From contig JBAZJZ010000001.1 of NCBI GenBank assembly GCA_041650995.1, forward strand, positions 71,891-135,890: a stretch of 64,000 nt of DNA. The letters are read 5' to 3'. The stretch's first letter is position 1; every line of letters begins with the position of its first letter. Under the pieces are notes generated by a model, which was not told the DNA's origin, made no database searches, and saw only the letters and a list, made by a program, of their open reading frames with translations. Both the position numbers and the translations under genes were made by a program. Shown here piece after piece: positions 1-64,000 of the stretch. Source of the stretch: Patescibacteria group bacterium (GTDB taxonomy: Bacteria; Patescibacteriota; Patescibacteriia; XYB2-FULL-38-15).

Positions 1-13
1 GGGCTATTGGGGC

Positions 14-574
14 GTGGCACTTTTTCTTTTTCCGATTTTACTTGGCGTAATTTTTGCCCTAAAAATTTTTATCGTTTGGTATTACAACGCTTTCATTATT
101 ACAAACCGGCGAGTTATCGATCTTGACCAGAGAGGATTTTTCGAACGGATTGTTTCCGAAGCGGCGCTAGAAACAATCCAAGATGTTTCCCACCGCCGCA
201 AAGGAATTTGGCAGACGATTTTTCGCTATGGCGATGTTAGAATCCAAATTGCTGATACGGACACGGGTCTTGAAATAAAAAATGTCCGCGCCCCAGAAGT
301 TACCCAGCAACTTATTTCCGACCTGCTCCATCCCACGCGGCGCAAGCCGGACGGAACTCCGGATTTGTCCATTGCTCCGCCGAATGATGAGGAATTTAAA
401 ATTATTAAAGAAAATATTGCTGACCTCGACGAAAGGCAACTTGAGGAAATTGATAATTTAATTAGAGATAAAATCCGTCAGGCAAAATTAAAAAGACTTG
501 AAGAAATAAAAAATATTGGCCAGAAAGAAGAGAGCTCGACCCGCATTCCTAAAAATGATATACTTAGAGAGTAA
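14..574 (+). CDS. hypothetical protein with N-terminal transmembrane segment and C-terminal charged coiled-coil; ORF may start upstream of the window
   Basis: ORF track 186 aa; hydrophobic N-terminus MALFLFPILLGVIFALKIFIV, K/E-rich C-terminus; no recognisable family. Confidence 0.35.
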   Translation: MALFLFPILLGVIFALKIFIVWYYNAFIITNRRVIDLDQRGFFERIVSEAALETIQDVSHRRKGIWQTIFRYGDVRIQIADTDTGLEIKNVRAPEVTQQLISDLLHPTRRKPDGTPDLSIAPPNDEEFKIIKENIADLDERQLEEIDNLIRDKIRQAKLKRLEEIKNIGQKEESSTRIPKNDILRE

Positions 575-587
575 ATCCTTTTGAATT

Positions 588-983
588 ATGAAGAAAGAAT
601 TGAATGCCAAGCGAGTTATTTCCTCAAAACTCTTTTTATTTTTAGGTGTTATTGTTTTGGGATTTTTAATTTTTTCTTTTGGAAAGAAATTTTTAGAAAG
701 CCGGGAAATTGACAGGGAAATAAAAGAGACAGGGGATGAAATAGCGCGGCTTGAGGCGAAAGATAACGAACTTGAAAGTTTTTTAAATTTCTTGAGTACA
801 GACGATTTTTTGGAACAGGAAGCTCGGTTGAAATTTAATTTACAAAAACCAGGGGAATCGGTCGTGATTGTTCCCGGAACAGGTGTAGAAAGCGCAAATA
901 GCGGGGATCAAAAAGAGTCAGCGGTCGGCAACCAGACATTTAGTAATCCCCAAAAGTGGTGGAATTATTTTTTTAAAAGTTAA
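588..983 (+). CDS. ftsB: septum formation initiator (FtsB/DivIC-like) cell division protein
   Basis: 131 aa; single N-terminal TM followed by coiled coil (EIDREIKETGDEIARLEAKDNELE) and a GESVVIVP-type C-terminal motif typical of FtsB/DivIC. Confidence 0.5.
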   Translation: MKKELNAKRVISSKLFLFLGVIVLGFLIFSFGKKFLESREIDREIKETGDEIARLEAKDNELESFLNFLSTDDFLEQEARLKFNLQKPGESVVIVPGTGVESANSGDQKESAVGNQTFSNPQKWWNYFFKS

Positions 984-1005
984 ATATTAAAGATTAAAAA
1001 CATTT

Positions 1006-2016
1006 ATGGATTTATCTTCAAACGAAAATCAGGAAAAGGAAGTGGGAATTTTGGAAAATAATCCCGAAACTGCTAAAACGGCGGAACTTCCACAAAATTT
1101 AAAAAAGGACGGATTGAAAAAGTTTTTTTTGGGCCTCGGACTTGGCGTGTTGAGCGTTGTAATTTTAGCTGCGGTTATTTTTGGCGTTGGAATCTATCGT
1201 TTCGGCTGGAGCGGCGAGATTGTCGCAAAAATTACCAAAGTGGCGCCGTACCCGGCGGTGTTTGTTAATTGGCGGATGATCGGGTATTACGATTATGCTG
1301 ATGACGTGGAAACCTTGAAGACTTTTTTTGCTAGCCAGGGAGAAGATCTTGGCGCGGCCATTCCGGATGATAAGGAAATAAAAAAGCAGGTTTTGGACAG
1401 GCTTGTTAAAAATGAACTTTCATATCAGTTGGCAAAAAAATACGGCATAAAAATTTATGATGAAGATTTAGAGAAGGAAATTCAAAACATTGTTGATCAG
1501 AGCGAATCAAGGGAAAGTGTTGAGCAAACCTTGGAGGAGCAATACGGCTGGGGAATTGAAGAATTTAAAGAAAAAGTTTTGAAGCCATTTCTTGTGCAGC
1601 AAAAATTACAGGAGGCAATCTCAAAAGATGAAACTTTAAATCAGGAAGCGAAGAAAAAAGCAGAAGATGTTTTAGCTGAAATTAAAAAAGGAGAAAAAAG
1701 TTTTGAAGATTTAGCTAAAGAATACGGTGAAGACGCGACCGCGGAAGACGGAGGTGATTTGGGCTATTTTGGCAAAGGAACAATGGTTAAGGAATTTGAA
1801 ACAGCGGCGTTTTCTTTAGGAGTCGGCGAGACAAGCAGTTTAGTTTTAACAGAATATGGTTATCATGTTATTAAAGTTACGGAGCAGATAAAAGATGAAG
1901 CAGGTGAAGTGAGCGAGGTGCGGGCCAGCCATATCTTGATTAGGACAAAAAGTTTAGATGATTTCTTGACTGAAGAACTAGAAAAGGCAAGGGTTTGGCA
2001 GTGCGTTAAATTATAG
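1006..2016 (+). CDS. membrane-anchored parvulin-type peptidyl-prolyl cis-trans isomerase (PrsA/SurA-like)
   Basis: 336 aa; N-terminal TM; PpiC-type rotamase signature SHILIRTKS ... GGDLGYFGKGTMVKEFETAAFSL...GYHVIKV. Confidence 0.7.
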   Translation: MDLSSNENQEKEVGILENNPETAKTAELPQNLKKDGLKKFFLGLGLGVLSVVILAAVIFGVGIYRFGWSGEIVAKITKVAPYPAVFVNWRMIGYYDYADDVETLKTFFASQGEDLGAAIPDDKEIKKQVLDRLVKNELSYQLAKKYGIKIYDEDLEKEIQNIVDQSESRESVEQTLEEQYGWGIEEFKEKVLKPFLVQQKLQEAISKDETLNQEAKKKAEDVLAEIKKGEKSFEDLAKEYGEDATAEDGGDLGYFGKGTMVKEFETAAFSLGVGETSSLVLTEYGYHVIKVTEQIKDEAGEVSEVRASHILIRTKSLDDFLTEELEKARVWQCVKL

Positions 2017-2071
2017 AAAAAGAAAAATTGATAATCAAAAAACAGCCTTCAAAAAATGAATTGCTGTTTTC

Positions 2072-2147
2072 TGGAGCCGACGGTGGGATTTGCACCCACG
2101 ACCTCTGCTTTACGAAAGCATTGCTCTGCTGGCTGAGCTACGTCGGC
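2072..2147 (-). tRNA. tRNA-Thr (anticodon CGT)
   Basis: Reverse complement GCCGACGTAGCTCAGCC...TTTCGTAAAG...GGTCGTGGGTGCAAATCCCACCGTCGGCTCCA: 7-bp acceptor, T-loop GTGCAAATCC, encoded CCA, loop with CGT. Confidence 0.8.
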
Positions 2148-2149
2148 AA

Positions 2150-2220
2150 AGCGGGATACCGGAATCGAACCGGCGCCTCAACCTTGGGAAGGTCGCATAC
2201 TGCCACTATACTAATCCCGC
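2150..2220 (-). tRNA. tRNA-Gly (anticodon CCC)
   Basis: Reverse complement GCGGGATTAGTATAGTGGCAGTATGCGACCTTCCCAAGGTTGAGGCGCCGGTTCGATTCCGGTATCCCGC; anticodon stem CGACC/GGTTG, loop TTCCCAA; no encoded CCA. Confidence 0.75.
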
Positions 2221-2288
2221 GCTTTTTTGTAAATATTAATCTAATTCTAGGATATTTTAGAAGAAAAATCAAGTCCGAAGTTTTAAGG

Positions 2289-2317
2289 TTGGCATTTTAA
2301 AAAGAATCACGTATAAT
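2289..2317 (+). promoter_or_regulatory. sigma70-type promoter upstream of ftsE (TTGGCA-17-TATAAT)
   Basis: TTGGCA at 2289-2294, 17-nt spacer, TATAAT at 2312-2317, 9 nt before the ftsE ATG. Confidence 0.5.
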
Positions 2318-2325
2318 GATTTAAT

Positions 2326-3006
2326 ATGATTGAGTTTCGAGGCATAGAAAAAATTTATCCTCCAAATATAACCGCTCTGGATGGTGTTAATTTGAAAATT
2401 AACGCCGGAGAGTTTGTTTCTATTGTGGGTCAGTCAGGAACAGGCAAGACAACTCTTATAAAACTTTTGACTGCGGAGGAGCGTCCAACGCGAGGAAAAA
2501 TAACTATTTCCGACTGGGATATCACAAAAATCAGGCGTTCTGAAATTCCGACGCTTCGCCGGCAGATCGGAGTTATTTTTCAGGATTTTAAATTATTGCC
2601 TAAAAAAACTATTTTTGAAAATGTTGCTTTTGCCCTGGAAGTTTGCGGCGCGTCATCCCACAGAATAAAAACGATTGTTCCGCAGGTTTTGCGCATTGTG
2701 GGTTTGGAAGAAAAATCTGGCCGCTATCCAAAACAGGTTTCTGGCGGTGAACAGCAGAGAGTAGCCATTGCCCGCGCTCTTATCCACCGGCCGAAAATTT
2801 TGGTTGCCGATGAGCCGACAGGAAATTTAGATTCCATTAACACAAGAGAGATTGCCGATTTACTTTTGAAAATAAATGAGTTTGGCACGACAGTTATTTT
2901 AGTTTCTCACAATCGGGAGCTGGTGAATTCCTTGCGGCGAAGAGTTGTGACACTCGAGCAGGGGACGGTTATCAGTGATCAGGAAGTTGGGAAATACGTT
3001 CTATAA
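2326..3006 (+). CDS. ftsE: cell division ATP-binding protein FtsE
   Basis: 226 aa; Walker [13 protein letters not shown] signature [15 protein letters not shown], Walker [13 protein letters not shown]; directly upstream of ftsX. Confidence 0.9.
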
Positions 3007-3015
3007 TTTTTCAAT

Positions 3016-3090
3016 GTAATTACTCAATTACTAATTACCCAATTACTTCACTACAATCTGTAATTAGGTAATTAATGGTAATTAGGTAAT
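3016..3090. repeat. imperfect inverted repeat built from AATTAC/GTAATTA hexa-heptamers in the ftsE-ftsX intergenic region
   Basis: gtaattactcaattactaattacccaattac ... gtaattaggtaattaatggtaattaggtaatt; the arms are reverse-complementary in their repeated AATTAC units. Confidence 0.6.
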
Positions 3091-3099
3091 TTTCTAATA

Positions 3100-4014
3100 A
3101 TGTTCTCGGCGTTATTACGTATTCTAAAATTTTCTTCTCAGGATTTCTGGAGAAATTTTTGGCTTTCCACGGCCACGATAGTAGTTTTGGTTTTGACATT
3201 GGTTTCCATAAATTTTTTAATAACTTTGAATTTTTTGACGAAAACTGCGGTAGCCGAAGTGGAAAATAAAATTGATGTCAGTATTTATTTTAAGCAGGGA
3301 GTGGCGGAAAGCGAAATCGGAAATATAAAATCATATCTTCTAAGTTTATCTACAGTGAAGGGCGTGAAATATGTTTCGCCCGAAGAAGCACTCCGAGAAT
3401 TTGAAAAAAAACATAAAAACGACGCGATAATTAAAGAATCGCTTGAAGAAGTCGGAGAAAATCCCCTGGGAGCGACGCTTGTAATCCGGGCGCATAACAC
3501 GGCGGATTATCCGGAGATTTTGAAAGTTTTTGACGCCGCGCAATACGTCAATATTATTCAAGAGAAAAATTTTGAAGATCACGAAGTCGTAATTAAAAAA
3601 ATTGATTCCATTTCGGAAAAAGCAAAGACAACAGGTGCGGGTCTCGCCGGACTTTTCGCCGTGATCGCGGTTTTGATCGGGTTTAACACGGTCCGTATGA
3701 CGATCTACACGCATCGCGAAGAAATTGGGGTGATGAAATTAGTCGGCGCGGCCAACTGGTTTGTCCGGGCGCCTTATGTCGCGAGCGGAATTTTTTACGG
3801 AATTTTTGCCGTGCTTTTCACGGTTTTAATTACCTTTCCGGCAATCGGTTTTGCCGAGCCGTATTTGGCAGGATTTTTCGGCGGTTCAGAATTCAATTTA
3901 CTCGGATATTTTTCAAATAATTTTCTGCAGATTTTTGGCTGGCAGTTTGTGGGCGTAGTTCTTCTGAATATGGTGACAAGCAGTCTGGCGGTCGGCCGGT
4001 ACTTGAAAGTTTAA
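3100..4014 (+). CDS. ftsX: cell division permease FtsX
   Basis: 304 aa; N-terminal TM, large extracytoplasmic domain, three C-terminal TM helices typical of the FtsX-like permease family; follows ftsE. Confidence 0.85.
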   Translation: MFSALLRILKFSSQDFWRNFWLSTATIVVLVLTLVSINFLITLNFLTKTAVAEVENKIDVSIYFKQGVAESEIGNIKSYLLSLSTVKGVKYVSPEEALREFEKKHKNDAIIKESLEEVGENPLGATLVIRAHNTADYPEILKVFDAAQYVNIIQEKNFEDHEVVIKKIDSISEKAKTTGAGLAGLFAVIAVLIGFNTVRMTIYTHREEIGVMKLVGAANWFVRAPYVASGIFYGIFAVLFTVLITFPAIGFAEPYLAGFFGGSEFNLLGYFSNNFLQIFGWQFVGVVLLNMVTSSLAVGRYLKV

Positions 4015-4030
4015 AAGAAAAAAGATAAAA

Positions 4031-4058
4031 TACAGACAAGCTGAAATGTCTGTTTTTT
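4031..4058 (+). terminator. rho-independent terminator after ftsX
   Basis: acagacaagctgaaatgtctgt followed by ttttttt. Confidence 0.7.
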
Positions 4059-4065
4059 TATTTCA

Positions 4066-4139
4066 TTCCGGGATCGTCTAATGGCAGGACAGCAGCCTTT
4101 GAAGCTGTTTATCTTGGTTCGAATCCAAGTCCCGGAGCC
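4066..4139 (+). tRNA. tRNA-Gln (anticodon TTG)
   Basis: TCCGGGATCGTCTAATGGCAGGACAGCAGCCTTTGAAGCTGTTTATCTTGGTTCGAATCCAAGTCCCGGAGCCA; anticodon loop CTTTGAA; encoded CCA. Confidence 0.85.
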
Positions 4140-4244
4140 AAGGGAAAGTTTGGGTATCGACCCAGACTTTCCCTTGATCTCGCGGACGGGCGATTCAACC
4201 GAGCCCCCGAACCGGCCGCTTTGTCCTTCCGGCACCGAGGAGCC

Positions 4245-4267
4245 TTCGAATCCAAGTCCCGGAGCCA
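4245..4267 (+). repeat. direct copy 1 of tRNA-Gln 3' end (T-loop to CCA, 23/23 nt), preceded by conserved junction caccgaggagcc
   Basis: ttcgaatccaagtcccggagcca is identical to 4117-4139; it lies 105 nt downstream of the tRNA. Confidence 0.85.
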
Positions 4268-4273
4268 TTAAAT

Positions 4274-4447
4274 ATGAATAAAAACATAATTAGAATACTG
4301 TGTTTTGTTTTTGCTATACTGCTTGGTGTTTTTATGTTTGTATATGGGGAATTTGATGATAGCCCAGGAGGACAATTGCTCGGACTTATAGTAGTTGTCA
4401 TTGGCATTGTGGGTATTATAAGAAGTAAGAAAAAAATTTCAAACTAA
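4274..4447 (+). CDS. 58-aa predicted membrane protein carried between the two tRNA-Gln 3'-end repeats
   Basis: ATG at 4274, stop at 4445-4447; MNKNIIRILCFVFAILLGVFMFVYGEFDDSPGGQLLGLIVVVIGIVGIIRSKKKISN has two hydrophobic helices; below the 60-aa cut-off of the ORF track. Confidence 0.45.
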   Translation: MNKNIIRILCFVFAILLGVFMFVYGEFDDSPGGQLLGLIVVVIGIVGIIRSKKKISN

Positions 4448-4456
4448 CGAGGAGCC

Positions 4457-4479
4457 TTCGAATCCAAGTCCCGGAGCCA
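4457..4479 (+). repeat. direct copy 2 of tRNA-Gln 3' end (23/23 nt), preceded by acgaggagcc
   Basis: ttcgaatccaagtcccggagcca repeated a third time. Confidence 0.85.
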
Positions 4480-4527
4480 AAGAAAAGTACAGATTCTTGT
4501 TCTACACTTTTCCTTGGCTCGTGGTAG

Positions 4528-5691
4528 TTGTTTTTTAATATGGGTAATACTTTATTTGATAATTTTAATAGAACTTACGATGGCCCAGCTAACTATACGG
4601 AATCCGAGTTTGATTACTTAAATAAATCAGCACGTGAAGGTTGTGAAAATGCACGAAAATGTCTAGATTTGTGGTTTAGAGAATATTGCATTAGATACCC
4701 GTCTGCCATAAAAGATTTTAAAGGGCGATTCTGTTCTCAGAGTGATGAGCAGCATCTTGGAGCTATTACTGAACTTTATTTGCACAATTTTTTATTAAAA
4801 AGTGGTTATAATAAAATTGAGAATCATCCAGAGACAGAATCCGCCAAGCATCCAGAATTTTTAGTATTGGACGATGGTAAGCCCTTATTTTTTGCAGAAG
4901 CCGCTATGGTTTATGGTCGTAGAGATAGGGGTCGTGTAAAAAAATTCGAAGCAACCATACTTGATTCCATAAATACTATTGAATCACAAAATTTTTTAAT
5001 CTTAGTTGAAATAGAATCAGTTGATTCTAATCGGCCGCCCTCCACGAAAAAAATAAAAGAGTGTATCGAGAAACAATTAAATTGCCTGGATTACTGCGAA
5101 GTTCTAGAAAAAGATGAAGAGCAATATCCAAAATGGGAGTATAGAGAAAATAATTGGAAATTAAACTTTATTGCTTCTCCCATTGAGGCGGAGGCTCGTC
5201 ATTATCAAGATAGATTTCCTTCTAGGAATATTGGGAGCATTAATTACCCTATTAAACAAATTGAATTAGACGAAGAGATTAAGGAAACCGTTTCGAAAAA
5301 AAGCAAAAAGTATGGCAATTTAAGATTACCTTTTATTATTGTGTTAAATGTAATTAGCGACAGTATATTCTATAGCGATGAAGTGGCTATAAGCGCATTA
5401 TTTGGTAAGCGGACGGTTCAATCTGTCACTGATGCTAATGGCACAAGGACAATTAAGCAGGGACGTACATTTGATGGAATTATTGTACATCCAGGAACAG
5501 GCATTCAAAACACCAAGATGTCGGGCTTGTTAATAATGAAAAATCTTACTAGTTTTACATTAGAAAACGTCAAACCAGTTTTGTGGCATCATCCAAAAGC
5601 TAAATATCCATTTGATGTCAATTTTTTAAAAGATATTGATCATAAAATTTATAATCCTAGCAGCGGCAAAATGGAAGATAAAATGTCATAA
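4528..5691 (+). CDS. hypothetical protein (387 aa), orphan immediately downstream of the tRNA-Gln repeat cassette
   Basis: Long ORF with no family recognised by eye; codon and composition match the host AT-rich genome. Confidence 0.4.
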   Translation: MFFNMGNTLFDNFNRTYDGPANYTESEFDYLNKSAREGCENARKCLDLWFREYCIRYPSAIKDFKGRFCSQSDEQHLGAITELYLHNFLLKSGYNKIENHPETESAKHPEFLVLDDGKPLFFAEAAMVYGRRDRGRVKKFEATILDSINTIESQNFLILVEIESVDSNRPPSTKKIKECIEKQLNCLDYCEVLEKDEEQYPKWEYRENNWKLNFIASPIEAEARHYQDRFPSRNIGSINYPIKQIELDEEIKETVSKKSKKYGNLRLPFIIVLNVISDSIFYSDEVAISALFGKRTVQSVTDANGTRTIKQGRTFDGIIVHPGTGIQNTKMSGLLIMKNLTSFTLENVKPVLWHHPKAKYPFDVNFLKDIDHKIYNPSSGKMEDKMS

Positions 5692-5697
5692 TCAAAT

Positions 5698-6564
5698 ATG
5701 TCCGACTATATAATCCTAAAAACTAAACCCTCGGCTGATTACGAGCTAATTGATTCCGGAGAGGGAAAAAAATTGGAACGCTATGGGCGGTTTGTTTTTT
5801 CGCGCCCGGATCCGCAGGCCCTTTGGCCAAAATTAAATTTGGCCGCGTGGAAAAAAGTGGACGGCGAATTTAAGCGCAGCGCGGAATCGGCAGAATGGAA
5901 AATAAAGCGTGAAGTTCCCGGTCGTTGGCAGATAAATTTGGCGGGTTTGGATTTTTGGATAAAACCCACGACTTTTAAACATTTGGGAATTTTTCCGGAA
6001 CAAGTCGGAAATTGGGAATGGATTAAAAATTTGGTCGGTAAGGCGAAAAGAAAAGTTTCAGTCTTAAATCTTTTTGGCTATACGGGCGGCGCGACGCTTG
6101 CCGCGGCCGCGGCTGGCGCGGAAGTATGCCACTTGGATGGATCAAAAGTTGCGATTACCTGGGCGCGAGATAACGCGGCTTTGTCAAAATTAGATAAAAA
6201 ACCGATTCGCTGGATTTTGGAAGACGCGGTGAAATTCGTAAAACGGGAAATTAAACGCGGCCATCGCTATGAGGGAATTATTTTGGATCCGCCGGCGTTT
6301 GGTCACGGTCCAGGCGGTGAACTTTGGAAAATTGAAGATAATTTTTTAGAATTAATGGATTTGTGTTTTAAATTACTTTCCGAAAAGCCTCTATTTTTTC
6401 TGATAAATGGTTATGCTTCAGGATATTCGGCGACTGCTTATAAAAATAATTTGTTGCCGCTCGTTAAAAAATATGGCGGAACACTCGAGGCGGGAGAATT
6501 GACAATTGAAGAAAAAAGCGGCCGGCTCTTGCCTTGCGGAATTTTTGCGAGGTGGAATTCTTAA
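5698..6564 (+). CDS. class I SAM-dependent RNA methyltransferase (RlmI/RlmK-like, COG1092-type)
   Basis: 288 aa; LNLFGYTGGATLAAAAAGA (motif I) and ILDPPAFG (DPPxF motif IV) typical of the RlmI/YccW family. Confidence 0.6.
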   Translation: MSDYIILKTKPSADYELIDSGEGKKLERYGRFVFSRPDPQALWPKLNLAAWKKVDGEFKRSAESAEWKIKREVPGRWQINLAGLDFWIKPTTFKHLGIFPEQVGNWEWIKNLVGKAKRKVSVLNLFGYTGGATLAAAAAGAEVCHLDGSKVAITWARDNAALSKLDKKPIRWILEDAVKFVKREIKRGHRYEGIILDPPAFGHGPGGELWKIEDNFLELMDLCFKLLSEKPLFFLINGYASGYSATAYKNNLLPLVKKYGGTLEAGELTIEEKSGRLLPCGIFARWNS

Positions 6565-6566
6565 AT

Positions 6567-7235
6567 ATGAAGTTGAATGTTTTATATGAAGATAATCATT
6601 TGATCGTGGTGGAAAAACCAGCTGGGATGCTTGTGCAAGGAGATAAAACTGGTGATCCCTGTTTAATGGATGAAGTAAAAAAATATTTGAAAGAAAAATA
6701 TAAAAAATCGGGCAATGTTTTTTTGGGACTTGTGCATCGGCTGGATCGTCCGGTCGGCGGTGTCGTGCTTTTTGCGAAGACGGGCAAAGGTGCCTCAAGG
6801 CTCTCTGCGCAGTTTCGCGAGCGAAGTGTGGAAAAATATTATTTTGCGGTTGTCGTCGGAAAAATGAAAGAGAAAAGCGGCAAGATTGTAAGTTTTTTGA
6901 AAAAAGATGAAAAGAAAAACGTTGCAGAAGTTTTTACGTGCGAAGTGCCCGGAACAAAACGCGCTGAGCTTTTTTGGGAACAAGTTTCTTCCGGCAAAGA
7001 AAATTCACTTTTAAAAATAAAATTGGGAACAGGCCGGACGCACCAGATTCGCGCTCAGCTTGCTTCGATTAATCATCCGATTTTGGGCGATGTAAAATAT
7101 GGCGCGCCAAAACCTCTGCCCGATAAATTTATTGCTCTTTTTGCCGCTTCACTTTCTTTTAAATTGGCCACGCAAGATGAGGCCAAAACGATTGAACTTC
7201 CTTGGCCAAAAGTTTGGGAAAAATATTTAAATTAA
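6567..7235 (+). CDS. RluA-family RNA pseudouridine synthase
   Basis: Catalytic motif LVHRLDRPVGGVVLFAKT and HQIRAQLA; the start is taken at the ATG at 6567 because the upstream in-frame extension overlaps the preceding gene. Confidence 0.8.
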   Translation: MKLNVLYEDNHLIVVEKPAGMLVQGDKTGDPCLMDEVKKYLKEKYKKSGNVFLGLVHRLDRPVGGVVLFAKTGKGASRLSAQFRERSVEKYYFAVVVGKMKEKSGKIVSFLKKDEKKNVAEVFTCEVPGTKRAELFWEQVSSGKENSLLKIKLGTGRTHQIRAQLASINHPILGDVKYGAPKPLPDKFIALFAASLSFKLATQDEAKTIELPWPKVWEKYLN

Positions 7236-7272
7236 TCCGGCTTCGCGAAAAAAGATTTTTCCGACCGGTTTT

Positions 7273-7653
7273 TTGATTAAATTTTTAACATTACAAAGTA
7301 TGGCAAATCTTCAAGAAGTTTGGCTCCGCATGCAAAAAACAAAAAAGAAACAAAAAGAAATAAGATCCGCGTATAAAGACGCGTTGGCCAATAGCGCTGA
7401 TTATGGAAAAATCGTGGAAGATTTAAAAACCCTTCGCGAAAAAAAGAAAAAAATTGAAATGGATGTGCGAGGAGATTTTTCTTCCGAGTTTAATGAACTT
7501 GAAACTTTGAAAGCGGACACGGAAACCGACGCGGAAATGCTTTCGGATTTAGCTTTAAATACCTTCGTGAAAGGGGAGACGGTCCAAGTGACTGATGAAT
7601 ACGAAAATAAATACGAGCCGGTTTTTGTCGTGAAATTTAAACGGGTATATTAA
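7273..7653 (+). CDS. hypothetical coiled-coil protein
   Basis: 126 aa, K/E-rich, no recognised domain. Confidence 0.35.
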   Translation: MIKFLTLQSMANLQEVWLRMQKTKKKQKEIRSAYKDALANSADYGKIVEDLKTLREKKKKIEMDVRGDFSSEFNELETLKADTETDAEMLSDLALNTFVKGETVQVTDEYENKYEPVFVVKFKRVY

Positions 7654-7732
7654 CGTTATAATGGAAATGGACGTTGATTTTTAAAAATGGTAAAATTTAA
7701 TCAGCGTCCGGCTAAGTCATAATCTTAAAATT

Positions 7733-8464
7733 ATGAAAAAACAAGTATTTTCCATTGTAGTTTTGGCCGCCTTAGTCGTTGGTTTTTGGCCAGCGGCGGA
7801 AGTTAGGGCCGGGGAATGTTGCGGCTGTGATCCGATTTACGACCGCGATTTGCGCGGCGAAGTTATTATTAGTGCTTATGTTAGAAATGAGCCATGCACG
7901 GTGAATTCCACGATTTTGAAAACCGTGGTCAAGGGGTCAGTCATTAAAGTTATCGGTGAAACCGACGGTTGGTATAAAGTGGAATTGGCTGACGGAACAG
8001 TTGGTTGGGTTGGGCAAGTTTTGATGCAAATTACAAGCAAGGCTCTGACAAACACCTCGGGAACAACAAGCGGAACTTCTGGCAGCTCGGCCTCTACGGC
8101 AAGTTTGGCGAAATATTTGGGATATATTTTCTTGGCCGTGGAAAAACATGGCGAGGCATACTACTATTATCCGGTAAATCAAAAAGGATATTACCTGGGG
8201 AGGCCGGCCGATGCGTTTAATGTGATGCGGACGTTGGGACTCGGCGCCACACACGAATTTATCCAGAACACAACTTATTTCCCATCGCACGTTGTCGGAA
8301 GAATTTTACTTGACGTCCAATCGCACGGCGAAGCTTACTACATTTATCCAAAAGACAGAAAAAAATATTATCTTGGCCGGCCGGATGACGCGTTTAGAAT
8401 TATGAGAGAGTTAGGTTTAGGGATTAGCAATACGAACTTGACGGCGCTGCCGCTCGCGCAATAA
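7733..8464 (+). CDS. secreted protein with a bacterial SH3-like domain and two internal about 60-aa repeats
   Basis: Signal peptide MKKQVFSIVVLAALVVGFWPAA; SH3b-like GSVIKVIGETDGWYKVELADGTVGWV; duplicated HGEAYYYYP...YYLGRP(A/D)DAF..M..LGLG modules. Confidence 0.5.
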   Translation: MKKQVFSIVVLAALVVGFWPAAEVRAGECCGCDPIYDRDLRGEVIISAYVRNEPCTVNSTILKTVVKGSVIKVIGETDGWYKVELADGTVGWVGQVLMQITSKALTNTSGTTSGTSGSSASTASLAKYLGYIFLAVEKHGEAYYYYPVNQKGYYLGRPADAFNVMRTLGLGATHEFIQNTTYFPSHVVGRILLDVQSHGEAYYIYPKDRKKYYLGRPDDAFRIMRELGLGISNTNLTALPLAQ

Positions 8465-8526
8465 AATTATACCCCGGATTAATTTCCGGGGTTTTGGTAT
8501 AAATTTATCAAGAAGGGGGTGAATTT

Positions 8527-8901
8527 ATGAATTGGAAAAAAGCCATTGGTTTTGGCGCTCTTCTTTGGGTGCTAATGTTTGTCATAGTTTGTATTTTTAT
8601 TGGTTTTAAAGTTCCTGAATCAACTTGGCTAAACATTGGATACGCTATTATTGCCGGCATTATCTCTTTCATTTTGGCTGGTTACGTTAAGCCAAAAAGT
8701 TATGGTTTAGCTTTGGGTTACGGCATTTCATGGCTCGTGGTTGGCGTGATTTTGGATGCCATTGTCACGATGCGATTTAACCCGGCGATTTTTTCTTCCT
8801 GGACGCTTTGGCTCGGCTATGGTCTTGCTATCGTAGCGATTCTTTTGCGGGTTAAAAAAGTTCCGACAATGATCGCACCGCCTCCACCACCGCAAGTGTA
8901 A
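8527..8901 (+). CDS. small integral membrane protein (4 predicted TM), unknown function
   Basis: 124 aa, hydrophobic throughout, proline-rich C-terminal tail. Confidence 0.45.
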   Translation: MNWKKAIGFGALLWVLMFVIVCIFIGFKVPESTWLNIGYAIIAGIISFILAGYVKPKSYGLALGYGISWLVVGVILDAIVTMRFNPAIFSSWTLWLGYGLAIVAILLRVKKVPTMIAPPPPPQV

Positions 8902-9028
8902 AATATATTTAGTCGCGACTAAATACTCGCCCAAAGGCGGGTATTTTGTTTGCGGAAATTTTTTATTTATGATAGGACAGATTAAAGCCCTGGGCGAATA
9001 GGCGCCTAGCGGTTACAAGAGGGAGGGC

Positions 9029-9598
9029 GTGATGGAGGAGAGGAAAGTCGGCTGGGGAGACCGGGTATTAAAACCGATCGTCAAGCGAATCCCATCCTGG
9101 ATCAAGCCCAATCACTTGACCTACGTTCGCGCTGCGATGGTTGCGCCCGTGGTCGCCTGCCTTTGGTATGGCTTGAACATTCTAGCGGTGGTTTTTCTTT
9201 CTGTAGCCGTGTTGCTGGACGCGTTGGACGGCGCCATGGCACGAATCCGAAATCACCAGACTTCAAATGGCGAGTGGCTCGACGCTTACGCTGACAAGCT
9301 GCTTATCGTTGGATTGCTTCTGAGCTATGGCTGGGATCACTTCCCGCCAGTGCTCATCTGGCTCGTCTTCACGGTTGAAATTGTCCTTTGCCTTGGCCGG
9401 CCAATTAAAATCCAGCTCGGCAAATCGGGCAAGGCCAACGTTTTCGGCAAGATCAAGATGTGGCTACAGAGCGCGGCTGTCATTGGACTTGCGGCGCATG
9501 CCGACTGGACGCTTGTCGTTGCCAACGTCGCTCTTTGGGCGGCGCTTGGTTTCGCCGCGTTGAGTCTCGCTGGCCACATTTGGGACATTGCCGCATGA
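9029..9598 (+). CDS. CDP-alcohol phosphatidyltransferase family protein
   Basis: DALDGAMAR-x8-G-x3-DAYADK matches the D-G-x2-A-R...G-x3-D-x3-D motif; multi-TM; GC content clearly higher than the flanking genes. Confidence 0.65.
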   Translation: MMEERKVGWGDRVLKPIVKRIPSWIKPNHLTYVRAAMVAPVVACLWYGLNILAVVFLSVAVLLDALDGAMARIRNHQTSNGEWLDAYADKLLIVGLLLSYGWDHFPPVLIWLVFTVEIVLCLGRPIKIQLGKSGKANVFGKIKMWLQSAAVIGLAAHADWTLVVANVALWAALGFAALSLAGHIWDIAA

Positions 9599-9748
9599 AG
9601 TCAGTTAGCCGCTGGGCAAGGAGAACCTGGGCGGTTCATCCCGTATTTTGTCCTCGGACAGGGTACGGGATTTTTTTATTTATTAATCTGTGGTAAAATA
9701 ACAATAAGAGAATTTAGCTAAATTCTATAATATTTAATTGAGAATTTT

Positions 9749-10060
9749 ATGGGCAAAAACACATTCATGAAGGGTGCGCTCCTCGGGGCCCTTATTGGCA
9801 CGGCTGTCGCACTTTTCACAACTAAAAAAACCGGTAAACAAAGGCAGGAAGAATTTAAAAAAGCGCACCCGGAACTTTCCGCTAAAATTTTAGAAGCGGT
9901 TGGAAAAATGAAAGTGATGAGTAAAGAAAAGTATGATGAAATTGTGGAAAAGGCGGTTATGGAATATGGCAAAAGAAAGAATTTGGCAAAGACCCAAGTT
10001 GCGGCAGTTATAAAAGATCTGAAGGCAAAGTGGAGCGACGTCAAAAAACAGTTGAAGTAA
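9749..10060 (+). CDS. YtxH-like small membrane-anchored protein
   Basis: 103 aa; N-terminal TM GALLGALIGTAVALF followed by K/E-rich helices, resembling the YtxH/DUF948 architecture. Confidence 0.4.
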   Translation: MGKNTFMKGALLGALIGTAVALFTTKKTGKQRQEEFKKAHPELSAKILEAVGKMKVMSKEKYDEIVEKAVMEYGKRKNLAKTQVAAVIKDLKAKWSDVKKQLK

Positions 10061-10218
10061 TTTTAAAAAGTAAGTCTGGGATTTAACCGGGCTTATTTTT
10101 TTATTTTTTTAATATTTTTAGCGGAAACAAACTTCCCCCTTGACTTCAGCGGGGATTGACAAAAATGGTAAAAAGATATAAGCTTTAAACATAAATTAGG
10201 CTAAAACAAAGCTTCATT

Positions 10219-11760
10219 TTGAATTTTCGGGAAATTTATTTTATGAAGATAAAAGATAAGACAAAGTATAGAATATTGGAAATTATTCCAGGCGCACTCG
10301 TCTGGGTTACTTTTATTTTGGCAATTTTACTTTCTTTCTGGAAGCCGCTTTGGGTAATTTATTTTGTCATAGTTTTTTGTATTTATTGGCTTTTTCGCGT
10401 GCTTTATTTTGTTTTCTACATGGCGATTTCTTGGCGGCGTTTTAAAAAAGACGTGGGAACAAACTGGCGGGAAAAAGTTCAAAAATTGCCAGACTGGCAG
10501 AATTATTATCATCTAATAGTTTTACCGACGTCCAAAGAACCGATTGAGGTTTTGCGTTCCACTTTTGAAAATTTGGAAAACTCACATTATGCTTTGGATA
10601 AAATGATTGTGGTTTTTTCCGGAGAAGAAAGAAATAAAGAAATTTTTTCGCAGAATGCTGAAATAATTAAAAAAGAATTCGGCGATAAATTTTATCAGTT
10701 GCTTATTACCATGCACCCGGATAATTTGGTTGGAGAAATCAAGGGTAAGGGGGCAAACGCGCACTGGGCTGGATTTAAAGCCAAGGAATTGATTGATGAA
10801 CTTAAAATTCCTTACGAAAAAATTGTTGTCTCTTATTTTGACAGCGATACCTGCGTACATCCAGAATACTTTGCTTGCTTGGCGTATAAATATATTACTC
10901 ATCCTAAACGTGAGCACGCGGCTTTTCAGCCGGTGGCGCTTTATAATAACAATATTTGGGACTCAATGTCTCTGATGCGCGTCGCGGCCTTTGGTACAAC
11001 CTTTTGGCTTTTAACTGAACTCGCGAAACCCGATAGACTTTTTACTTTTTCTTCGCACAGCATTGCCTTCAAGGCGCTTGTTGATGTTGATTTTTGGCAG
11101 AAAGATGTTGTGACCGACGACTCAAGAATTTTTTTGCAATGTTTCATCCGTTATGGCGGAGATTTTGAAGTGGTGCCGATGTATGTCCCTGTTTCCATGG
11201 ATACGGTTATGGCAGAAACGCCTTGGCGGAGCTTAGTTAATCTTTATAAACAGCAGCGGCGTTGGGCTTGGGGAGTGGAGCATTTTCCTTACATGGTTTG
11301 GCATTTTTCCCGCGGAACTTTAAAAACCGACAAGGGAGAAATTTCGGTTCCTAGAATTCCTTTTTGGAAAAGAGTTAAATATCTCTGGAATTTAGGAGAG
11401 GGAATGTATTCCTGGGCAACCGCGCCGATCTTGATGTTTGTTTTAAGTAAATTACCGCTTTGGGTCGGAAAAGATGAAATTGGAACGACGGCATTTTTTC
11501 AAACCGCACCTCTTGTTTTAAAGTGGCTTTTGACCGCGGCAATGCTGGGCATGGTTGTTTCGGCAATTTTATTTTTATTTTTATTGCCGCCTCGACCAAA
11601 AAACCAAAGCCCGTTTAAATTTGTCATTATGCTTGTGCAGTGGGCATTGCTTCCGGTGTCTTTAATTTTGTTTGGCGCAATTCCGGCTGTTGAAGCGCAG
11701 ACAAGATTGATGCTCGGAAAGTATTTGGGTTTTTGGGTAACGGAAAAAGCGAGAAAGTAA
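10219..11760 (+). CDS. multi-pass membrane processive family-2 glycosyltransferase (cellulose/chitin-synthase-like)
   Basis: 513 aa; DSD-type motif VVSYFDSDT, QQRRWAWG (Q-x2-RW) motif, several N- and C-terminal TM helices. Confidence 0.65.
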   Translation: MNFREIYFMKIKDKTKYRILEIIPGALVWVTFILAILLSFWKPLWVIYFVIVFCIYWLFRVLYFVFYMAISWRRFKKDVGTNWREKVQKLPDWQNYYHLIVLPTSKEPIEVLRSTFENLENSHYALDKMIVVFSGEERNKEIFSQNAEIIKKEFGDKFYQLLITMHPDNLVGEIKGKGANAHWAGFKAKELIDELKIPYEKIVVSYFDSDTCVHPEYFACLAYKYITHPKREHAAFQPVALYNNNIWDSMSLMRVAAFGTTFWLLTELAKPDRLFTFSSHSIAFKALVDVDFWQKDVVTDDSRIFLQCFIRYGGDFEVVPMYVPVSMDTVMAETPWRSLVNLYKQQRRWAWGVEHFPYMVWHFSRGTLKTDKGEISVPRIPFWKRVKYLWNLGEGMYSWATAPILMFVLSKLPLWVGKDEIGTTAFFQTAPLVLKWLLTAAMLGMVVSAILFLFLLPPRPKNQSPFKFVIMLVQWALLPVSLILFGAIPAVEAQTRLMLGKYLGFWVTEKARK

Positions 11761-11762
11761 TT

Positions 11763-12761
11763 ATGAAAGTTTCTATAAATTTAGTAACCTGGAACGGGAA
11801 AAAGTATTTACCACATTGCCTGGATTCGATTGCTAAACAAACTTTCCGCGATTTTTCATTATTTATTTTGGACAATGGTTCAACTGACGGCACAGTAGAA
11901 TATTTGAAAAATTCCTTATTGCCCGTTACCAACTGTCGACTGGAGTTTAATGAAGAAAATATCGGGTTTGCCGCCGGCCACAACCAGGCGATCCGCACGA
12001 CAGAGGGTGATTATGTTTTAATGTTGAATCAGGATATAATTTTGGAGCCAAATTTTTTGGAAGAAATAATTAAATTTTTAGATAATAATAAAGAGGTGGC
12101 GGCTGTAACAGGAAAACTTTTGTATTGGGATTTTGCCAATAACCAAAAAACAGATTTGATTGATTCTGTCGGCATAAAAATTTTTAAAAATCATCGGGCG
12201 ATTGAACTTGGGGCAGGGGAAATGGATTTGGAAGAATGGAGCGCGCCGCGGGAAGTGTTTGGTATATCTGGGGCAGCACCAGTTTATCGGAGGTCGGCTC
12301 TGAGCGAAGTGGCAATTAACGGTGAAATTTTTGATGAAGATTTTTTTAGTTATAAAGAAGATCTGGATCTTGCATATCGATTGCGGCTTGCCGGTTTTAA
12401 AGCGTGGTTAATACCCACGGCCAGAGGCTACCATGACAGATCCGCGAGGAGCATAGCTAAAACAGATTTTGCAGTAGTAAAAGCGCGAAAAAGTAAATCG
12501 TCTTTTGTTAATTATCACTCCTATAAAAATCATTTGTTTTTTCTTCTGAAAGATGTCCCGGTGGGAGTGTGGTGGCGCTACGGTTATCTAATAAAATGGT
12601 ATGAATTTAAAAAATTTATTTATCTTTTAATTTTTGAAACGAGAACACTTGGGAGTTTGGGGGAGTTTTTCAAGAAATTTTCCAGGATGTGGAAAAAAAG
12701 AAAATGGATTATGAAAAATAAAAAGGCGGATATGGCGGAAATAAAAAAATGGTTTTCTTAA
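11763..12761 (+). CDS. glycosyltransferase family 2 (rhamnosyltransferase-like)
   Basis: N-terminal GT-A fold: SINLVTWNGKKYLPHCLDSI...LDNGSTDGT ... DxD-type NQDIIL; start placed at the ATG at 11763 after the upstream stop. Confidence 0.75.
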   Translation: MKVSINLVTWNGKKYLPHCLDSIAKQTFRDFSLFILDNGSTDGTVEYLKNSLLPVTNCRLEFNEENIGFAAGHNQAIRTTEGDYVLMLNQDIILEPNFLEEIIKFLDNNKEVAAVTGKLLYWDFANNQKTDLIDSVGIKIFKNHRAIELGAGEMDLEEWSAPREVFGISGAAPVYRRSALSEVAINGEIFDEDFFSYKEDLDLAYRLRLAGFKAWLIPTARGYHDRSARSIAKTDFAVVKARKSKSSFVNYHSYKNHLFFLLKDVPVGVWWRYGYLIKWYEFKKFIYLLIFETRTLGSLGEFFKKFSRMWKKRKWIMKNKKADMAEIKKWFS

Positions 12762-12764
12762 AAT

Positions 12765-13571
12765 ATGGACTTATCAATCATCATTTTAAATTACAAAGCG
12801 CGAGGACTCCTAAAGGAATGTCTAAAGGGCATTGAAATGGTTCAGCCGAAATTGGATTATGAAATTATTGTGGTTGATAATGCCTCGGGCGATGGAACAG
12901 CCGCGATGATGCGCGAAAATTTTCCGGATATTAATTTTATCTCTTCGGAAGAAAATTTGGGGTATGCCAAGGGAAATAATTTGGGAATACAAAAGGCAAG
13001 CGGTCGTTATGTGATGATTATGAATCCGGATATTATTGTTTTTTCCGGTGTTCTTGAAAAATTAATCCAGTTTTTAGACGAGAGGCAGGACGTGGGAATT
13101 GTCGGACCGAAACTCTTAAATCCAGACAAATCATTGCAATATTCTTGTTATCGTTTTCCAGATTTTTGGGAACCGGTTTACCGCCGAACGCCGCTCGGCC
13201 GGTTTAATTTTGCTAAAAAGAAACTGGATCAATATTTTATGAAAGATTTTGATCATAATTCCGCGAAAGAAGTTGATTGGCTTTTAGGCGGTTGTCTTTT
13301 AATCCGGCGCAAGGCTCTGGAAGATGTTGGTTTTTTGGATGAAAGATATTTTGCTTATTTTGATGATGTTGATTTATGCAGAAGTATGTGGGAGAAAAAA
13401 TGGAAGGTGGTTTATGATCCAGAAATTTCCGTGATTCATTTCCATCGTCGCGAATCAGCCGAAGGAAATTGGTGGAGCGCAATTTTTAAAAAAGTTACAA
13501 GAATCCATTTGGCAAGCTGGCTGAAATATTTTAAAAAATGGGGGAGAAAAACAACAGCAACGGAAAGATAA
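12765..13571 (+). CDS. glycosyltransferase family 2
   Basis: LSIIILNYKARGLLKECL...VDNASGDGT...MNPDII GT2 signature. Confidence 0.75.
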   Translation: MDLSIIILNYKARGLLKECLKGIEMVQPKLDYEIIVVDNASGDGTAAMMRENFPDINFISSEENLGYAKGNNLGIQKASGRYVMIMNPDIIVFSGVLEKLIQFLDERQDVGIVGPKLLNPDKSLQYSCYRFPDFWEPVYRRTPLGRFNFAKKKLDQYFMKDFDHNSAKEVDWLLGGCLLIRRKALEDVGFLDERYFAYFDDVDLCRSMWEKKWKVVYDPEISVIHFHRRESAEGNWWSAIFKKVTRIHLASWLKYFKKWGRKTTATER

Positions 13572-13589
13572 AAAATAATTGTAAAATTT

Positions 13590-15587
13590 ATGAATTTTAG
13601 GGGGACCAATTTTTTGGATATTGTTCGTCCGGCCAGGGCGGAGCGGCGGCGGGCAATTTTGTTTATTAAAATTTTACTTTACTCTTTTGTTGCGGTAGTG
13701 GCCGTGAGTTTAATTTTAGTTGGTATTTATTTTGGAACCGCTCGCAAAGTTTACAGCTTGTCGGATCAAGGAAAACAAAATTTAGAATTGGCTTCAAATG
13801 AAATTTCTGCGTTGAATTTAGCAAAAGCTGGGATGTATTTAGCGGAGGCGGAAAGTAATTTTAGCGAAGCCGCGGGAAGCTTTAATAAATTAAAATTTTT
13901 GAGTAAAATTCCTTGGGTTGGAAATCAGTATGATGCCGCTTCGGGTTTGCTTCAGTCGGGAATCCAGACCTCGTCAGCTCTTCGCGATCTTGTAGGTGTG
14001 GCAGAAGAAATTATAAGTGTCATGGGAGACGCGGAAGCGTTGGTGCAGGGAATTCCATCAATTTCCAGCGAAACAAGTTTCGCGGAAATTAGCCCGGAAA
14101 AAAAGCGCGAGCTTTTACAAAAACTCTTTGAGTCGCCGCCACGCCTTCAGGGAGCAAAAGCAAAAATAGATTTGGCGTTGCTCGCGCTCGACCAAATTAA
14201 CGAAGATGATGTTGCGGGTCAGATTTTAAAAATTTTAGCGCCGGTGAGAGAAGCTTTGTTAAAAGTTCAAGGAATACTTGTTAAAGCAATTCCCGCGGCG
14301 GAAATTTTGCCAAAAATTGCCGGTTATCCGGAAGGTAAAACTTATCTTTTTCTTTTGCAAAATAGTGACGAACTCCGGCCGACAGGCGGATTTATTGGGA
14401 CTTACGGAATTGTAAAGGTAAAAGACGGCAATGTGGAAATATTTGATACGGACAATGTTTATGCTCTAGACGGGGCAGCGGCAAGCTATTTGCGAATTAC
14501 GCCTCCCGCTCCAATTATAAAATATTTAAGAGTTAATGCATGGTTTTTGCGCGACTCAAATTGGTCGCCGGATTTTCCGACCGCGGCGGCGCAAGCTGAA
14601 TGGTTTTATAAGGCCGAAGGCGGCAGGGAGAAAAAAATTGATGCCGTGATTGCTGTTACGCCGACTTTTATTGAAAATATTTTGCGCCAGATCGGCAATA
14701 TTGAAATGGACGGAGAAACTTTCACCCCGGAAAATTTGATGGATGTTCTTCAATATAAAGTGGAAAAAGAATATTATGAAAAAGGAATTCCGGAAATTCA
14801 AAGGAAAGACATCGTTGGTGATTTAGGAGAAAAGATTTTTGATCGTCTAACAAGTCTTCCGTCATCGCGTTGGTCAAGTCTTTTTAAAGTTGCCGACCAA
14901 GCCTTAATCGAAAAACATCTTCTTATTTGGAGTGAGGATCAAGAATTACAATCAATCATTGTCCGCGAAGGTTGGAGCGGAAAAATTTTGGAAACAAGCG
15001 GAGACTATCTCTCGGTTATTGATGCAAATTTAGCTGCCTACAAAACCGATGGTGTAATGGATAAAAAAATAAATTATTCTTTGTCAAATGATTCGTCGGG
15101 AAATCTTCGCGCTAAAGTAGAAATTAATTACAGAAACAACGGCTCATTCACTTGGAAAACTACGCGCTATAGAACTTACACTAGAATTTATGTTCCGGAA
15201 GGGAGTGTTTTAATTGGTGGCAGCGGCATGCTGGAGAATGATAAAATTTTTAATCCGTCTGGACGACCGGGAAAAATTGATGTTGGAGAGGAGGCGGGAA
15301 AAACTTATTTTGGCGCTTTCATTTCTATTGAACCGGGAAAAGAGGGAACACTAAGTTTTGAATACGCTTTGCCGGAAAAAATTAATGATCAAGTTAATCA
15401 GGGGCTGTATAAATTATTAGTTCAAAAACAATCCGGCACTATCGCTCATCCCTTGACTTTAAACCTTAATTTTGGTAAAAATATTAAACAAGCCAGTCCG
15501 GCGGAAGAGCAGAAAAATTGGGGAGATGCGGTATACAAATTACAGACTAATTTAAGAGAAGATAAAACAATTGAAGTCGGATTTTAA
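13590..15587 (+). CDS. large N-terminally membrane-anchored extracytoplasmic protein of unknown function (possibly DUF4012-like) within the envelope polysaccharide locus
   Basis: 665 aa; single TM near the N-terminus (ILLYSFVAVVAVSLILVGIYF), otherwise soluble; no catalytic motif recognised. Confidence 0.4.
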   Translation: MNFRGTNFLDIVRPARAERRRAILFIKILLYSFVAVVAVSLILVGIYFGTARKVYSLSDQGKQNLELASNEISALNLAKAGMYLAEAESNFSEAAGSFNKLKFLSKIPWVGNQYDAASGLLQSGIQTSSALRDLVGVAEEIISVMGDAEALVQGIPSISSETSFAEISPEKKRELLQKLFESPPRLQGAKAKIDLALLALDQINEDDVAGQILKILAPVREALLKVQGILVKAIPAAEILPKIAGYPEGKTYLFLLQNSDELRPTGGFIGTYGIVKVKDGNVEIFDTDNVYALDGAAASYLRITPPAPIIKYLRVNAWFLRDSNWSPDFPTAAAQAEWFYKAEGGREKKIDAVIAVTPTFIENILRQIGNIEMDGETFTPENLMDVLQYKVEKEYYEKGIPEIQRKDIVGDLGEKIFDRLTSLPSSRWSSLFKVADQALIEKHLLIWSEDQELQSIIVREGWSGKILETSGDYLSVIDANLAAYKTDGVMDKKINYSLSNDSSGNLRAKVEINYRNNGSFTWKTTRYRTYTRIYVPEGSVLIGGSGMLENDKIFNPSGRPGKIDVGEEAGKTYFGAFISIEPGKEGTLSFEYALPEKINDQVNQGLYKLLVQKQSGTIAHPLTLNLNFGKNIKQASPAEEQKNWGDAVYKLQTNLREDKTIEVGF

Positions 15588-15598
15588 ATAAGAGATTT

Positions 15599-16606
15599 AT
15601 GCTTCGTAAGAAAATCGGCATTGACCTTGGAACAACAAACGTCCTGGTTCATGTTCCAAGAAGGGGAATTATTATTAACGAGCCGTCGGTTGTCGCGCTT
15701 TCTGTTTCTGATAGAAAAATTTTGGCTGTTGGCCATGAAGCAAAAGAAATGCTCGGTCGCACCCCAGAGACGATTGTCGCGCGCCGTCCGCTGAAAGACG
15801 GCGTGATTGCCGATTACAAAACAACGGAGACCATGCTTAGATATTTTATTAATAAAGCTTTGGGTGGCATGCGACTTTTCCGCCCGGAAGTAATGGTGGC
15901 TGTACCAGCGGGAATTACCTCCACGGAAAAAAGAGCGGTAATTGACGCGACGATTACGGCCGGAGCCAAGGCGGCATATGTTATTAAAGAGCCGGTGGTA
16001 GCCGCGATCGGCGCTAATATTCCAATCGGCAGCGCCTCGGGCCACATGATTATTGATATCGGCGGCGGCACGTCGGAAATGGCCGTGATTTCTCTCGGCG
16101 GGATTGTTTCTTCCGCGTCAGTTCGAATTGGCGGAAATAAATTGGATATGGCTCTAGCTGAGTTTGTCCGCCGAAAATACGGTTTGGCCATTGGCGAGAG
16201 AACGGCCGAGCAAATTAAAATAGAAATTGGTTCAGCTCTGTATCTTGAAGATAAATTAAGAATGGAAGTGCGCGGCAGAGATATGATTACGGGTTTGCCG
16301 CGAACGATTATTGTTACTTCCGATGACGTGACTGATGCTTTGGGAAACGAGCTAGAAGGCATTATTGCCGCGGTTAAAGAAGTTTTATATAACACTCCGC
16401 CAGAACTTTCTGCCGACGTGATTGACAAGGGGATTGTTCTTTCCGGCGGGACAGCGCTTCTTAGAAATCTTGATCAATTAATTTCCCAGGCGACTGGAAT
16501 TCCTACTTACGTGGCAAATGATCCTTTGCTTTGCGTGGCAAAAGGAACAGGTATTGCCTTGGAAAATTTGGAATCTTACAAGAAGAGTATTTTGGCGACG
16601 AAGTAA
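15599..16606 (+). CDS. mreB: rod shape-determining protein MreB
   Basis: 335 aa; actin-fold motifs [44 protein letters not shown]. Confidence 0.9.
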   Translation: MLRKKIGIDLGTTNVLVHVPRRGIIINEPSVVALSVSDRKILAVGHEAKEMLGRTPETIVARRPLKDGVIADYKTTETMLRYFINKALGGMRLFRPEVMVAVPAGITSTEKRAVIDATITAGAKAAYVIKEPVVAAIGANIPIGSASGHMIIDIGGGTSEMAVISLGGIVSSASVRIGGNKLDMALAEFVRRKYGLAIGERTAEQIKIEIGSALYLEDKLRMEVRGRDMITGLPRTIIVTSDDVTDALGNELEGIIAAVKEVLYNTPPELSADVIDKGIVLSGGTALLRNLDQLISQATGIPTYVANDPLLCVAKGTGIALENLESYKKSILATK

Positions 16607-16621
16607 AAATAATATTTACAC

Positions 16622-17740
16622 ATGACGATTGGTATCGACGCCTCGCGCGCCAATAAAATCGAAAAAACCGGTACTGAGTGGTATTCTTATCATTTAATCC
16701 AGGAATTAAAAAAAATTACTGATCAAAAAGATCAGTTTATTTTGTATTCGCGGGAAAAATTGAGAAGTGAGTTGGGAGAATTGCCATCAAACTGGCAGAA
16801 CCGTGTTTTAAATTGGTCGCCCCAAAAATTATGGACGCAGGTGCGATTTTCCGCTGAAATGTGGCAGAGGCCGCCGGAGCTGCTTTTTGTTCCCGCCCAC
16901 ATTCTTCCAACGATTCGTCCGGAAAAAGTTGTGACAACTTGCCATGATGTCGCATTTCTCCGGTTGCCGCAAGTTTACGATTGGGCGGCTTTAAAATATC
17001 AGAAGTTAGCCGTGAAGTTTGCTATTCGCCACGCGACAAAAATTATTGCCGTTTCGGAATTTACAAAAAGTGAACTTGTAGAATTTTTTAAAATTTCTCC
17101 GGAGCGGATCGTAGTCGTGTCGAACGGTTACGACAGCGAACGGTATAAAATAATTGAGGATAGGGGAGAAGTGGAAAAAGTTTTAATAAAATATAATATT
17201 CGTGGCTCATACGTTTTATATACTGGCCGTTTGGAATTGAAAAAAAATATTCCAGGATTGATTGAGGCATTTAAAATTTTGAAAAAAAATTACAAACAGC
17301 CATTGAAATTAGTTTTGGTCGGCCAGCCGGGTTTTGGTTTTGAAAAAGTTACAAAAGCGATAATAGAAAATAATTTGTCCGATGAAATAATTATACCCGG
17401 CTGGGTGGGAAAAGACGATTTGCCATACTTAATGAACGGCGCGACAGCTTTTGTTTTTCCATCTCTTTACGAGGGTTTTGGCATTCCGGTTTTGGAAGCT
17501 ATGGCTTGTGGTACGCCGGTTGTTGCTTCTGGAATTCCCGCGCTTCGCGAGGTAGCGGGCGAGGCGGCGTATTTGGTTGACCCGTATTCCGTAGAAAATA
17601 TTGCCGAGGGGATGAATCGCGTTTTAACTGATGAACATTTACGAGAAGGTTTAAAAATCCGCGGGCTTCGGCGGGTAAAAGATTTTAGTTGGGAAAGGTG
17701 TGCGCGGGAAACGTGGAAAGTTTTAGAAAGTATAAAATAA
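16622..17740 (+). CDS. glycosyltransferase family 4 (GT-B, group 1)
   Basis: 372 aa; C-terminal EGFGIPVLEAMACGTPVVAS motif. Confidence 0.8.
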   Translation: MTIGIDASRANKIEKTGTEWYSYHLIQELKKITDQKDQFILYSREKLRSELGELPSNWQNRVLNWSPQKLWTQVRFSAEMWQRPPELLFVPAHILPTIRPEKVVTTCHDVAFLRLPQVYDWAALKYQKLAVKFAIRHATKIIAVSEFTKSELVEFFKISPERIVVVSNGYDSERYKIIEDRGEVEKVLIKYNIRGSYVLYTGRLELKKNIPGLIEAFKILKKNYKQPLKLVLVGQPGFGFEKVTKAIIENNLSDEIIIPGWVGKDDLPYLMNGATAFVFPSLYEGFGIPVLEAMACGTPVVASGIPALREVAGEAAYLVDPYSVENIAEGMNRVLTDEHLREGLKIRGLRRVKDFSWERCARETWKVLESIK

Positions 17741-17846
17741 AAAAAGAGAGGCCCGTCCGCAATTAGGATTTAGAGTCCTATTCGCAGGCAGACCTCAATG
17801 GGTGGGATAGAAGAGTCCCGAGAATCGAGACTCAGGCGGGAACGAA

Positions 17847-18101
17847 CTAGTAGAGATCGTCGGCGGGATCCTCGAGCTGCCCGCCGGTGGCGAGCAGTCG
17901 GATGTGGTCATCATCGCTGGCCCAGGCGATCGCGCGGTCGCGGTCGCGGGTCTGGCGCCAGACACCGTCGGGGTCCCTCTCCAGGTCGGCGGGGTCGTCC
18001 TCGCCGTCCTCACCACGCAGATCGGGCGGAAGCAGTTCGCGCAGTTCCTCGGACAGTTCGCCGCGGTTCAAGTCGCACTCCGCGAAACGTCGGCAAGCCA
18101 T
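17847..18101 (-). CDS. small acidic protein (about 84 aa) with high-GC, Actinobacteria-like codon usage; probable foreign gene or gene fragment
   Basis: MACRRFAECDLNRGELSEELRELLPPDLRGEDGEDDPADLERDPDG...; the three codon positions are strongly periodic (GC1 about 80%, GC2 about 50%, GC3 about 80%) in a genome that is otherwise about 38% GC; SD ggaaggagg sits 8 nt upstream. Confidence 0.4.
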   Translation of the reverse strand: MACRRFAECDLNRGELSEELRELLPPDLRGEDGEDDPADLERDPDGVWRQTRDRDRAIAWASDDDHIRLLATGGQLEDPADDLY

Positions 18102-18240
18102 TCTTCCCACTCCTCCTTCCCAACTCCGCTCGGATGAGCGAAGTGATGACCTCCTCCTGATAGCCATCCAGTTGCGTAGAAATTTTTTTCTAACCAACTG
18201 GATAATTATCAGGTTTATCCGCCGAAAAGGCGGGATTTTT

Positions 18241-18500
18241 AAAAAAAGTAGGGGCTTCAAGACTCGCGTCCATCCACCCCCTTGTCATCGCATTGCGCGA
18301 TATCTTCCCGTTACGGGAAGGGCATTCGGCTTTCCTCCCTCTGCTTGATGCGGGTGTCTGCCGCTGAATGTGGTCCAGAACACCCTGGTAGTGGCCTTGG
18401 CGGCTGCCAGCAGCGATAGCGTAATTTCGCCATCACCGTGGTCAGCGCCTTGGCCGTTTGCAATGCCTCATCGCCGTGACAGAGCTTCCCCACGTTCGGT
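18241..18500 (-). ncRNA. candidate structured ncRNA A (about 255 nt), GC-rich, identity unknown
   Basis: Minus-strand promoter TTGACA(17)TAAAGT from the 18529 palindrome; GC-rich body; ends with GGGG...CCCC hairpin plus U7 (plus-strand a7 at 18241-18247); a 74-aa ORF overlaps it, so a small protein cannot be excluded. Confidence 0.3.
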
Positions 18501-18528
18501 GCCTTTACTTTAACATATTTTAATAATT

Positions 18529-18548
18529 TTGTCAAGAGTTGTTGACAA
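18529..18548. promoter_or_regulatory. palindrome TTGTCAA-N6-TTGACAA (copy 1), providing a -35 TTGACA on both strands
   Basis: ttgtcaagagttgttgacaa; a perfect 7-bp inverted repeat with a 6-nt spacer; the identical motif recurs at 19868-19887. Confidence 0.55.
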
Positions 18549-18628
18549 AATATACAAAAAGCCCTAAGTTTATAGGGCTTTTCTTTATTCTTTATTTATG
18601 TTATGATAGGTGAATAATTAAATAAAAA

Positions 18629-19399
18629 TTGTTAATATTTATGTTGGAAAAAGAATTACAAAAATTAGGCTTATCAGATAAAGAAGCCAAGGTTTATTTA
18701 TCTTCAATGGAACTTGGCCCATCGCCGGTGCAAAGCATCTCGAGTAAAGCTGGCGTAAATCGTGCTACAACTTATGTGATGATTGAATCGCTAATCGGTC
18801 GCGGTTTGATGAGCTCTTTTGAAAAAGGAAAAAAGAGATTTTTTACGGCCGAGTCTCCAGATCAACTCCTCGCTATTCTTCACAAAGAGGAATTGGAGGC
18901 AAAAGAAAAAACGCGGCAATTTGAAGGAATTTTGCCGGAGTTAAAAATTCTTTTTTCTGCCGCAGAAGAAAAACCCCGTTTGAGATTTTTTGAGGGCATT
19001 GAAGGTCTTAAGGCTATTCAGGAGGATATATTGAAATCAAAATTTGAAAGTTTTGAAGAGGTCGTTGCTCTAGATGAATTTTATAAAATTTTTCCTCCTG
19101 ATGATAAGGATCATAGAAAAAAGTTAGCCGTTAAGACAGAAAAGATGTTAGTGAGGATTATTTATACTGGAGCTAAAGGAAAAGTTTTAGCAGCAAAAGA
19201 AGGGTTGAAAGAAAGAAGATATATTCCACCGGAAAAATTTCCGTTTTCTACAGATATTGTGATTTATGGGACTAAAGTTGCAATCGGAGTTTGTAGAGGT
19301 AAAATTATAGGAGTAATTATTGAAAGTAAAGAGGTCAGTGAGGCTTTGCGCGCGATTTTTAATTTGGCCTGGGAGGGTGCAGAAAAATATCAAAAGTAA
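18629..19399 (+). CDS. TrmB-family transcriptional regulator
   Basis: N-terminal winged HTH LGLSDKEAKVYLSSMELGPSPVQSISSKAGVNRATTYVMIESLIGRGL typical of TrmB; coiled-coil region; C-terminal effector-like domain. Confidence 0.65.
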   Translation: MLIFMLEKELQKLGLSDKEAKVYLSSMELGPSPVQSISSKAGVNRATTYVMIESLIGRGLMSSFEKGKKRFFTAESPDQLLAILHKEELEAKEKTRQFEGILPELKILFSAAEEKPRLRFFEGIEGLKAIQEDILKSKFESFEEVVALDEFYKIFPPDDKDHRKKLAVKTEKMLVRIIYTGAKGKVLAAKEGLKERRYIPPEKFPFSTDIVIYGTKVAIGVCRGKIIGVIIESKEVSEALRAIFNLAWEGAEKYQK

Positions 19400-19407
19400 A
19401 ATTAAAT

Positions 19408-19838
19408 AAAAAAAGCCCGAGATTGGTGCGCTCTTTCGCTTTGTCGCGATGGCGTTGCCACCAAATTCCCGGGCTGTGCGCCGTGGGAAAATCAGCAGTT
19501 TGCATGGTCTCCCAAGCGCGAAGATCGTCAGGATCACGTTGTTGAGTTTGTTGAGCCGTTGCCGTTGAGCGTCGTCACCCACCTTCTCCGCAGTTCGCGG
19601 TTCGTCGCTTCTGCAACCACTTCTTGCCTGTGGATTTGCCACCCCAAAACATGATCGAACCTCCTTTCGGAGGACAATATCTGAAGCAGCAAGCCAAGAC
19701 CCGAAGGCCTCAAAGCTAAGCCGCGCATTTCGGCAATTGTTGTTTGCCTCGCGGCAGTCGCTCGCTGACCTAGAAGAGTCAAGTACCCACTACAACAGAA
19801 AAGCCTCCAGTTCGCGGACGGGGAAGCCCCGTCACTTC
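19408..19838 (-). ncRNA. candidate structured ncRNA B (about 430 nt), GC-rich, identity unknown
   Basis: Minus-strand promoter TTGACA(17)TAAATT (plus 19846-19851 and 19869-19874); no convincing ORF; the 3' end is a long hairpin (plus 19415-19474) followed by U7. Confidence 0.4.
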
Positions 19839-19867
19839 TGCTTTTAATTTAACATAATCGCAGGGAT

Positions 19868-19887
19868 TTGTCAAGTCAAATTGACAA
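19868..19887. promoter_or_regulatory. palindrome TTGTCAA-N6-TTGACAA (copy 2), upstream of holB and at the 5' end of ncRNA B
   Basis: ttgtcaagtcaaattgacaa, followed by TATAAAT and the holB ATG at 19905. Confidence 0.55.
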
Positions 19888-19904
19888 ATTATAAATAAGA
19901 GACA

Positions 19905-20885
19905 ATGTTTTCTAATATTATCGGCCATAGAAATATCACAAGTTTTCTGGAAAAAAGCTTGAAAAATTGGGAAATTTCCCATGCGTATTTGTTTTATGGT
20001 CCGGCGCATTTAGGCAAAAAAACTGTGACTAGTTGTTTTGCTGAAAGCCTGCTCGGCCAGCCGATTTTAAATCATCCTGATGTTTATGAAGTTCGCCGCG
20101 AGCGCAAGGAAAAAGAAGAAAAATTAGCTAAAAATATTAGTATTGAGCAGGTTAGAGAATTTCAACAAAAATTATCTTTAACCTCCTTTTTAAATTCATA
20201 TAAAATTGGTATTATAGAAGAGGCGGAAACCCTGAGCACTGAGGCGGCCAACAGTTTATTGAAGACCCTGGAAGAGCCGACGCCGAAAACCGTGATTATT
20301 CTTCTTTCCGCGACTATTTCTGCCTTGCCGGCGACGATTGTTTCCCGTTGCCAGACTTTGAAATTTTTGCCGGTCGCGAAAGAAAAAATTTATGATCAGC
20401 TTTTGAATCTTGGGGCAAGTCGTGATGAGGCAAGAGATTTGGCGGGAATTTCTTGGGGAAAACCAGGGCTTGCGTTTGATTTTTGGAAAGCTAAAAAAGA
20501 AGAGGGTAAGGATTCGGCCATGGCAGATTATGAAGAACAGGTGCAAAACATTTTGGATTTAATGAAGGCAGAAACAATGCGCGATAAAATGAAGATTTTT
20601 GACGAGGTTTTGGGAAAAGATTCGGGCACGGAAGATTTGTTTGGTTCGTTAAATCAGATTTTAGCTCTCTGGACTTCAGTTTTACGCGACGCGGTAATGC
20701 TTCGCCACGGATGTCCGGAACTCGTGGCTAACGCCAAATTTTCTGAAGAGATAAAAAAAGTTTCCAGCCGTTTTAGCGTAGATTTTTTTCCGCGGCTTTG
20801 TCGGGAAATCCGGCGCACGGGAAAATATTTTGGAGAAAATTTAAATCCGCGTTTGGTTTTAGAAAATTTATTATTATCATTTTAA
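19905..20885 (+). CDS. holB: DNA polymerase III subunit delta-prime (HolB)
   Basis: 326 aa; AAA+ clamp-loader fold: HAYLFYGPAHLGKKT (degenerate Walker A), IIEEAETLS, SRC arginine finger motif. Confidence 0.75.
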   Translation: MFSNIIGHRNITSFLEKSLKNWEISHAYLFYGPAHLGKKTVTSCFAESLLGQPILNHPDVYEVRRERKEKEEKLAKNISIEQVREFQQKLSLTSFLNSYKIGIIEEAETLSTEAANSLLKTLEEPTPKTVIILLSATISALPATIVSRCQTLKFLPVAKEKIYDQLLNLGASRDEARDLAGISWGKPGLAFDFWKAKKEEGKDSAMADYEEQVQNILDLMKAETMRDKMKIFDEVLGKDSGTEDLFGSLNQILALWTSVLRDAVMLRHGCPELVANAKFSEEIKKVSSRFSVDFFPRLCREIRRTGKYFGENLNPRLVLENLLLSF

Positions 20886-20979
20886 AAATGTCATTGCGGG
20901 GAGTCCCGACTTTGCTCGGGCAACGCGGCAATCCCATTGCTTGAGATTGCTTCACTTCGTTCGCAATGACAATGTGATT

Positions 20980-22035
20980 ATGAAAAAAATCTATTTTGTT
21001 TTTTTTCTTTTGGCTGGTTTGGTTTTGACAGGCGCGGGTTGCATAAGTTTTACCGGCGGTGACCAAAGCGGGACGGACGGCGGGATTTTTAAATCAGTTG
21101 ATAAGGCGGAAAATTGGTTACAAAAAACGGCGGTGGCGGCAGTGAAGCCGGGAAGTTTGGCAAACGTGAATGTTGTGTCTTTGGTTTTTGATCCGCAAGA
21201 TTCAAAAACAATGTATTTGGCCACAGCCGAGAATGGCCTTTTTTATACGATTGATGGCGCGGAATCATGGTTTATTGCCGGCTCGCTTTCCGGCGGTAGA
21301 ATTAATGCCGTGGCGCCGGACGCGAAAGACAAATGCAACCTTTACGCCGCCGCGGGAAATAAAATTTTTAAAACAACAGATTGTACAAGAAGCTGGCAAA
21401 ATATTTATGTTGATACCAGAGCAGACCAGGTTGTAACCGCGCTCGCGACAGATTCTTACACCCCGAACATAATTTATGCCGGGCTTTCAGGCGGCGATCT
21501 TTTGAAATCCACAGATTCCGGAGCGAGTTGGACTGTAATTAAACGTTTTGAAAATGAGGTCAAGAAAATTTTGGTGAATTTTTATGACACAAGAATAATT
21601 TATGTGGGCACCCAGGGGCGGGGAGTTTGGAAAACAACCGATGGCGGGGCAAACTGGACGGACTTGAGTGAAAAATTAAATGAGTTTGATGGAGCGCGGG
21701 ATTTCAAGAACTTGATTTTGGATTTTTCCAAACATGATTCTTTGATTTTGGCGTCTCGCTACGGTTTGCTCCGGACGGCAGACGGCGGAGCGAACTGGCA
21801 GGCAATTCAGCTTTTGACGCCGCCGGGCAGCGTGGATATTTTTTCCTTGGCTGTGAATCCGCAAAATGGAAATGAAATTTATTATGGAACAAGTTCCACA
21901 CTTTACAAAACAGTGGACGGCGGAGCAAGATGGGTAACAAAAAAATTGCCAACCACTCGCGCCGCGACATATCTCCTGGTTGATCCGGGAAATGGCAACA
22001 TAGTATACCTCGGCACAACAAGATTTCAAAAGTAA
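20980..22035 (+). CDS. BNR/Asp-box repeat (Ycf48/sortilin-like beta-propeller) lipoprotein
   Basis: Lipoprotein signal FLLAGLVLTGAGC; repeated S-x-D-x-G-x-(S/N)-W motifs (TDGGANWT, TDSGASWT, ADGGANWQ, VDGGARWV). Confidence 0.6.
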   Translation: MKKIYFVFFLLAGLVLTGAGCISFTGGDQSGTDGGIFKSVDKAENWLQKTAVAAVKPGSLANVNVVSLVFDPQDSKTMYLATAENGLFYTIDGAESWFIAGSLSGGRINAVAPDAKDKCNLYAAAGNKIFKTTDCTRSWQNIYVDTRADQVVTALATDSYTPNIIYAGLSGGDLLKSTDSGASWTVIKRFENEVKKILVNFYDTRIIYVGTQGRGVWKTTDGGANWTDLSEKLNEFDGARDFKNLILDFSKHDSLILASRYGLLRTADGGANWQAIQLLTPPGSVDIFSLAVNPQNGNEIYYGTSSTLYKTVDGGARWVTKKLPTTRAATYLLVDPGNGNIVYLGTTRFQK

Positions 22036-22054
22036 TTTATAAACAAATAATTTT

Positions 22055-22381
22055 ATGACAGAAAAATTTCGAGGTGAGGGGGAGTCAACGTCAGAAAGTT
22101 TGCGCGCGGCGTATCGTGAGGCGAGGAAAGAGGGAGGTGCAATAGTGGCAGAACTACTTCAAGCGGTTAGAGAGATCGCGGCGAGCATGCCAGGCAAGGA
22201 AGAGTCAGTAATACAAGGCGAGTTACGCAAAAATATCCGGGTAAGGGAGATCTATACCCGATGGGACAAGGCAATAGCGAGAAGACAGAAAGCTTACGGA
22301 GAGTGGAGAAGATTTAGAGATACTGAGGGGGACCAGGCGGTGTACGAAGAAGATGAAGAAGAAGATTGGGAAAACTGGTGA
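22055..22381 (+). CDS. hypothetical acidic protein, moderately GC-enriched
   Basis: 108 aa; R/E-rich with an acidic tail EEDEEEDWENW; no family recognised. Confidence 0.35.
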   Translation: MTEKFRGEGESTSESLRAAYREARKEGGAIVAELLQAVREIAASMPGKEESVIQGELRKNIRVREIYTRWDKAIARRQKAYGEWRRFRDTEGDQAVYEEDEEEDWENW

Positions 22382-22418
22382 AGATTTTTGATAAGTAATA
22401 TTTTATAAGTTCAAAAAT

Positions 22419-22973
22419 ATGAATAATTTTTTAGAAACACACAAAGAAGATTTTACAAAAGTCGTGGAGCATTTGAAGGGCGAGCTTTCATCGCTCCGAA
22501 CCGGACGGGCGAACGCCTCGCTTGTGGAAAATATCACAGTTGAAGCGTACGGCGTCAAAACCCCGATCCGCGGTTTGGCTAATATTACCGTTCCTGATCC
22601 GAGAACCTTAGTTATTGAACCTTGGGATAAAAGTGTTATTAAAGATATGGAAAAAGCGATTCAGATGGCGAACACGGGTATTAATCCGGTAAATGAAGGA
22701 ACAAAAATTCGGCTTTCTATGCCACAGATGACCGAAGAAAATAGAAAAGAGATGATAAAAATTCTTGGCCAAAAGCTGGAGCAGGCGAGGATAAGTTTAC
22801 GAAACGTCCGCGAAACGGTGAAAGATGAAATTGCGAAAGCGGAAAAAGATAAAGAAATTGGTGAAGATGAAAAATTCAGGTTTCAGGAGGAATTGGAAGA
22901 ATTTGTTAAAGAAAAAAATGAGGAAGTAAAAGAGATTGGGGAGAAGAAGGAGAAGGAGTTGATGACGATTTGA
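22419..22973 (+). CDS. frr: ribosome recycling factor
   Basis: 184 aa; EHLKGELSSLRTGRANASLVENI...NPVNEGTKIRLSMP conserved Frr blocks. Confidence 0.9.
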   Translation: MNNFLETHKEDFTKVVEHLKGELSSLRTGRANASLVENITVEAYGVKTPIRGLANITVPDPRTLVIEPWDKSVIKDMEKAIQMANTGINPVNEGTKIRLSMPQMTEENRKEMIKILGQKLEQARISLRNVRETVKDEIAKAEKDKEIGEDEKFRFQEELEEFVKEKNEEVKEIGEKKEKELMTI

Positions 22974-22978
22974 TTGAA

Positions 22979-23003
22979 GTAACGAGTAACGGGTAACGAG
23001 TAA
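22979..23003 (+). repeat. tandem heptamer repeat GTAACGA/GTAACGG x3.5 immediately after the frr stop
   Basis: gtaacgagtaacgggtaacgagtaa; the same heptamer family occurs at 53383-53417, 51772-51806 and 3016-3090. Confidence 0.6.
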
Positions 23004-23015
23004 ATTTATTTTTTT

Positions 23016-24704
23016 ATGAAAAAAGAAAAAAATAATGGCGTCGAGTTGATGGATAAAATCGTTTCGCTCTGTAAGCGGCGCGGTTTTATTTTTCCCGGTT
23101 CGGAAATTTATGGCGGCATGGCAAATTCTTGGGATTACGGGCCGCTCGGAGTGGAATTGAAAAATAATATTAAACAGGCTTGGTGGAAAAAATTTGTTCA
23201 TTCTCGGACAGATATGGTTGGGATTGACGCGGCGCTGATTATGAATCCGAAAGTTTGGGAAGCGTCGGGGCATTTGAAAAATTTTACCGATCCACTCGTG
23301 GAATGTAAAAAATGCCACGAGAGATTTCGCGCGGATAAGCTGATCAGTGATAATCAAAAAGTTGTTCTATTGCAAAAAGAGTTATCAGATTTTATAGAAA
23401 AATATTTGAAGGATAACCTCGGCGAGGCGGAAGGTAAGGCAAACCAAGTTGAATATCTTACCTTGGGGTTTGATGGTGAGATTAAAGATTCTGATTATTC
23501 AGGGAGAGAACAGGAAAAAATTATAAAGTATTTTAAAAAAGCTGCCCAACAAGCATTTGATTTAATACATTACGACGTAGACGTTAATGAGGAAGGTCAC
23601 TATGAAGGTGGGTGGGATTTTAGGGAAGCATTTCTGCGACGATTTTCCCCAGTAGACATAAAAGATTTAGCTGAAGAATTATATCTTGATCGCGAAATAA
23701 AGTGCCCGGCTTGTGACGGGAGGGATTGGGGCGCTACACGTCAATTTAATTTGATGTTTAAAACTTTCATCGGTCCGGCTGAAGAGTCGGCGAATGTGGC
23801 GTATTTCCGGCCCGAAACGGCGCAGGCAATGTTTGTGGATTTTAAACAAGTGGCGGAAACTTCAAGAAAAAGAATTCCCTTTGGCATTGCCCAAATTGGC
23901 AAGGCTTTCAGAAATGAAATTACACCGGGAAATTTTATTTTTCGCACCCGCGAGTTTGAACAAATGGAAATAGAATATTTTATCCGGGAAAAAGATTGGG
24001 AAAAGACTTTTGAATATTGGCATGAGGAAATGTATAAATGGATGGGGGAGTTGGGTTTGAAAAAAGAGCATCTGCACGATTTGGAAGTTCCGGAAAAAGA
24101 ACGGGCGCATTATTCCAAACGGACAATTGATATTGAATATGATTTTCCTTTTGGCACGGATGAACTTTACGGCCTGGCTTATCGCACAGATTTTGATTTA
24201 GAAAATCACGCGAAAGCGAGCGGCCAGAGTTTAGAATATTTGGATCCGGAAACGCAGGAAAAATTTATTCCGCACGTGATTGAACCGACTTTTGGAGTGG
24301 ATCGTTCTGTTCTCGCTGTGCTTTGCGAATCATATAATGAAGAAGAAGCGCCGACGGCGGAAGAAGGAAAAACAGAGCCACGGGTGGTTTTAAAATTTCC
24401 GAAATGGCTCGCGCCGATTAAAGTCGCGATTTTGCCGCTTTCCAAAAAAGAGGAATTGGCAAAAGTGGCTCGGCCGATTTACGAAGACTTGGTCAAATAT
24501 TTCATTTGCGAATACGACGAAACGCAATCCATCGGCAAACGCTACCGTCGCCAGGATGAAATCGGCACGCCGTATTGTGTGACAGTTGATTTTGAAACTT
24601 TGGAAGATAAATCCGTGACGGTGCGCGACCGCGACACAATGAAACAAGAAAGAATAAAGATTGAGGAATTGGTTGATTATTTAAAAATTAAATTGGAGGA
24701 GTAA
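23016..24704 (+). CDS. glyQS: glycine--tRNA ligase (class II, alpha2-type)
   Basis: 562 aa; GFIFPGSEIYGG, FRNEITPGNFIFRTREFEQMEIEYF motif 2/3 region and a C-terminal anticodon-binding domain. Confidence 0.85.
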   Translation: MKKEKNNGVELMDKIVSLCKRRGFIFPGSEIYGGMANSWDYGPLGVELKNNIKQAWWKKFVHSRTDMVGIDAALIMNPKVWEASGHLKNFTDPLVECKKCHERFRADKLISDNQKVVLLQKELSDFIEKYLKDNLGEAEGKANQVEYLTLGFDGEIKDSDYSGREQEKIIKYFKKAAQQAFDLIHYDVDVNEEGHYEGGWDFREAFLRRFSPVDIKDLAEELYLDREIKCPACDGRDWGATRQFNLMFKTFIGPAEESANVAYFRPETAQAMFVDFKQVAETSRKRIPFGIAQIGKAFRNEITPGNFIFRTREFEQMEIEYFIREKDWEKTFEYWHEEMYKWMGELGLKKEHLHDLEVPEKERAHYSKRTIDIEYDFPFGTDELYGLAYRTDFDLENHAKASGQSLEYLDPETQEKFIPHVIEPTFGVDRSVLAVLCESYNEEEAPTAEEGKTEPRVVLKFPKWLAPIKVAILPLSKKEELAKVARPIYEDLVKYFICEYDETQSIGKRYRRQDEIGTPYCVTVDFETLEDKSVTVRDRDTMKQERIKIEELVDYLKIKLEE

Positions 24705-24708
24705 AATT

Positions 24709-25002
24709 ATGCCAATCAACAATCCATCAGGAGAACAACACGCAGAACAACTTAGGATGCACGGCGAAGAACTTAGAGATCAATTCGAAAAAATAACGCA
24801 AAAACTTAACGCGGTTTTTGGCGCGGATGGTTATAGTATTGATACAGATGGTTTTGTTGTTCTTACTAATCCAGAAAATTCATTAACAGAAGCCGAACAG
24901 AAAACTTTGGTTGAAGGAGACACGGAAGTCCACAGGATTTATGATGAATCTAAAAAATTAGGTTTGGATATTTTTAGAAGACCTTCGGATAAGATTCATT
25001 AA
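24709..25002 (+). CDS. hypothetical protein
   Basis: 97 aa, no recognised domain. Confidence 0.3.
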   Translation: MPINNPSGEQHAEQLRMHGEELRDQFEKITQKLNAVFGADGYSIDTDGFVVLTNPENSLTEAEQKTLVEGDTEVHRIYDESKKLGLDIFRRPSDKIH

Positions 25003-25040
25003 TTTTGAGATGTATCTGTAAAAATCGTCTAATTATTTTT

Positions 25041-26309
25041 ATGTTTGAAAAAAAAGTATTAAAGAGCGGATTGCGTTTGATTACTTCGCCAATTTCCGGC
25101 ACGGAAGCGGCGACGATTTTGGTTTTGTGTAAAGTCGGTTCGCGTTATGAAGAGTTGGCGCAAAATGGCGTTTCCCATTTTATTGAACACATGATGTTTA
25201 AGGGAACAAAAAAACGGCCAGAGACGATTGATATTTCCCGCGATTTGGACAGCGTGGGGGCCGAGTATAATGCTTTTACTTCGCGCGACAACACTGGTTA
25301 TTATATAAAAATTGAGCAAGATAAAATTGAGTTGGCGCTGGACATGCTTTCCGATATGCTTTGGAATTCTAAATTCGATGAAAAAGAAATTAAGAGCGAA
25401 TCGGGAGTAATTTCTGAAGAAATCAGGATGTATGAAGATAATCCAATGATGTTTATTGAAGATCTTTTGGAGCAGACAATGTTTGGCGATCATCCGCTCG
25501 GACGGAAAATCAGCGGTGATGTGGCGACCGTGAAAAGTTTCAATAGAAAAATGATGTTGGAATACAGAGATAAATTTTATCAGCCAAATAATACGGTTCT
25601 GGCTTTGGCCGGAAAATTTGATAATAAGGCCGTGGTGCTCGCGGAAAAATATTTTGGCGCGGGCGGAGTTAAAGTAAAACCAGCTTTTAAAAAATTTGAT
25701 TTTTCCGTAAAAGAAGCTAAGCCGAAATTAAAAGTTCAATTTAAAGAAACCGAGCAGGTTCAGCTCGCTATCGGCTTCCCTGGTTTTTCCCATTCCGATT
25801 CGAAACTTTACGCGCTTCAATTGATGAGTATAATTTTGGGCGGCTATATGAGTTCACGCCTTTTTATTTCCATTCGCGAGAAGCGAGGATTGTGTTATTT
25901 TATCAGATCATACACGAATGTTTATGAAGACACAGGAAATTTAGTAATCCAGTCCGGACTTGATAAAACAAGAATTACCTCGGCAATCGGCGCGATTTTT
26001 GAAGAGCTGGATAAAATTGCCCGAAACGGCGTGACCGAGGAAGAATTAGAACGGGCGAAGGAGTGCGTTAAAGGGCGCCTCGTTTTGGCGCTTGAAGATT
26101 CAAGCCAGGTGGCTGATTGGTATGCCAAGCAGGATCTTTTGACTGGAGAAATTTTGACACCGGAAGAAAAAGTGAAAAAAGTTTTTGCCGTGGCAGCGGG
26201 CGATATCAAAAAAATTGCCGAAGAGGTAATGCAGAAAAAAAATATGACAGTTGCTCTGATCGGGCCGTTCAAAGATGAAACGCCGTTCGCGAAATTTTTA
26301 AAGTTATAA
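25041..26309 (+). CDS. M16-family zinc metallopeptidase (insulinase/pitrilysin-like)
   Basis: Inverted zinc-binding motif HFIEHMMFKGT (HxxEH) and a downstream E; start placed at the ATG at 25041. Confidence 0.75.
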   Translation: MFEKKVLKSGLRLITSPISGTEAATILVLCKVGSRYEELAQNGVSHFIEHMMFKGTKKRPETIDISRDLDSVGAEYNAFTSRDNTGYYIKIEQDKIELALDMLSDMLWNSKFDEKEIKSESGVISEEIRMYEDNPMMFIEDLLEQTMFGDHPLGRKISGDVATVKSFNRKMMLEYRDKFYQPNNTVLALAGKFDNKAVVLAEKYFGAGGVKVKPAFKKFDFSVKEAKPKLKVQFKETEQVQLAIGFPGFSHSDSKLYALQLMSIILGGYMSSRLFISIREKRGLCYFIRSYTNVYEDTGNLVIQSGLDKTRITSAIGAIFEELDKIARNGVTEEELERAKECVKGRLVLALEDSSQVADWYAKQDLLTGEILTPEEKVKKVFAVAAGDIKKIAEEVMQKKNMTVALIGPFKDETPFAKFLKL

Positions 26310-26319
26310 AAATTTTAAT

Positions 26320-27093
26320 ATGAAAAAAAAGATTTTTGTCGCCAACTGGAAGATGAACCTGACTGTCGCCGAAACAGAAAATCTTACGGAAAAATTGAGC
26401 CAAGAATTACGGACTCTCGCGGATAAAAAAACAGAAATAATTCTTTGTCCGGCTTTTCCCGCCCTGGACAATCTTTCAGCTATTTTAAAAAAAGAAAATC
26501 CCGCGGATTTTAAAATTGGGGCGCAAGATGTTTTTTGGGAAGAGAAGGGCGCGTTTACCGGAGAAGTTTCAGTGAAAATGTTAAAAGAAGCCGATTGCCA
26601 ATATGTGATTGTCGGTCATTCGGAGCGGCGGAAAAATTTGGGAGAGACAGACGAGATGGTAAACAAAAAAGTAAAAATTTTATTAGAAAACGATCTTACT
26701 CCGATTGTTTGTGTTGGAGAAACTTTTGAAGAAAGACAAAAAGGAATTCGCGACGTCGTCGTGGCGCGAGAAACTGCGGCGGCGATGGATGGCGTAAATC
26801 TTTTTGGAAATAAAAAAATTATTATTGCTTACGAACCGGTCTGGGTTATCGGCACGGGCCAGGCAGTGGAGCCTGAAGACGCGGAACATTCTCATCGGAT
26901 GATCCGCGAGGCGCTGTTTGAAATTTTTCCGGTAGACATCGTGGAAAAACATTTCCAAATTATTTATGGCGGCAGCATTGACGACAAAAATATAAAAGAT
27001 TTTTTGGAGCGGGAAAATATAGAGGGAGTTTTGGTCGGCGGCGCTTCGCTTAAAACCGAAGAATTTGTTAAAATGATAAAAGCGATAGCATAA
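26320..27093 (+). CDS. tpiA: triosephosphate isomerase
   Basis: VANWKMN, VIVGHSERR, AYEPVWVIGTG, IIYGGS active-site blocks. Confidence 0.9.
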   Translation: MKKKIFVANWKMNLTVAETENLTEKLSQELRTLADKKTEIILCPAFPALDNLSAILKKENPADFKIGAQDVFWEEKGAFTGEVSVKMLKEADCQYVIVGHSERRKNLGETDEMVNKKVKILLENDLTPIVCVGETFEERQKGIRDVVVARETAAAMDGVNLFGNKKIIIAYEPVWVIGTGQAVEPEDAEHSHRMIREALFEIFPVDIVEKHFQIIYGGSIDDKNIKDFLERENIEGVLVGGASLKTEEFVKMIKAIA

Positions 27094-27098
27094 TTTTT

Positions 27099-27965
27099 AT
27101 GCCACTTGTCCACATCAAAAATTTATTGAAAGATGCGAGCCGCGGGGAATACGCCCTCGGCGCGTTTAACACGCAGAATCTGGAAACTACTTTGGCGATA
27201 ATGCGCGCAGCCGAAGAAAATCGCGCGTCGCTTGTGATTCAAGTCAGCGAGGCGACGATTGATTACGCTGGTTTGGAATCAATCACGGAAATTATGAAAA
27301 CCGCGGCGAAGAAGGAAATGAAACTCGGACGGGCGGCCCTGCATCTTGATCACGGGAAAAAATTTGAATCAATAGTAAATTGCATTAAGGCCGGGTTTTC
27401 TTCAATTATGATGGACGCATCGCATTTGCCCTTTCGAGAAAATATCGCGATAACGCGACGGGCGGCGCAATACGCGCATAAACACGGAGTTTTTGCTCAA
27501 GGAGAATTGGGGCGTCTCGCGGGCGTGGAAGATGTTGTTCGCGTTGCCGGACACGAAGCTTTTATGACGCATCCGGATGAGGCGGCGGAATTTGTTAAAA
27601 AAACCGGCATTGACACGCTCGCGGTTTCCGTTGGCAATGTTCACGGCATAATGAAAATAAGAAAAGGCGTGCCAAAATTAGACCTCGCGCGCTTGAAAGA
27701 AATCGGAAAAAAAGTTAAGGTCCCATTAGTGTTGCATGGCGCTTCAGGCATTCCAAAGGAAGAAATAAAAAAAGCGATAAAATTAGGTATCAGAATTATT
27801 AATATTGATACAGAAATCAGGTTGGCTTTTACGGATTCTCTTCGAACAACACTTTCAGGAGATAAAAGTATTTTTGATCCAAGGAAAGTTTTGACGCCCG
27901 CGATGACGGCGATGGAAAAAGTTGTGGCAGAGAAGATAAAGATTTTTGGCAGCGCGAGGAAATAA
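27099..27965 (+). CDS. fba: class II fructose-bisphosphate aldolase
   Basis: GEYALGAFN, HLDHG, metal-binding histidines, LVLHGASG. Confidence 0.85.
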   Translation: MPLVHIKNLLKDASRGEYALGAFNTQNLETTLAIMRAAEENRASLVIQVSEATIDYAGLESITEIMKTAAKKEMKLGRAALHLDHGKKFESIVNCIKAGFSSIMMDASHLPFRENIAITRRAAQYAHKHGVFAQGELGRLAGVEDVVRVAGHEAFMTHPDEAAEFVKKTGIDTLAVSVGNVHGIMKIRKGVPKLDLARLKEIGKKVKVPLVLHGASGIPKEEIKKAIKLGIRIINIDTEIRLAFTDSLRTTLSGDKSIFDPRKVLTPAMTAMEKVVAEKIKIFGSARK

Positions 27966-27980
27966 TTTTAATTTTAAAGT

Positions 27981-28763
27981 ATGTCTCCTTACGATATTAT
28001 TCCATTAGGAATTATAGCACTTTCTTTGGCCGGAATTATTTTTATTATTGTTAAGAAATTTCCCATTTTGGCGTCCATTAATATTGAAACTATAAAGAGT
28101 GAGCAGGAGGCTGTTAAAAAAGAAAAAATAGTCGCGGAAAGACTTAGCCGAAAAATTTCCAGCATGGGAAAGTTTCTGTACGCGCTTCTTTTGCCGATCG
28201 GCCGAGTCCTAAAGTTATTCTTTTCAAAAATTTACGAGAAAGTTTTGGATTGGGAAAAAAAATATGGCAAGAAAAAGAAAAAGCCTATTTCGCTTCCTGA
28301 TTCAGAGGAAGAAATTAAAACTCTTTTTTTTGAAGCGGAGGAATGTTCAAGAACAGGAAAGTTGGAAGAAGCAGAGCAAAAATGTATAGGTATTATTTCT
28401 CTCGATCATAAAAATATAGACGCGTATAAAAAATTGGGCGCGATTTACGTTGAACAAAAAAATTATGAGAATGCTTTTGAAACTTTCAGGCATATTCTCA
28501 AATTAAATCCCAATGACGTAGAGACGATTTTTGATTTGGCTTCACTTCATCGAGAGCGGGGAGAAAATGAGGAGGCACTCGCAAATTTCAAGCGAGCAGT
28601 TGAACTTGAACCGACAAGTCCTAAAAACCTTGATTTTTTAATTGATATAAGTATAATAGTAAAGAATAAAGATTTGGCCGAAGAAACACTTAAGAAGCTA
28701 AAAGAGGTTAATCCTGAAAATCAGAAGCTCGCGGAATTTGAAGAAAGAATAAAAGCAATGTAG
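27981..28763 (+). CDS. membrane-anchored TPR-repeat protein
   Basis: N-terminal TM; C-terminal tetratricopeptide-like repeats (AYKKLGAIYVEQKNYENAFETFRHILKLNPND ... ALANFKRAVELEP). Confidence 0.5.
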   Translation: MSPYDIIPLGIIALSLAGIIFIIVKKFPILASINIETIKSEQEAVKKEKIVAERLSRKISSMGKFLYALLLPIGRVLKLFFSKIYEKVLDWEKKYGKKKKKPISLPDSEEEIKTLFFEAEECSRTGKLEEAEQKCIGIISLDHKNIDAYKKLGAIYVEQKNYENAFETFRHILKLNPNDVETIFDLASLHRERGENEEALANFKRAVELEPTSPKNLDFLIDISIIVKNKDLAEETLKKLKEVNPENQKLAEFEERIKAM

Positions 28764-28820
28764 GGCGATTTAAAAAAATTGAAGACCGCGCATAAACTTT
28801 TTTATTTTTAGCTATTTTAG

Positions 28821-28896
28821 GCCGTTGTAGCTCAGTCGGTAGAGCAACTCCATGGTAAGGAGTAGGTCGCCGGTTCAATTCCGGCCAACGGCTCCA
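28821..28896 (+). tRNA. tRNA-Thr (anticodon GGT)
   Basis: GCCGTTGTAGCTCAGTCGGTAGAGCAACTCCATGGTAAGGAGTAGGTCGCCGGTTCAATTCCGGCCAACGGCTCCA; loop ATGGTAA; encoded CCA. Confidence 0.85.
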
Positions 28897-29005
28897 TTCT
28901 TTTTAAAACGGAGCCCCCAAACGAAGTTTGGGGAAACGCAGGGCGGCGAGCGTAGGGCAAGTCCCGGCCAGTTGGACGCAGCCGAAAGCTCGCAAGCCCA
29001 AGTAA

Positions 29006-29088
29006 GGGCAGGTACCGAAGTAGTCAAACGGGGCAGACTGTAAATCTGCTGGCTCACGCCTTCCAAGGTGCAAATCCTTGCCTGCCCA
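29006..29088 (+). tRNA. tRNA-Tyr (anticodon GTA), class II with long variable arm
   Basis: GGGCAGGTACCGAAGTAGTCAAACGGGGCAGACTGTAAATCTGCTGGCTCACGCCTTCCAAGGTGCAAATCCTTGCCTGCCCA; anticodon loop CTGTAAA. Confidence 0.75.
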
Positions 29089-29096
29089 TTGGGTTT

Positions 29097-29169
29097 GCCG
29101 ATGTAGCTCAGCTGGTAGAGCAACGGTTTTGTAAACCGTAGGTCGCCGGTTCGAACCCGGCCATCGGCT
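29097..29169 (+). tRNA. tRNA-Thr (anticodon TGT)
   Basis: GCCGATGTAGCTCAGCTGGTAGAGCAACGGTTTTGTAAACCGTAGGTCGCCGGTTCGAACCCGGCCATCGGCT; loop TTTGTAA. Confidence 0.85.
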
Positions 29170-29209
29170 TTGAAATAAAAATCTAAAATCATAAATCTAA
29201 AATAAATTT

Positions 29210-29365
29210 ATGTCACAGGAAAATTTAATCAAAATGGAGTGTTCAGTCTGTAAGCACGTCAATTATTTTTCCCATAAAAATAAAAAGACATTGAAGAACA
29301 GACTGGAGCTCAAAAAATACTGCAAGTGGTGCAAAAAACACACTGCTCACAAAGAAACGAAATAA
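29210..29365 (+). CDS. rpmG: 50S ribosomal protein L33
   Basis: 51 aa, [51 protein letters not shown]; C-x2-C...C-x2-C zinc ribbon and a RLELKKYC...HKETK L33 signature; below the ORF-track length cut-off. Confidence 0.8.
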
Positions 29366-29366
29366 A

Positions 29367-29400
29367 AACCCGTCCGCCGTGGAGGCGGGCGCGTAATTTT
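29367..29400 (+). terminator. intrinsic terminator after rpmG
   Basis: cccgtccgccgtggaggcgggcg followed by taattttttc. Confidence 0.6.
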
Positions 29401-29406
29401 TTCTTT

Positions 29407-30969
29407 ATGCCCGAAGAGCGAAAGCAGGAAGTTCTAAAACTCCCGAGCCTCATTGTTTTCGTGAGCAGTTTTTGTCTCATGGTCTTGGAACTCGTGGCCG
29501 GAAGACTTATGGCGCCATACCTCGGCGTCTCTCTTTATACTTGGACAAGTATTATTGGTATAATTTTAGCCGGCATCAGTTTGGGGAATTATTTGGGCGG
29601 CCGCCTTGCCGACCAGAAACTTTCTAGGCAAATTTTAGGATCAACTTTTTTTCTCGCGGGAATTTCTTCCGCCGCCGTGCTTTATCTTGTCCCAACGCTC
29701 GGAACGGTTTTTGGGAAAATGAATTTGCCGCTCGCTCTTTCAACTTCTCTCTTTTCTTTAGTTATTTTTTTTCCGGCAAGTATGTTTTTAGGATGCATTA
29801 CGCCGATGGTTATAAAGTTTGATTTAAAAAATTTGGAGAAAACCGGGCGGACGGTCGGAAAAATTTCCGCCATGGCCACACTTGGAAGTATTTTGGGAAC
29901 TTTTGCCACGGGATTTTTTCTAATTTCTTTTTTTTCCACAAAGTTCGTGGTGATTGGCATTTCAGCAGTTTTAATTTTTTTGGGAATTTTGGTTTTTGGC
30001 CAAGGCCAAGGAAAAGGGTTATTAAAAGATAAGGCTAATATAATTTTCAGTTTGATTTTTGTCGGGAGTTTTTTTCTGCCACAAACCTGCGATAAAGAAA
30101 CAAATTATTATTGCATCAAAGCGTCGGTGACAGAGAGTGAAAGCGAAGCGGCTCAGGGCTACATTTTAAAACTTGACCACTTAATCCATAGTTTTGTCTA
30201 TCCGGGCCGCGAGGAAATTCTGACTTACGATTACGAAAAACTTTATAAATTTCTGACTGATTATTGGATAAACGATAACGGCAAATCAAATTTTTCAGCG
30301 CTTTTTTTAGGCGGCGGGGGATACACCCTGCCCAGATATTTTGAAAAAAATTATTTAAGCGGCAATCTTCTGGTGGCGGAAATTGATCCGGGCGTGACAA
30401 ATTTCAATTATCAAAAATTAAGTTTAAACCCGGAAACGAAAATCAAGACCATAAATCAAGACGCGCGGATATATCTCCAGCGGTTGCCGGCCGACCAAAA
30501 ATATGATTTAATCCTTGGAGACGCTTTCAATGATTTTTCCGTGCCGTATCACCTCACAACTCTGGAATTTGGGAAAGTGGTGAAGGAACATTTGGCGCCC
30601 GGCGGATTTTACGCCGTGAATGTGATTGATGATTACCAGCATGGAAAGTTTGTCAGTTCTTTTGTAAAAACCTTAGAAGAAATTTTTCCGTATGTATATC
30701 TTGCCCCACTCACCACAGATTGGCAAAAAGCGCACCGCAATACCTTCGTTGTTTTAGCGAATGAAAAACCAATAAATGAGGACCAATGGGCCGCGGTGCT
30801 TCGAGTATTGGAGCAAGGCGGGCAATATAGCAATATGGATAAAGCGAGTTATCTTGTGGGCAAAGATGAAACGCAGAAATTTTTGGAAGAAAAGGGAGCG
30901 ATTGTTTTGACCGACGATTATGTTCCGACCGACAATCTCTTAGCGCCGGTTTTCAATTACGCGTATTAA
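29407..30969 (+). CDS. fused polytopic membrane domain / spermidine synthase-like (class I MTase fold) protein
   Basis: About 8 N-terminal TM helices, then LFLGGGGYTLPRY (GGGxG-like) and LILGDAFNDF blocks typical of spermidine synthase-family proteins. Confidence 0.6.
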   Translation: MPEERKQEVLKLPSLIVFVSSFCLMVLELVAGRLMAPYLGVSLYTWTSIIGIILAGISLGNYLGGRLADQKLSRQILGSTFFLAGISSAAVLYLVPTLGTVFGKMNLPLALSTSLFSLVIFFPASMFLGCITPMVIKFDLKNLEKTGRTVGKISAMATLGSILGTFATGFFLISFFSTKFVVIGISAVLIFLGILVFGQGQGKGLLKDKANIIFSLIFVGSFFLPQTCDKETNYYCIKASVTESESEAAQGYILKLDHLIHSFVYPGREEILTYDYEKLYKFLTDYWINDNGKSNFSALFLGGGGYTLPRYFEKNYLSGNLLVAEIDPGVTNFNYQKLSLNPETKIKTINQDARIYLQRLPADQKYDLILGDAFNDFSVPYHLTTLEFGKVVKEHLAPGGFYAVNVIDDYQHGKFVSSFVKTLEEIFPYVYLAPLTTDWQKAHRNTFVVLANEKPINEDQWAAVLRVLEQGGQYSNMDKASYLVGKDETQKFLEEKGAIVLTDDYVPTDNLLAPVFNYAY

Positions 30970-30990
30970 AAAAATATCATAATTTTCCAT

Positions 30991-31061
30991 GGGGGTGTAG
31001 TTCAGTGGTAGAACACTGGTCTCCAAAACCAGGGATGAGGGTTCGATTCCTTCCGCCCCCG
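30991..31061 (+). tRNA. tRNA-Trp (anticodon CCA)
   Basis: GGGGGTGTAGTTCAGTGGTAGAACACTGGTCTCCAAAACCAGGGATGAGGGTTCGATTCCTTCCGCCCCCG; loop CTCCAAA; CCA not encoded. Confidence 0.8.
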
Positions 31062-31166
31062 CTTGGATAAATAAATCACATTTGTGATTTGTTTATCCAT
31101 ATGAGCGGAGTTGGAGAGAAACCTCGCACTGTAAGTCCGTTGCGGCCGTTTCTGCACCGAGGAGCC

Positions 31167-31186
31167 TCCGATTCCTTCCGCCCCCG
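31167..31186 (+). repeat. direct copy of tRNA-Trp 3' end (T-loop to acceptor, 19/20 nt), preceded by caccgaggagcc, exactly 105 nt after the tRNA
   Basis: tccgattccttccgcccccg versus tRNA ttcgattccttccgcccccg; the 12-nt junction caccgaggagcc is identical to the one at the tRNA-Gln copies. Confidence 0.8.
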
Positions 31187-31232
31187 TGGAAAATTATGAT
31201 CTTAAAGTAGGAAAATAATTTAACTTAAAAAT

Positions 31233-31721
31233 ATGAACAACGAAAACAAAGAATGTTGCCCAAAATTTAATCCAGAAAAATGGGACGAAAAAACGTATAC
31301 CTGGGATAACAAGCCGTTCATAAAAGAAACTATTCCCACATTTTTTCACATACCGCTTTCCTCAATGATTGGTAAAAAAGTTACTAAAATGTGCAAGATG
31401 ATGGAAGATTCAAAAAAGGCAGAGGCTAATAGTGAAGATGTTTTATTATTATTTCACGATCCCAGCGCCTTTAAATCAGAAATATTTTTATCGGTTACCG
31501 GTCTGGTGGAAAACGCGAATAATGTAAATCTTTCCGGCACATTTGTTGCTAAAGTTTTTTCCGGCCCATATAATTCCATCCCAAAATTCGTAAAACAAAT
31601 TGATGAATATTTGGCGGCGCAAGGAAAGAAAGCTAAAGATTATTATGTTCATTACGCCTACTGCCCCAAGTGCGCGAAAAAATACGGCGATAACTACATG
31701 ATTTTATTTGCCCAGATTTAA
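31233..31721 (+). CDS. hypothetical cysteine-containing protein
   Basis: 162 aa; CC near the N-terminus and CPKC near the C-terminus; no family recognised. Confidence 0.35.
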   Translation: MNNENKECCPKFNPEKWDEKTYTWDNKPFIKETIPTFFHIPLSSMIGKKVTKMCKMMEDSKKAEANSEDVLLLFHDPSAFKSEIFLSVTGLVENANNVNLSGTFVAKVFSGPYNSIPKFVKQIDEYLAAQGKKAKDYYVHYAYCPKCAKKYGDNYMILFAQI

Positions 31722-31820
31722 ATTTTGCCCCCAATAGAAAGTTTTGATTTAAAAAACAGGAATGTGAGTTCGCCAGAACCTGCTCCGAATCGGCCAAAAG
31801 CCGATTTTTAGTTTCCCTCC

Positions 31821-31849
31821 TTGACAGAGTTTCTTTTCCGTGTTATACT
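31821..31849 (+). promoter_or_regulatory. consensus sigma70 promoter (TTGACA-17-TATACT) with an about 115-nt leader ahead of the DEAD-box helicase gene
   Basis: TTGACA at 31821-31826, TATACT at 31844-31849; a preceding hairpin plus T-run (ccgaatcggccaaaagccgattttt) terminates the upstream gene. Confidence 0.6.
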
Positions 31850-31965
31850 AAGTAATCTTAACTAATGTCGCGACTAATTTTTGTCCCGACAAGACTCGAA
31901 CCTCTTTTGTGTCATGCATTAAATTATGTGGCCCCTATCGGAGAAATCGGGTCACTAATTTTTTT

Positions 31966-33240
31966 ATGACAACAAAAACACAAACGGCTGTTCGCTTTAG
32001 CGATCTTGGTCTCTCGGGAAAAATGCTTTCCATTCTGGAACGGCAAAATTTTTCCGTTCCAACTCCTATTCAGCATAAATGTATTCCCTCGGCCTTGGAA
32101 GGGCGGGATATTGTGGGTATTGCTCAGACAGGCACGGGCAAGACCCTGGCTTTTGGTTTACCGATGATTGAGCGGTTGGCAAGAAACAGGGGACAGGCTT
32201 TGATTTTAATGCCGACAAGAGAACTTGCTCTTCAGGTTGATGAGGTTTTGCAGAAAATCGGACGCCAAATCGGCCTTAAAACCGCGGTCGTGATCGGCGG
32301 CGCGTCTTCATATCAGCAATTACAAATGTTACGTCGCAGACCGCACGTCGTGGTTTCAACACCTGGCCGTTTGATTGATCATCTTCAGCAAAAAAATTAT
32401 TCGTTGCGAAACGTAAAAATTATTATTTTGGATGAAGCCGACCGTATGCTGGATATTGGTTTCGCGCCGCAACTCAAACAGATTTTATCTATGGCGCCGA
32501 CCGAGCGGCAAACTATGCTTTTTTCCGCGACAATGCCAGGAGCGATCGCCCAAATCGCCGCGGGGCATATGAAAACCCCTATGCGGATTGAAGTTGCGCC
32601 GTCTGGCACTCCGGCTGAAAATATTGACCAAAAAATATTTATTATCAGTAAGGAACGAAAAATGCAGTTGTTGGATAAAACGTTGACTGATAATTTTGGG
32701 ACAGCGTTGATTTTTGCCCGCACAAAATTCGGCGCTAAAAAAATCGCGGCAAATTTGAGCGCGTCAGGATATCGGGCGGCGGAAATTCATTCCAATCGGT
32801 CTCTCGCCCAGCGCAAAGAGGCACTCAACGGATTTAAGTCCGGAAAATATCGCGTGCTAGTTGCTACGGATATTGCTGCTCGCGGCATTGATGTTAATGA
32901 CATTGCTATGGTTATAAATTTTGATTTGCCTGATAATCCGGAAGATTATGTCCATCGCATCGGACGCACCGGCCGAGCCGGAAATTCCGGCCAGGCAATA
33001 TCGTTTGCCACTCCGGCGGAAACATATGACATTCGGCAGATTGAGCGGTTGATCAGACGAGCAATTCCTGTGGTGGGATTGCCGGTTTTGCCCGAGCGTC
33101 GCGTTAGTTTTCAAGAAACCGACCGAGGCCATAGTCGCGGAAGTGGCAACTTTGCCCGAAGCAAAAATCATAATTTTGGCGGCCGAAGCGGCAATTCAAA
33201 AAGAAGAAATCCGGGGAGACAGTGGAGAGGCCGTTCTTGA
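31966..33240 (+). CDS. DEAD-box ATP-dependent RNA helicase with C-terminal RGG/RS-rich tail
   Basis: AQTGTGKT, PTRELA, DEAD, SAT, HRIGRTGRAG motifs; the tail is SRGSGNFARSKNHNFGGRSGNSKRRNPGRQWRGRS. Confidence 0.9.
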   Translation: MTTKTQTAVRFSDLGLSGKMLSILERQNFSVPTPIQHKCIPSALEGRDIVGIAQTGTGKTLAFGLPMIERLARNRGQALILMPTRELALQVDEVLQKIGRQIGLKTAVVIGGASSYQQLQMLRRRPHVVVSTPGRLIDHLQQKNYSLRNVKIIILDEADRMLDIGFAPQLKQILSMAPTERQTMLFSATMPGAIAQIAAGHMKTPMRIEVAPSGTPAENIDQKIFIISKERKMQLLDKTLTDNFGTALIFARTKFGAKKIAANLSASGYRAAEIHSNRSLAQRKEALNGFKSGKYRVLVATDIAARGIDVNDIAMVINFDLPDNPEDYVHRIGRTGRAGNSGQAISFATPAETYDIRQIERLIRRAIPVVGLPVLPERRVSFQETDRGHSRGSGNFARSKNHNFGGRSGNSKRRNPGRQWRGRS

Positions 33241-33342
33241 TTTGACTTTTTATTAGGTTTAGTTCATACTTATATTATAAAAATTAAGTAGAAATATCGT
33301 CGAATTTCTACAGAGACTTTATTTATTTTGTCGTCGTTTATT

Positions 33343-33543
33343 ATGAAAGGTACAATCAAAACCTTGGTAGCGGAAAAGAATTTCGGTTTTATCACCCCAG
33401 AAGACGGATCAAAGGATGTCTTTTTCCATGCCACAAGCCTTCAGGGCGTTGAATTCGGACAATTGCAATCAGGCGATGCTGTGACGTTTGACGTCGAGCA
33501 GTCGGAAAAAGGTCCGAGAGCCGTGAATGTTGCAAAAGAGTAA
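33343..33543 (+). CDS. cspA: cold-shock protein (CspA family)
   Basis: MKGTIKTLVAEKNFGFITPEDGSKDVFFHATSL... RNP1/RNP2-like motifs; 66 aa from the ATG at 33343. Confidence 0.85.
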   Translation: MKGTIKTLVAEKNFGFITPEDGSKDVFFHATSLQGVEFGQLQSGDAVTFDVEQSEKGPRAVNVAKE

Positions 33544-33692
33544 AAAATTCGAAAACAGAGCCAAGTAAAACGGCTCTGTTTTTGTTTTGTATTTAAACTA
33601 TTTTCCCTTGTTATTTTCGGCAGTTTTTGCTATGATAAAGGAATAAATACGGAGAGGAATAGTCGTCGATTAATCATTAATTAATAAAATTT

Positions 33693-34325
33693 ATGCCCAA
33701 AAAATTATTAGTTTTAGCCGCGATTTTTGCTTTGGCTCTTTCTGGCGCGGGTTGCGGAGAAAAAGAAGAAACGCCGGCGGCGGAAAATGAAAATAAAAAC
33801 GCAAATGTCATCACGGCAAATGTTAACGGCACGGTTATTGAATTAGTTGAACCGTCGGAGCCGGGAGAAGAGGAAGTCGGCGGAGTGGAGTTTGTGGAGT
33901 ATATTAATAAATCATTTGGTTACAAAATTGTCCGGCCTAACAAATGGTATTGGCAGCATCTTATCCAGAGAGAAATCGGCGAGGCCATGCCTGAGGTAGA
34001 CGATTTGTTTGTTACCGATCCAAACCCGCTGCCAGCGCTTGGCACAGAATATCTCGGGAGAATTGTGATTGAAGTTTCAAGGAGAAGTTTAATAGACTTA
34101 GAAAGAAATTATTCTGATTTAACTTCTTCGGCCGTGACAGTCGGCGGAATTTCCGCGACAAAGTATGAGGGAGTGCGTTCAAACGAAATGGTGGAAAATC
34201 AGAAAATCATTGTTTATCTTTTCCAAAAAGACGGAAAGACTTACAGAATTGTTTACACGAAATTTAATAGCGTCGCAGAAGAAGAGGCAGTGTTTCAAAG
34301 AGTGGTAGAAAGCCTAAGTTTCTAA
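33693..34325 (+). CDS. hypothetical lipoprotein
   Basis: Signal with lipobox ALALSGAGC; no recognised domain. Confidence 0.4.
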   Translation: MPKKLLVLAAIFALALSGAGCGEKEETPAAENENKNANVITANVNGTVIELVEPSEPGEEEVGGVEFVEYINKSFGYKIVRPNKWYWQHLIQREIGEAMPEVDDLFVTDPNPLPALGTEYLGRIVIEVSRRSLIDLERNYSDLTSSAVTVGGISATKYEGVRSNEMVENQKIIVYLFQKDGKTYRIVYTKFNSVAEEEAVFQRVVESLSF

Positions 34326-34377
34326 AATATAAATTAAAAGTTCCGCCGGGAGGAGGCGGAATTTTTATAGATCGCGA

Positions 34378-34845
34378 ATGTTTAACGTTGTTCTTTTAGC
34401 TGTAGGAAAAGTTAAAGAAAAACATTGGCAGACGGCAGTGAAAGAATATTTGGCGCGGTTAAAGCCGTACGCCAGAGTTATTATTGAAGAAGTGGAGCCT
34501 GAACCATTTAAACGGGAATCGGACAAGGAAAAAGCAAAACAAAAGGAAGGGGAAAGGTTGCTCACGGCGTTATCCAAATATTCAGACAGCGAAATCATTA
34601 TTCTTGATGAACGCGGTCGGGAATTAACTTCGCTGGAATTTTCTGAATTTTTTAGTCGTGAGCCGCGGCGTGTGGTTTTTGTTATCGGGGGCGCCTTAGG
34701 TTTCAGTGAAAATTTTTCCAAAAGAACTTTTACTAAAATAGCTCTGTCAAAAATGACTTTGCCGCACGAATTCGCGAGAGTGGTTTTGTTGGAACAAATT
34801 TATCGGGCGGCGACGATTGTTTCAGGAAAGAGTTATCATTATTGA
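34378..34845 (+). CDS. rlmH: 23S rRNA (pseudouridine1915-N3)-methyltransferase RlmH
   Basis: 155 aa SPOUT family; VVLLAVGKVKEKHW...IILDERG...VFVIGGALGFS...LSKMTLPHEFARVVLLEQIYRA. Confidence 0.8.
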   Translation: MFNVVLLAVGKVKEKHWQTAVKEYLARLKPYARVIIEEVEPEPFKRESDKEKAKQKEGERLLTALSKYSDSEIIILDERGRELTSLEFSEFFSREPRRVVFVIGGALGFSENFSKRTFTKIALSKMTLPHEFARVVLLEQIYRAATIVSGKSYHY

Positions 34846-34859
34846 GAATAATTTAGGAT

Positions 34860-35645
34860 ATGACTTTTTTTCACGCGATAATTTTGGGAATAGTTGAGGG
34901 TGTTACAGAATTTCTCCCGGTTTCTTCGACCGGGCATTTGATTTTGACTTCAAAACTTTTTCAACTTCCCTCAACAGAATTTTTAAAAAGTTTTGAAATC
35001 GCCATCCAGCTCGGAGCGATTTTAGCAGTAGTTGTTCTTTATTGGAAATCTTTCTTTGTTAAGTTTGAAATTTTGAAAAAAATAATTGTCGCTTTTCTGC
35101 CAACGGCGGCGCTCGGATTAATTTTTTACAAAATCGTCAAGCAATTTTTGTTGGGAAGCGAGGAAGTTGTTTTATGGGCGCTGTTTTTAGGCGGTGTTTT
35201 TTTGATTATATTTGAATGGAAATATAGTGAAAAACCGGACGCCGTGGATGGCGTGGAAAAAATAACTTGGCGGCAAGCGATAGTAATTGGTCTTTTTCAG
35301 TCGGTGGCGATTATTCCCGGGGTTTCCCGCGCCGCCGCGACAATTGTCGGCGGTTTAATTCTTGGTTTAAAAAGAAAAACAATTGTTGAATTTTCTTTTC
35401 TGCTTGCCGTGCCAATCATGGTTGCAGCTACCGGACTTGATCTTTTAAAAAGCGGCGGAAATTTTTCTTTGAGGGAGTTTGGCCTTATTGCCATCGGCTT
35501 TGCTTTTTCCTTTTTCACGGCGCTAGCGGCGATTAAATTTTTCTTGAATTTCATCAAAAATCATTCTTTTATTTTTTTCGGAGTTTATCGAGTTCTTTTG
35601 GCGCTTGTTTGGTGGGTTGGCGCGCTGTTTATCTTGCGGGTTTAA
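34860..35645 (+). CDS. uppP: undecaprenyl-diphosphate phosphatase
   Basis: GVTEFLPVSSTGHLIL and PGVSRAAATIVGGL conserved BacA/UppP motifs; 8 TM. Confidence 0.85.
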   Translation: MTFFHAIILGIVEGVTEFLPVSSTGHLILTSKLFQLPSTEFLKSFEIAIQLGAILAVVVLYWKSFFVKFEILKKIIVAFLPTAALGLIFYKIVKQFLLGSEEVVLWALFLGGVFLIIFEWKYSEKPDAVDGVEKITWRQAIVIGLFQSVAIIPGVSRAAATIVGGLILGLKRKTIVEFSFLLAVPIMVAATGLDLLKSGGNFSLREFGLIAIGFAFSFFTALAAIKFFLNFIKNHSFIFFGVYRVLLALVWWVGALFILRV

Positions 35646-35658
35646 AATGATATAATGT

Positions 35659-36651
35659 ATGAAGGTTTGTTTGTATCTTGAATTTAAGCGATTTTTAAAA
35701 GGTTATTTTTATAAAAACGCGGGAACAGGATTTTTATCATCCTTTAAAAATTATTTAAAAGCGCTGAGTTTGACCGAAGTGGAAGTCACGGAAAATTTAA
35801 AAGATAAATACGACGTTTTGCACGTTAACGTTCCATTTCTAAGATCTCTTTGGGCAGTTTGGCGAGCGAGGCGAAGAGGAATAAAAATTGTGATGTCGGC
35901 CCACGCTACGGCGGAAGATTTTAGGGGTGTCTGGCGGGCCAGTAATTTATTAATGCCACTCGCGCGCCGTTATTACAGGTTTGCTTACAACCAGGCGGAT
36001 GTGGTGATTACTCCGACAATTTACACAAAAAGTTTGCTTCAAAAATATCCTTTGAAAAGAAGAATTGAGGTTACCTCTTGCGGCGTTGATTTTATAAAAT
36101 TTTTTGTCGGAGGAGAGGGGAGAAATTATCAAAAATCGGAAAAGGAAATAGTTGTTTTTAATGTTGCGAATGCGATCCCAAGAAAAGGCATAGAGAGTTT
36201 TATTGGTCTGGCCCGGAATTTTCCCGATAATAAATTTTTTTGGTACGGAAAAATTTTTAAATCTTTTTTATATAAAAGGTTGCCAAAAAATTTACCGTCT
36301 AACCTAGAATTTAAGGGATTTGTGTCAGACATCATCGCGGCTTACCGAGACGGAGATATTTTTGTTTTTCCGTCACACGAAGAAAACCAAGGGATGGTTA
36401 TTTTGGAAGCCGCGGCTGCCGGGTTGCCGATTTTAGTGAGAGATCTTCCGGCTTACCGAGAGTGGCTTGTTCATAATAAAAATTGTTTAGTGGCTAAAAA
36501 CGAAGAAGAATTTCGAAAGTATTTAAATGAATTGATTTCCAACTCCGGACTTAGGGAGCGGTTGGGTGCGGCGGCAAAAAAATTAGCCGAATCGGAAGAT
36601 TTAAAAATTATTGGAAAACGTTTGCAAGAAGTTTACCAAAGCTTAATATGA
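35659..36651 (+). CDS. glycosyltransferase family 4
   Basis: FVFPSHEENQGMVILEAAAAGLPILV GT4 C-terminal motif. Confidence 0.7.
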   Translation: MKVCLYLEFKRFLKGYFYKNAGTGFLSSFKNYLKALSLTEVEVTENLKDKYDVLHVNVPFLRSLWAVWRARRRGIKIVMSAHATAEDFRGVWRASNLLMPLARRYYRFAYNQADVVITPTIYTKSLLQKYPLKRRIEVTSCGVDFIKFFVGGEGRNYQKSEKEIVVFNVANAIPRKGIESFIGLARNFPDNKFFWYGKIFKSFLYKRLPKNLPSNLEFKGFVSDIIAAYRDGDIFVFPSHEENQGMVILEAAAAGLPILVRDLPAYREWLVHNKNCLVAKNEEEFRKYLNELISNSGLRERLGAAAKKLAESEDLKIIGKRLQEVYQSLI

Positions 36652-37382
36652 AAATATCGATAATTATTCCAGCCTACAACGAAGAAAAATTATTGCCGCG
36701 ATGCTTAAAATCAATTTTTTCAGCTCATCATTCGGAAGAGCACGAAGTGATTGTCGTAAACAACGCTTCAACCGACCGGACAGAAGAAATTGCCAGAAGT
36801 TTCGCTGGCGTTAAGGTTGTCGCAGAATTAAATAAAGGAATCACAAGAGCTCGGCAGGCGGGATTTCTTGCTGCGAGCGGTGATATTTTGGTTTTCTTTG
36901 ACGCGGACACAATTATTCCTCCAGATTGGTTTTGTGTTGCTGTGACAAAATTTAAATCTAATCCCAAACTAATGGGCGTTTCCGGTCCGTATCATTTTGA
37001 AGCAATATCTTGGTGGGCGAGGGGATTGGAATGGTTTTATAATTATGTTGTTATGCCGACCGGAGAATTTGTTTGGAAATTTATTCTGCGCCAGGGAGGG
37101 ATAATGCTTCTGGGAGGAAATTTTGCCGTGAGGCGTGAAGCGCTTACGGCCGTGAACGGTTTTAACACAGAAATAGATTTTTACGGTGAAGATACAAATC
37201 TTACCCGACGAATGGCGAAAATTGGAAAAATTGATTACACGAATAAATTATTTGTTTATTCTTCTCCACGCCGCTTTGAGGGAGAGGGCGGGTTAAAGCT
37301 CGCGTTTAAATACGTTATAAATTTTTTAGGGGAATGGATTTTTAAAAAGCCGATAAATAAATCTTACGAAGATTTTAGATAA
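36648..37382 (+). CDS. glycosyltransferase family 2
   Basis: ISIIIPAYNEEKLLPRCL...VVNNASTDRT...FFDADT GT2 signature. Confidence 0.75.
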   Translation: MKISIIIPAYNEEKLLPRCLKSIFSAHHSEEHEVIVVNNASTDRTEEIARSFAGVKVVAELNKGITRARQAGFLAASGDILVFFDADTIIPPDWFCVAVTKFKSNPKLMGVSGPYHFEAISWWARGLEWFYNYVVMPTGEFVWKFILRQGGIMLLGGNFAVRREALTAVNGFNTEIDFYGEDTNLTRRMAKIGKIDYTNKLFVYSSPRRFEGEGGLKLAFKYVINFLGEWIFKKPINKSYEDFR

Positions 37383-37408
37383 AATTTACTGGTGAATAAA
37401 TTATTGAA

Positions 37409-38779
37409 ATGAAGAACGGAAAAAATCATAATAATCATAATCACGGCTATCAGAAAGCGTGGGTTGTTACGGTGGATATGGGCTACGGGCATCAGCGCGC
37501 CGCTTTTCCGTTGAAGGGTTTGGCCTACGGCGGAAAAATTATTAATGCTTCCAATTATCCCGGGATGCCGCGTGTTGATAGAAATACCTGGAGAGAAAGC
37601 AAGAGATTTTATGAATTTATGTCGCGTTTCAAGCGGATTCCCGTGGTAGGAGAGGCGGCTTTTAATATTTACGACAAGCTGCAGGAAATACCTTCATTTT
37701 ATCCCAAACGGGATCTTTCCGATCCGAGTGTGCAAATTGAACAAACTGTGGCTTTGATTAAAAAAAGAGAATGGGGCAAACATTTAATTCATACCTTGAA
37801 TAAGAAAAAAATTCCTTTGATCACAACATTTTTTATTCCGGCTTTTATGGCTGAGGCCTGGGAATATGAAGGAGATATTTATTGCGTAATTTGCGATGCG
37901 GATATTTCGAGGGCCTGGGCGCCGCCCGATCCGACGCAAAGTAAAATAAAATATTTCGCTCCCAATTATAGGGTTGTTGAACGCTTGAAGTGTTACGGCG
38001 TGCGGGCGGAAAACATTTTTTTGACCGGCTTTCCGTTGCCTGAAGAAAACACGGGCGGGAGGTATCTTGGAAATTTACATCATGACTTGGGAATAAGACT
38101 TACTCATCTTGATCCTAAAAAAATTTATACTTCAAAATACGCGCTTACGATAGATGAATATTTAGGAACAAAATGGCCGCCGCCAAAGACAAACGGTTCG
38201 CCGACATTGATGTTTGCGGTTGGTGGCGCTGGCGCGCAACGGGAATTGGGAGTGGAAATAGTGAAAAATTTGGCGCATAAAATTAAGGCAAAAAAAATAA
38301 AAGTGATTCTTGTTGCCGGCATCAGGAACGAAGTAAACCAGTATTTTAAAAAGCACGTTAGACAATTGGGGCTCGGGGGACATCTTGATAAAAATATTAA
38401 AATAATTTTTGGCGAAAGCACTGAAGATTATTTCAAAAAATTTAATCGAGCGCTGAGAAAGGTTGATGTTTTATGGACCAAACCTTCTGAACTTTCTTTT
38501 TATACTGCTTTGGGTTTGCCTGTTATTATTTCTTCACCCATCGGTTCACAGGAAGAATTTAACAGAAAGTGGCTTATTGCGATTGGTTCTGGCATTGATC
38601 CTGAAGACGTAAAATACGTTGATCAGTGGTTTTTTGACTGGATTGATTCGGGCTGGTTTGCCCGGGCAGCAATGCAAGGATTTATGGAGGGAGGAAAATA
38701 CGGGGCTTATAACATTGAGAAATTTATCAAACATAAACTAACTGAGGTAAAAGCAGTGAAGATGACTTTACAGTATTAA
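37409..38779 (+). CDS. putative GT-B fold glycosyltransferase (MGDG-synthase/UgtP/MurG-like N-terminus)
   Basis: WVVTVDMGYGHQRAA resembles the G-G-H nucleotide-sugar acceptor-domain loop of GT28-type enzymes; remote similarity only. Confidence 0.35.
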   Translation: MKNGKNHNNHNHGYQKAWVVTVDMGYGHQRAAFPLKGLAYGGKIINASNYPGMPRVDRNTWRESKRFYEFMSRFKRIPVVGEAAFNIYDKLQEIPSFYPKRDLSDPSVQIEQTVALIKKREWGKHLIHTLNKKKIPLITTFFIPAFMAEAWEYEGDIYCVICDADISRAWAPPDPTQSKIKYFAPNYRVVERLKCYGVRAENIFLTGFPLPEENTGGRYLGNLHHDLGIRLTHLDPKKIYTSKYALTIDEYLGTKWPPPKTNGSPTLMFAVGGAGAQRELGVEIVKNLAHKIKAKKIKVILVAGIRNEVNQYFKKHVRQLGLGGHLDKNIKIIFGESTEDYFKKFNRALRKVDVLWTKPSELSFYTALGLPVIISSPIGSQEEFNRKWLIAIGSGIDPEDVKYVDQWFFDWIDSGWFARAAMQGFMEGGKYGAYNIEKFIKHKLTEVKAVKMTLQY

Positions 38780-38783
38780 TTTC

Positions 38784-39791
38784 TTGTTAATGTATTCATT
38801 TTTTAAAAAAATATTTATTGCCATTAGCGCGATCATAGTCACCGCGGTTTTGTTTATTGCCATTTTATGGCTGCCGTTTTTTAACTCACCGAAAGAAATT
38901 AAATTTGGAGTGAGTTTTAGCAAAACATACGCCGCGGATTATTTGGAATTGGATTGGAAAGAAATGTATCTCGCGATTTTAGATGAATTAAACCCGCCGC
39001 TTTTGCGCCTTCAATCAGATTGGGATAAAACAGAGTTGTCGGAAGGAAATTTTGATTTTTCCGATCTTGATTGGCAAATGACCGAAGCGGAAAAACGGGG
39101 CATTAAAGTATTGCTCGTGGTTGGGCGCCGTCAGCCACACTGGCCAGAGTGCCATATTCCAGAGTGGTTAGCGGATGTGCCAGAAGCAGAAGTTCAAGAC
39201 AGAGCCCTTGAATTTGTAAAAACAACGGTTTTAAGATATAAAGACTCTCCGGTGCTTATGATGTGGCAGGTGGAAAACGAGCCGCTTTTGAATGCTTTTG
39301 GAGAATGTCCTCCGGCAGACATAAATTTTTTGAAACGGGAAATTACTCTCGTGGAATCTTTAGATGATCATCCTATATTGGTTACTGACAGCGGGGAATT
39401 ATCAACTTGGAGAAAAACAGCGCACCTTGGCGATTATTTTGGCACAACAATTTATCGTCGTGTTTATAGCAATTATTGCGGATATTTCCGCCATTTCTTT
39501 GCCCCGGCGTTTTATCGGCTAAAAGCTAAATTAGTCGGCTTGTCCTCGGATAAAATTATTATTTCTGAATTGCAAGCAGAGCCGTGGATGCCGGATGGGA
39601 AAGAGGGCAGAGGAAGCCTTGAGGATCAAAAAAGTGTAATGGATAATGAATTTATAAAAAAACAGATCGAATTTGCCCGTAAAACAGGTTTTTCAGAAGC
39701 TTATATTTGGGGGGTGGAATGGTGGTATTGGATAAAACTTCAGGGAGATGATTCCATTTGGAATATAGGCAAGGACATCTGGCAGCCTTGA
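38784..39791 (+). CDS. membrane-anchored TIM-barrel glycoside hydrolase-like protein (GH5/GH42-like, ENEP motif)
   Basis: N-terminal TM; MMWQVENEPL catalytic acid/base-type motif and IISELQAEPW. Confidence 0.45.
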   Translation: MLMYSFFKKIFIAISAIIVTAVLFIAILWLPFFNSPKEIKFGVSFSKTYAADYLELDWKEMYLAILDELNPPLLRLQSDWDKTELSEGNFDFSDLDWQMTEAEKRGIKVLLVVGRRQPHWPECHIPEWLADVPEAEVQDRALEFVKTTVLRYKDSPVLMMWQVENEPLLNAFGECPPADINFLKREITLVESLDDHPILVTDSGELSTWRKTAHLGDYFGTTIYRRVYSNYCGYFRHFFAPAFYRLKAKLVGLSSDKIIISELQAEPWMPDGKEGRGSLEDQKSVMDNEFIKKQIEFARKTGFSEAYIWGVEWWYWIKLQGDDSIWNIGKDIWQP

Positions 39792-39869
39792 TTCCCTTTA
39801 CTTTTACTTAAAAAGTGCTATAATTAGATAAAAGTTATACACAGGGCTAATTTTTAACTTTTTAGGACT

Positions 39870-40040
39870 ATGGCCAACGAACCAGTGATAGCTTATTGCG
39901 TAAAATGCAAGGCTAAAAAAGAAATGAAAGACCCCCAAGAGGTGGAAATGAAGGGAAAGGGCGGCGTGACACGAAGAGCCATGACCGGCACCTGCCCAAC
40001 TTGCGGCACAAAGATGTTTAGAATCATGGGTAAAAAATAG
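39870..40040 (+). CDS. small zinc-ribbon protein (56 aa)
   Basis: MANEPVIAYCVKCKAKKEM...TGTCPTCGTKMFRIMGKK; C-x2-C...C-x2-C; below the ORF-track cut-off. Confidence 0.5.
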   Translation: MANEPVIAYCVKCKAKKEMKDPQEVEMKGKGGVTRRAMTGTCPTCGTKMFRIMGKK

Positions 40041-40338
40041 TAGATTTTGATAGTTTTGACTAAAAAATGCTGAAATTAATTTTTTTCGGCATTTTTTTGG
40101 TTTTAGGAAGCGATGGCTGGGTCGCGATTTAATCTTTTTTTAATTTTTGTAGGTTATAGTTTAGATGAGGGGCAATCGATTGCGAGAGGTTCGTCTTTGG
40201 CGAATCTGCAAATCAAAATTTGCATGCAAAGCAGTGGATTGTCTCTCGCCAAAAGATTCTCTGTTATTAGGGGATTTTTTGTTTTTATGATAAAATAAAG
40301 CAAAAGATAAATTTTATCCCATTTTTGCTTATGCGCTT

Positions 40339-41829
40339 ATGCCATTTTTTAAAATAAAAAAATTAGACTTTGAAACCGGCGGGCGGTGGATTATTGTTTT
40401 GCGTGAAAAAGAGGCTCAAGCTTACGGTATTAGAATGGGCGATAAATTAAAGTTGAAATGGGATAGTCGCGAAACGGTGGTGACAGCTAATTTTACCCAT
40501 GCAAAAGTTGATGAGGGCGAAATCGGGCTTTTTAAGGAAATTTGGAAGCACTATACTTACAAACCCGGAGAAATGGTGGAATTATCCCTGCTTGAACGGC
40601 CGGCCTCAATTGAATCAATTAAGAAAAAACTTTTGGGAGGAGAATTGAATTATAAAGAAATGCGCGCGGTCGTGAAAGACATCGCCGACTATGTTTTGGG
40701 CGATCTTGAAATAACTTATTTTGTCGCTTCCGGTTTTGCCAGAAAATTTTCCAATCGCGAACTTTATTATCTTACAAAGTCTGTCGCGGAAACAGGCGAT
40801 ACGCTTCGCCTTCCGGGTCAGGTGGTAGATAAACATTCAGTCGGCGGTTTACCCGGGAACAGAACAACGATGCTTGTGATTCCAATTATCGCGAGTTTAG
40901 GTTTAAAAATTCCCAAGACTTCTTCGCGAGCGATCACTTCGGCTGCCGGGACAGCCGACACAATGGAGGTTTTGGCGCCCGTGACTTTTCCAATGAAAAA
41001 AATAAAAGAGATTGTGAAAAAAACTAACGCTTGCATTGCTTGGGGCGGAGGAACGCGGATTGCTCCGGCTGATGATAGAATCATTAAAGTTTCTTATCCG
41101 CTGTCTCTTGAGCCATATACAAAAATGATTGTTTCCGTGATGGCGAAAAAAGTGGCCATGGGAGTGAAACATTTAGTGATTGATTTGCCGGTTGGCCCGA
41201 CAGCCAAAATTCACCGTGTCTCCGATGCCAAAAAAATTGAACGAATAATGAAATATTTGGCCAAAAGATTTGGCATTAAAATAAAAGTTGATATTAATGA
41301 AGCCTTGAAGCCGATTGGTCGCGGCGTTGGGCCGGCGCTTGAAGCGCGAGATGTTTTGCGCGTGCTACAGAGAAAAGAACATCGGCCGCTCGACTTGGAA
41401 GAAAAAGCATTGGAACTTGCGGGTGAACTTTTGGATTTGGTGGGATTTACGAAAAAAGGAGAGGGTTACGACGCTGCCGCGGGAGCGCTTCGAAGCGGTA
41501 AGGCCTGGAAAAAAATGCAGGAAATAATTCTGGCCCAGGGAGGAAAGGCAAATATCGATGCGGAAGAAGTTGTTTTAAGCGATAAAATTTTAAAAATTAA
41601 AGCAAAAACCGACGGTCAGATTGCCAGTTTTGACAATAAGGCCATTGTGGCGATTTGCCGAATTTTGGGAGCGCCCTCTTGCAAAATTGCGGGAATTTAC
41701 TTAAATAAGGTGATGGGAGACCGGGTAAGAAGAGGAGATGTGCTTTTTACGATGTACGGAGAAAGCGAAGATAGGCTTGTCTTAGCGGAAAAGGCTCTTG
41801 GAAAAAACGAGGTTTTAAAAATAAAATAA
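40339..41829 (+). CDS. AMP phosphorylase / thymidine-phosphorylase-family protein (archaeal-type with N-terminal extension)
   Basis: 496 aa; glycosyl transferase family 3 core (HSVGGLPGNRTTMLVIPIIASLG, TSSRAITSAAGTADTME) plus an about 90-aa N-terminal domain as in archaeal DeoA AMP phosphorylases. Confidence 0.65.
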   Translation: MPFFKIKKLDFETGGRWIIVLREKEAQAYGIRMGDKLKLKWDSRETVVTANFTHAKVDEGEIGLFKEIWKHYTYKPGEMVELSLLERPASIESIKKKLLGGELNYKEMRAVVKDIADYVLGDLEITYFVASGFARKFSNRELYYLTKSVAETGDTLRLPGQVVDKHSVGGLPGNRTTMLVIPIIASLGLKIPKTSSRAITSAAGTADTMEVLAPVTFPMKKIKEIVKKTNACIAWGGGTRIAPADDRIIKVSYPLSLEPYTKMIVSVMAKKVAMGVKHLVIDLPVGPTAKIHRVSDAKKIERIMKYLAKRFGIKIKVDINEALKPIGRGVGPALEARDVLRVLQRKEHRPLDLEEKALELAGELLDLVGFTKKGEGYDAAAGALRSGKAWKKMQEIILAQGGKANIDAEEVVLSDKILKIKAKTDGQIASFDNKAIVAICRILGAPSCKIAGIYLNKVMGDRVRRGDVLFTMYGESEDRLVLAEKALGKNEVLKIK

Positions 41830-41871
41830 TAGCTAACTAAAACGGCAAAAATCATTAAATTTTTTTAGTTT

Positions 41872-42582
41872 ATGAGTATATTTAAGAAAATTTTTAAGGG
41901 CAATACCTTGTATTATCCGGGATGCCTTTCCAAATTTGTGGCAAAAGAATTGGTGGAAAATTATCGCCGGATTTTGCGCGAGGCTGGAGTTGATTTTATT
42001 GAACTTTCCGACCTTGAGGTTTGTTGCGGTTCGCCAGCGCTTAAAGCCGGCTATACCGACGATTTTAGAAAATTGGCGGAAAAGAATTTACAAATTTTCA
42101 AAGATCATTCGGTTGATAAAATTGTTACCCATTGCCCGGCGTGTTTTATGATTTTTAAAAAAGAATATCCCAAAGTTTTGGGGGAGAAGTGGGATATTGA
42201 AGTAGCGCACGCGACGGAAATTTTAAATCAGAAAACAAAAAAATCAGAAAGCATAAAAGGCGCGGTTACGTATCACGACCCATGCCACCTTGGCCGACAG
42301 ATGGGAGTTTACGAGCCGCCGCGAGAGATTATTAAATCTTTGGGTTATGAAATAAAAGAAATGGAATTAGCTGGTAAGGAAAGTTTTTGCTGCGGCGGGG
42401 GCGGGGGAGTCCAAGCAAACGAATCGGAGTTGGCCGATAAAATTGCCAAAGACAGAATCGCTATGGCGAAAAAAATCGGCGCGAATATTTTGGTTACGCC
42501 CTGCCCGCTTTGCTATATGCATTTGAAGAAAAATTCAGAAGGAGAAGATATTGATGTTAAAGAATTATCCCATTTGATGTAA
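41872..42582 (+). CDS. (Fe-S)-binding protein with two cysteine-rich CCG domains (LutA/GlcF/HdrD-like)
   Basis: C-x-C-C-G and HCPACF / CPLC motifs repeated twice. Confidence 0.55.
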   Translation: MSIFKKIFKGNTLYYPGCLSKFVAKELVENYRRILREAGVDFIELSDLEVCCGSPALKAGYTDDFRKLAEKNLQIFKDHSVDKIVTHCPACFMIFKKEYPKVLGEKWDIEVAHATEILNQKTKKSESIKGAVTYHDPCHLGRQMGVYEPPREIIKSLGYEIKEMELAGKESFCCGGGGGVQANESELADKIAKDRIAMAKKIGANILVTPCPLCYMHLKKNSEGEDIDVKELSHLM

Positions 42583-42584
42583 AT

Positions 42585-43841
42585 ATGCAAAAAGAATTTT
42601 TATCAAAAGAAACAAAAGAAAATATTTGGAAAGTTGTTTTTGAGTACAAAGCCAAGCGAGAAAAAACTTTGGCTGATTTAGGATTGGATCCGGAAAAATT
42701 CCGCGATGAATTTAGAAAAATGAAAGAGGATGCTTTTCGTGATATGGAAAATTTGCGGCGTCGAGCCATAGCCAATTTAGAAAAAAATGGAATAAAAGTT
42801 TTTGAGACAAAGGGCCCTGCCGAGGCGCAGAAGATTTTAAGAGATCTGACTGCTGGCGAAGAGATGATCATCAAATCAAAAACTTCCGCGGCCGACGAAA
42901 TTGACGTAGATAAAATTTTGGGAGAAAAGCTTGTGAGTACCGATCTTGGAGACTTTATTATGAGTGTGGCAAAAGTTCGCGATATGCATCCTGTTTTCCC
43001 GGCCTATCATTTATCTCCAAAACAAATTTCAGAAATTATAAAAAACAAATTCGGCGTTGACGTCACTCCTGACGCCAAAAGCATCGCCGTTTTTGCGAGA
43101 AAATATCTGCGGGAAAAAATGGTTTCGGCTGGAGCAGGCATCACGGGCGCAAATGTCATAACTGCTGATGGTCGAATTGTAGTTTTGGAAAACGAAGGAA
43201 ATATTTCTTTGGTTTCTCGTTTGCCGGCGAAGCACATTATAATTTCCGGTTGGGAAAAGATTGTGCCGACCATGGAGGACGCCATGAAAGTCGTTCGGGC
43301 CGCTGCCGTCTGGGGAACCGGGCAAGACTGGCCGGTTTATGTTTCCATAATTTCCGGGCCATCCAAAACCGCTGATATTCAAAATGAACTCGTGGTTGGA
43401 GCGCAAGGTGCCAAAGAAGTCTATTTAATTTTATTGGATAACGGCCGAGAAAAAATAATGGAAGATGGTTTTGAAGAATTACTGTATTGCATTAACTGCG
43501 GCGCTTGTTTGAATTTTTGTCCGGCATATCACGAACTTGGGACAAAATACGGCGATAAATATTTAGGAAGTAAGGGGATTATTTTATCGGCGTTTATGGC
43601 CGAACTTTTACGTGCTAAAGAATCGGGTTGTTATTCCTGCACGCTTTGCTCAGCTTGCCAAGAAAATTGTCCCGTAAAAATTGATTTGCCCGGTATGATG
43701 AAAAAAATCAGGACCAAGTTGAACGCGGAAAATTTAGAAACCGGCGAAAATAAAAAAATGATTGGAAACACGCGCGAGTTTGGCAATCCATTTGGCGAAC
43801 TCTCTGAGGACGGTACGCCGAAGGAACTTTATTGTTGCTAA
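42585..43841 (+). CDS. LutB/LldF-like iron-sulfur protein (LUD domain plus 4Fe-4S ferredoxin motifs)
   Basis: CINCGACLNFCPAYH and CTLCSACQENCP ferredoxin-type cysteine clusters; adjacent to the LutA-like gene. Confidence 0.55.
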   Translation: MQKEFLSKETKENIWKVVFEYKAKREKTLADLGLDPEKFRDEFRKMKEDAFRDMENLRRRAIANLEKNGIKVFETKGPAEAQKILRDLTAGEEMIIKSKTSAADEIDVDKILGEKLVSTDLGDFIMSVAKVRDMHPVFPAYHLSPKQISEIIKNKFGVDVTPDAKSIAVFARKYLREKMVSAGAGITGANVITADGRIVVLENEGNISLVSRLPAKHIIISGWEKIVPTMEDAMKVVRAAAVWGTGQDWPVYVSIISGPSKTADIQNELVVGAQGAKEVYLILLDNGREKIMEDGFEELLYCINCGACLNFCPAYHELGTKYGDKYLGSKGIILSAFMAELLRAKESGCYSCTLCSACQENCPVKIDLPGMMKKIRTKLNAENLETGENKKMIGNTREFGNPFGELSEDGTPKELYCC

Positions 43842-43909
43842 AAGGTTAATACGTTTTTTAAAAAAACACGGCCGTTGAGCCGTGTTTTAAATTTATTTTT
43901 TTAATTTTT

Positions 43910-44866
43910 TCAAGATAGATAATTTAAGAAAATTGTGGCGATCAAAAAGTAAATAAGAAGACTTGAAATGTCTCTGACAATTGTGGCGAAAGGACCGCTT
44001 GTTATTGCCGGATCAAGTTTTATTTTTAAAAACAAAGAGGGGAGAAGGATAGCGACAATAATAGCGATAATAATGGTTGTAAAAAAGGAAAGGGCCAGGA
44101 CAAGGCCGACAAGCAATAATTTATACCAAAGCAAACCGACCACACCCATTATAAGGGCCAGAACTAGAGCCAGGGAAAGGCCGACTTTTATTTCTCTTAA
44201 AATGTATTTTTTAAAATTTAATTTGTGATCAATCGCTAAACTCCTGATGTAAAGAGTCTGGGTTTGGGCACCAACGGCGTCGGCAATATAAACAATTGAT
44301 GGTATAAAAGCTGCGAAAATTAATTGAATTTTTAAAATTTCAGTAAAAGAATTTACAATAAAAGCGGCGATGGTCCCACCAGCAAGACCGAGAATTAGCC
44401 ATGGCAACCTTTTTTTAAAATGCAGGAGAGCTGGTGCTTGAATTATACTTACGGCCGGATCCTTGAATTTGTGGATACCAGCTGAAAGTAGAGCATCTTC
44501 AACATTTTCATTATGCAAAATCCCCAAAATCATATCAGATGGTACGACTCCAAGAAAATTATTTTCTTTATCAACGATGGGAATAGCTTTTAAATTGTTT
44601 TTTAGAGCTAAAAGAGCAACCCTTTCCGGTTTAGTGTGGAGATGGGCCTTAATAACATCACTAGTTAAAATATCTGAAATTTTTGTTTCGCAAGATTTTT
44701 GGAAAATTTTTTTTATAGAAAAAACGCCCACAAGTTTATTTGTGGCGTCCATTACATAAATATAATTTATTGTTTGAAATTGCCCCATTTTTTCTTGAAG
44801 CAATTTTAAAGCATCGTCTAAAGTTTGACTGGGGCGGATAATGGGCACTAGTTGTTTATCTATCAT
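43910..44866 (-). CDS. MgtE-like divalent cation transporter (CBS pair plus MgtE membrane domain)
   Basis: CBS-like VMDATNKLVGVFSIKKIF, C-terminal TM domain with IADAVGAQTQT; start chosen at the internal ATG (MIDKQL) because the longer ORF overlaps tRNA-Pro. Confidence 0.5.
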   Translation of the reverse strand: MIDKQLVPIIRPSQTLDDALKLLQEKMGQFQTINYIYVMDATNKLVGVFSIKKIFQKSCETKISDILTSDVIKAHLHTKPERVALLALKNNLKAIPIVDKENNFLGVVPSDMILGILHNENVEDALLSAGIHKFKDPAVSIIQAPALLHFKKRLPWLILGLAGGTIAAFIVNSFTEILKIQLIFAAFIPSIVYIADAVGAQTQTLYIRSLAIDHKLNFKKYILREIKVGLSLALVLALIMGVVGLLWYKLLLVGLVLALSFFTTIIIAIIVAILLPSLFLKIKLDPAITSGPFATIVRDISSLLIYFLIATIFLNYLS

Positions 44867-44929
44867 TTTTCCACCTGCTGAATTTTTTGGATAAATTTCA
44901 GGCATAACTTTAGAAAAGTTAGATCGAAG

Positions 44930-45003
44930 TCGGGGTGGAGGGATTCGCACCCTCGATCTCACGGTCCCGAACCGTGCGCCTTAGACTACTGGGCCACACC
45001 CCG
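44930..45003 (-). tRNA. tRNA-Pro (anticodon CGG)
   Basis: Reverse complement CGGGGTGTGGCCCAGTAGTCTAAGGCGCACGGTTCGGGACCGTGAGATCGAGGGTGCGAATCCCTCCACCCCGA; loop TTCGGGA. Confidence 0.7.
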
Positions 45004-45126
45004 TTAGAAATAAAAGACCGCGAAAGGTCTTAAAATTATTATACAAGATAATTTTTTTTTCGTAAACCCCAGTCACTTCACTAAAATATAAATAAAGAGT
45101 AAAATATATATACCTAAAATAACTTT

Positions 45127-46386
45127 ATGCAAGACCTATTTGACGGAAAATTAAATCAAGATTTAGCCAAAAACGCGCCACTCGCGGATCGCCTTAGGCC
45201 CGAGTTGCTTGATGAGTTTGAGGGACAGGAGGACTTGGTTGGCCCGGACAAAATGCTCCGCAATTTGATTCAAAACGACGAAATTCCTTCAATGATTTTT
45301 TGGGGTCCGCCTGGTTCTGGTAAAACAACTCTCGCCCGGATTATTGCAAAAATGACAAAATCCGAATTTATTCAGATGTCGGCGACGGCTTCGGGGCTGG
45401 CTGATCTGCGGAAAATTGTTTCCGCGGCGCAAAGCGGGCGAAAGTTTAATAACCGCCGGACAATTTTATTTATTGATGAAATCCACCGCTGGAATAAATC
45501 GCAACAAGATTCGCTTTTGCCGTACGTGGAAAACGGAACAATTACTTTAATCGGCGCGACCACGGAAAATCCATCATTTGAAGTTAACTCCGCCCTACTT
45601 TCCCGCTCGCGGGTTTTTGTTTTAAAATCTTTAGCCACAGAAAATATAAAAAATATTTTGAAGCGGGCGATTTCCGACAAGGTTCGCGGTTATGGAACAC
45701 TTGACGTGCAGATTCTTGACAAGACTCTCGACTATTTGGCTGGAGTAGCCAATGGTGACGCGCGGATTGCCTTGAATGCCTTGGAGTTTGCAGTGAAGGC
45801 TTCTCGAAAAGTAGATCAAAAAATGATACAATTAAATCAGGAAATGATTCGCGAAGCGTTGCAAAAAACTCATTTACTTTACGACCGGGCCGGCGAAGAA
45901 CATTTCAATATTATTTCCGCGCTTCATAAATCAATGCGAGGTTCGGATGCCGACGCGGCTCTTTATTGGCTTGGCCGGATGGTTGAGGCAGGGGAAGATC
46001 CGCTCTATATTGCCCGCCGTTTAGTTCGTTTCGCTTCGGAGGATATTGGCCTGGCTGATCCGCAGGCCTTGGTGCAAGCGACGACGGCTTACACCGCTTG
46101 CCATTATTTGGGTATGCCGGAATGCAACGTGATTTTGGCGCAAGCCGTGGCATATCTTTCTCGCGCTCCGAAGTCAAATGAACTTTATACTGCTTACGGC
46201 GAAGTCCAGCGTGATATCCGGGAAACGGAAAACGAACCAGTGCCGCTACATTTGCGGAATGCTCCGACAGACTTGATGAAAGATTTGGGATATGGAAAAG
46301 GATATAAATATAATCCAAATTTTAAAGAGCCGGTGCAGCAAGATTATTTTCCACTAAAATTAAAAGGAAGAAAATATTTAAAATAA
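45127..46386 (+). CDS. rarA: replication-associated recombination protein A (AAA+ ATPase RarA/MgsA)
   Basis: FWGPPGSGKTTLARIIA Walker A, ILFIDEIHR Walker B, C-terminal MgsA domain. Confidence 0.85.
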   Translation: MQDLFDGKLNQDLAKNAPLADRLRPELLDEFEGQEDLVGPDKMLRNLIQNDEIPSMIFWGPPGSGKTTLARIIAKMTKSEFIQMSATASGLADLRKIVSAAQSGRKFNNRRTILFIDEIHRWNKSQQDSLLPYVENGTITLIGATTENPSFEVNSALLSRSRVFVLKSLATENIKNILKRAISDKVRGYGTLDVQILDKTLDYLAGVANGDARIALNALEFAVKASRKVDQKMIQLNQEMIREALQKTHLLYDRAGEEHFNIISALHKSMRGSDADAALYWLGRMVEAGEDPLYIARRLVRFASEDIGLADPQALVQATTAYTACHYLGMPECNVILAQAVAYLSRAPKSNELYTAYGEVQRDIRETENEPVPLHLRNAPTDLMKDLGYGKGYKYNPNFKEPVQQDYFPLKLKGRKYLK

Positions 46387-46390
46387 TAAA

Positions 46391-46729
46391 TTGAAGTCTA
46401 TGACTGATGAAAAATGGCTGGATACAGTTTCCATATTAAAAGATAAATTTCCGATCTTGGAGGAGGGGAAAGAAGATCTGCCCGAGGAAGTTGGCCGGGG
46501 CTTTCGCGAATTTGTGATTTTCAACGGACCGTTCGGCAAAATGAAAATTGAGCGGACGACCAAGGCTATTGTCACCGGCAAAAAAACTTTAGGCTCGAAA
46601 AGAATGGGAAGTCAGGCGGCGGTGGAATACGTTTATTCCGATACGGAAAAAAGCCAGAAATTTAAAGCTTATAAATGGGATGATGGGCAAAATGATTGGA
46701 CGGAGATTACTTTAGAAGGAAGTTTATGA
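46391..46729 (+). CDS. hypothetical protein
   Basis: 112 aa, no recognised domain. Confidence 0.3.
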   Translation: MKSMTDEKWLDTVSILKDKFPILEEGKEDLPEEVGRGFREFVIFNGPFGKMKIERTTKAIVTGKKTLGSKRMGSQAAVEYVYSDTEKSQKFKAYKWDDGQNDWTEITLEGSL

Positions 46730-48564
46730 GTAGATTCAGAAAGAGAAAAAAATTTCGCGAAAGGGCGAGCGAGGGAGATCGCCGTTTAAAAATTATCAAG
46801 ATAGTTATTTTTTTATTCGCGGGAGTGATTGCTCTTCGCCTTTTTAGTTTACAGGTTTTGAATAATGATTTTTATTCCGCTCTCGCCGCCGGACAGCACG
46901 ATATTTACAAAGCGATTTTTCCCGAGCGCGGAAGAATTTTGATGCAGGAAACCGGTGGCAGCAACACGTCGCAAGATGAAAAACTGTATCCCTTGGCCAC
47001 GAATCAATCATTATACCTTATCTATGTTGATCCTCGTAAAATAGAAAATGCCGAAGAATTATCAAAAAAATTAGTTGATATCTTGTACGTGAGAGAGAAA
47101 AAAGAAGGCGAAAGGTTGACGGCGGAAGAAATTGAAGCAGTGGAAAAATCGGAAAAAGAAAAGTTGGGAGAAGAATTTTTGGCAAAATTAAAAAAAGAAA
47201 ATGATCCATACGAACCCCTGCGCCATGGGGTGGCAGAGGTGACGCTTGAAAAAATCAAGGAACTTGGGGCAGGGGGAGTCGGCTATATTGAAGAGGAGGC
47301 GCGTTATTATCCGGAAAATAATTTGGGCAGTCATTTTTTGGGATTTGTTGGGACAAAAGATAATAAAAAAATTGGGCAATACGGACTTGAAGGTTATTTT
47401 GAAGAAGAGCTTGGCGGCGTTCAAGGTTTTCTTTCATCGGAAAAAGACGTGGGCGGCCGATGGATTCCGGTTTCCGGGCGGGAATGGCAAAAGGCCGAGG
47501 ACGGCGCGGATATTGTTATTACCATCGATAGAAATATTGAATATTTCGCCTGCGGAAAATTGAAAGAAGCTGTGGAGCGTCATGGCGCGGACGGCGGTTC
47601 GGTGATAATTATGGATCCGAAAACTGGGGCGATTCTCGCGATGTGTTCTTATCCGGATTTTAACCCAAATGAATATGCCAAAGTAGAAGACATTAATATT
47701 TATAACAATCCAACGATTTTTTCTCAGTACGAACCAGGATCAATTTTCAAAGCCATAACTATTGCCGCGGCGTTGGACGTGGGAAAAATTACGCCGACGA
47801 CCACTTATGTTGACGAGGGAGAAATAAAAGTTGATGATCGCACGATTAAAAATTCCGATTTGAAAGCGCATGGGGTGCAAACAATGACGCAGGTTTTAGA
47901 TGAATCATTAAATACCGGCGCGGTTTTTGCTGTTAATACAATTGGTCCAGAGGTTTTTAAAAAATACGTAGAAGATTTCGGATTTGGAACGCGGACAGGG
48001 ATTGAGTTGGATTTTGAAAATCCTGGTAGTATTAGTTCTTTGGGTAAAAAGGGAAAAATTTGGAGCGCCACAGGATCGTTTGGCCAAGGGATTTCCGTCA
48101 CGCCGATTCAGGTTGTAACCGCTTTTTCAGCGATCGCGAACGGCGGAAAATTGGTTAAGCCATACATTGTTGACCGAATTATAAAAAGTGATGGTGCAAT
48201 AATAAAAACCGAGCCGAAAATTATCCATCAGGCGATCTCTGGGAGAACATCAGCTCTTTTGGGAGGAATGCTTGTTTCCGTGGTGGAAAACGGCCATGGC
48301 AAGCGGGCTGGCGTTTCCGGATACTACGTGGCGGGAAAAACCGGTACGGCCCAAGTCGCGAAAAGAGATGGAAGCGGCTATGAAAAAGATGTCACCATCG
48401 GCTCATTTGTCGGCTTCGCGCCAGTGGAAGATCCGAAATTTGTTATGTTGACAAAGATAGATCATCCTCGCACCACTATCTGGGCCGAAGCTACGGCCGC
48501 GCCGCTATTTGGCGAAATTGCTAAATTTGTGCTAAACTATATGAAAGTACCTCCAAGCAGGTAA
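46726..48564 (+). CDS. penicillin-binding protein 2 / FtsI-type D,D-transpeptidase
   Basis: N-terminal TM, PBP dimerisation domain, transpeptidase motifs SIFK (SxxK), SLN (SxN), KTGT. Confidence 0.8.
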   Translation: MSRFRKRKKFRERASEGDRRLKIIKIVIFLFAGVIALRLFSLQVLNNDFYSALAAGQHDIYKAIFPERGRILMQETGGSNTSQDEKLYPLATNQSLYLIYVDPRKIENAEELSKKLVDILYVREKKEGERLTAEEIEAVEKSEKEKLGEEFLAKLKKENDPYEPLRHGVAEVTLEKIKELGAGGVGYIEEEARYYPENNLGSHFLGFVGTKDNKKIGQYGLEGYFEEELGGVQGFLSSEKDVGGRWIPVSGREWQKAEDGADIVITIDRNIEYFACGKLKEAVERHGADGGSVIIMDPKTGAILAMCSYPDFNPNEYAKVEDINIYNNPTIFSQYEPGSIFKAITIAAALDVGKITPTTTYVDEGEIKVDDRTIKNSDLKAHGVQTMTQVLDESLNTGAVFAVNTIGPEVFKKYVEDFGFGTRTGIELDFENPGSISSLGKKGKIWSATGSFGQGISVTPIQVVTAFSAIANGGKLVKPYIVDRIIKSDGAIIKTEPKIIHQAISGRTSALLGGMLVSVVENGHGKRAGVSGYYVAGKTGTAQVAKRDGSGYEKDVTIGSFVGFAPVEDPKFVMLTKIDHPRTTIWAEATAAPLFGEIAKFVLNYMKVPPSR

Positions 48565-48656
48565 TTTTGAATTATTAGCGATGTAAGGTGAGAGAAAAAA
48601 TGTTTACATTTTTTCCGAGCCGAGGAGCTAATCTGTGTTTACATATAAATTCATTT

Positions 48657-49949
48657 ATGAAAAAAATAGTTCAGAAGATTTTATACTTTTTGGCTAAAAG
48701 AGTTTTGAAAAAATACGAGCCAGAAGTGATAGGGATCACGGGAAGCATGGGTAAAACTTCAACTAAAGAGGCTATTTTTGCCGTATTATCTTCTAAATTC
48801 CGCGCGCGCCAGAATTTAAAAAATTATAATAATGAACTTGGCGTGCCGCTTTCCATTTTAGGATCTGAATCAGGCAGTAAATCTGTTCTAAAGTGGCTCG
48901 GCATATTCTTCCACGGCATAAAATTAATTTTGGTTCGTGATGCCGACTATCCGCAAATTTTAGTTTTGGAAATGGGAGCCGACCATCCGGGCGATATAAA
49001 ATATCTGACAGAGCTCGCGCCATGCAAGGTGGGCGTTGTGACAGGTATCGGGCCAGCTCATTTGGAATTTTTTGAAAGTATTGAAAAAATAATTAAAGAA
49101 AAAAGAATAGTGGTAAGCAATCTCAAGCCCGAAGGTTTCGCGGTCCTAAATCGTGATGACGAAAAAGTTTATGAGATCCGGGAAAAAACACGAGGCAAAA
49201 TTTTAACTTACGGTTTTAGTTCTGACGCCGAGGTTCGCGCGCAAGAAGAGGGGATGATTGGAGAAGGAGTGGAAATTTCCGGAATGAATTTTAAATTGAG
49301 TTATGCCGGCGCAATGGTGCCGATTTTTCTGCCGGGCGTTTTGGGCCGTCAGCATATTTACGCGGCGCTTGCCGGAGCGGCCGTCGGGATTACTTATGGG
49401 ATGAATCTTGTGGAAGTCGCCGAGAGTTTAAAAAGATACCAGGCGCCAAAAGGCCGGATGAATTTGATTCTAGGAATTAAGAGAACTTTAATTATTGATG
49501 ATACCTATAACGCTTCGCCAATCCCAACAGAAGTAGCGCTTGAAGTGATGAAATCAATAAAATTACCGGCGGAAGATGATAAAAAATTCGCGGTGCTAGG
49601 AGATATGTTGGAACTTGGAAGTTTTAGCGAGGAAGGACATAAACAAGTTGGCCGGGCCGTGGCAGCGAGCGGCGTTGATTATTTGGTGACAGTCGGCGAG
49701 CGTTCGCGCGATATTGCGAGGGCGGCGAAAGAAGCTGGGATGAGCGAAGATAAAATTTCAAATTTTCCGACGCCGGAAGAAGCAGGGCTTTTTGTTCAAG
49801 GAAAAATGAAACAAGGCGATGTGGTACTCGTCAAAGGTTCGCAGGGAATGAGAATGGAAAAAGTTGTTAAAGAACTTATGGCTGAACCACTGCGGGCGTA
49901 TGAACTCTTAGTAAGACAAGATTTGTCCTGGGCGCGCAAAAGAGAATAA
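48657..49949 (+). CDS. murF: UDP-N-acetylmuramoyl-tripeptide--D-alanyl-D-alanine ligase
   Basis: Mur ligase P-loop GITGSMGKTSTKE, central and C-terminal Mur ligase domains; follows the PBP gene. Confidence 0.8.
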   Translation: MKKIVQKILYFLAKRVLKKYEPEVIGITGSMGKTSTKEAIFAVLSSKFRARQNLKNYNNELGVPLSILGSESGSKSVLKWLGIFFHGIKLILVRDADYPQILVLEMGADHPGDIKYLTELAPCKVGVVTGIGPAHLEFFESIEKIIKEKRIVVSNLKPEGFAVLNRDDEKVYEIREKTRGKILTYGFSSDAEVRAQEEGMIGEGVEISGMNFKLSYAGAMVPIFLPGVLGRQHIYAALAGAAVGITYGMNLVEVAESLKRYQAPKGRMNLILGIKRTLIIDDTYNASPIPTEVALEVMKSIKLPAEDDKKFAVLGDMLELGSFSEEGHKQVGRAVAASGVDYLVTVGERSRDIARAAKEAGMSEDKISNFPTPEEAGLFVQGKMKQGDVVLVKGSQGMRMEKVVKELMAEPLRAYELLVRQDLSWARKRE

Positions 49950-50054
49950 ATCTATAATTCAAGAAGGCGAGTCAAAAGGCTCGCTTTTCTCTTAGTTTTA
50001 GTTAGTGACAAATTTTTATAATTCTGATATACTGGAAATCAGTTAAAAATTTAC

Positions 50055-50132
50055 GGCCTCATCGTCTAGCCTGATCTAGGACGCCTCCCTCTCACGGAGG
50101 AAACTCGGGTTTAAATCCCGATGGGGCTACCA
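50055..50132 (+). tRNA. tRNA-Glu (anticodon CTC)
   Basis: ...CGCCTCCCTCTCACGGAGG... anticodon arm CCTCC/GGAGG with loop CTCTCAC, T-arm TCGGGTTTAAATCCCGA, encoded CCA; the exact 5' end of the acceptor stem is ambiguous (wobble pairs). Confidence 0.6.
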
Positions 50133-50283
50133 AAAATAAATTGGGAATTAAATATAAACTAGCAAAAAGAAATTACTGCGAATTTGTCTCGAGGGATTTA
50201 AACCAGGGAAGGGTCGGAAACCGTCAGGTTTCCGTTCGCGGAAATATTAAAACCGCAGGGTTTTAAAGAGCGAAGCGACGTTT

Positions 50284-50330
50284 AATTTCCCGATGGGGCT
50301 ACCAAAAATAAATTAGGAATTAAATATAAA
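50284..50330 (+). repeat. 44-bp direct repeat of the tRNA-Glu 3' end plus 30 nt of downstream sequence (compare 50114-50158), bracketing a 128-bp hairpin-rich insert
   Basis: tcccgatggggctaccaaaaataaattaggaattaaatataaa versus tcccgatggggctaccaaaaataaattgggaattaaatataaa (1 mismatch). Confidence 0.8.
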
Positions 50331-50334
50331 ATGT

Positions 50335-51021
50335 ATGATTACAAAAATTTCCGAAATTATTTTTTTGGTGGGTGTTTTGGCACTCGTGGGTGCTGGCTGT
50401 GGCAATAAAAATTCTGCTGATAACAGAGAACCAGCTGAAAGCGGTTTAACTAGTCTTTGCGACTCGGCCAAAGAAATGGAGGCACCCAGTGATTTAGCAA
50501 AAGAATTAAAAAAAATTTTTGAAGAAGCCGGCGGCAAGGTAAAAATAACCGATAGTGTTGAGCAAGATTTGGCAAATGGAGAAACCTTTACTTTTGTTTG
50601 GGAAAACACTCCTACAGCCAAGGATTTAGAAGATGCTTTTAAAAAGCACGGTTACAAAATAGAAGTGCCGGGTACAGCCATGGTGGTTTCAAAAAATGAT
50701 ATTGTTCTTGAAATTAATTTAACGGAAGAAGTTGAATGTTCGCAAATTATTGTTAAAAAAACAGAGGGGCCGTTTGATCGAGCCAGCAGAGTGACAATTA
50801 ATGAATGCGCGGAAATGAAGGCGCTAGCTCTCCATGCTGATATAAGAAATCATGATTTTGCTACCGCTATGATTTGGGGCAAAAAATTGTACGATAGAAT
50901 GATTGTGCTTGCGGCAAAATATGGTATCTCGGTGGAAAAACTCGAGACGACTTGCGAGGCGAAAGTTAATGAACCAGGGTTTGACAACGCGGTGGATGAA
51001 TGGGTGCGGTTATTAAAATAA
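50335..51021 (+). CDS. hypothetical lipoprotein
   Basis: Lipobox LALVGAGCG; 228 aa, no recognised domain. Confidence 0.4.
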   Translation: MITKISEIIFLVGVLALVGAGCGNKNSADNREPAESGLTSLCDSAKEMEAPSDLAKELKKIFEEAGGKVKITDSVEQDLANGETFTFVWENTPTAKDLEDAFKKHGYKIEVPGTAMVVSKNDIVLEINLTEEVECSQIIVKKTEGPFDRASRVTINECAEMKALALHADIRNHDFATAMIWGKKLYDRMIVLAAKYGISVEKLETTCEAKVNEPGFDNAVDEWVRLLK

Positions 51022-51048
51022 GTAAGCAGGGTTTATAAATTTTTATTT

Positions 51049-51768
51049 ATGCTTCACGTTTTTTGGCACGATTTTCTCTACACCCCACTTCTGAATTTTT
51101 TGATTTGGCTTTACAATGGCCCGGCTTTTGGAAATTTAGGCGTGGCGATTATTTATTTAACAATCATTATTCGTATTGTTCTTTTGCCTTTCACCGTTGT
51201 TTCGGAACGCAGTAAAATTTTGTATGGAAAACTCAGCCAAAAAATAGATAAGATTGGCCAGGATTTTAAAAACGATCCGATTCAAAAAAAGGAGATGATC
51301 CGCAAAGTGATGAGAGAACACAGAGTCAGTCCCTGGGCAAAAGTTATGGTGCTCGGCGTGCAGGCTTTGATCTTGGTTCTCTTGTATCAAGTTTTTATCG
51401 GAGGAATTAATGGAAAACTTGGTGATCTTTATTTTTGGGTGACGCGCCCTGATTTTATTAATACTGATTTTTTTGGTTTTGATTTGGGTGAAACAAAAAA
51501 TTTATTCTGGAGCGGCCTTGTTGGAGCGATTCTTTTTTTAGAAATTTTTATTGACTATCGCAGCAAGTCAACCGGCCTGACTAAATCAGAAGTAGCCTAT
51601 ATGATATTTTTTCCAGCGGCTTGTTTTTTTATCCTTTGGGTTTTGCCAATAGCCAAATCAATTTTTATTTTAACATCGTTGTGTTTTTCTTTTCTCGTGA
51701 TATTTTTCAGACAGATATTTAAAAATAAATTTAAAATTGGAGAAGCGGTGGACGTTAAGGCAAAATAA
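51049..51768 (+). CDS. yidC: YidC/Oxa1-family membrane protein insertase (short form)
   Basis: FGNLGVAIIYLTIIIRIVLLPFT...KKEMIRKVMREHRVSP matches the conserved TM2/cytoplasmic loop of Gram-positive-type YidC. Confidence 0.6.
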   Translation: MLHVFWHDFLYTPLLNFLIWLYNGPAFGNLGVAIIYLTIIIRIVLLPFTVVSERSKILYGKLSQKIDKIGQDFKNDPIQKKEMIRKVMREHRVSPWAKVMVLGVQALILVLLYQVFIGGINGKLGDLYFWVTRPDFINTDFFGFDLGETKNLFWSGLVGAILFLEIFIDYRSKSTGLTKSEVAYMIFFPAACFFILWVLPIAKSIFILTSLCFSFLVIFFRQIFKNKFKIGEAVDVKAK

Positions 51769-51771
51769 AAA

Positions 51772-51806
51772 GTAATTAGTAAATAGTAATTGATAATTGA
51801 TAATTG
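51772..51806 (+). repeat. tandem heptamers GTAATTA/GTAAATA/GTAATTG/ATAATTG x5 after the yidC stop
   Basis: gtaattagtaaatagtaattgataattgataattg. Confidence 0.6.
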
Positions 51807-51881
51807 AGTTTTGGAGCCAACTGAAAAGTTGGTTTTTGTATTTTCCCCTCTTAAGATAAGAGGGGATTAAGAGGAGGGAAC

Positions 51882-51910
51882 TTGACAAAATTTTATAGTT
51901 ATGTTATAAA
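51882..51910 (+). promoter_or_regulatory. consensus sigma70 promoter (TTGACA-17-TATAAA) driving the GC-rich ncRNA C; paralogous over about 30 nt to the minus-strand promoter at 18505-18536
   Basis: cTTGACAAAATTTTATAGTTATGTTATAAAAG versus (minus strand) cTTGACAAAATTATTAAAATATGTTAAAGTAAAG. Confidence 0.6.
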
Positions 51911-51916
51911 AGATAC

Positions 51917-52727
51917 GATACGGTGAAATGCCGTAAGCGGCTGGGTCCAAGAGGACGCCTTGGCTCTATCTGGCTCTTCATGCCACTGCGCAATGGATTG
52001 CGTGGTGGAATAATCTCCGCCCGTAAGGGAAAAATTAAAAAGCGAAGAAAGGGAGAAAAAGCGTCAATACCGGGCGCAAACAATCCGGTCTTGGCGCCAT
52101 GAAGATTCAGGAGATCTAAGGAGAGAGGGTTTGATTCCCTCCAGCCGCACTGGGTCTTGGTGGTAGCCGAGCAGCGGATTTCTGCATTGCTCACTGCGAT
52201 GTGGAAGGCCGACGGCAGCCATTGTGGGGTACGCGCTGCGAACCCCGCCATCAAGGCCAAAGATGGCGACTGACCTTGAATGGCAGTCGTCGATTCCTCG
52301 CTGACCTTCAAGAGTTGGCGAGCAGGGACTCTCTCTGCCAAGGGAGGGTCCGCCTGAAGCTTCCGCGAGCCTCGGCTCGCGTTGGCACAAAGTTGCGATC
52401 GCACAGCTCTGGTCATGGCTACCATGGGGATTTCCCCGAAAGCCTAAGTGCGATCGCGGCTCGCGACGTTCCATAGGGAGACGCTCGCGTTTCCTGAAGT
52501 TTCCCAGTCTCGTGCTGGGCGGAACGGCGCGGAATTTCAGCCCCCGGCGGACTTGCCCGCGCGATGGCGCTCGCATGCGTGAGCACGCGAAAAAGGCAAG
52601 TGTGGGTACCCCGGCTCTTCTGCGCCGCCCAGAAGAGCCACTTCAAAAGATCCTCTAAGCGCAGTTCGCTGCGCGGAGAGGTCTGCGATACGCGCCGTGA
52701 TGATTCATTCGTCACGGCGTTCTTTTT
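51917..52727 (+). ncRNA. candidate large structured ncRNA C (about 810 nt), GC-rich, with an embedded tRNA-like acceptor/T-arm domain; identity unknown
   Basis: GC much higher than the genome; only short overlapping ORFs in all frames with junk-like translations; 5' GCGGCTG (51937-51943) pairs perfectly with CAGCCGC (52142-52148) next to a T-arm GAGGG-TTTGATT-CCCTC; bounded by a promoter and a strong terminator. Confidence 0.5.
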
Positions 52728-52728
52728 T
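52693..52728 (+). terminator. intrinsic terminator of ncRNA C
   Basis: cgccgtgatgattcattcgtcacggcg followed by ttctttttt. Confidence 0.7.
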
Positions 52729-52738
52729 ATCTCTAATC

Positions 52739-52766
52739 TTGACAAAAAATAGAAAAGGACTATGAT
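52739..52766 (+). promoter_or_regulatory. sigma70 promoter (TTGACA-16-TATGAT) upstream of the SPFH gene
   Basis: TTGACA at 52739-52744, TATGAT at 52761-52766. Confidence 0.5.
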
Positions 52767-52811
52767 TAACCATAGAAACTTAAATATTAAATTTAAGATA
52801 CAAAATCAAAT

Positions 52812-53393
52812 ATGGCTGATTCCTTAGACAAAATAATGTATTCGTTTGTCGTGGAGGACGTCTTAAAGGGTTTTTTCATCACTGTCCCGCCGGGTTATGT
52901 TGCCTGCGTTTACGATTTGGGCAGGGGAGTCCTGAAAAAAGTTTTGCATCCGGGTTTGCATCTCAAAATCCCATTTTGGCAGAGAGCCAAACTATTTAAT
53001 ACTCAAACCCTGGAATATAATATCAGCAAGGATTTTAATATTGATAATATCCGAGCTTTGGGCGACACGCCGATCGGTTCGGTAACTTTGGATAGTAAAA
53101 GTATAGCGATTGAAGGAACAATTCTTTTGCGGCTGGATATGGAACAGATTCCATATATTTGGCAAAATATTGGCGAAGATTTTGTGGAAAAAATTATTCG
53201 GCCGACAATTAGAAGTCGGCTCCGCATGATCGCTTCGCTTTATTCCGCCCAGGATATTGTTTCGCTTCAGAGAAATCAAATCGAAATGGCGATTACCAAT
53301 GAACTGGACAGAATTTTCCATCCGCGGGGAATTCACGTTGAAAACGTTCTTCTCTCGGAAATTGGACACCAGTTTGGTAAAAGTAACGGGTAA
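52812..53393 (+). CDS. SPFH/band-7 domain protein (stomatin/prohibitin-like)
   Basis: 193 aa; N-terminal hydrophobic region then SPFH core (VPPGYVACVYDLGRGVLKKVLHPGLHLKIPFWQRAKLFNTQTL). Confidence 0.65.
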   Translation: MADSLDKIMYSFVVEDVLKGFFITVPPGYVACVYDLGRGVLKKVLHPGLHLKIPFWQRAKLFNTQTLEYNISKDFNIDNIRALGDTPIGSVTLDSKSIAIEGTILLRLDMEQIPYIWQNIGEDFVEKIIRPTIRSRLRMIASLYSAQDIVSLQRNQIEMAITNELDRIFHPRGIHVENVLLSEIGHQFGKSNG

Positions 53394-53417
53394 CGAGTAA
53401 CGGGTAATGAGTAATTA
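53383..53417 (+). repeat. tandem heptamers GTAACGG/GTAACGA/GTAATGA/GTAATTA x5 overlapping the SPFH stop codon
   Basis: gtaacgggtaacgagtaacgggtaatgagtaatta. Confidence 0.6.
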
Positions 53418-53428
53418 ATATAAAAAAT

Positions 53429-53965
53429 ATGCAATCAAAACAGTGGACAGCAATTCTTATCGTGGTAATTGTTACGGCGATTGTGGTTGGCGGCGGAGTT
53501 TATCTTTGGCAAAGACAGCAAACGCCCACCCAGGAATCCATTGAATTGAGTAATTTGGAAAACACGCCGCCTGTTTCCGGGGAAAATCAAGTGGGCCCGG
53601 AGTATGTTAATCAGAATTTAAAATTTTCTCTTCAAATTCCAGACGGCTACATTGTCGATAAAACAAGTGAAAACACATTTCAGATTGTAAGTAAGCCGAC
53701 ACCGCAAAATGAAACACCCTTACCGGAAGTTAATATCAAGGTAGGGAATTTGGATGATATAAAATCAGATATAATTATTAAAGAAGAAAATGTTCTAGTC
53801 GGCGGCATTGCCGGGAAAAAATTTACTGTCTCTTTTGGAGAAGGGCAATGTCCGATTTACAGATTTGATTCGCAAGGTAAGATTTACGAATTTAGTTTAT
53901 ATGAATGTTTAGAGTCAAATATTTTTGAAGACGTGGTAAAAAGCTTCAAGATCATTTCAGAATAA
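53429..53965 (+). CDS. hypothetical membrane-anchored/secreted protein
   Basis: N-terminal TM AILIVVIVTAIVVGGGVYLW; no recognised domain. Confidence 0.4.
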   Translation: MQSKQWTAILIVVIVTAIVVGGGVYLWQRQQTPTQESIELSNLENTPPVSGENQVGPEYVNQNLKFSLQIPDGYIVDKTSENTFQIVSKPTPQNETPLPEVNIKVGNLDDIKSDIIIKEENVLVGGIAGKKFTVSFGEGQCPIYRFDSQGKIYEFSLYECLESNIFEDVVKSFKIISE

Positions 53966-53989
53966 ATATAAAATAAAAACACGAATCTC

Positions 53990-54017
53990 TTGACCGGGGT
54001 TCGTGTTTTGTTATAAT
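53990..54017 (+). promoter_or_regulatory. sigma70 promoter of the hrcA heat-shock operon (TTGACC-16-TATAAT)
   Basis: TTGACC at 53990-53995, TATAAT at 54012-54017, immediately followed by CIRCE. Confidence 0.65.
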
Positions 54018-54021
54018 GAAA

Positions 54022-54048
54022 CTAGCAGTCCTTGACGTCGATTGCTAA
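54022..54048 (+). promoter_or_regulatory. CIRCE operator (HrcA binding site)
   Basis: CTAGCAGTC-cttgacgtc-GATTGCTAA matches the consensus TTAGCACTC-N9-GAGTGCTAA at 15/18 positions, inverted-repeat arms CTAGCAgTC/GAtTGCTAA; sits between the -10 box and hrcA. Confidence 0.8.
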
Positions 54049-54068
54049 TCGTTGTAAAATAGTTTAAT

Positions 54069-54761
54069 ATGGAAAAACGAAAGGAAAAATTGCTCTTGTC
54101 AGTCATTCACGAATATATAAAAAAAGCCACGCCGGTCGCTTCAAAAATGTTGGCCGGGCGGGGCGGTTTTAAAATAAGTTCGGCAACATTACGAAATGAA
54201 ATGGCAGATTTGGAAGAAGAAGGATATTTGGTCCAGCCGCATACTTCAGCCGGCCGGATTCCAACCGAAGCAGGTTTCAATTTTTATCTCGCCAATCTGC
54301 CGGAAGGAAAACTGGAAGCCGCGGGAAAAGAAAAAAAAGAACTGGAACGGGCGGCGCGGGCAACAGAATTCCCGGAAAAAAATCTGGCTAAAGTTTTGGC
54401 CGAACTTTCCAAAGAGGCCGTGATCCTCGCTTTCGGGAAAAATGATGTTTATTACACCGGGCTTTCCAATCTTTTCGCCAAACCGGAATTCCACGACCAG
54501 GATTTGGTTTACCGGATCGGCGAAGTGGTTGATCATCTGGACGAAATTATCAGTGAAATTTTTGAAGAGACAAAAGAGGAAATAAAAGTTTTAATCGGAA
54601 AGAAAAATCCTTTCAGCGCGGATTGCGGCGCCGTGGTTTCAAGATATTGCGGAAAAAATAAGAAAGTTGGACTTGTCGCCGTCTTGGGACCGATCAGAAT
54701 GGATTATGGAAAAAATATCGCGCTTGTCCGCGAAGTCAAAGATTTGTTAAATAAAATATAA
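54069..54761 (+). CDS. hrcA: heat-inducible transcription repressor HrcA (short form)
   Basis: N-terminal winged helix LLLSVIHEYIKKATPVASKML...SSATLRNEMADLEEEGYL; followed by grpE-dnaK-dnaJ. Confidence 0.8.
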   Translation: MEKRKEKLLLSVIHEYIKKATPVASKMLAGRGGFKISSATLRNEMADLEEEGYLVQPHTSAGRIPTEAGFNFYLANLPEGKLEAAGKEKKELERAARATEFPEKNLAKVLAELSKEAVILAFGKNDVYYTGLSNLFAKPEFHDQDLVYRIGEVVDHLDEIISEIFEETKEEIKVLIGKKNPFSADCGAVVSRYCGKNKKVGLVAVLGPIRMDYGKNIALVREVKDLLNKI

Positions 54762-54763
54762 TT

Positions 54764-55294
54764 ATGGCAGACGATAAACAAAAACCAGAAGAAAAAAAAG
54801 ACGCGGCGCTCTCGGAATTGGAAGCGTGTAAAAAACAAGCTGAAGAATATTTAAATGGTTGGAAGCGGGCCAAGGCGGATTATTTGAATTTGAAAAAAGA
54901 AAATGAAACAGCCAGCGCGGAATTGGCGCAATTTATCGCGGGCGGAATGTTAATGAAATTTTTGCCGGTTTATGATGGTTTGAAGCGCGCATGTCAGATT
55001 ATGCCTTCGACAAGCTCAGGCAATAACTCTTTATCCCCTGAGCGAGCGGAGCGAGTCGAAGGGTGGGCCGAGGGAATTTTAAACATTAAAAAACAATTTG
55101 AAGAAGTTTTTAAAAGTTTTGGCGTGGAAGAAATAAAAACCATCGGAGAAAAATTCAATCCGGAATTTCACGAAGCGATCAGCCGGCAGAAAAAAGATGG
55201 GGTTGAATCCGATATAATTATTGAAGAAGTCGGCGGCGGGTATATGATGAACGGAAAAACGATTATTCCGGCGAAAGTAATTGTCAGCGAATAA
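54764..55294 (+). CDS. grpE: nucleotide exchange factor GrpE
   Basis: Coiled-coil N-terminus, YLNGWKRAKADYLNLKKE, C-terminal beta-domain; synteny with dnaK. Confidence 0.85.
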   Translation: MADDKQKPEEKKDAALSELEACKKQAEEYLNGWKRAKADYLNLKKENETASAELAQFIAGGMLMKFLPVYDGLKRACQIMPSTSSGNNSLSPERAERVEGWAEGILNIKKQFEEVFKSFGVEEIKTIGEKFNPEFHEAISRQKKDGVESDIIIEEVGGGYMMNGKTIIPAKVIVSE

Positions 55295-55316
55295 AAAATT
55301 ATTAATTTATAAAATT

Positions 55317-55730
55317 ATGCCAATTATCAAATGGAATCCTTGGGAACAATTTGGAGAGTTAGACAGATTTTTTGAAGAAGGCGCGGGAGGTTTTGTCCCG
55401 GCGTTGGATATTTATCAAACCAAAGACGCGGTCGTTGTTGAAACTCCGCTTGCCGGCATTGATCCGGAAGATGTGGAAATTTCCATTGAAAACGATATCT
55501 TGTCCGTCAACGGAAAAACCGAACGGCAAAGTGAAGTTGATGAAAAGAATTTTTACCGCAAAGAAGTCCGCTACGGAAGTTTTCACCGCTCGGTCCGTTT
55601 GCCGGTCGCTGTCCTTGGCGGCAAAGCCGAAGCCAAATCGGAAAATGGAATGTTGAAAATCACAATCCCCAAAGCGCCGGAAGCGAAGAGCAGGGCGATT
55701 AGGGTGAAAGTGGTGAAGGGGAAGAAATAA
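55317..55730 (+). CDS. Hsp20/alpha-crystallin family small heat-shock protein
   Basis: ALDIYQTKDAVVVETPLAGIDPEDVEISIENDILSVNGK...GSFHRSVRLP...GMLKITIPK alpha-crystallin domain. Confidence 0.85.
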   Translation: MPIIKWNPWEQFGELDRFFEEGAGGFVPALDIYQTKDAVVVETPLAGIDPEDVEISIENDILSVNGKTERQSEVDEKNFYRKEVRYGSFHRSVRLPVAVLGGKAEAKSENGMLKITIPKAPEAKSRAIRVKVVKGKK

Positions 55731-55757
55731 CATTTATTTTTTAATAACTTATAAAAT

Positions 55758-57425
55758 ATGAACTTGCCAGAGCCTCTGCATAAACAATTTTCTAATCTCA
55801 TGGATGATATCCAAACGGGGAGGTTGAAGATACCTCAGTTTCAAAGAGAATTTGTTTGGGATATAAAAAAATCAGCAAGCCTACTCGATAGTATAATTAA
55901 AGGATATCCAGTTGGTACTTTTATTTTTTGGAAAACAAAAGATAGATTAAGATCTGTTAAAGATATAGGCAATCTGAATCTTCCAGAGCCGGCCGTCGGT
56001 GATTATGTTAATTTTGTCTTAGATGGTCAGCAACGAATTACCAGTCTTTTCGCTGCATTTAAGGGAGAAAAAATATTGAGAAGCGATGGAAAAACAGAGG
56101 ATTTTTCAGAAATATATATTGATTTAGACGCGAAGGAAGACGAAAAAATAGTTACTTCAGAGGTTGACGACGGGAATTCAAAAAATTTAATAAAATTAAA
56201 GGATTTGCTATATGGGGGAATTACATTTCTCGCCAAATATCCAGAAAACTACCTGCATAAACTTGAAGAATACAAAAAGAGAATTGAATCTTATAATTAT
56301 TCCGTGATACAGGTTAATGAAGTACCCATAGATGTTGCTACTGAAATTTTTACAAGAATCAATGTTGGTGGTAAGCCACTGTCGTTATTTGAAATTATGG
56401 TTGCAAAGACATATGACTATGACAAAAATTTTGAACTTTCTGAAAAATTTGATGCCCTAGTTGAAAATTTAAAAAATGTTAATTACGAAACTATTTCTGA
56501 TGCAACGGTATTACAGATTATTTCTTTAATATTAACAAAAGAATGCAAGAGAAAAATTATTTTAAAATTGAAGAAAGATGAATTTATTGACAAGTGGGAC
56601 GAAGTTGTAAACGCAATCGAAAGCGCGGTGGATTACTTTAGAAGTTTCTACAGAATTCCTGTTTCGCAGATACTGCCGTATAATGCTTTGCTTGTGCCAT
56701 TTTCATATTTTTTCTACTACCATAAGGACAAACCGACCGGAGACAAACAAAAATACCTTCAAGATTTTTTTTGGCGAGTATCTTTATCCGGTAGATATTC
56801 ATCGTCGGTTGAAAGTAAATTAGCGCAGGACATTAAGAGAATAGATAAAATTTTAGAAGATAAATTACCGGATTATGACTGGCCAATTAATTTATCGCCC
56901 GAATTCATAAAAAATAATGGCTGGTTTAGCGCCGGCAGAAGTTATATAAAAGCAATATTATGTATCTATGCCTATCACCAGCCAAAATCTTTTAACGACA
57001 ACTCACTTGTAAATATTAGTAATTACTGGTTAAAACAAGCGAATAGCAAAAATTATCATCATTTTTTTCCACGTGCCTATTTAAGTAGATTGAATAAAGA
57101 TGAAAAAATGATAAATCATATAGCTAACATAACTATTGTCGACGATTTTCTTAATAAAAGAGAAATTAAAGATAAGCCGCCATCCAAGTACATGGAAAAA
57201 TTTAAAAAAGAAAACCCTCATCTTTCAGAAACAATGAAAACCCACCTGATTAATGATATTGATAATATGGGAATTTGGGAAGATAATTATGAATTGTTTT
57301 TTGAAAAAAGAATTGAATCGATTAGTAAGGATATTGAAAAAAGAATAATCCCACAAGAAATTGATGGGAAACCACAGGCTGATTTATCGGATGATGACTC
57401 CGTAGAAAGTTCAGAACAAGAATAG
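55758..57425 (+). CDS. DUF262 (ParB-like NTPase) plus DUF1524 (His-Me finger nuclease) fusion protein, GmrSD-like type IV modification-dependent restriction enzyme
   Basis: N-terminal IPQFQREFVWD (DGQQR-type DUF262 motif region, LDGQQRITSL present) and C-terminal NYHHFFPRAYL...NHIANITIV HNH-like DUF1524 block; inserted between hsp20 and dnaK. Confidence 0.6.
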   Translation: MNLPEPLHKQFSNLMDDIQTGRLKIPQFQREFVWDIKKSASLLDSIIKGYPVGTFIFWKTKDRLRSVKDIGNLNLPEPAVGDYVNFVLDGQQRITSLFAAFKGEKILRSDGKTEDFSEIYIDLDAKEDEKIVTSEVDDGNSKNLIKLKDLLYGGITFLAKYPENYLHKLEEYKKRIESYNYSVIQVNEVPIDVATEIFTRINVGGKPLSLFEIMVAKTYDYDKNFELSEKFDALVENLKNVNYETISDATVLQIISLILTKECKRKIILKLKKDEFIDKWDEVVNAIESAVDYFRSFYRIPVSQILPYNALLVPFSYFFYYHKDKPTGDKQKYLQDFFWRVSLSGRYSSSVESKLAQDIKRIDKILEDKLPDYDWPINLSPEFIKNNGWFSAGRSYIKAILCIYAYHQPKSFNDNSLVNISNYWLKQANSKNYHHFFPRAYLSRLNKDEKMINHIANITIVDDFLNKREIKDKPPSKYMEKFKKENPHLSETMKTHLINDIDNMGIWEDNYELFFEKRIESISKDIEKRIIPQEIDGKPQADLSDDDSVESSEQE

Positions 57426-57471
57426 AAACGTGATATTTATAAAAAAATAAAAATAATTAAGGATAAAAAAT

Positions 57472-57825
57472 ATGCCAGAAGTAGATAAAGAGACAATGAA
57501 AGAGTTAGATGATTGTATAAAGGAGGCAAACACTTGTCGCACGGAATGTTTTAACACAATTCTCGGATACAAATTTTTTATTGAAGGTATTTTTATAGGA
57601 ATTTTAGGAAATATACTCGCTAATTATATCTTCAATGTCTTTGATACGGGAAGTTTATTCTACTATCTATTTATCTACACAGTTACATTTTTTTTCAGCA
57701 TTTTTCTTTTTAAACATTTTAAGAAAGAAAAATTATTTTCAAAAATGTATTGGGAGTTTGAGAGAAAACAAAATGATTTGGGAAATCTTAAAAAACGTAT
57801 TGTTGTAGAAGATAATAAAGAATAA
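57472..57825 (+). CDS. small two-TM membrane protein of unknown function, co-inserted with the GmrSD-like gene
   Basis: 117 aa; hydrophobic segments FFIEGIFIGILGNILANYIF and LFIYTVTFFFSIFLF. Confidence 0.4.
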   Translation: MPEVDKETMKELDDCIKEANTCRTECFNTILGYKFFIEGIFIGILGNILANYIFNVFDTGSLFYYLFIYTVTFFFSIFLFKHFKKEKLFSKMYWEFERKQNDLGNLKKRIVVEDNKE

Positions 57826-57847
57826 AAAATAAATAATCATAAAAAAT

Positions 57848-59779
57848 ATGCCAAAGATTTTAGGTATAGATCTCGGAACTACAAATTCCTGCATGGCCGT
57901 CATTGAAGGTGGCGAGCCGAAAGTGTTGGAAAATAAAGAGGGCGCGAGAACCACGCCTTCGGTTGTCGCTGTAACAAAAAGCGGCGAGAGAATGGTTGGG
58001 CAAATTGCCAAGCGCCAATCGGTGACAAATCCGGAAAACACGCTTTATTCCATTAAGCGTTTAATCGGCCGGAGGTTTGACGACACGGAAGTTCAGCGCG
58101 ACATGAAAGTTTCACCTTTTAAAATTGTTCAGTCCGGAGTCGGCGTGAAAATAAAAATGTCTGACAAAGAATATTCTCCGCAGGAAATTTCCGCCATGGT
58201 TTTGCAAAAAATGAAAAGCGACGCGGAAGAAAAATTAGGAGAAAAAATAGAGGAAGCGGTAATTACCGTGCCGGCTTATTTTGACGACGCGCAGCGCCAG
58301 GCGACGAAAGAAGCCGGAGAAATCGCGGGCTTGAAAGTGCGCCGAATTATTAACGAACCGACTGCCGCGGCCTTGGCATATGGATTGGATAAAAAGAAAG
58401 GCCAGCAGATTGTGGTTTATGATTTGGGCGGCGGAACTTTTGATGTTTCTGTTTTGGATATTGGCCAGGACACGGTGGAAGTAAAATCCACAAACGGCGA
58501 CACGCATTTGGGCGGCGATGATTTTGACCAGAGAATTATTCAGTGGATTTTGGATGAATTCAGAAAAGATCAGGGAATTGATTTATCAAAAGATAATTTG
58601 GCGTTGCAGAGAATTAAAGAAGCGGCGGAAAAAGCAAAAATAGAATTATCAACCGCCATGGAAACAGAAATCAATCAGCCGTTTATTACTTCCGACGCGG
58701 CCGGCCCGAAACACTTGGTAATGAAAATGACGCGAGCAAAATTGGAAGAGCTGGTCGGCGATTTGGTTCAAGCGACTTTGGAGCCGTGCAAAAAAGCATT
58801 AGAGGACGCGAAGATGGATATTAAAGATATTGAAGAAGTGGTAATGGTCGGCGGAATGACGAGAATGCCTTTGGTTCTCCAGACCGTGGAAAACTTTTTT
58901 AGAAAAAAACCAAACTTGTCGGTGAATCCGGATGAAGTCGTGGCGATTGGCGCGGCAGTTCAAGCCGGAGTTTTGCAGGGAGAAGTCCGCGATATTTTAT
59001 TGCTTGATGTCACGCCATTAACTTTGGGTCTTGAAACCTTGGGCGGAGTGTTGACTCCATTGATAAATAGAAATACTACAATCCCGACTTCCAAATCGCA
59101 AGTATTTTCTACGGCGGCTGATGGACAGACATCAGTTGAAATTCATGTTTTGCAAGGCGAACGGCCAATGGCCTCCGACAACAAAACTTTGGGAAGATTT
59201 ATGCTTTCGGGAATTCCTCCTGCGCCGCGCGGCGTGCCGCAGGTGGAAGTTACTTTTGACATTGACGCCAACGGCATTTTAAATGTGAAAGCCAAGGACA
59301 AAGCGACCGGCGTTGAGCAATCAATTACCATTACCGCGTCAACCGGTTTATCAAAAGATGAAATTGAGCGAATGAAAAAAGAAGCCGAGGCGCACGCGGC
59401 CGACGATTTGAAGAAAAAAGAATTAATTGATTTGCGAAACACCGCTGAGACAATAATTTACACCACGGAAAAAATGTTAAAAGACGCGGGCGATAAAGTT
59501 AAGCCCGAAGATAAAAAAGCGATTGAAGAAAAAATGGAAGCGTTGAAAAAAGTGAAGGATAGTGAAGATAAAGAAGCTATTAAAAAAGCGGCTGATGATT
59601 TAGCGCAAACAGCGCAGAAAGTCGGCGCGGCCATGTATCAGCAGCAACAGCCGCCGCAAGGTGGTCCAGCAGCCGGCGGCCCTTCGACAGGCTCAGGGAA
59701 TAATGATGAAAAAAGAGATGAGAAGAAGGATAATAAAAAAGATAAAACAGTAGAAGGGGAATATGAAGAGGTGAAATAA
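57848..59779 (+). CDS. dnaK: molecular chaperone DnaK (Hsp70)
   Basis: [27 protein letters not shown]-terminal EEVK-like tail. Confidence 0.95.
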
Positions 59780-60856
59780 ATGGCAAAAGATTATTACAAA
59801 ATTTTAGGCGTTTCGAAAAGCGCGTCCGCGGAAGAAATTAAAAAAGCCTTCCGCGAGTTGGCGCACAAATATCATCCGGATAAAAACGGCGGCAACGCTG
59901 ATCAGTTTAAAGAAATAAACGAAGCCTACCAAGTTCTTGGCAATCCGGAGAAACGCCAGCAATACGATCAATTCGGAACCACCTTTGAAAACGCGCAAGG
60001 CCAGGGTGGATTTTCTGGTTTTGACGGCTTCCGGGATTTTTCTGGATTTGCCAATGGTTTTGATATGGGAGATTTGGGAGAGATGTTTGGTTTTGGCGAT
60101 ATTTTTGGCGGCGGGCGGAAGAGGGGGCGAGCAAGCCGCGGCCGGGATATTGAAGTTGAAATGCGCGTTGATTTTCGCGAAGCGATTTTTGGCGCGGAGA
60201 AAATTTTAGAAATGTATAAGCCATCTGTTTGCAAGAATTGCGGCGGGAGCGGCGCTGATCCAAAAAGTAAAATTACCACTTGTCCAAATTGTGGCGGCGC
60301 GGGCCGGGTGCAAGTTGTCCAGCGGACATTTTTAGGAAACATTCAAACCGTCACAACATGTGATAAATGTGGAGGAGTCGGAAAAATTCCGGAAAAAGAA
60401 TGTAGTATCTGCCGTGGCAAGGGCATAGTTCGTGACAGCCAGAAATTAAAAATAAAAATCCCGGCCGGGATTGATGATGGCGAAACAATAAAAATTTCCG
60501 GCGAAGGAGAGGCAGCCGAACACGGCGGAAAATCCGGAGATCTTTTCGTGACGATGCGAGTCGTGCCGGACAAAGAATTCAAAAGAAAGAAAGATGATAT
60601 TTTAAGTAGAGTGGAGATAAATTTTTCGCAGGCGGCGCTTGGCGATAAAATTGAAATAGAAACTTTAGACGGAAAAATTAAATTAACTATTCCAGCCGGA
60701 ACGCAGTCGGGGCAGATTTTTCGTTTGAAAGGGAAAGGCGTGCCGCATTTGAATAGTTACGGTCGCGGAGACCAATTGGTAGAAATTGTGGTGGTCACAC
60801 CGACTAATTTAAACAAGCGACAGAAGGAATTATTGGAAGAATTCGCTGCTAGGTAA
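59780..60856 (+). CDS. dnaJ: molecular chaperone DnaJ
   Basis: J-domain with HPD (KYHPDKN), G/F-rich linker, four CxxCxGxG zinc-finger repeats. Confidence 0.95.
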   Translation: MAKDYYKILGVSKSASAEEIKKAFRELAHKYHPDKNGGNADQFKEINEAYQVLGNPEKRQQYDQFGTTFENAQGQGGFSGFDGFRDFSGFANGFDMGDLGEMFGFGDIFGGGRKRGRASRGRDIEVEMRVDFREAIFGAEKILEMYKPSVCKNCGGSGADPKSKITTCPNCGGAGRVQVVQRTFLGNIQTVTTCDKCGGVGKIPEKECSICRGKGIVRDSQKLKIKIPAGIDDGETIKISGEGEAAEHGGKSGDLFVTMRVVPDKEFKRKKDDILSRVEINFSQAALGDKIEIETLDGKIKLTIPAGTQSGQIFRLKGKGVPHLNSYGRGDQLVEIVVVTPTNLNKRQKELLEEFAAR

Positions 60857-61053
60857 ATTTTATCATTTTAATTGTAAAAATCGTTGCTAAATATCGGCGG
60901 CGGTTTTTTTATTTAAAACTCTTGACAAAACAGAGAAAAAACATTTAAGTATAGTGAGGTTTGCCCAATAGCGGGTAGGCTCGCCTTGCCGTCTAGGCAG
61001 GCTTCGTTCCTTTGAAATTCGCTTCTTGGCCATTGGGCCAAAGGAGAGAAACA

Positions 61054-63072
61054 ATGAAAAAGGTGGTTGTCCTTTTCGTTCTGGTATTCGGGCTCATCCG
61101 AACGGCTTCCGCTTCGGCGGATCAGCCTGCCGATGAGACAGGGGAATCCCAGACCTACCTTGTCCAATGGGGAGATCGGCTGCCTCGGGTGGCAGCGCAA
61201 TTCGGTTTGACCCAGGAAGAGCTTTTGGCAGCCAATCCGCGCTCGGCCTATGGGATGAGCTGCGGTAATCCGCACACAGTCACGTTGCGTAATGGCGAAC
61301 GCCAAGCTCTCTGCGGTCGGCCAAGGCCATACCTCATTGCCGGCAAGACGCTTGTCATTCCCGTGCCCCGCGCCACGCTCCAGACTGAGAGTGTTCGGCT
61401 GAACGCCGAAGTTGTGGCGCTCCGCGCGGAGATGGCTCAATTGCGGAAGGCGCGCGAGACGGAGAAGTCCGAGCTTGCGGCCCTCGCGCAGGAACGCGAC
61501 AATCTCCAGAGCGAGAACGAATCGCTCGTTGCCGCGAAGGCTGAGCTTCAAGGCAAGTACAGCGAATCCCAGGCGGACTTCCGGGCGGTGTTTTCCCGAC
61601 AGCCGAAGCAGATTGAAGTTCAGAAGACGAATTTCAACCACATCGTTTTGGCAGTTGCCGTCACCGCTTTCGTGTTTGTGCTCATCATTCTCGCCATCTT
61701 GTCCCGCAAGGGCAAGAACGAGAAGAAGTTTGATCGCCTTGTCCGGCTTGTCCAGCCGAGCGTTTTGGAACAGGCCGAGAAGAACAAGCAGCGCGGCGCA
61801 GAGCTTGACCAACTAGCGAAGGAACTCGATCAACAGAAGCGAGAGGCAGACGACCTGCAAGCCAAACTGCAAGAGCAGAAGAGCGAGCAGGAGCGTTTGG
61901 GCAATGATCTTGCGACGCGCGAGGCAACCCTGAAGCGGGAGCAAGAAGAACTTGCCACGGCGAAGCGAGCCGTGGAAGAAAGGGAAGCTTTCTGCACCCG
62001 CCGTGATGACGAAATTCATGAAGCCGAGCGCGGACTCCTGGAACGCAGCGAAGCTTTCCGCGGGCATGTCCGGGCCGAAGAAGAACGCCTGAGAACAGAG
62101 AGCGTTGCTGTCGCGCGCGGCAAGGAAGAATTCCTTGCTGCACAGCGCGATCTGGAAGAGAAGAGAGCGCAGGTTGAAGCTGGATTGCGGACTCTTGAAG
62201 AAGATAGTCCCGCGATCCAGAGAGACAGGGAAGAAGCTGATCGGCGCGTCAGAGAAGCCGAGACTCGCGAGGAGAGTGCGAAGCGCGCCGCGGAAGACGC
62301 GGCGCAACGCGTCAGAGAAGCCGAGACTCGCGAAGCTGCGGCCACGAGACAGACAGAAGAAGCAGAAAGTCGAAAGGGCGCCGCAGACGAAGCAGAGAGG
62401 ATTCTCGCTCGCCGCGAAGAGGAAGTTGGGGGCAGGGAAGAAGAACTGCACCGGCTTCAAGATCAACTGAGACAGGAACGAACCGACTTCGAAGGGCAGC
62501 TTGGAGCGGCAGAACATACGCTTGAAGCTGCTGGCGGACTTGAGAAGGCAAAACGCATCATCAGCCGCGCCAAGCGCAAGGAAGAAATTGTTGCGGCTCT
62601 TGATAAGCGGGAGGTAGCTATTGCCGACCGCGAAGAAGTGTGCGCCCACCGCGAACACGAACTCGCCCTTTGGGCAGCGCAACTCGGAGCTCTGGAGGAC
62701 GACACTTCAGACGGGGAGGAAACCGTTCAGCGGCTTACCTTGGGAGCGGATGACACTTTTCAGGACGCCGCTGGGAGCATCACTTGCGCGGCTTGCGGCG
62801 GGAAATTTCCCGATCGCGGCGCGTTCGACGCGCACAAGGCGAGTTGCCCCAAAGCCGCGCCACACACACCGACTATTGTCGGGGCTCCGGCAGGAGGGCG
62901 GGCATCGGTTGTAGCGCCTCCTCCCAAACCGGTCCCGGGTGAGACTGTTCATGACTCTTCGTCGTCTGAACCCGTAGTCTACTGCCAACACTGCAAGGAG
63001 GGGTTTTCTCCCGAGGTCTACGCAGCAGAACACGCAACACACGACGAGGGATTGGCAGGAAAGAAGGGCTAA
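61054..63072 (+). CDS. GC-rich secreted/membrane-anchored LysM - TM - long coiled-coil - tandem C2H2-like zinc-finger protein (compositional outlier, probable horizontal acquisition)
   Basis: 672 aa at about 60% GC versus about 38% for the genome; signal peptide; LysM-like YLVQWGDRLPRVAAQFGLTQEELLAANP...IAGKTLVIP; TM LAVAVTAFVFVLIILAIL; E/R/A-rich coiled coil with repeated REAETRE units; C-terminal CAACGGKF..H....C and CQHCKEGF...H..H motifs. Confidence 0.6.
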   Translation: MKKVVVLFVLVFGLIRTASASADQPADETGESQTYLVQWGDRLPRVAAQFGLTQEELLAANPRSAYGMSCGNPHTVTLRNGERQALCGRPRPYLIAGKTLVIPVPRATLQTESVRLNAEVVALRAEMAQLRKARETEKSELAALAQERDNLQSENESLVAAKAELQGKYSESQADFRAVFSRQPKQIEVQKTNFNHIVLAVAVTAFVFVLIILAILSRKGKNEKKFDRLVRLVQPSVLEQAEKNKQRGAELDQLAKELDQQKREADDLQAKLQEQKSEQERLGNDLATREATLKREQEELATAKRAVEEREAFCTRRDDEIHEAERGLLERSEAFRGHVRAEEERLRTESVAVARGKEEFLAAQRDLEEKRAQVEAGLRTLEEDSPAIQRDREEADRRVREAETREESAKRAAEDAAQRVREAETREAAATRQTEEAESRKGAADEAERILARREEEVGGREEELHRLQDQLRQERTDFEGQLGAAEHTLEAAGGLEKAKRIISRAKRKEEIVAALDKREVAIADREEVCAHREHELALWAAQLGALEDDTSDGEETVQRLTLGADDTFQDAAGSITCAACGGKFPDRGAFDAHKASCPKAAPHTPTIVGAPAGGRASVVAPPPKPVPGETVHDSSSSEPVVYCQHCKEGFSPEVYAAEHATHDEGLAGKKG

Positions 63073-63094
63073 AATAATGGAGGTTACGCCGGAC

Positions 63095-63130
63095 AAGCGA
63101 GCATATCGCGAGTCCGGCGGTTTTTTTATT
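63095..63130 (+). terminator. intrinsic terminator after the GC-rich gene
   Basis: cgccggacaagcgagcatatcgcgagtccggcgg followed by ttttttt. Confidence 0.65.
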
Positions 63131-63176
63131 TGTTTTTTTATGCTATACTTAATAAAGTTAATAAAGTTTATAAATT

Positions 63177-64000
63177 ATGCGCCAAAGACTTTTTTTCATT
63201 TCATTGGTCCTTATTATTTTTAGCATAGCTAGTGGTCTTGGTTTACGTTATGCGCAAGCAATTGCATGGACCGAGCCGTCGGCCCTGCCGCCGGGTGATA
63301 ATGTTCCAGCTCCAATTAATGTTGGCGCGGGGGCGCAAATTAAAACAGGCGATTTAACTATCGGCGGGAATTTTGTTGTTGGAAGCGGAGCAGTTATCGG
63401 CGCCCCAGCTGGCGGAAACATGGGCGCGGGAACTTTGAACGCTGTGCAGCTTTGTATTCAAGGAAATTGCCGTAACAATTGGCCGGAAGCAGTGAGTGCT
63501 TTTGTTGATGAAGGGAATGTTGGTTTCGGTCCAACCGCGGTTTTGGGAACAAATGATAATGTGCCTTTATCTTTGGAAACGAATGGAGTTGGACGAATAC
63601 AGATTGGTGCCGCTGGTAATGTGGGAATTGGGACAACAAATACAGCGTTTAATTTAATGGTTGGCGGAGTGGCTCCGAGAATTTATCTTTTGCCAGCGCC
63701 GGGCAGTAATCCAGAATTTGATTTTGGCAGTCCGGCCATAGATACTCACTGGGCAATTTATCGCGATGTGGCGACAGACCAACTTCGTTTTTGGAGAACT
63801 GATAATAGATTAATTTTAACAAGTGACGGTAATGTCGGCATTGGAACAGATCCTGCTTACAAACTGGACGTAGCCGGACAAATAAACGCAAACACAAATT
63901 TAACGCCGGCGATCAGGGGAGTAAGTACAGCAGGTAATGGCAAGGGAATTTATGGTGAAGCGGCTGCTGCTGCAGGAATTAATTACGGTGTTCATGGAAA
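63177..64000 (+). CDS. secreted repeat protein with tail-fibre-like (N)VGIGTxxP/T...L.V.G repeats; 3' end runs off the window
   Basis: ATG at 63177 after an RBS-less AT-rich leader; signal MRQRLFFISLVLIIFSIASGL; repeated GNVGIGTTNTAFNLMVGG / GNVGIGTDPAYKLDVAG units; no stop before the window end. Confidence 0.5.
   Translation, partial: MRQRLFFISLVLIIFSIASGLGLRYAQAIAWTEPSALPPGDNVPAPINVGAGAQIKTGDLTIGGNFVVGSGAVIGAPAGGNMGAGTLNAVQLCIQGNCRNNWPEAVSAFVDEGNVGFGPTAVLGTNDNVPLSLETNGVGRIQIGAAGNVGIGTTNTAFNLMVGGVAPRIYLLPAPGSNPEFDFGSPAIDTHWAIYRDVATDQLRFWRTDNRLILTSDGNVGIGTDPAYKLDVAGQINANTNLTPAIRGVSTAGNGKGIYGEAAAAAGINYGVHG

Follow-up and report, generated by a model that had tools for sequence, protein, structure and literature searches.

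A GC-rich gene downstream of dnaJ in a small clade of Patescibacteria encodes a predicted peptidoglycan-anchored coiled-coil protein with C2H2-type fingers

The gene that follows dnaJ in the 64-kb stretch of patescibacterial DNA analysed here (the window) differs so strongly from its surroundings in base composition that it raises two questions: does it belong to this genome, and what might its product do? The original prediction had noticed that the GC content jumps for about 2 kb after dnaJ, and of 125 sliding 2-kb windows the interval 61001-63000 does have the highest GC (0.591, compared with a mean of 0.418 and sd of 0.037; z=4.7) and also the greatest tetranucleotide distance (z=6.4). In 400-nt windows the GC content is 0.58-0.62 across 61000-63000 and 0.40-0.49 on either side. 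The synonymous sites of the gene, which we call X, are shifted too (GC3 0.609 observed, 0.431 expected from amino-acid composition). The elevated GC spans the region from the leader of X to its terminator and ends at the promoter and terminator.

The mechanically listed open reading frame of X runs from a TTG at 61012 to 63072 (all features are on the + strand unless stated). The start of X is likely to be the ATG at 61054 and not this TTG, because the sequence AAGGAG ends 7 nt upstream of the ATG and all orthologues begin MKK or MRK there. The resulting coding sequence (61054-63072) specifies 672 aa and has a GC content of 0.593 (GC1/GC2/GC3 0.72/0.45/0.61). The exact protein is present in public collections as MFA5128465.1, a 'hypothetical protein' of a Patescibacteria group bacterium. 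Upstream, the terminator scan places an intrinsic terminator of dnaJ at 60876-60914, and its tail bears the first copy (60898-60914) of a 17-nt repeat, CGGCGGTTTTTTTATTT, found by the repeat search. There is a promoter block at 60922-60953, in which TTGACA (60922-60927) is followed after 17 nt by TTAAGTATA, the putative -10 element. The sequence cTTGACAAAA..TTTAAGTATA is conserved ungapped in 13 of the 13 loci that cover the promoter region, and the AT-rich outgroup L024 (related loci are given as L numbers) has a recognisable version of the block. The intrinsic terminator of X lies at 63087-63131 (CGCCGGAC..GTCCGGCG and a T run) and holds the second copy of the repeat (63115-63131, same search); a homologous terminator is found 3' of X in every orthologous locus. 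This arrangement suggests that X forms its own transcription unit, with a conserved promoter, two leader hairpins (P1 and P2) and its own terminator.

The leader had been described as structured and as held by long-range pairing of GCCCAAT...ATTGGGC. The structure is borne out (folding z=-2.8 here and -2.3 to -4.2 in nine relatives), but neither the minimum-free-energy nor the centroid folds contain the long-range pairing, which by inspection is complete only in this lineage and in L009/L023; two conserved local hairpins are found instead. P1, with a stem of 10-11 bp, lies at 60956-60982 at the presumed 5' end of the transcript. It appears in the RNAalifold consensus and in the minimum-free-energy structure of every leader that was folded, with compensatory changes in the pair table at stem positions 3, 4, 9, 11 and 12, and it may act as a stabilising hairpin at the 5' end of the X transcript. 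An extra GC-rich hairpin, GCCTTGCC..GGCAGGC (60984-61003), folds as a separate stem and sits in a 22-nt insertion that the leader alignment places only here and in L014. P2 (CUUCUUGGCC/GGCCAAAGGAG, 61022-61046) is kept in 14 leaders, with dG37 values of -10.6 to -15 kcal/mol; positions 6 (in L007) and 10 (in L005) of its stem show compensatory changes. The Shine-Dalgarno sequence AAGGAG (61041-61046) forms the 3' arm of P2, and its core has a predicted unpaired probability of 0.00-0.40 in 12 of 13 leaders.

Occlusion of the Shine-Dalgarno sequence by P2 would damp translation of X. Could it also act as an RNA thermometer that couples X translation to heat shock? X comes after dnaJ, in an hrcA-grpE-dnaK-dnaJ neighbourhood, and there is a CIRCE-like element upstream of hrcA and therefore a heat-shock regulon; moreover, the pairing partner of the Shine-Dalgarno sequence is a CUUCUU tract, with some G-U pairs. 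We consider a thermometer very improbable, however, as P2 has the stability given above and a GGCC/GGCC core, the predicted accessibility of the Shine-Dalgarno sequence is roughly flat between 10 and 55 °C and in L007 this sequence lies outside the P2 stem. The leader has no match to ROSE, fourU or any other Rfam family, and no CIRCE element was found at the X promoter. A ROSE/fourU-type thermometer was rejected on the in silico result that occlusion is seen but no melting is predicted from 10 to 55 °C.

The position of X is shared by its relatives. We found 12 homologues (34-95% identity), and the relatives of the X host are labelled Falkowbacteria or 'Patescibacteria group'. X is downstream of dnaJ in every related locus for which enough flank was recovered: it follows dnaJ immediately in about nine relatives that were sampled and assembled independently, and is separated from it by one or two small genes in L007, L017/L018 and L024/L025. 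The order dnaJ-X-Y-cysS-corA is complete in L001, L003, L014 and L015 and partial in L005, L009, L019, L021 and L023. The surface-protein gene Y comes after X in most relatives with downstream sequence, and in L027 cysS follows X directly. Among 1.84 billion representatives, only approximately 20-25 clusters (50% identity) have the architecture of X. Homologues of native composition, which the original prediction regarded as counting against its proposal of horizontal acquisition, are also present: the syntenic homologue in the outgroup L024/L025 has a GC content of 0.448 and GC3 of 0.450 (dnaJ, 0.461 and 0.431), and the homologue at the X locus of L026 has a GC content of 0.383. These homologues and X are colinear (29% identity over 347 aa, E=4e-22), and the coiled coil of the outgroup protein is Lys/Glu-rich.

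These data argue against recent acquisition of X as a foreign island and against a chimeric assembly with joins near 60.9 and 63.1 kb, although X is the strongest compositional outlier of the window and has an exact 17-nt direct repeat on both flanks. The same junctions and gene order are found in at least 10 independent assemblies, the junctions in L014 (a 95%-identical strain) are identical and the exact X protein is on a 567-kb contig present in JGI, Logan and ENA, which speaks against a chimeric join. The repeat consists of two terminator tails; it is exact only in this strain and L014 and is missing at nine other loci with a like arrangement. No integrase, tRNA or mobile-element gene was found at the borders of X, and a search for phage or viral relatives found none. 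With X syntenic across the clade and a native-composition homologue at the outgroup locus, recent acquisition is not supported and a recent island or chimera is barely credible. The high GC content of X is real and clade-wide, and results neither from assembly error nor from recent foreign insertion.

How, then, did X become GC-rich? All 14 GC-rich orthologues with DNA have an X GC content of 0.58-0.61, and at every clade locus the GC3 of X is 0.575-0.67 compared with 0.35-0.50 in neighbouring genes. Lys is encoded by AAG at 64-88% in all GC-rich orthologues, compared with 12-36% in their dnaJ, and R/(R+K) is 0.59-0.82 compared with 0.30-0.41. In the host tree L024 splits first, then L007 and then the core clade, so one compositional shift suffices. 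This points to a single GC shift in the clade ancestor, after its split from the native-composition outgroup. It is possible that the resident X allele was replaced in that ancestor by an allele from a GC-richer relative, which would be the most likely cause; a donor lineage with matching genome GC was searched for and none was found. X would since have been inherited in place, with fast divergence and recombination between lineages. Sequence comparison indicates that X evolves fast and is mosaic through recombination: within the clade DnaJ is 79-97% identical to the DnaJ of the window and X 38-95% to the X of the window. In L015 and L019, whose dnaJ genes have 91-92% nucleotide identity, the identity of the X genes is 100% for the initial 150 nt and drops to 0.3-0.5 beyond.

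The alternative that the GC-rich state is maintained in place, by selection on the mRNA or DNA or by GC-biased gene conversion at a recombination hot spot, seems to us rather unlikely, but there is evidence on its side. All allele classes and all clade lineages have kept a GC content of 0.58-0.61 despite X protein identity down to 28-38%, AAG usage remains high, the locus clearly recombines and the elevation is bounded by the promoter and terminator. Neutral decay needs a starting GC3 of approximately 0.83 on the dnaJ clock, which is borderline, and of >0.9 on the clock of the faster gene Y, which is implausibly high. This arithmetic and the high AAG usage are as compatible with active maintenance as with slow decay. 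The polarised substitutions in X (72 S>W and 36 W>S) were rejected as a sign of decay, because simulation gives a parsimony artefact of that size. Against maintenance, the outgroup homologue does the same job at native composition with its Lys/Glu-rich coiled coil, and the shift in R/(R+K) is easier to reconcile with a whole-sequence origin than with selection on synonymous sites. Furthermore, we know of no mechanism that holds one gene 17-20 GC points above its genome, and in bacteria biased conversion is reported to change GC by a few points. It is also vanishingly unlikely that composition is constrained by a real overlapping gene in one of the two antisense open reading frames (299 and 289 aa, at 60913-61812 and 61813-62682 of the - strand). 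The sense strand of X has almost no TTA, CTA or TCA, the codons that give antisense stops, and the longest codon-aligned antisense open stretch is 167-549 codons in the 13 orthologues compared. However, these stretches differ in length and break position among the orthologues, the avoidance is expected from GC-rich codon usage (AAA is avoided equally) and promoter or Shine-Dalgarno evidence for such a gene was not found. The two frames are shadows, as the original prediction had it.

The predicted architecture of the protein (a signal peptide, a LysM domain, one transmembrane helix, a coiled coil and two fingers) is supported by sequence analysis, structure models and comparison of orthologues. 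The signal peptide, assigned by inspection and presumably cleavable, comprises aa 1-22 (61054-61119; N-terminus MKKVVVLFVLVFGLIRTASASA) and ends in ASA; it is conserved in all X homologues and appears in the AlphaFold model as a low-confidence N-terminal helix. The LysM domain (aa 33-103; 61150-61362) has a beta-alpha-alpha-beta fold recognised from Pfam, AlphaFold, Foldseek and invariant columns, with elements E33-36, H43-49, H54-60 and E99-102 in the model (pLDDT 81-91), and is split by a four-strand insert (aa 66-94) with invariant C70 and C87. The protein studied here scores 15.7 bits with Pfam LysM PF01476 (cutoff 20.9) and 23.9 bits with LysM3_LYK4_5 (cutoff 29.3), and two members of the family, P0049 at 34.5 bits and P0021 at 24.2 bits, exceed the Pfam LysM threshold. 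In Foldseek the top PDB matches of the LysM model are solved LysM domains (probability 0.98-1.0). The beta-alpha-alpha-beta core superposes on the LysM enzymes YkuD (4a1i), Thermus NlpC/P60 (4uz2) and MltD (8rhf), and the GDxL...A..N region agrees with Pfam LysM. In contrast to these enzymes, X has a two-Cys insert of approximately 30 residues between helix 2 and the last strand, and has no catalytic domain.

The LysM domain is followed by a predicted extracytoplasmic stalk helix of 77 residues (aa 106-182; 61369-61599), about 11 nm long if straight, which is a single helix in the AlphaFold model (mostly pLDDT 90-96) and has one glycine and no proline. The transmembrane helix (aa 194-216; 61633-61701) was assigned from composition, falls within a model helix at 194-232 and has a conserved position in the family. 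It is directly followed by SRKGKNEKK (positive inside). The proposed topology, with the wall-binding module outside and the predicted zinc-binding part inside, is supported because the LysM domain and the Cys pair are N-terminal of the transmembrane helix, the basic residues come after it and the Cys/His zinc sites fall on its cytoplasmic side. The cytoplasmic coiled coil (aa 217-548; 61702-62697) has a net charge of -16 and could extend up to approximately 49 nm. It consists to 72% of A/E/R/L/Q/K, the only peaks in its hydrophobic autocorrelation are those at lags 7 and 14, and X has weak coiled-coil matches to SMC and CRWN_N. This is the most variable part of X, where orthologue identity falls to 0.15-0.4. 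The repeated REAETRE units reported earlier can be narrowed to an internal duplication (repeat family D1) of two 42-nt copies, at 62229-62270 and 62292-62333, which are 63 nt apart, 86% identical and encode RVREAETRE.

At the C-terminus there are two fingers, for which the pattern C-x2-C-x11/12-H-x3/4-(H/C) had been given; both are present, but the spacing in the second is H-x2-H. Finger B (aa 578-598; 62785-62847) is a C2HC unit of the form C-x2-C-x3-F-x5-F-x2-H-x3-C (C578-x2-C581-x12-H594-x3-C598). It is modelled as a beta-beta-alpha unit (pLDDT 88-90; Pfam zf-C2H2_4, E=0.021), is mildly basic (+2) and occurs in 7 of 11 aligned orthologues, being degenerate or missing in the others. Finger C (aa 643-663; 62980-63042) has the form Y-C-x2-C-x3-F-x5-A-x2-H-x2-H (C644-x2-C647-x12-H660-x2-H663) and is also modelled as a beta-beta-alpha unit (pLDDT 84-85). 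C644, C647, H660 and H663 do not vary within the clade. The finger has an acidic net charge (-3), and its recognition helix, SPEVYAAEHATH, has no basic residue. Orthologues have 1 to 3 fingers, of which the last is invariant, set apart by 40-residue proline-rich or acidic linkers.

The closest matches of the fingers are classical C2H2 proteins. The protein studied here scores 16 bits with zf-C2H2_4 (gathering score 27), and the L019 orthologue scores 21.6 bits with zf-met, above the cutoff of 21.2, and 27.4 with ZNF451_C (cutoff 30). A PDB profile search with the C-terminal region gave almost only classical C2H2 proteins (best, Aart, E=2.7e-7), the search of representatives gave the eukaryotic poly-finger protein P0092 and all leading Foldseek matches to the fingers were C2H2, none of them statistically significant (best E=0.028). 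The classical spacing (C-x2-4-C-x12-H-x3-5-H) and hydrophobic positions are present, except that H-x2-H in finger C is one residue short. X thus shares with zf-C2H2, zf-C2H2_4 and zf-met the C-x2-C-x3-F-x5-hydrophobic-x2-H-x2-4-H/C spacing and, in the model, a beta-beta-alpha unit of approximately 25 residues. It differs in that its fingers are isolated by long disordered linkers, with neither a tandem array nor TGEKP linkers, the invariant finger combines an acidic helix with H-x2-H, most Pfam scores fall short of the threshold and the fingers are fused to a bacterial membrane protein. A bacterial Cys2His2 site is also found in the Ros/MucR family. Ros, a DNA-binding silencer, carries C79-x2-C82-x9-H92-x4-H97 in a 58-residue beta-beta-beta-alpha-alpha globular domain (PMC9779718). 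Membership of this family was rejected for X, which has x12 spacing, a minimal beta-beta-alpha unit of approximately 25 residues and no Pfam ROS_MUCR match.

Taken together, the sequences and models indicate that X is a chromosomal gene restricted to a small Patescibacteria clade and that its product is a type I bitopic envelope protein. Read from its architecture alone, it would be an uncharacterised peptidoglycan-anchored scaffold. The LysM domain would fix X to peptidoglycan, the long coiled coil would be an oligomeric spacer and the terminal fingers would be docking modules, with a protein partner more likely than DNA, so that X might place cytoplasmic components relative to the wall as FimV/HubP do. 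Such a scaffold, with a GC state reached by one ancestral shift and probably by allele replacement, is the best joint explanation of the data, and we give it an even chance of being correct. The adjacency of X to dnaJ could reflect a link to proteostasis.

The closest known architecture is that of FimV/HubP/TspA (Pseudomonas, Vibrio and Neisseria), which have a LysM-type domain outside, one transmembrane helix, a very long, acidic cytoplasmic region that evolves fast and a small conserved end module for interactions (PMC12918733). X matches these proteins in module order and topology: its model and Foldseek matches likewise give an extracytoplasmic LysM-like domain followed by one transmembrane helix, and its cytoplasmic region is acidic in both coiled coil and linkers. 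In contrast, the cytoplasmic part of X is a regular heptad coiled coil and not acidic repeats, C2H2-type fingers take the place of the FimV TPR domain, the stalk helix lies between LysM and membrane and the host belongs to the Patescibacteria and is not a proteobacterium. FimV models (NCBIfam, Pfam, E<=1) gave no match on X, and no relationship beyond LysM was found. FtsN, DamX and DedD (with SPOR domains), RodZ and MapZ also join a cytoplasmic interaction module through one transmembrane helix to an extracytoplasmic peptidoglycan-binding domain. These proteins have the N-terminus inside and the wall-binding domain at the C-terminus, and have no long coiled coil or zinc fingers; X is oriented oppositely, has another wall-binding fold and has no sequence similarity to them that we could find.

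The original prediction had proposed nucleic-acid or metal binding inside the cell, or an effector-like protein. An effector is unlikely because X has a membrane anchor and a cytoplasmic part of approximately 450 aa. A membrane-tethered nucleic-acid binder, acting as a nucleoid-wall anchor or as a proteolytically released transcription factor that reports wall or host state, is unlikely in our view, but deserves consideration: the fingers are classically spaced, both in sequence and in fold they match DNA-binding C2H2 proteins best, they also score with zf-met and JAZ-type models, which describe double-stranded RNA binders, finger B is mildly basic, and in a very small cell the long coiled coil with its disordered linkers could extend into the interior. 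We do not favour it, as the terminal finger, the invariant one, is acidic. Further, the fingers are single units with 40-residue linkers between them and not tandem arrays, their number varies, B having been lost in several orthologues, and the cytoplasmic part is strongly acidic overall. Distinctly improbable is a trans-envelope tether in which the fingers hold the nucleoid or RNAs approximately 50 nm from the peptidoglycan and the GC content is kept by selection on an mRNA or DNA role. If true, X would be the counterpart in bacteria of tethers of the lamina or LINC type, and the equal anomalous composition of all allele classes would be accounted for.

For composition-based calls of horizontal transfer X is a cautionary case, since the gene that stands out most in the window is syntenic and occurs throughout the clade. 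With a single ancestral shift and a native version at the same locus of the outgroup, a replaced allele and a maintained bias can be told apart by test. We found no described example of a peptidoglycan anchor joined through the membrane to classical C2H2-type fingers, and X defines an uncharacterised, lineage-restricted protein family. To our knowledge, very few cytoskeletal or landmark proteins are recognised in the Patescibacteria, and X is therefore a concrete candidate for a protein that may organise these tiny cells relative to their wall.

The gene downstream of dnaJ, here called X (61054 to 63072 on the plus strand), encodes a 672 aa LysM, transmembrane (TM), coiled-coil and zinc-finger protein and is a compositional outlier, as the original prediction held; the jump is the largest in the window. 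GC content in 400 nt windows rises from 0.40-0.46 to 0.58-0.62 over 61000-63000 and returns to 0.45-0.49 beyond; it is 0.525 or less in all other 1 kb bins of the window. Among sliding 2 kb windows, 61001-63000 ranks first of 125 both for GC (0.591 against a mean of 0.418, SD 0.037; z=4.7) and for tetranucleotide distance (z=6.4). GC1, GC2 and GC3 are 0.72, 0.45 and 0.61 in X and 0.54, 0.36 and 0.46 in dnaK. Given the amino-acid composition of X and the window's own codon preferences, the predicted GC3 is 0.431, and the observed value is 0.609; amino-acid composition alone does not account for the shift. The codon shares for Lys AAG (84% in X vs 18%), Leu TTA (0% vs 26%) and Asp GAC (58% vs 31%) are shifted as well. 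Runs of at least five A occur at 0.5-2 per kb in X and at 8-12 per kb in dnaJ, but a special avoidance of A runs was rejected because a rough calculation predicts about this density from a GC of 0.59 alone. An overlapping antisense gene across X was also rejected.

There are other GC-anomalous stretches in the window. About 850 nt between yidC and a Band7 gene (51900-52750) are GC-rich (0.56-0.59); the ORFs on either strand are unconvincing, and Rfam gave nothing at its gathering threshold or at E<=1. In three related loci (L001, L003 and L015) this intergenic position is also GC-rich but varies in length, with only patches of about 48 and 150 nt conserved. An island of GC 0.59 at 17800-18350 has ORFs open in several frames of both strands and gave no credible match to Rfam. 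A second protein-coding outlier of high GC is a CDP-alcohol phosphatidyltransferase gene at 9029-9598 (Pfam E=7e-23), with a GC of 0.56 and a GC3 of 0.667 vs 0.467 expected from amino acids. Between hsp20 and dnaK lies a low-GC island (55758-57825; 0.27-0.32). Pfam assigns one of its products to GmrSD_N/DUF262 (E=4e-31), a restriction-type protein, and its other ORF has 117 aa. Relatives hold other small genes at this position, and the island looks like a strain-specific defence insertion.

A word-indexed search returned 12 homologues of X (34-95% identity) from Falkowbacteria or Patescibacteria, none named more specifically than 'LysM peptidoglycan-binding domain-containing protein'. When a profile was run exhaustively against 1.84 billion representatives, only about 20-25 clusters showed the whole architecture, and the matches ranking below these were generic multi-LysM proteins. 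The recovered flanks show the order hrcA-grpE-hsp20-...-dnaK-dnaJ-X-Y-cysS-corA, with one or two small genes separating dnaJ and X in L007, L017/L018 and L024/L025. Y (63177-64000; complete at 3928-6327 of L014, a 95% identical strain) specifies a large glycine-rich surface protein that is signal-anchored and carries repeated GNVGIGT..KLDV-type motifs; GC2 is high and GC3 native in this gene, and neither Pfam nor NCBIfam gave a significant match. Y is found 3' of X even in the outgroup locus L024 and is missing in L027, where X is directly followed by cysS. No phage or viral relatives of X were present in IMG/VR or among GenBank phages, and such an origin was rejected. The record containing L001 and L006 (OZ246416.1, 886 kb, complete) is deposited as 'uncultured Gammaproteobacteria bacterium'; its gene content and relatives are Patescibacteria-like and it is probably mislabelled. 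At L001 1330-1503 this genome has two adjacent tRNA-like genes with no counterpart in the window, one with a UCA anticodon (tRNA-SeC according to ARAGORN) and the other with an abnormal anticodon loop.

The anomaly is shared by the clade. X has a GC of 0.58-0.61 and a GC3 of 0.575-0.67 in every member, with neighbours' GC3 at 0.35-0.50, and AAG makes up 64-88% of Lys codons in X and 12-36% in dnaJ. In the outgroup L024/L025, where the order is dnaK-dnaJ-hyp182-X-Y, X has the same composition as dnaJ (GC and GC3 of 0.448 and 0.450 for X and 0.461 and 0.431 for dnaJ); a further homologue, in L026, has a GC of 0.383. These proteins align colinearly with X (29% identity over 347 aa, E=4e-22) over a stretch that spans the signal peptide, the LysM with both cysteines, the stalk helix, the TM helix and the coiled coil, which is Lys/Glu-rich in them; they also have a C2H2 finger at the end. 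On DnaK and DnaJ, L024 branches first, L007 next and the core clade last, and therefore one compositional shift on one branch explains the GC pattern. The exact window protein is also found on a 567 kb contig (JGI, Logan, ENA). With the gene order shared by relatives, this rules out, to the extent that sequences can, both a chimeric assembly and a recently gained island. The original prediction had suggested that X was horizontally acquired, with a chimeric assembly still to be excluded, and had itself named native-composition homologues in relatives as an observation that would count against this. Such homologues exist in L024/L025 and L026. In their simple form, a horizontal origin and a chimeric one are both wrong.

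The coding sequence of dnaJ ends at 60856 and a terminator scan places its own terminator behind it. There is a conserved block upstream of X (60922-60953) consisting of TTGACA, 17 nt and TTAAGTATA, which is ungapped in all 13 loci covering that region. The mechanical ORF begins at TTG 61012 and the NCBI record starts 7 codons 5' of ATG 61054, giving 679 aa. We have taken ATG 61054 as the real start because it lies 7 nt after AAGGAG and all homologues begin with MKK/MRK at this point. Compared with shuffled versions, the leader of about 97 nt is more stably folded (z=-2.8), as are those of nine relatives (z=-2.3 to -4.2), and two local hairpins, P1 and P2, form in all leaders folded. P1, at the presumed 5' end of the transcript, has a stem of 10-11 bp in which five positions show compensatory changes. 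P2 (CUUCUUGGCC/GGCCAAGGGAG; dG37 -10.6 to -15 kcal/mol) uses the front of the Shine-Dalgarno sequence as its 3' arm, and two relatives, L005 and L007, show compensatory changes in it. The Shine-Dalgarno core has a predicted unpaired probability of 0.00-0.40 in 12 of 13 leaders, nearly flat between 10 and 55 C. An RNA thermometer was therefore rejected in silico, and the stability of P2 with its temperature-insensitive occlusion is read as constitutive translation damping. The window strain and L014 carry an extra hairpin in a 22 nt insertion. The long-range GCCCAAT/ATTGGGC pairing proposed earlier is in no minimum-free-energy or centroid fold. By inspection, only the window and L009/L023 have the full pairing, and L014 has 6 bp of it; conservation of the leader is attributed to P1 and P2 instead. 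No Rfam family matched the leader or the gene.

A strong terminator (63087-63131) is conserved 3' of X in all loci. An exact 17 nt direct repeat, CGGCGGTTTTTTTATTT, at 60898-60914 and 63115-63131 brackets X; its two copies are the terminator tails of dnaJ and X. Only the window strain and L014 have the repeat, and nine other loci in which the genes are arranged alike lack it, so we rejected it as a target-site duplication; it may be a product of conversion between the two terminators. HrcA/CIRCE control was rejected since the sole CIRCE-like inverted repeat in the window (CTAGCAGTC-N9-GATTGCTAA, 54022-54048; 3 mismatches to the consensus) is just upstream of hrcA. X has a promoter and a terminator of its own and lacks a CIRCE element, so it is probably a neighbour of dnaJ by position rather than by regulation.

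The domain architecture originally predicted for the protein was right. By inspection, residues 1-22 resemble a Sec signal peptide with ASA at its end. Residues 33-103 are a LysM, which is below the Pfam threshold in the window protein and above it in two family members. AlphaFold, given 11 orthologues, models the LysM (pLDDT 81-96 over residues 31-170) as a beta-alpha-alpha-beta fold split by a four-strand insert bearing the invariant C70 and C87, and its best Foldseek matches in the PDB are the LysM domains of YkuD, a Thermus NlpC/P60 protein and MltD (probability 0.98-1.0). A single 77-residue helix (106-182) is followed by the TM helix (194-216) and SRKGKNEKK. Residues 217-548 are 72% A/E/R/L/Q/K with a net charge of -16 and contain a 21-residue duplication; the recurrence of hydrophobic residues at lags 7 and 14 only marks them as a coiled coil. 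For the C-terminal 113 residues the model shows two small beta-beta-alpha units (pLDDT 84-90) joined by a disordered proline-rich linker, with the motifs C-x2-C-x3-F-x5-F-x2-H-x3-C (finger B) and Y-C-x2-C-x3-F-x5-A-x2-H-x2-H (finger C). Searched against the PDB, a profile of this region hits classical C2H2 proteins almost exclusively (best Aart, E=2.7e-7). C2H2 fingers also lead the fold matches, and Pfam zf-met is above cutoff in one orthologue. A search for relatives of the region outside the family found none; its one hit was a fragment from the family itself. Across the clade the terminal finger is invariant, with one or two more fingers variably present. We infer a coherent topology with the LysM and a probable disulfide pair outside and the cysteine/histidine zinc sites inside, which satisfies the positive-inside rule.

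X evolves much faster than its neighbours: within the clade, identity to the window proteins is 79-97% for DnaJ and 38-95% for X, whose invariant columns nearly all fall in the ectodomain and the last finger. L015 and L019 share 91-92% nucleotide identity in dnaJ; in X their first 150 nt are 100% identical, the next stretches 0.79 and 0.72, and the remainder 0.3-0.5. L019 and L003 are 81-91% identical at 450-750 nt, which includes the TM segment, and about 0.5 past that stretch. X is thus a mosaic, with alleles exchanged between lineages.

The simplest account of the GC shift is that in the clade ancestor the resident allele would have been replaced by that of a GC-richer relative, because the shift hits all three codon positions, amino-acid usage and leader together; R/(R+K) is 0.59-0.82 against 0.30-0.41. 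There are difficulties: no donor lineage was found, the AAG preference is still very strong, and the neutral-decay arithmetic is borderline, with four-fold-site divergences requiring a starting GC3 of about 0.83 on the dnaJ clock or more than 0.9 on the Y clock. A serious rival is that high GC is actively maintained, by transcript-level selection or by biased conversion at a recombining locus. Polarised substitutions in X number 137 S>W and 68 W>S over all positions, and 72 and 36 at synonymous sites (controls, 140 and 217). At face value these counts point to GC loss in X. However, when the parsimony count was simulated at these outgroup distances, the ratio came to 1.36-2.9 with stationary composition and to about 1.5 with decaying GC, so the test was discarded and rejected as proof of ongoing GC loss.

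X is read, by analogy, as a putative peptidoglycan-anchored bitopic scaffold. The defining FimV C-terminal domain is lacking in X by a membership test, so we claim a likeness to FimV and not membership. The main functional rival is a membrane-tethered nucleic-acid binder, but the acidic and solitary nature of the invariant finger speaks for a protein partner over DNA.
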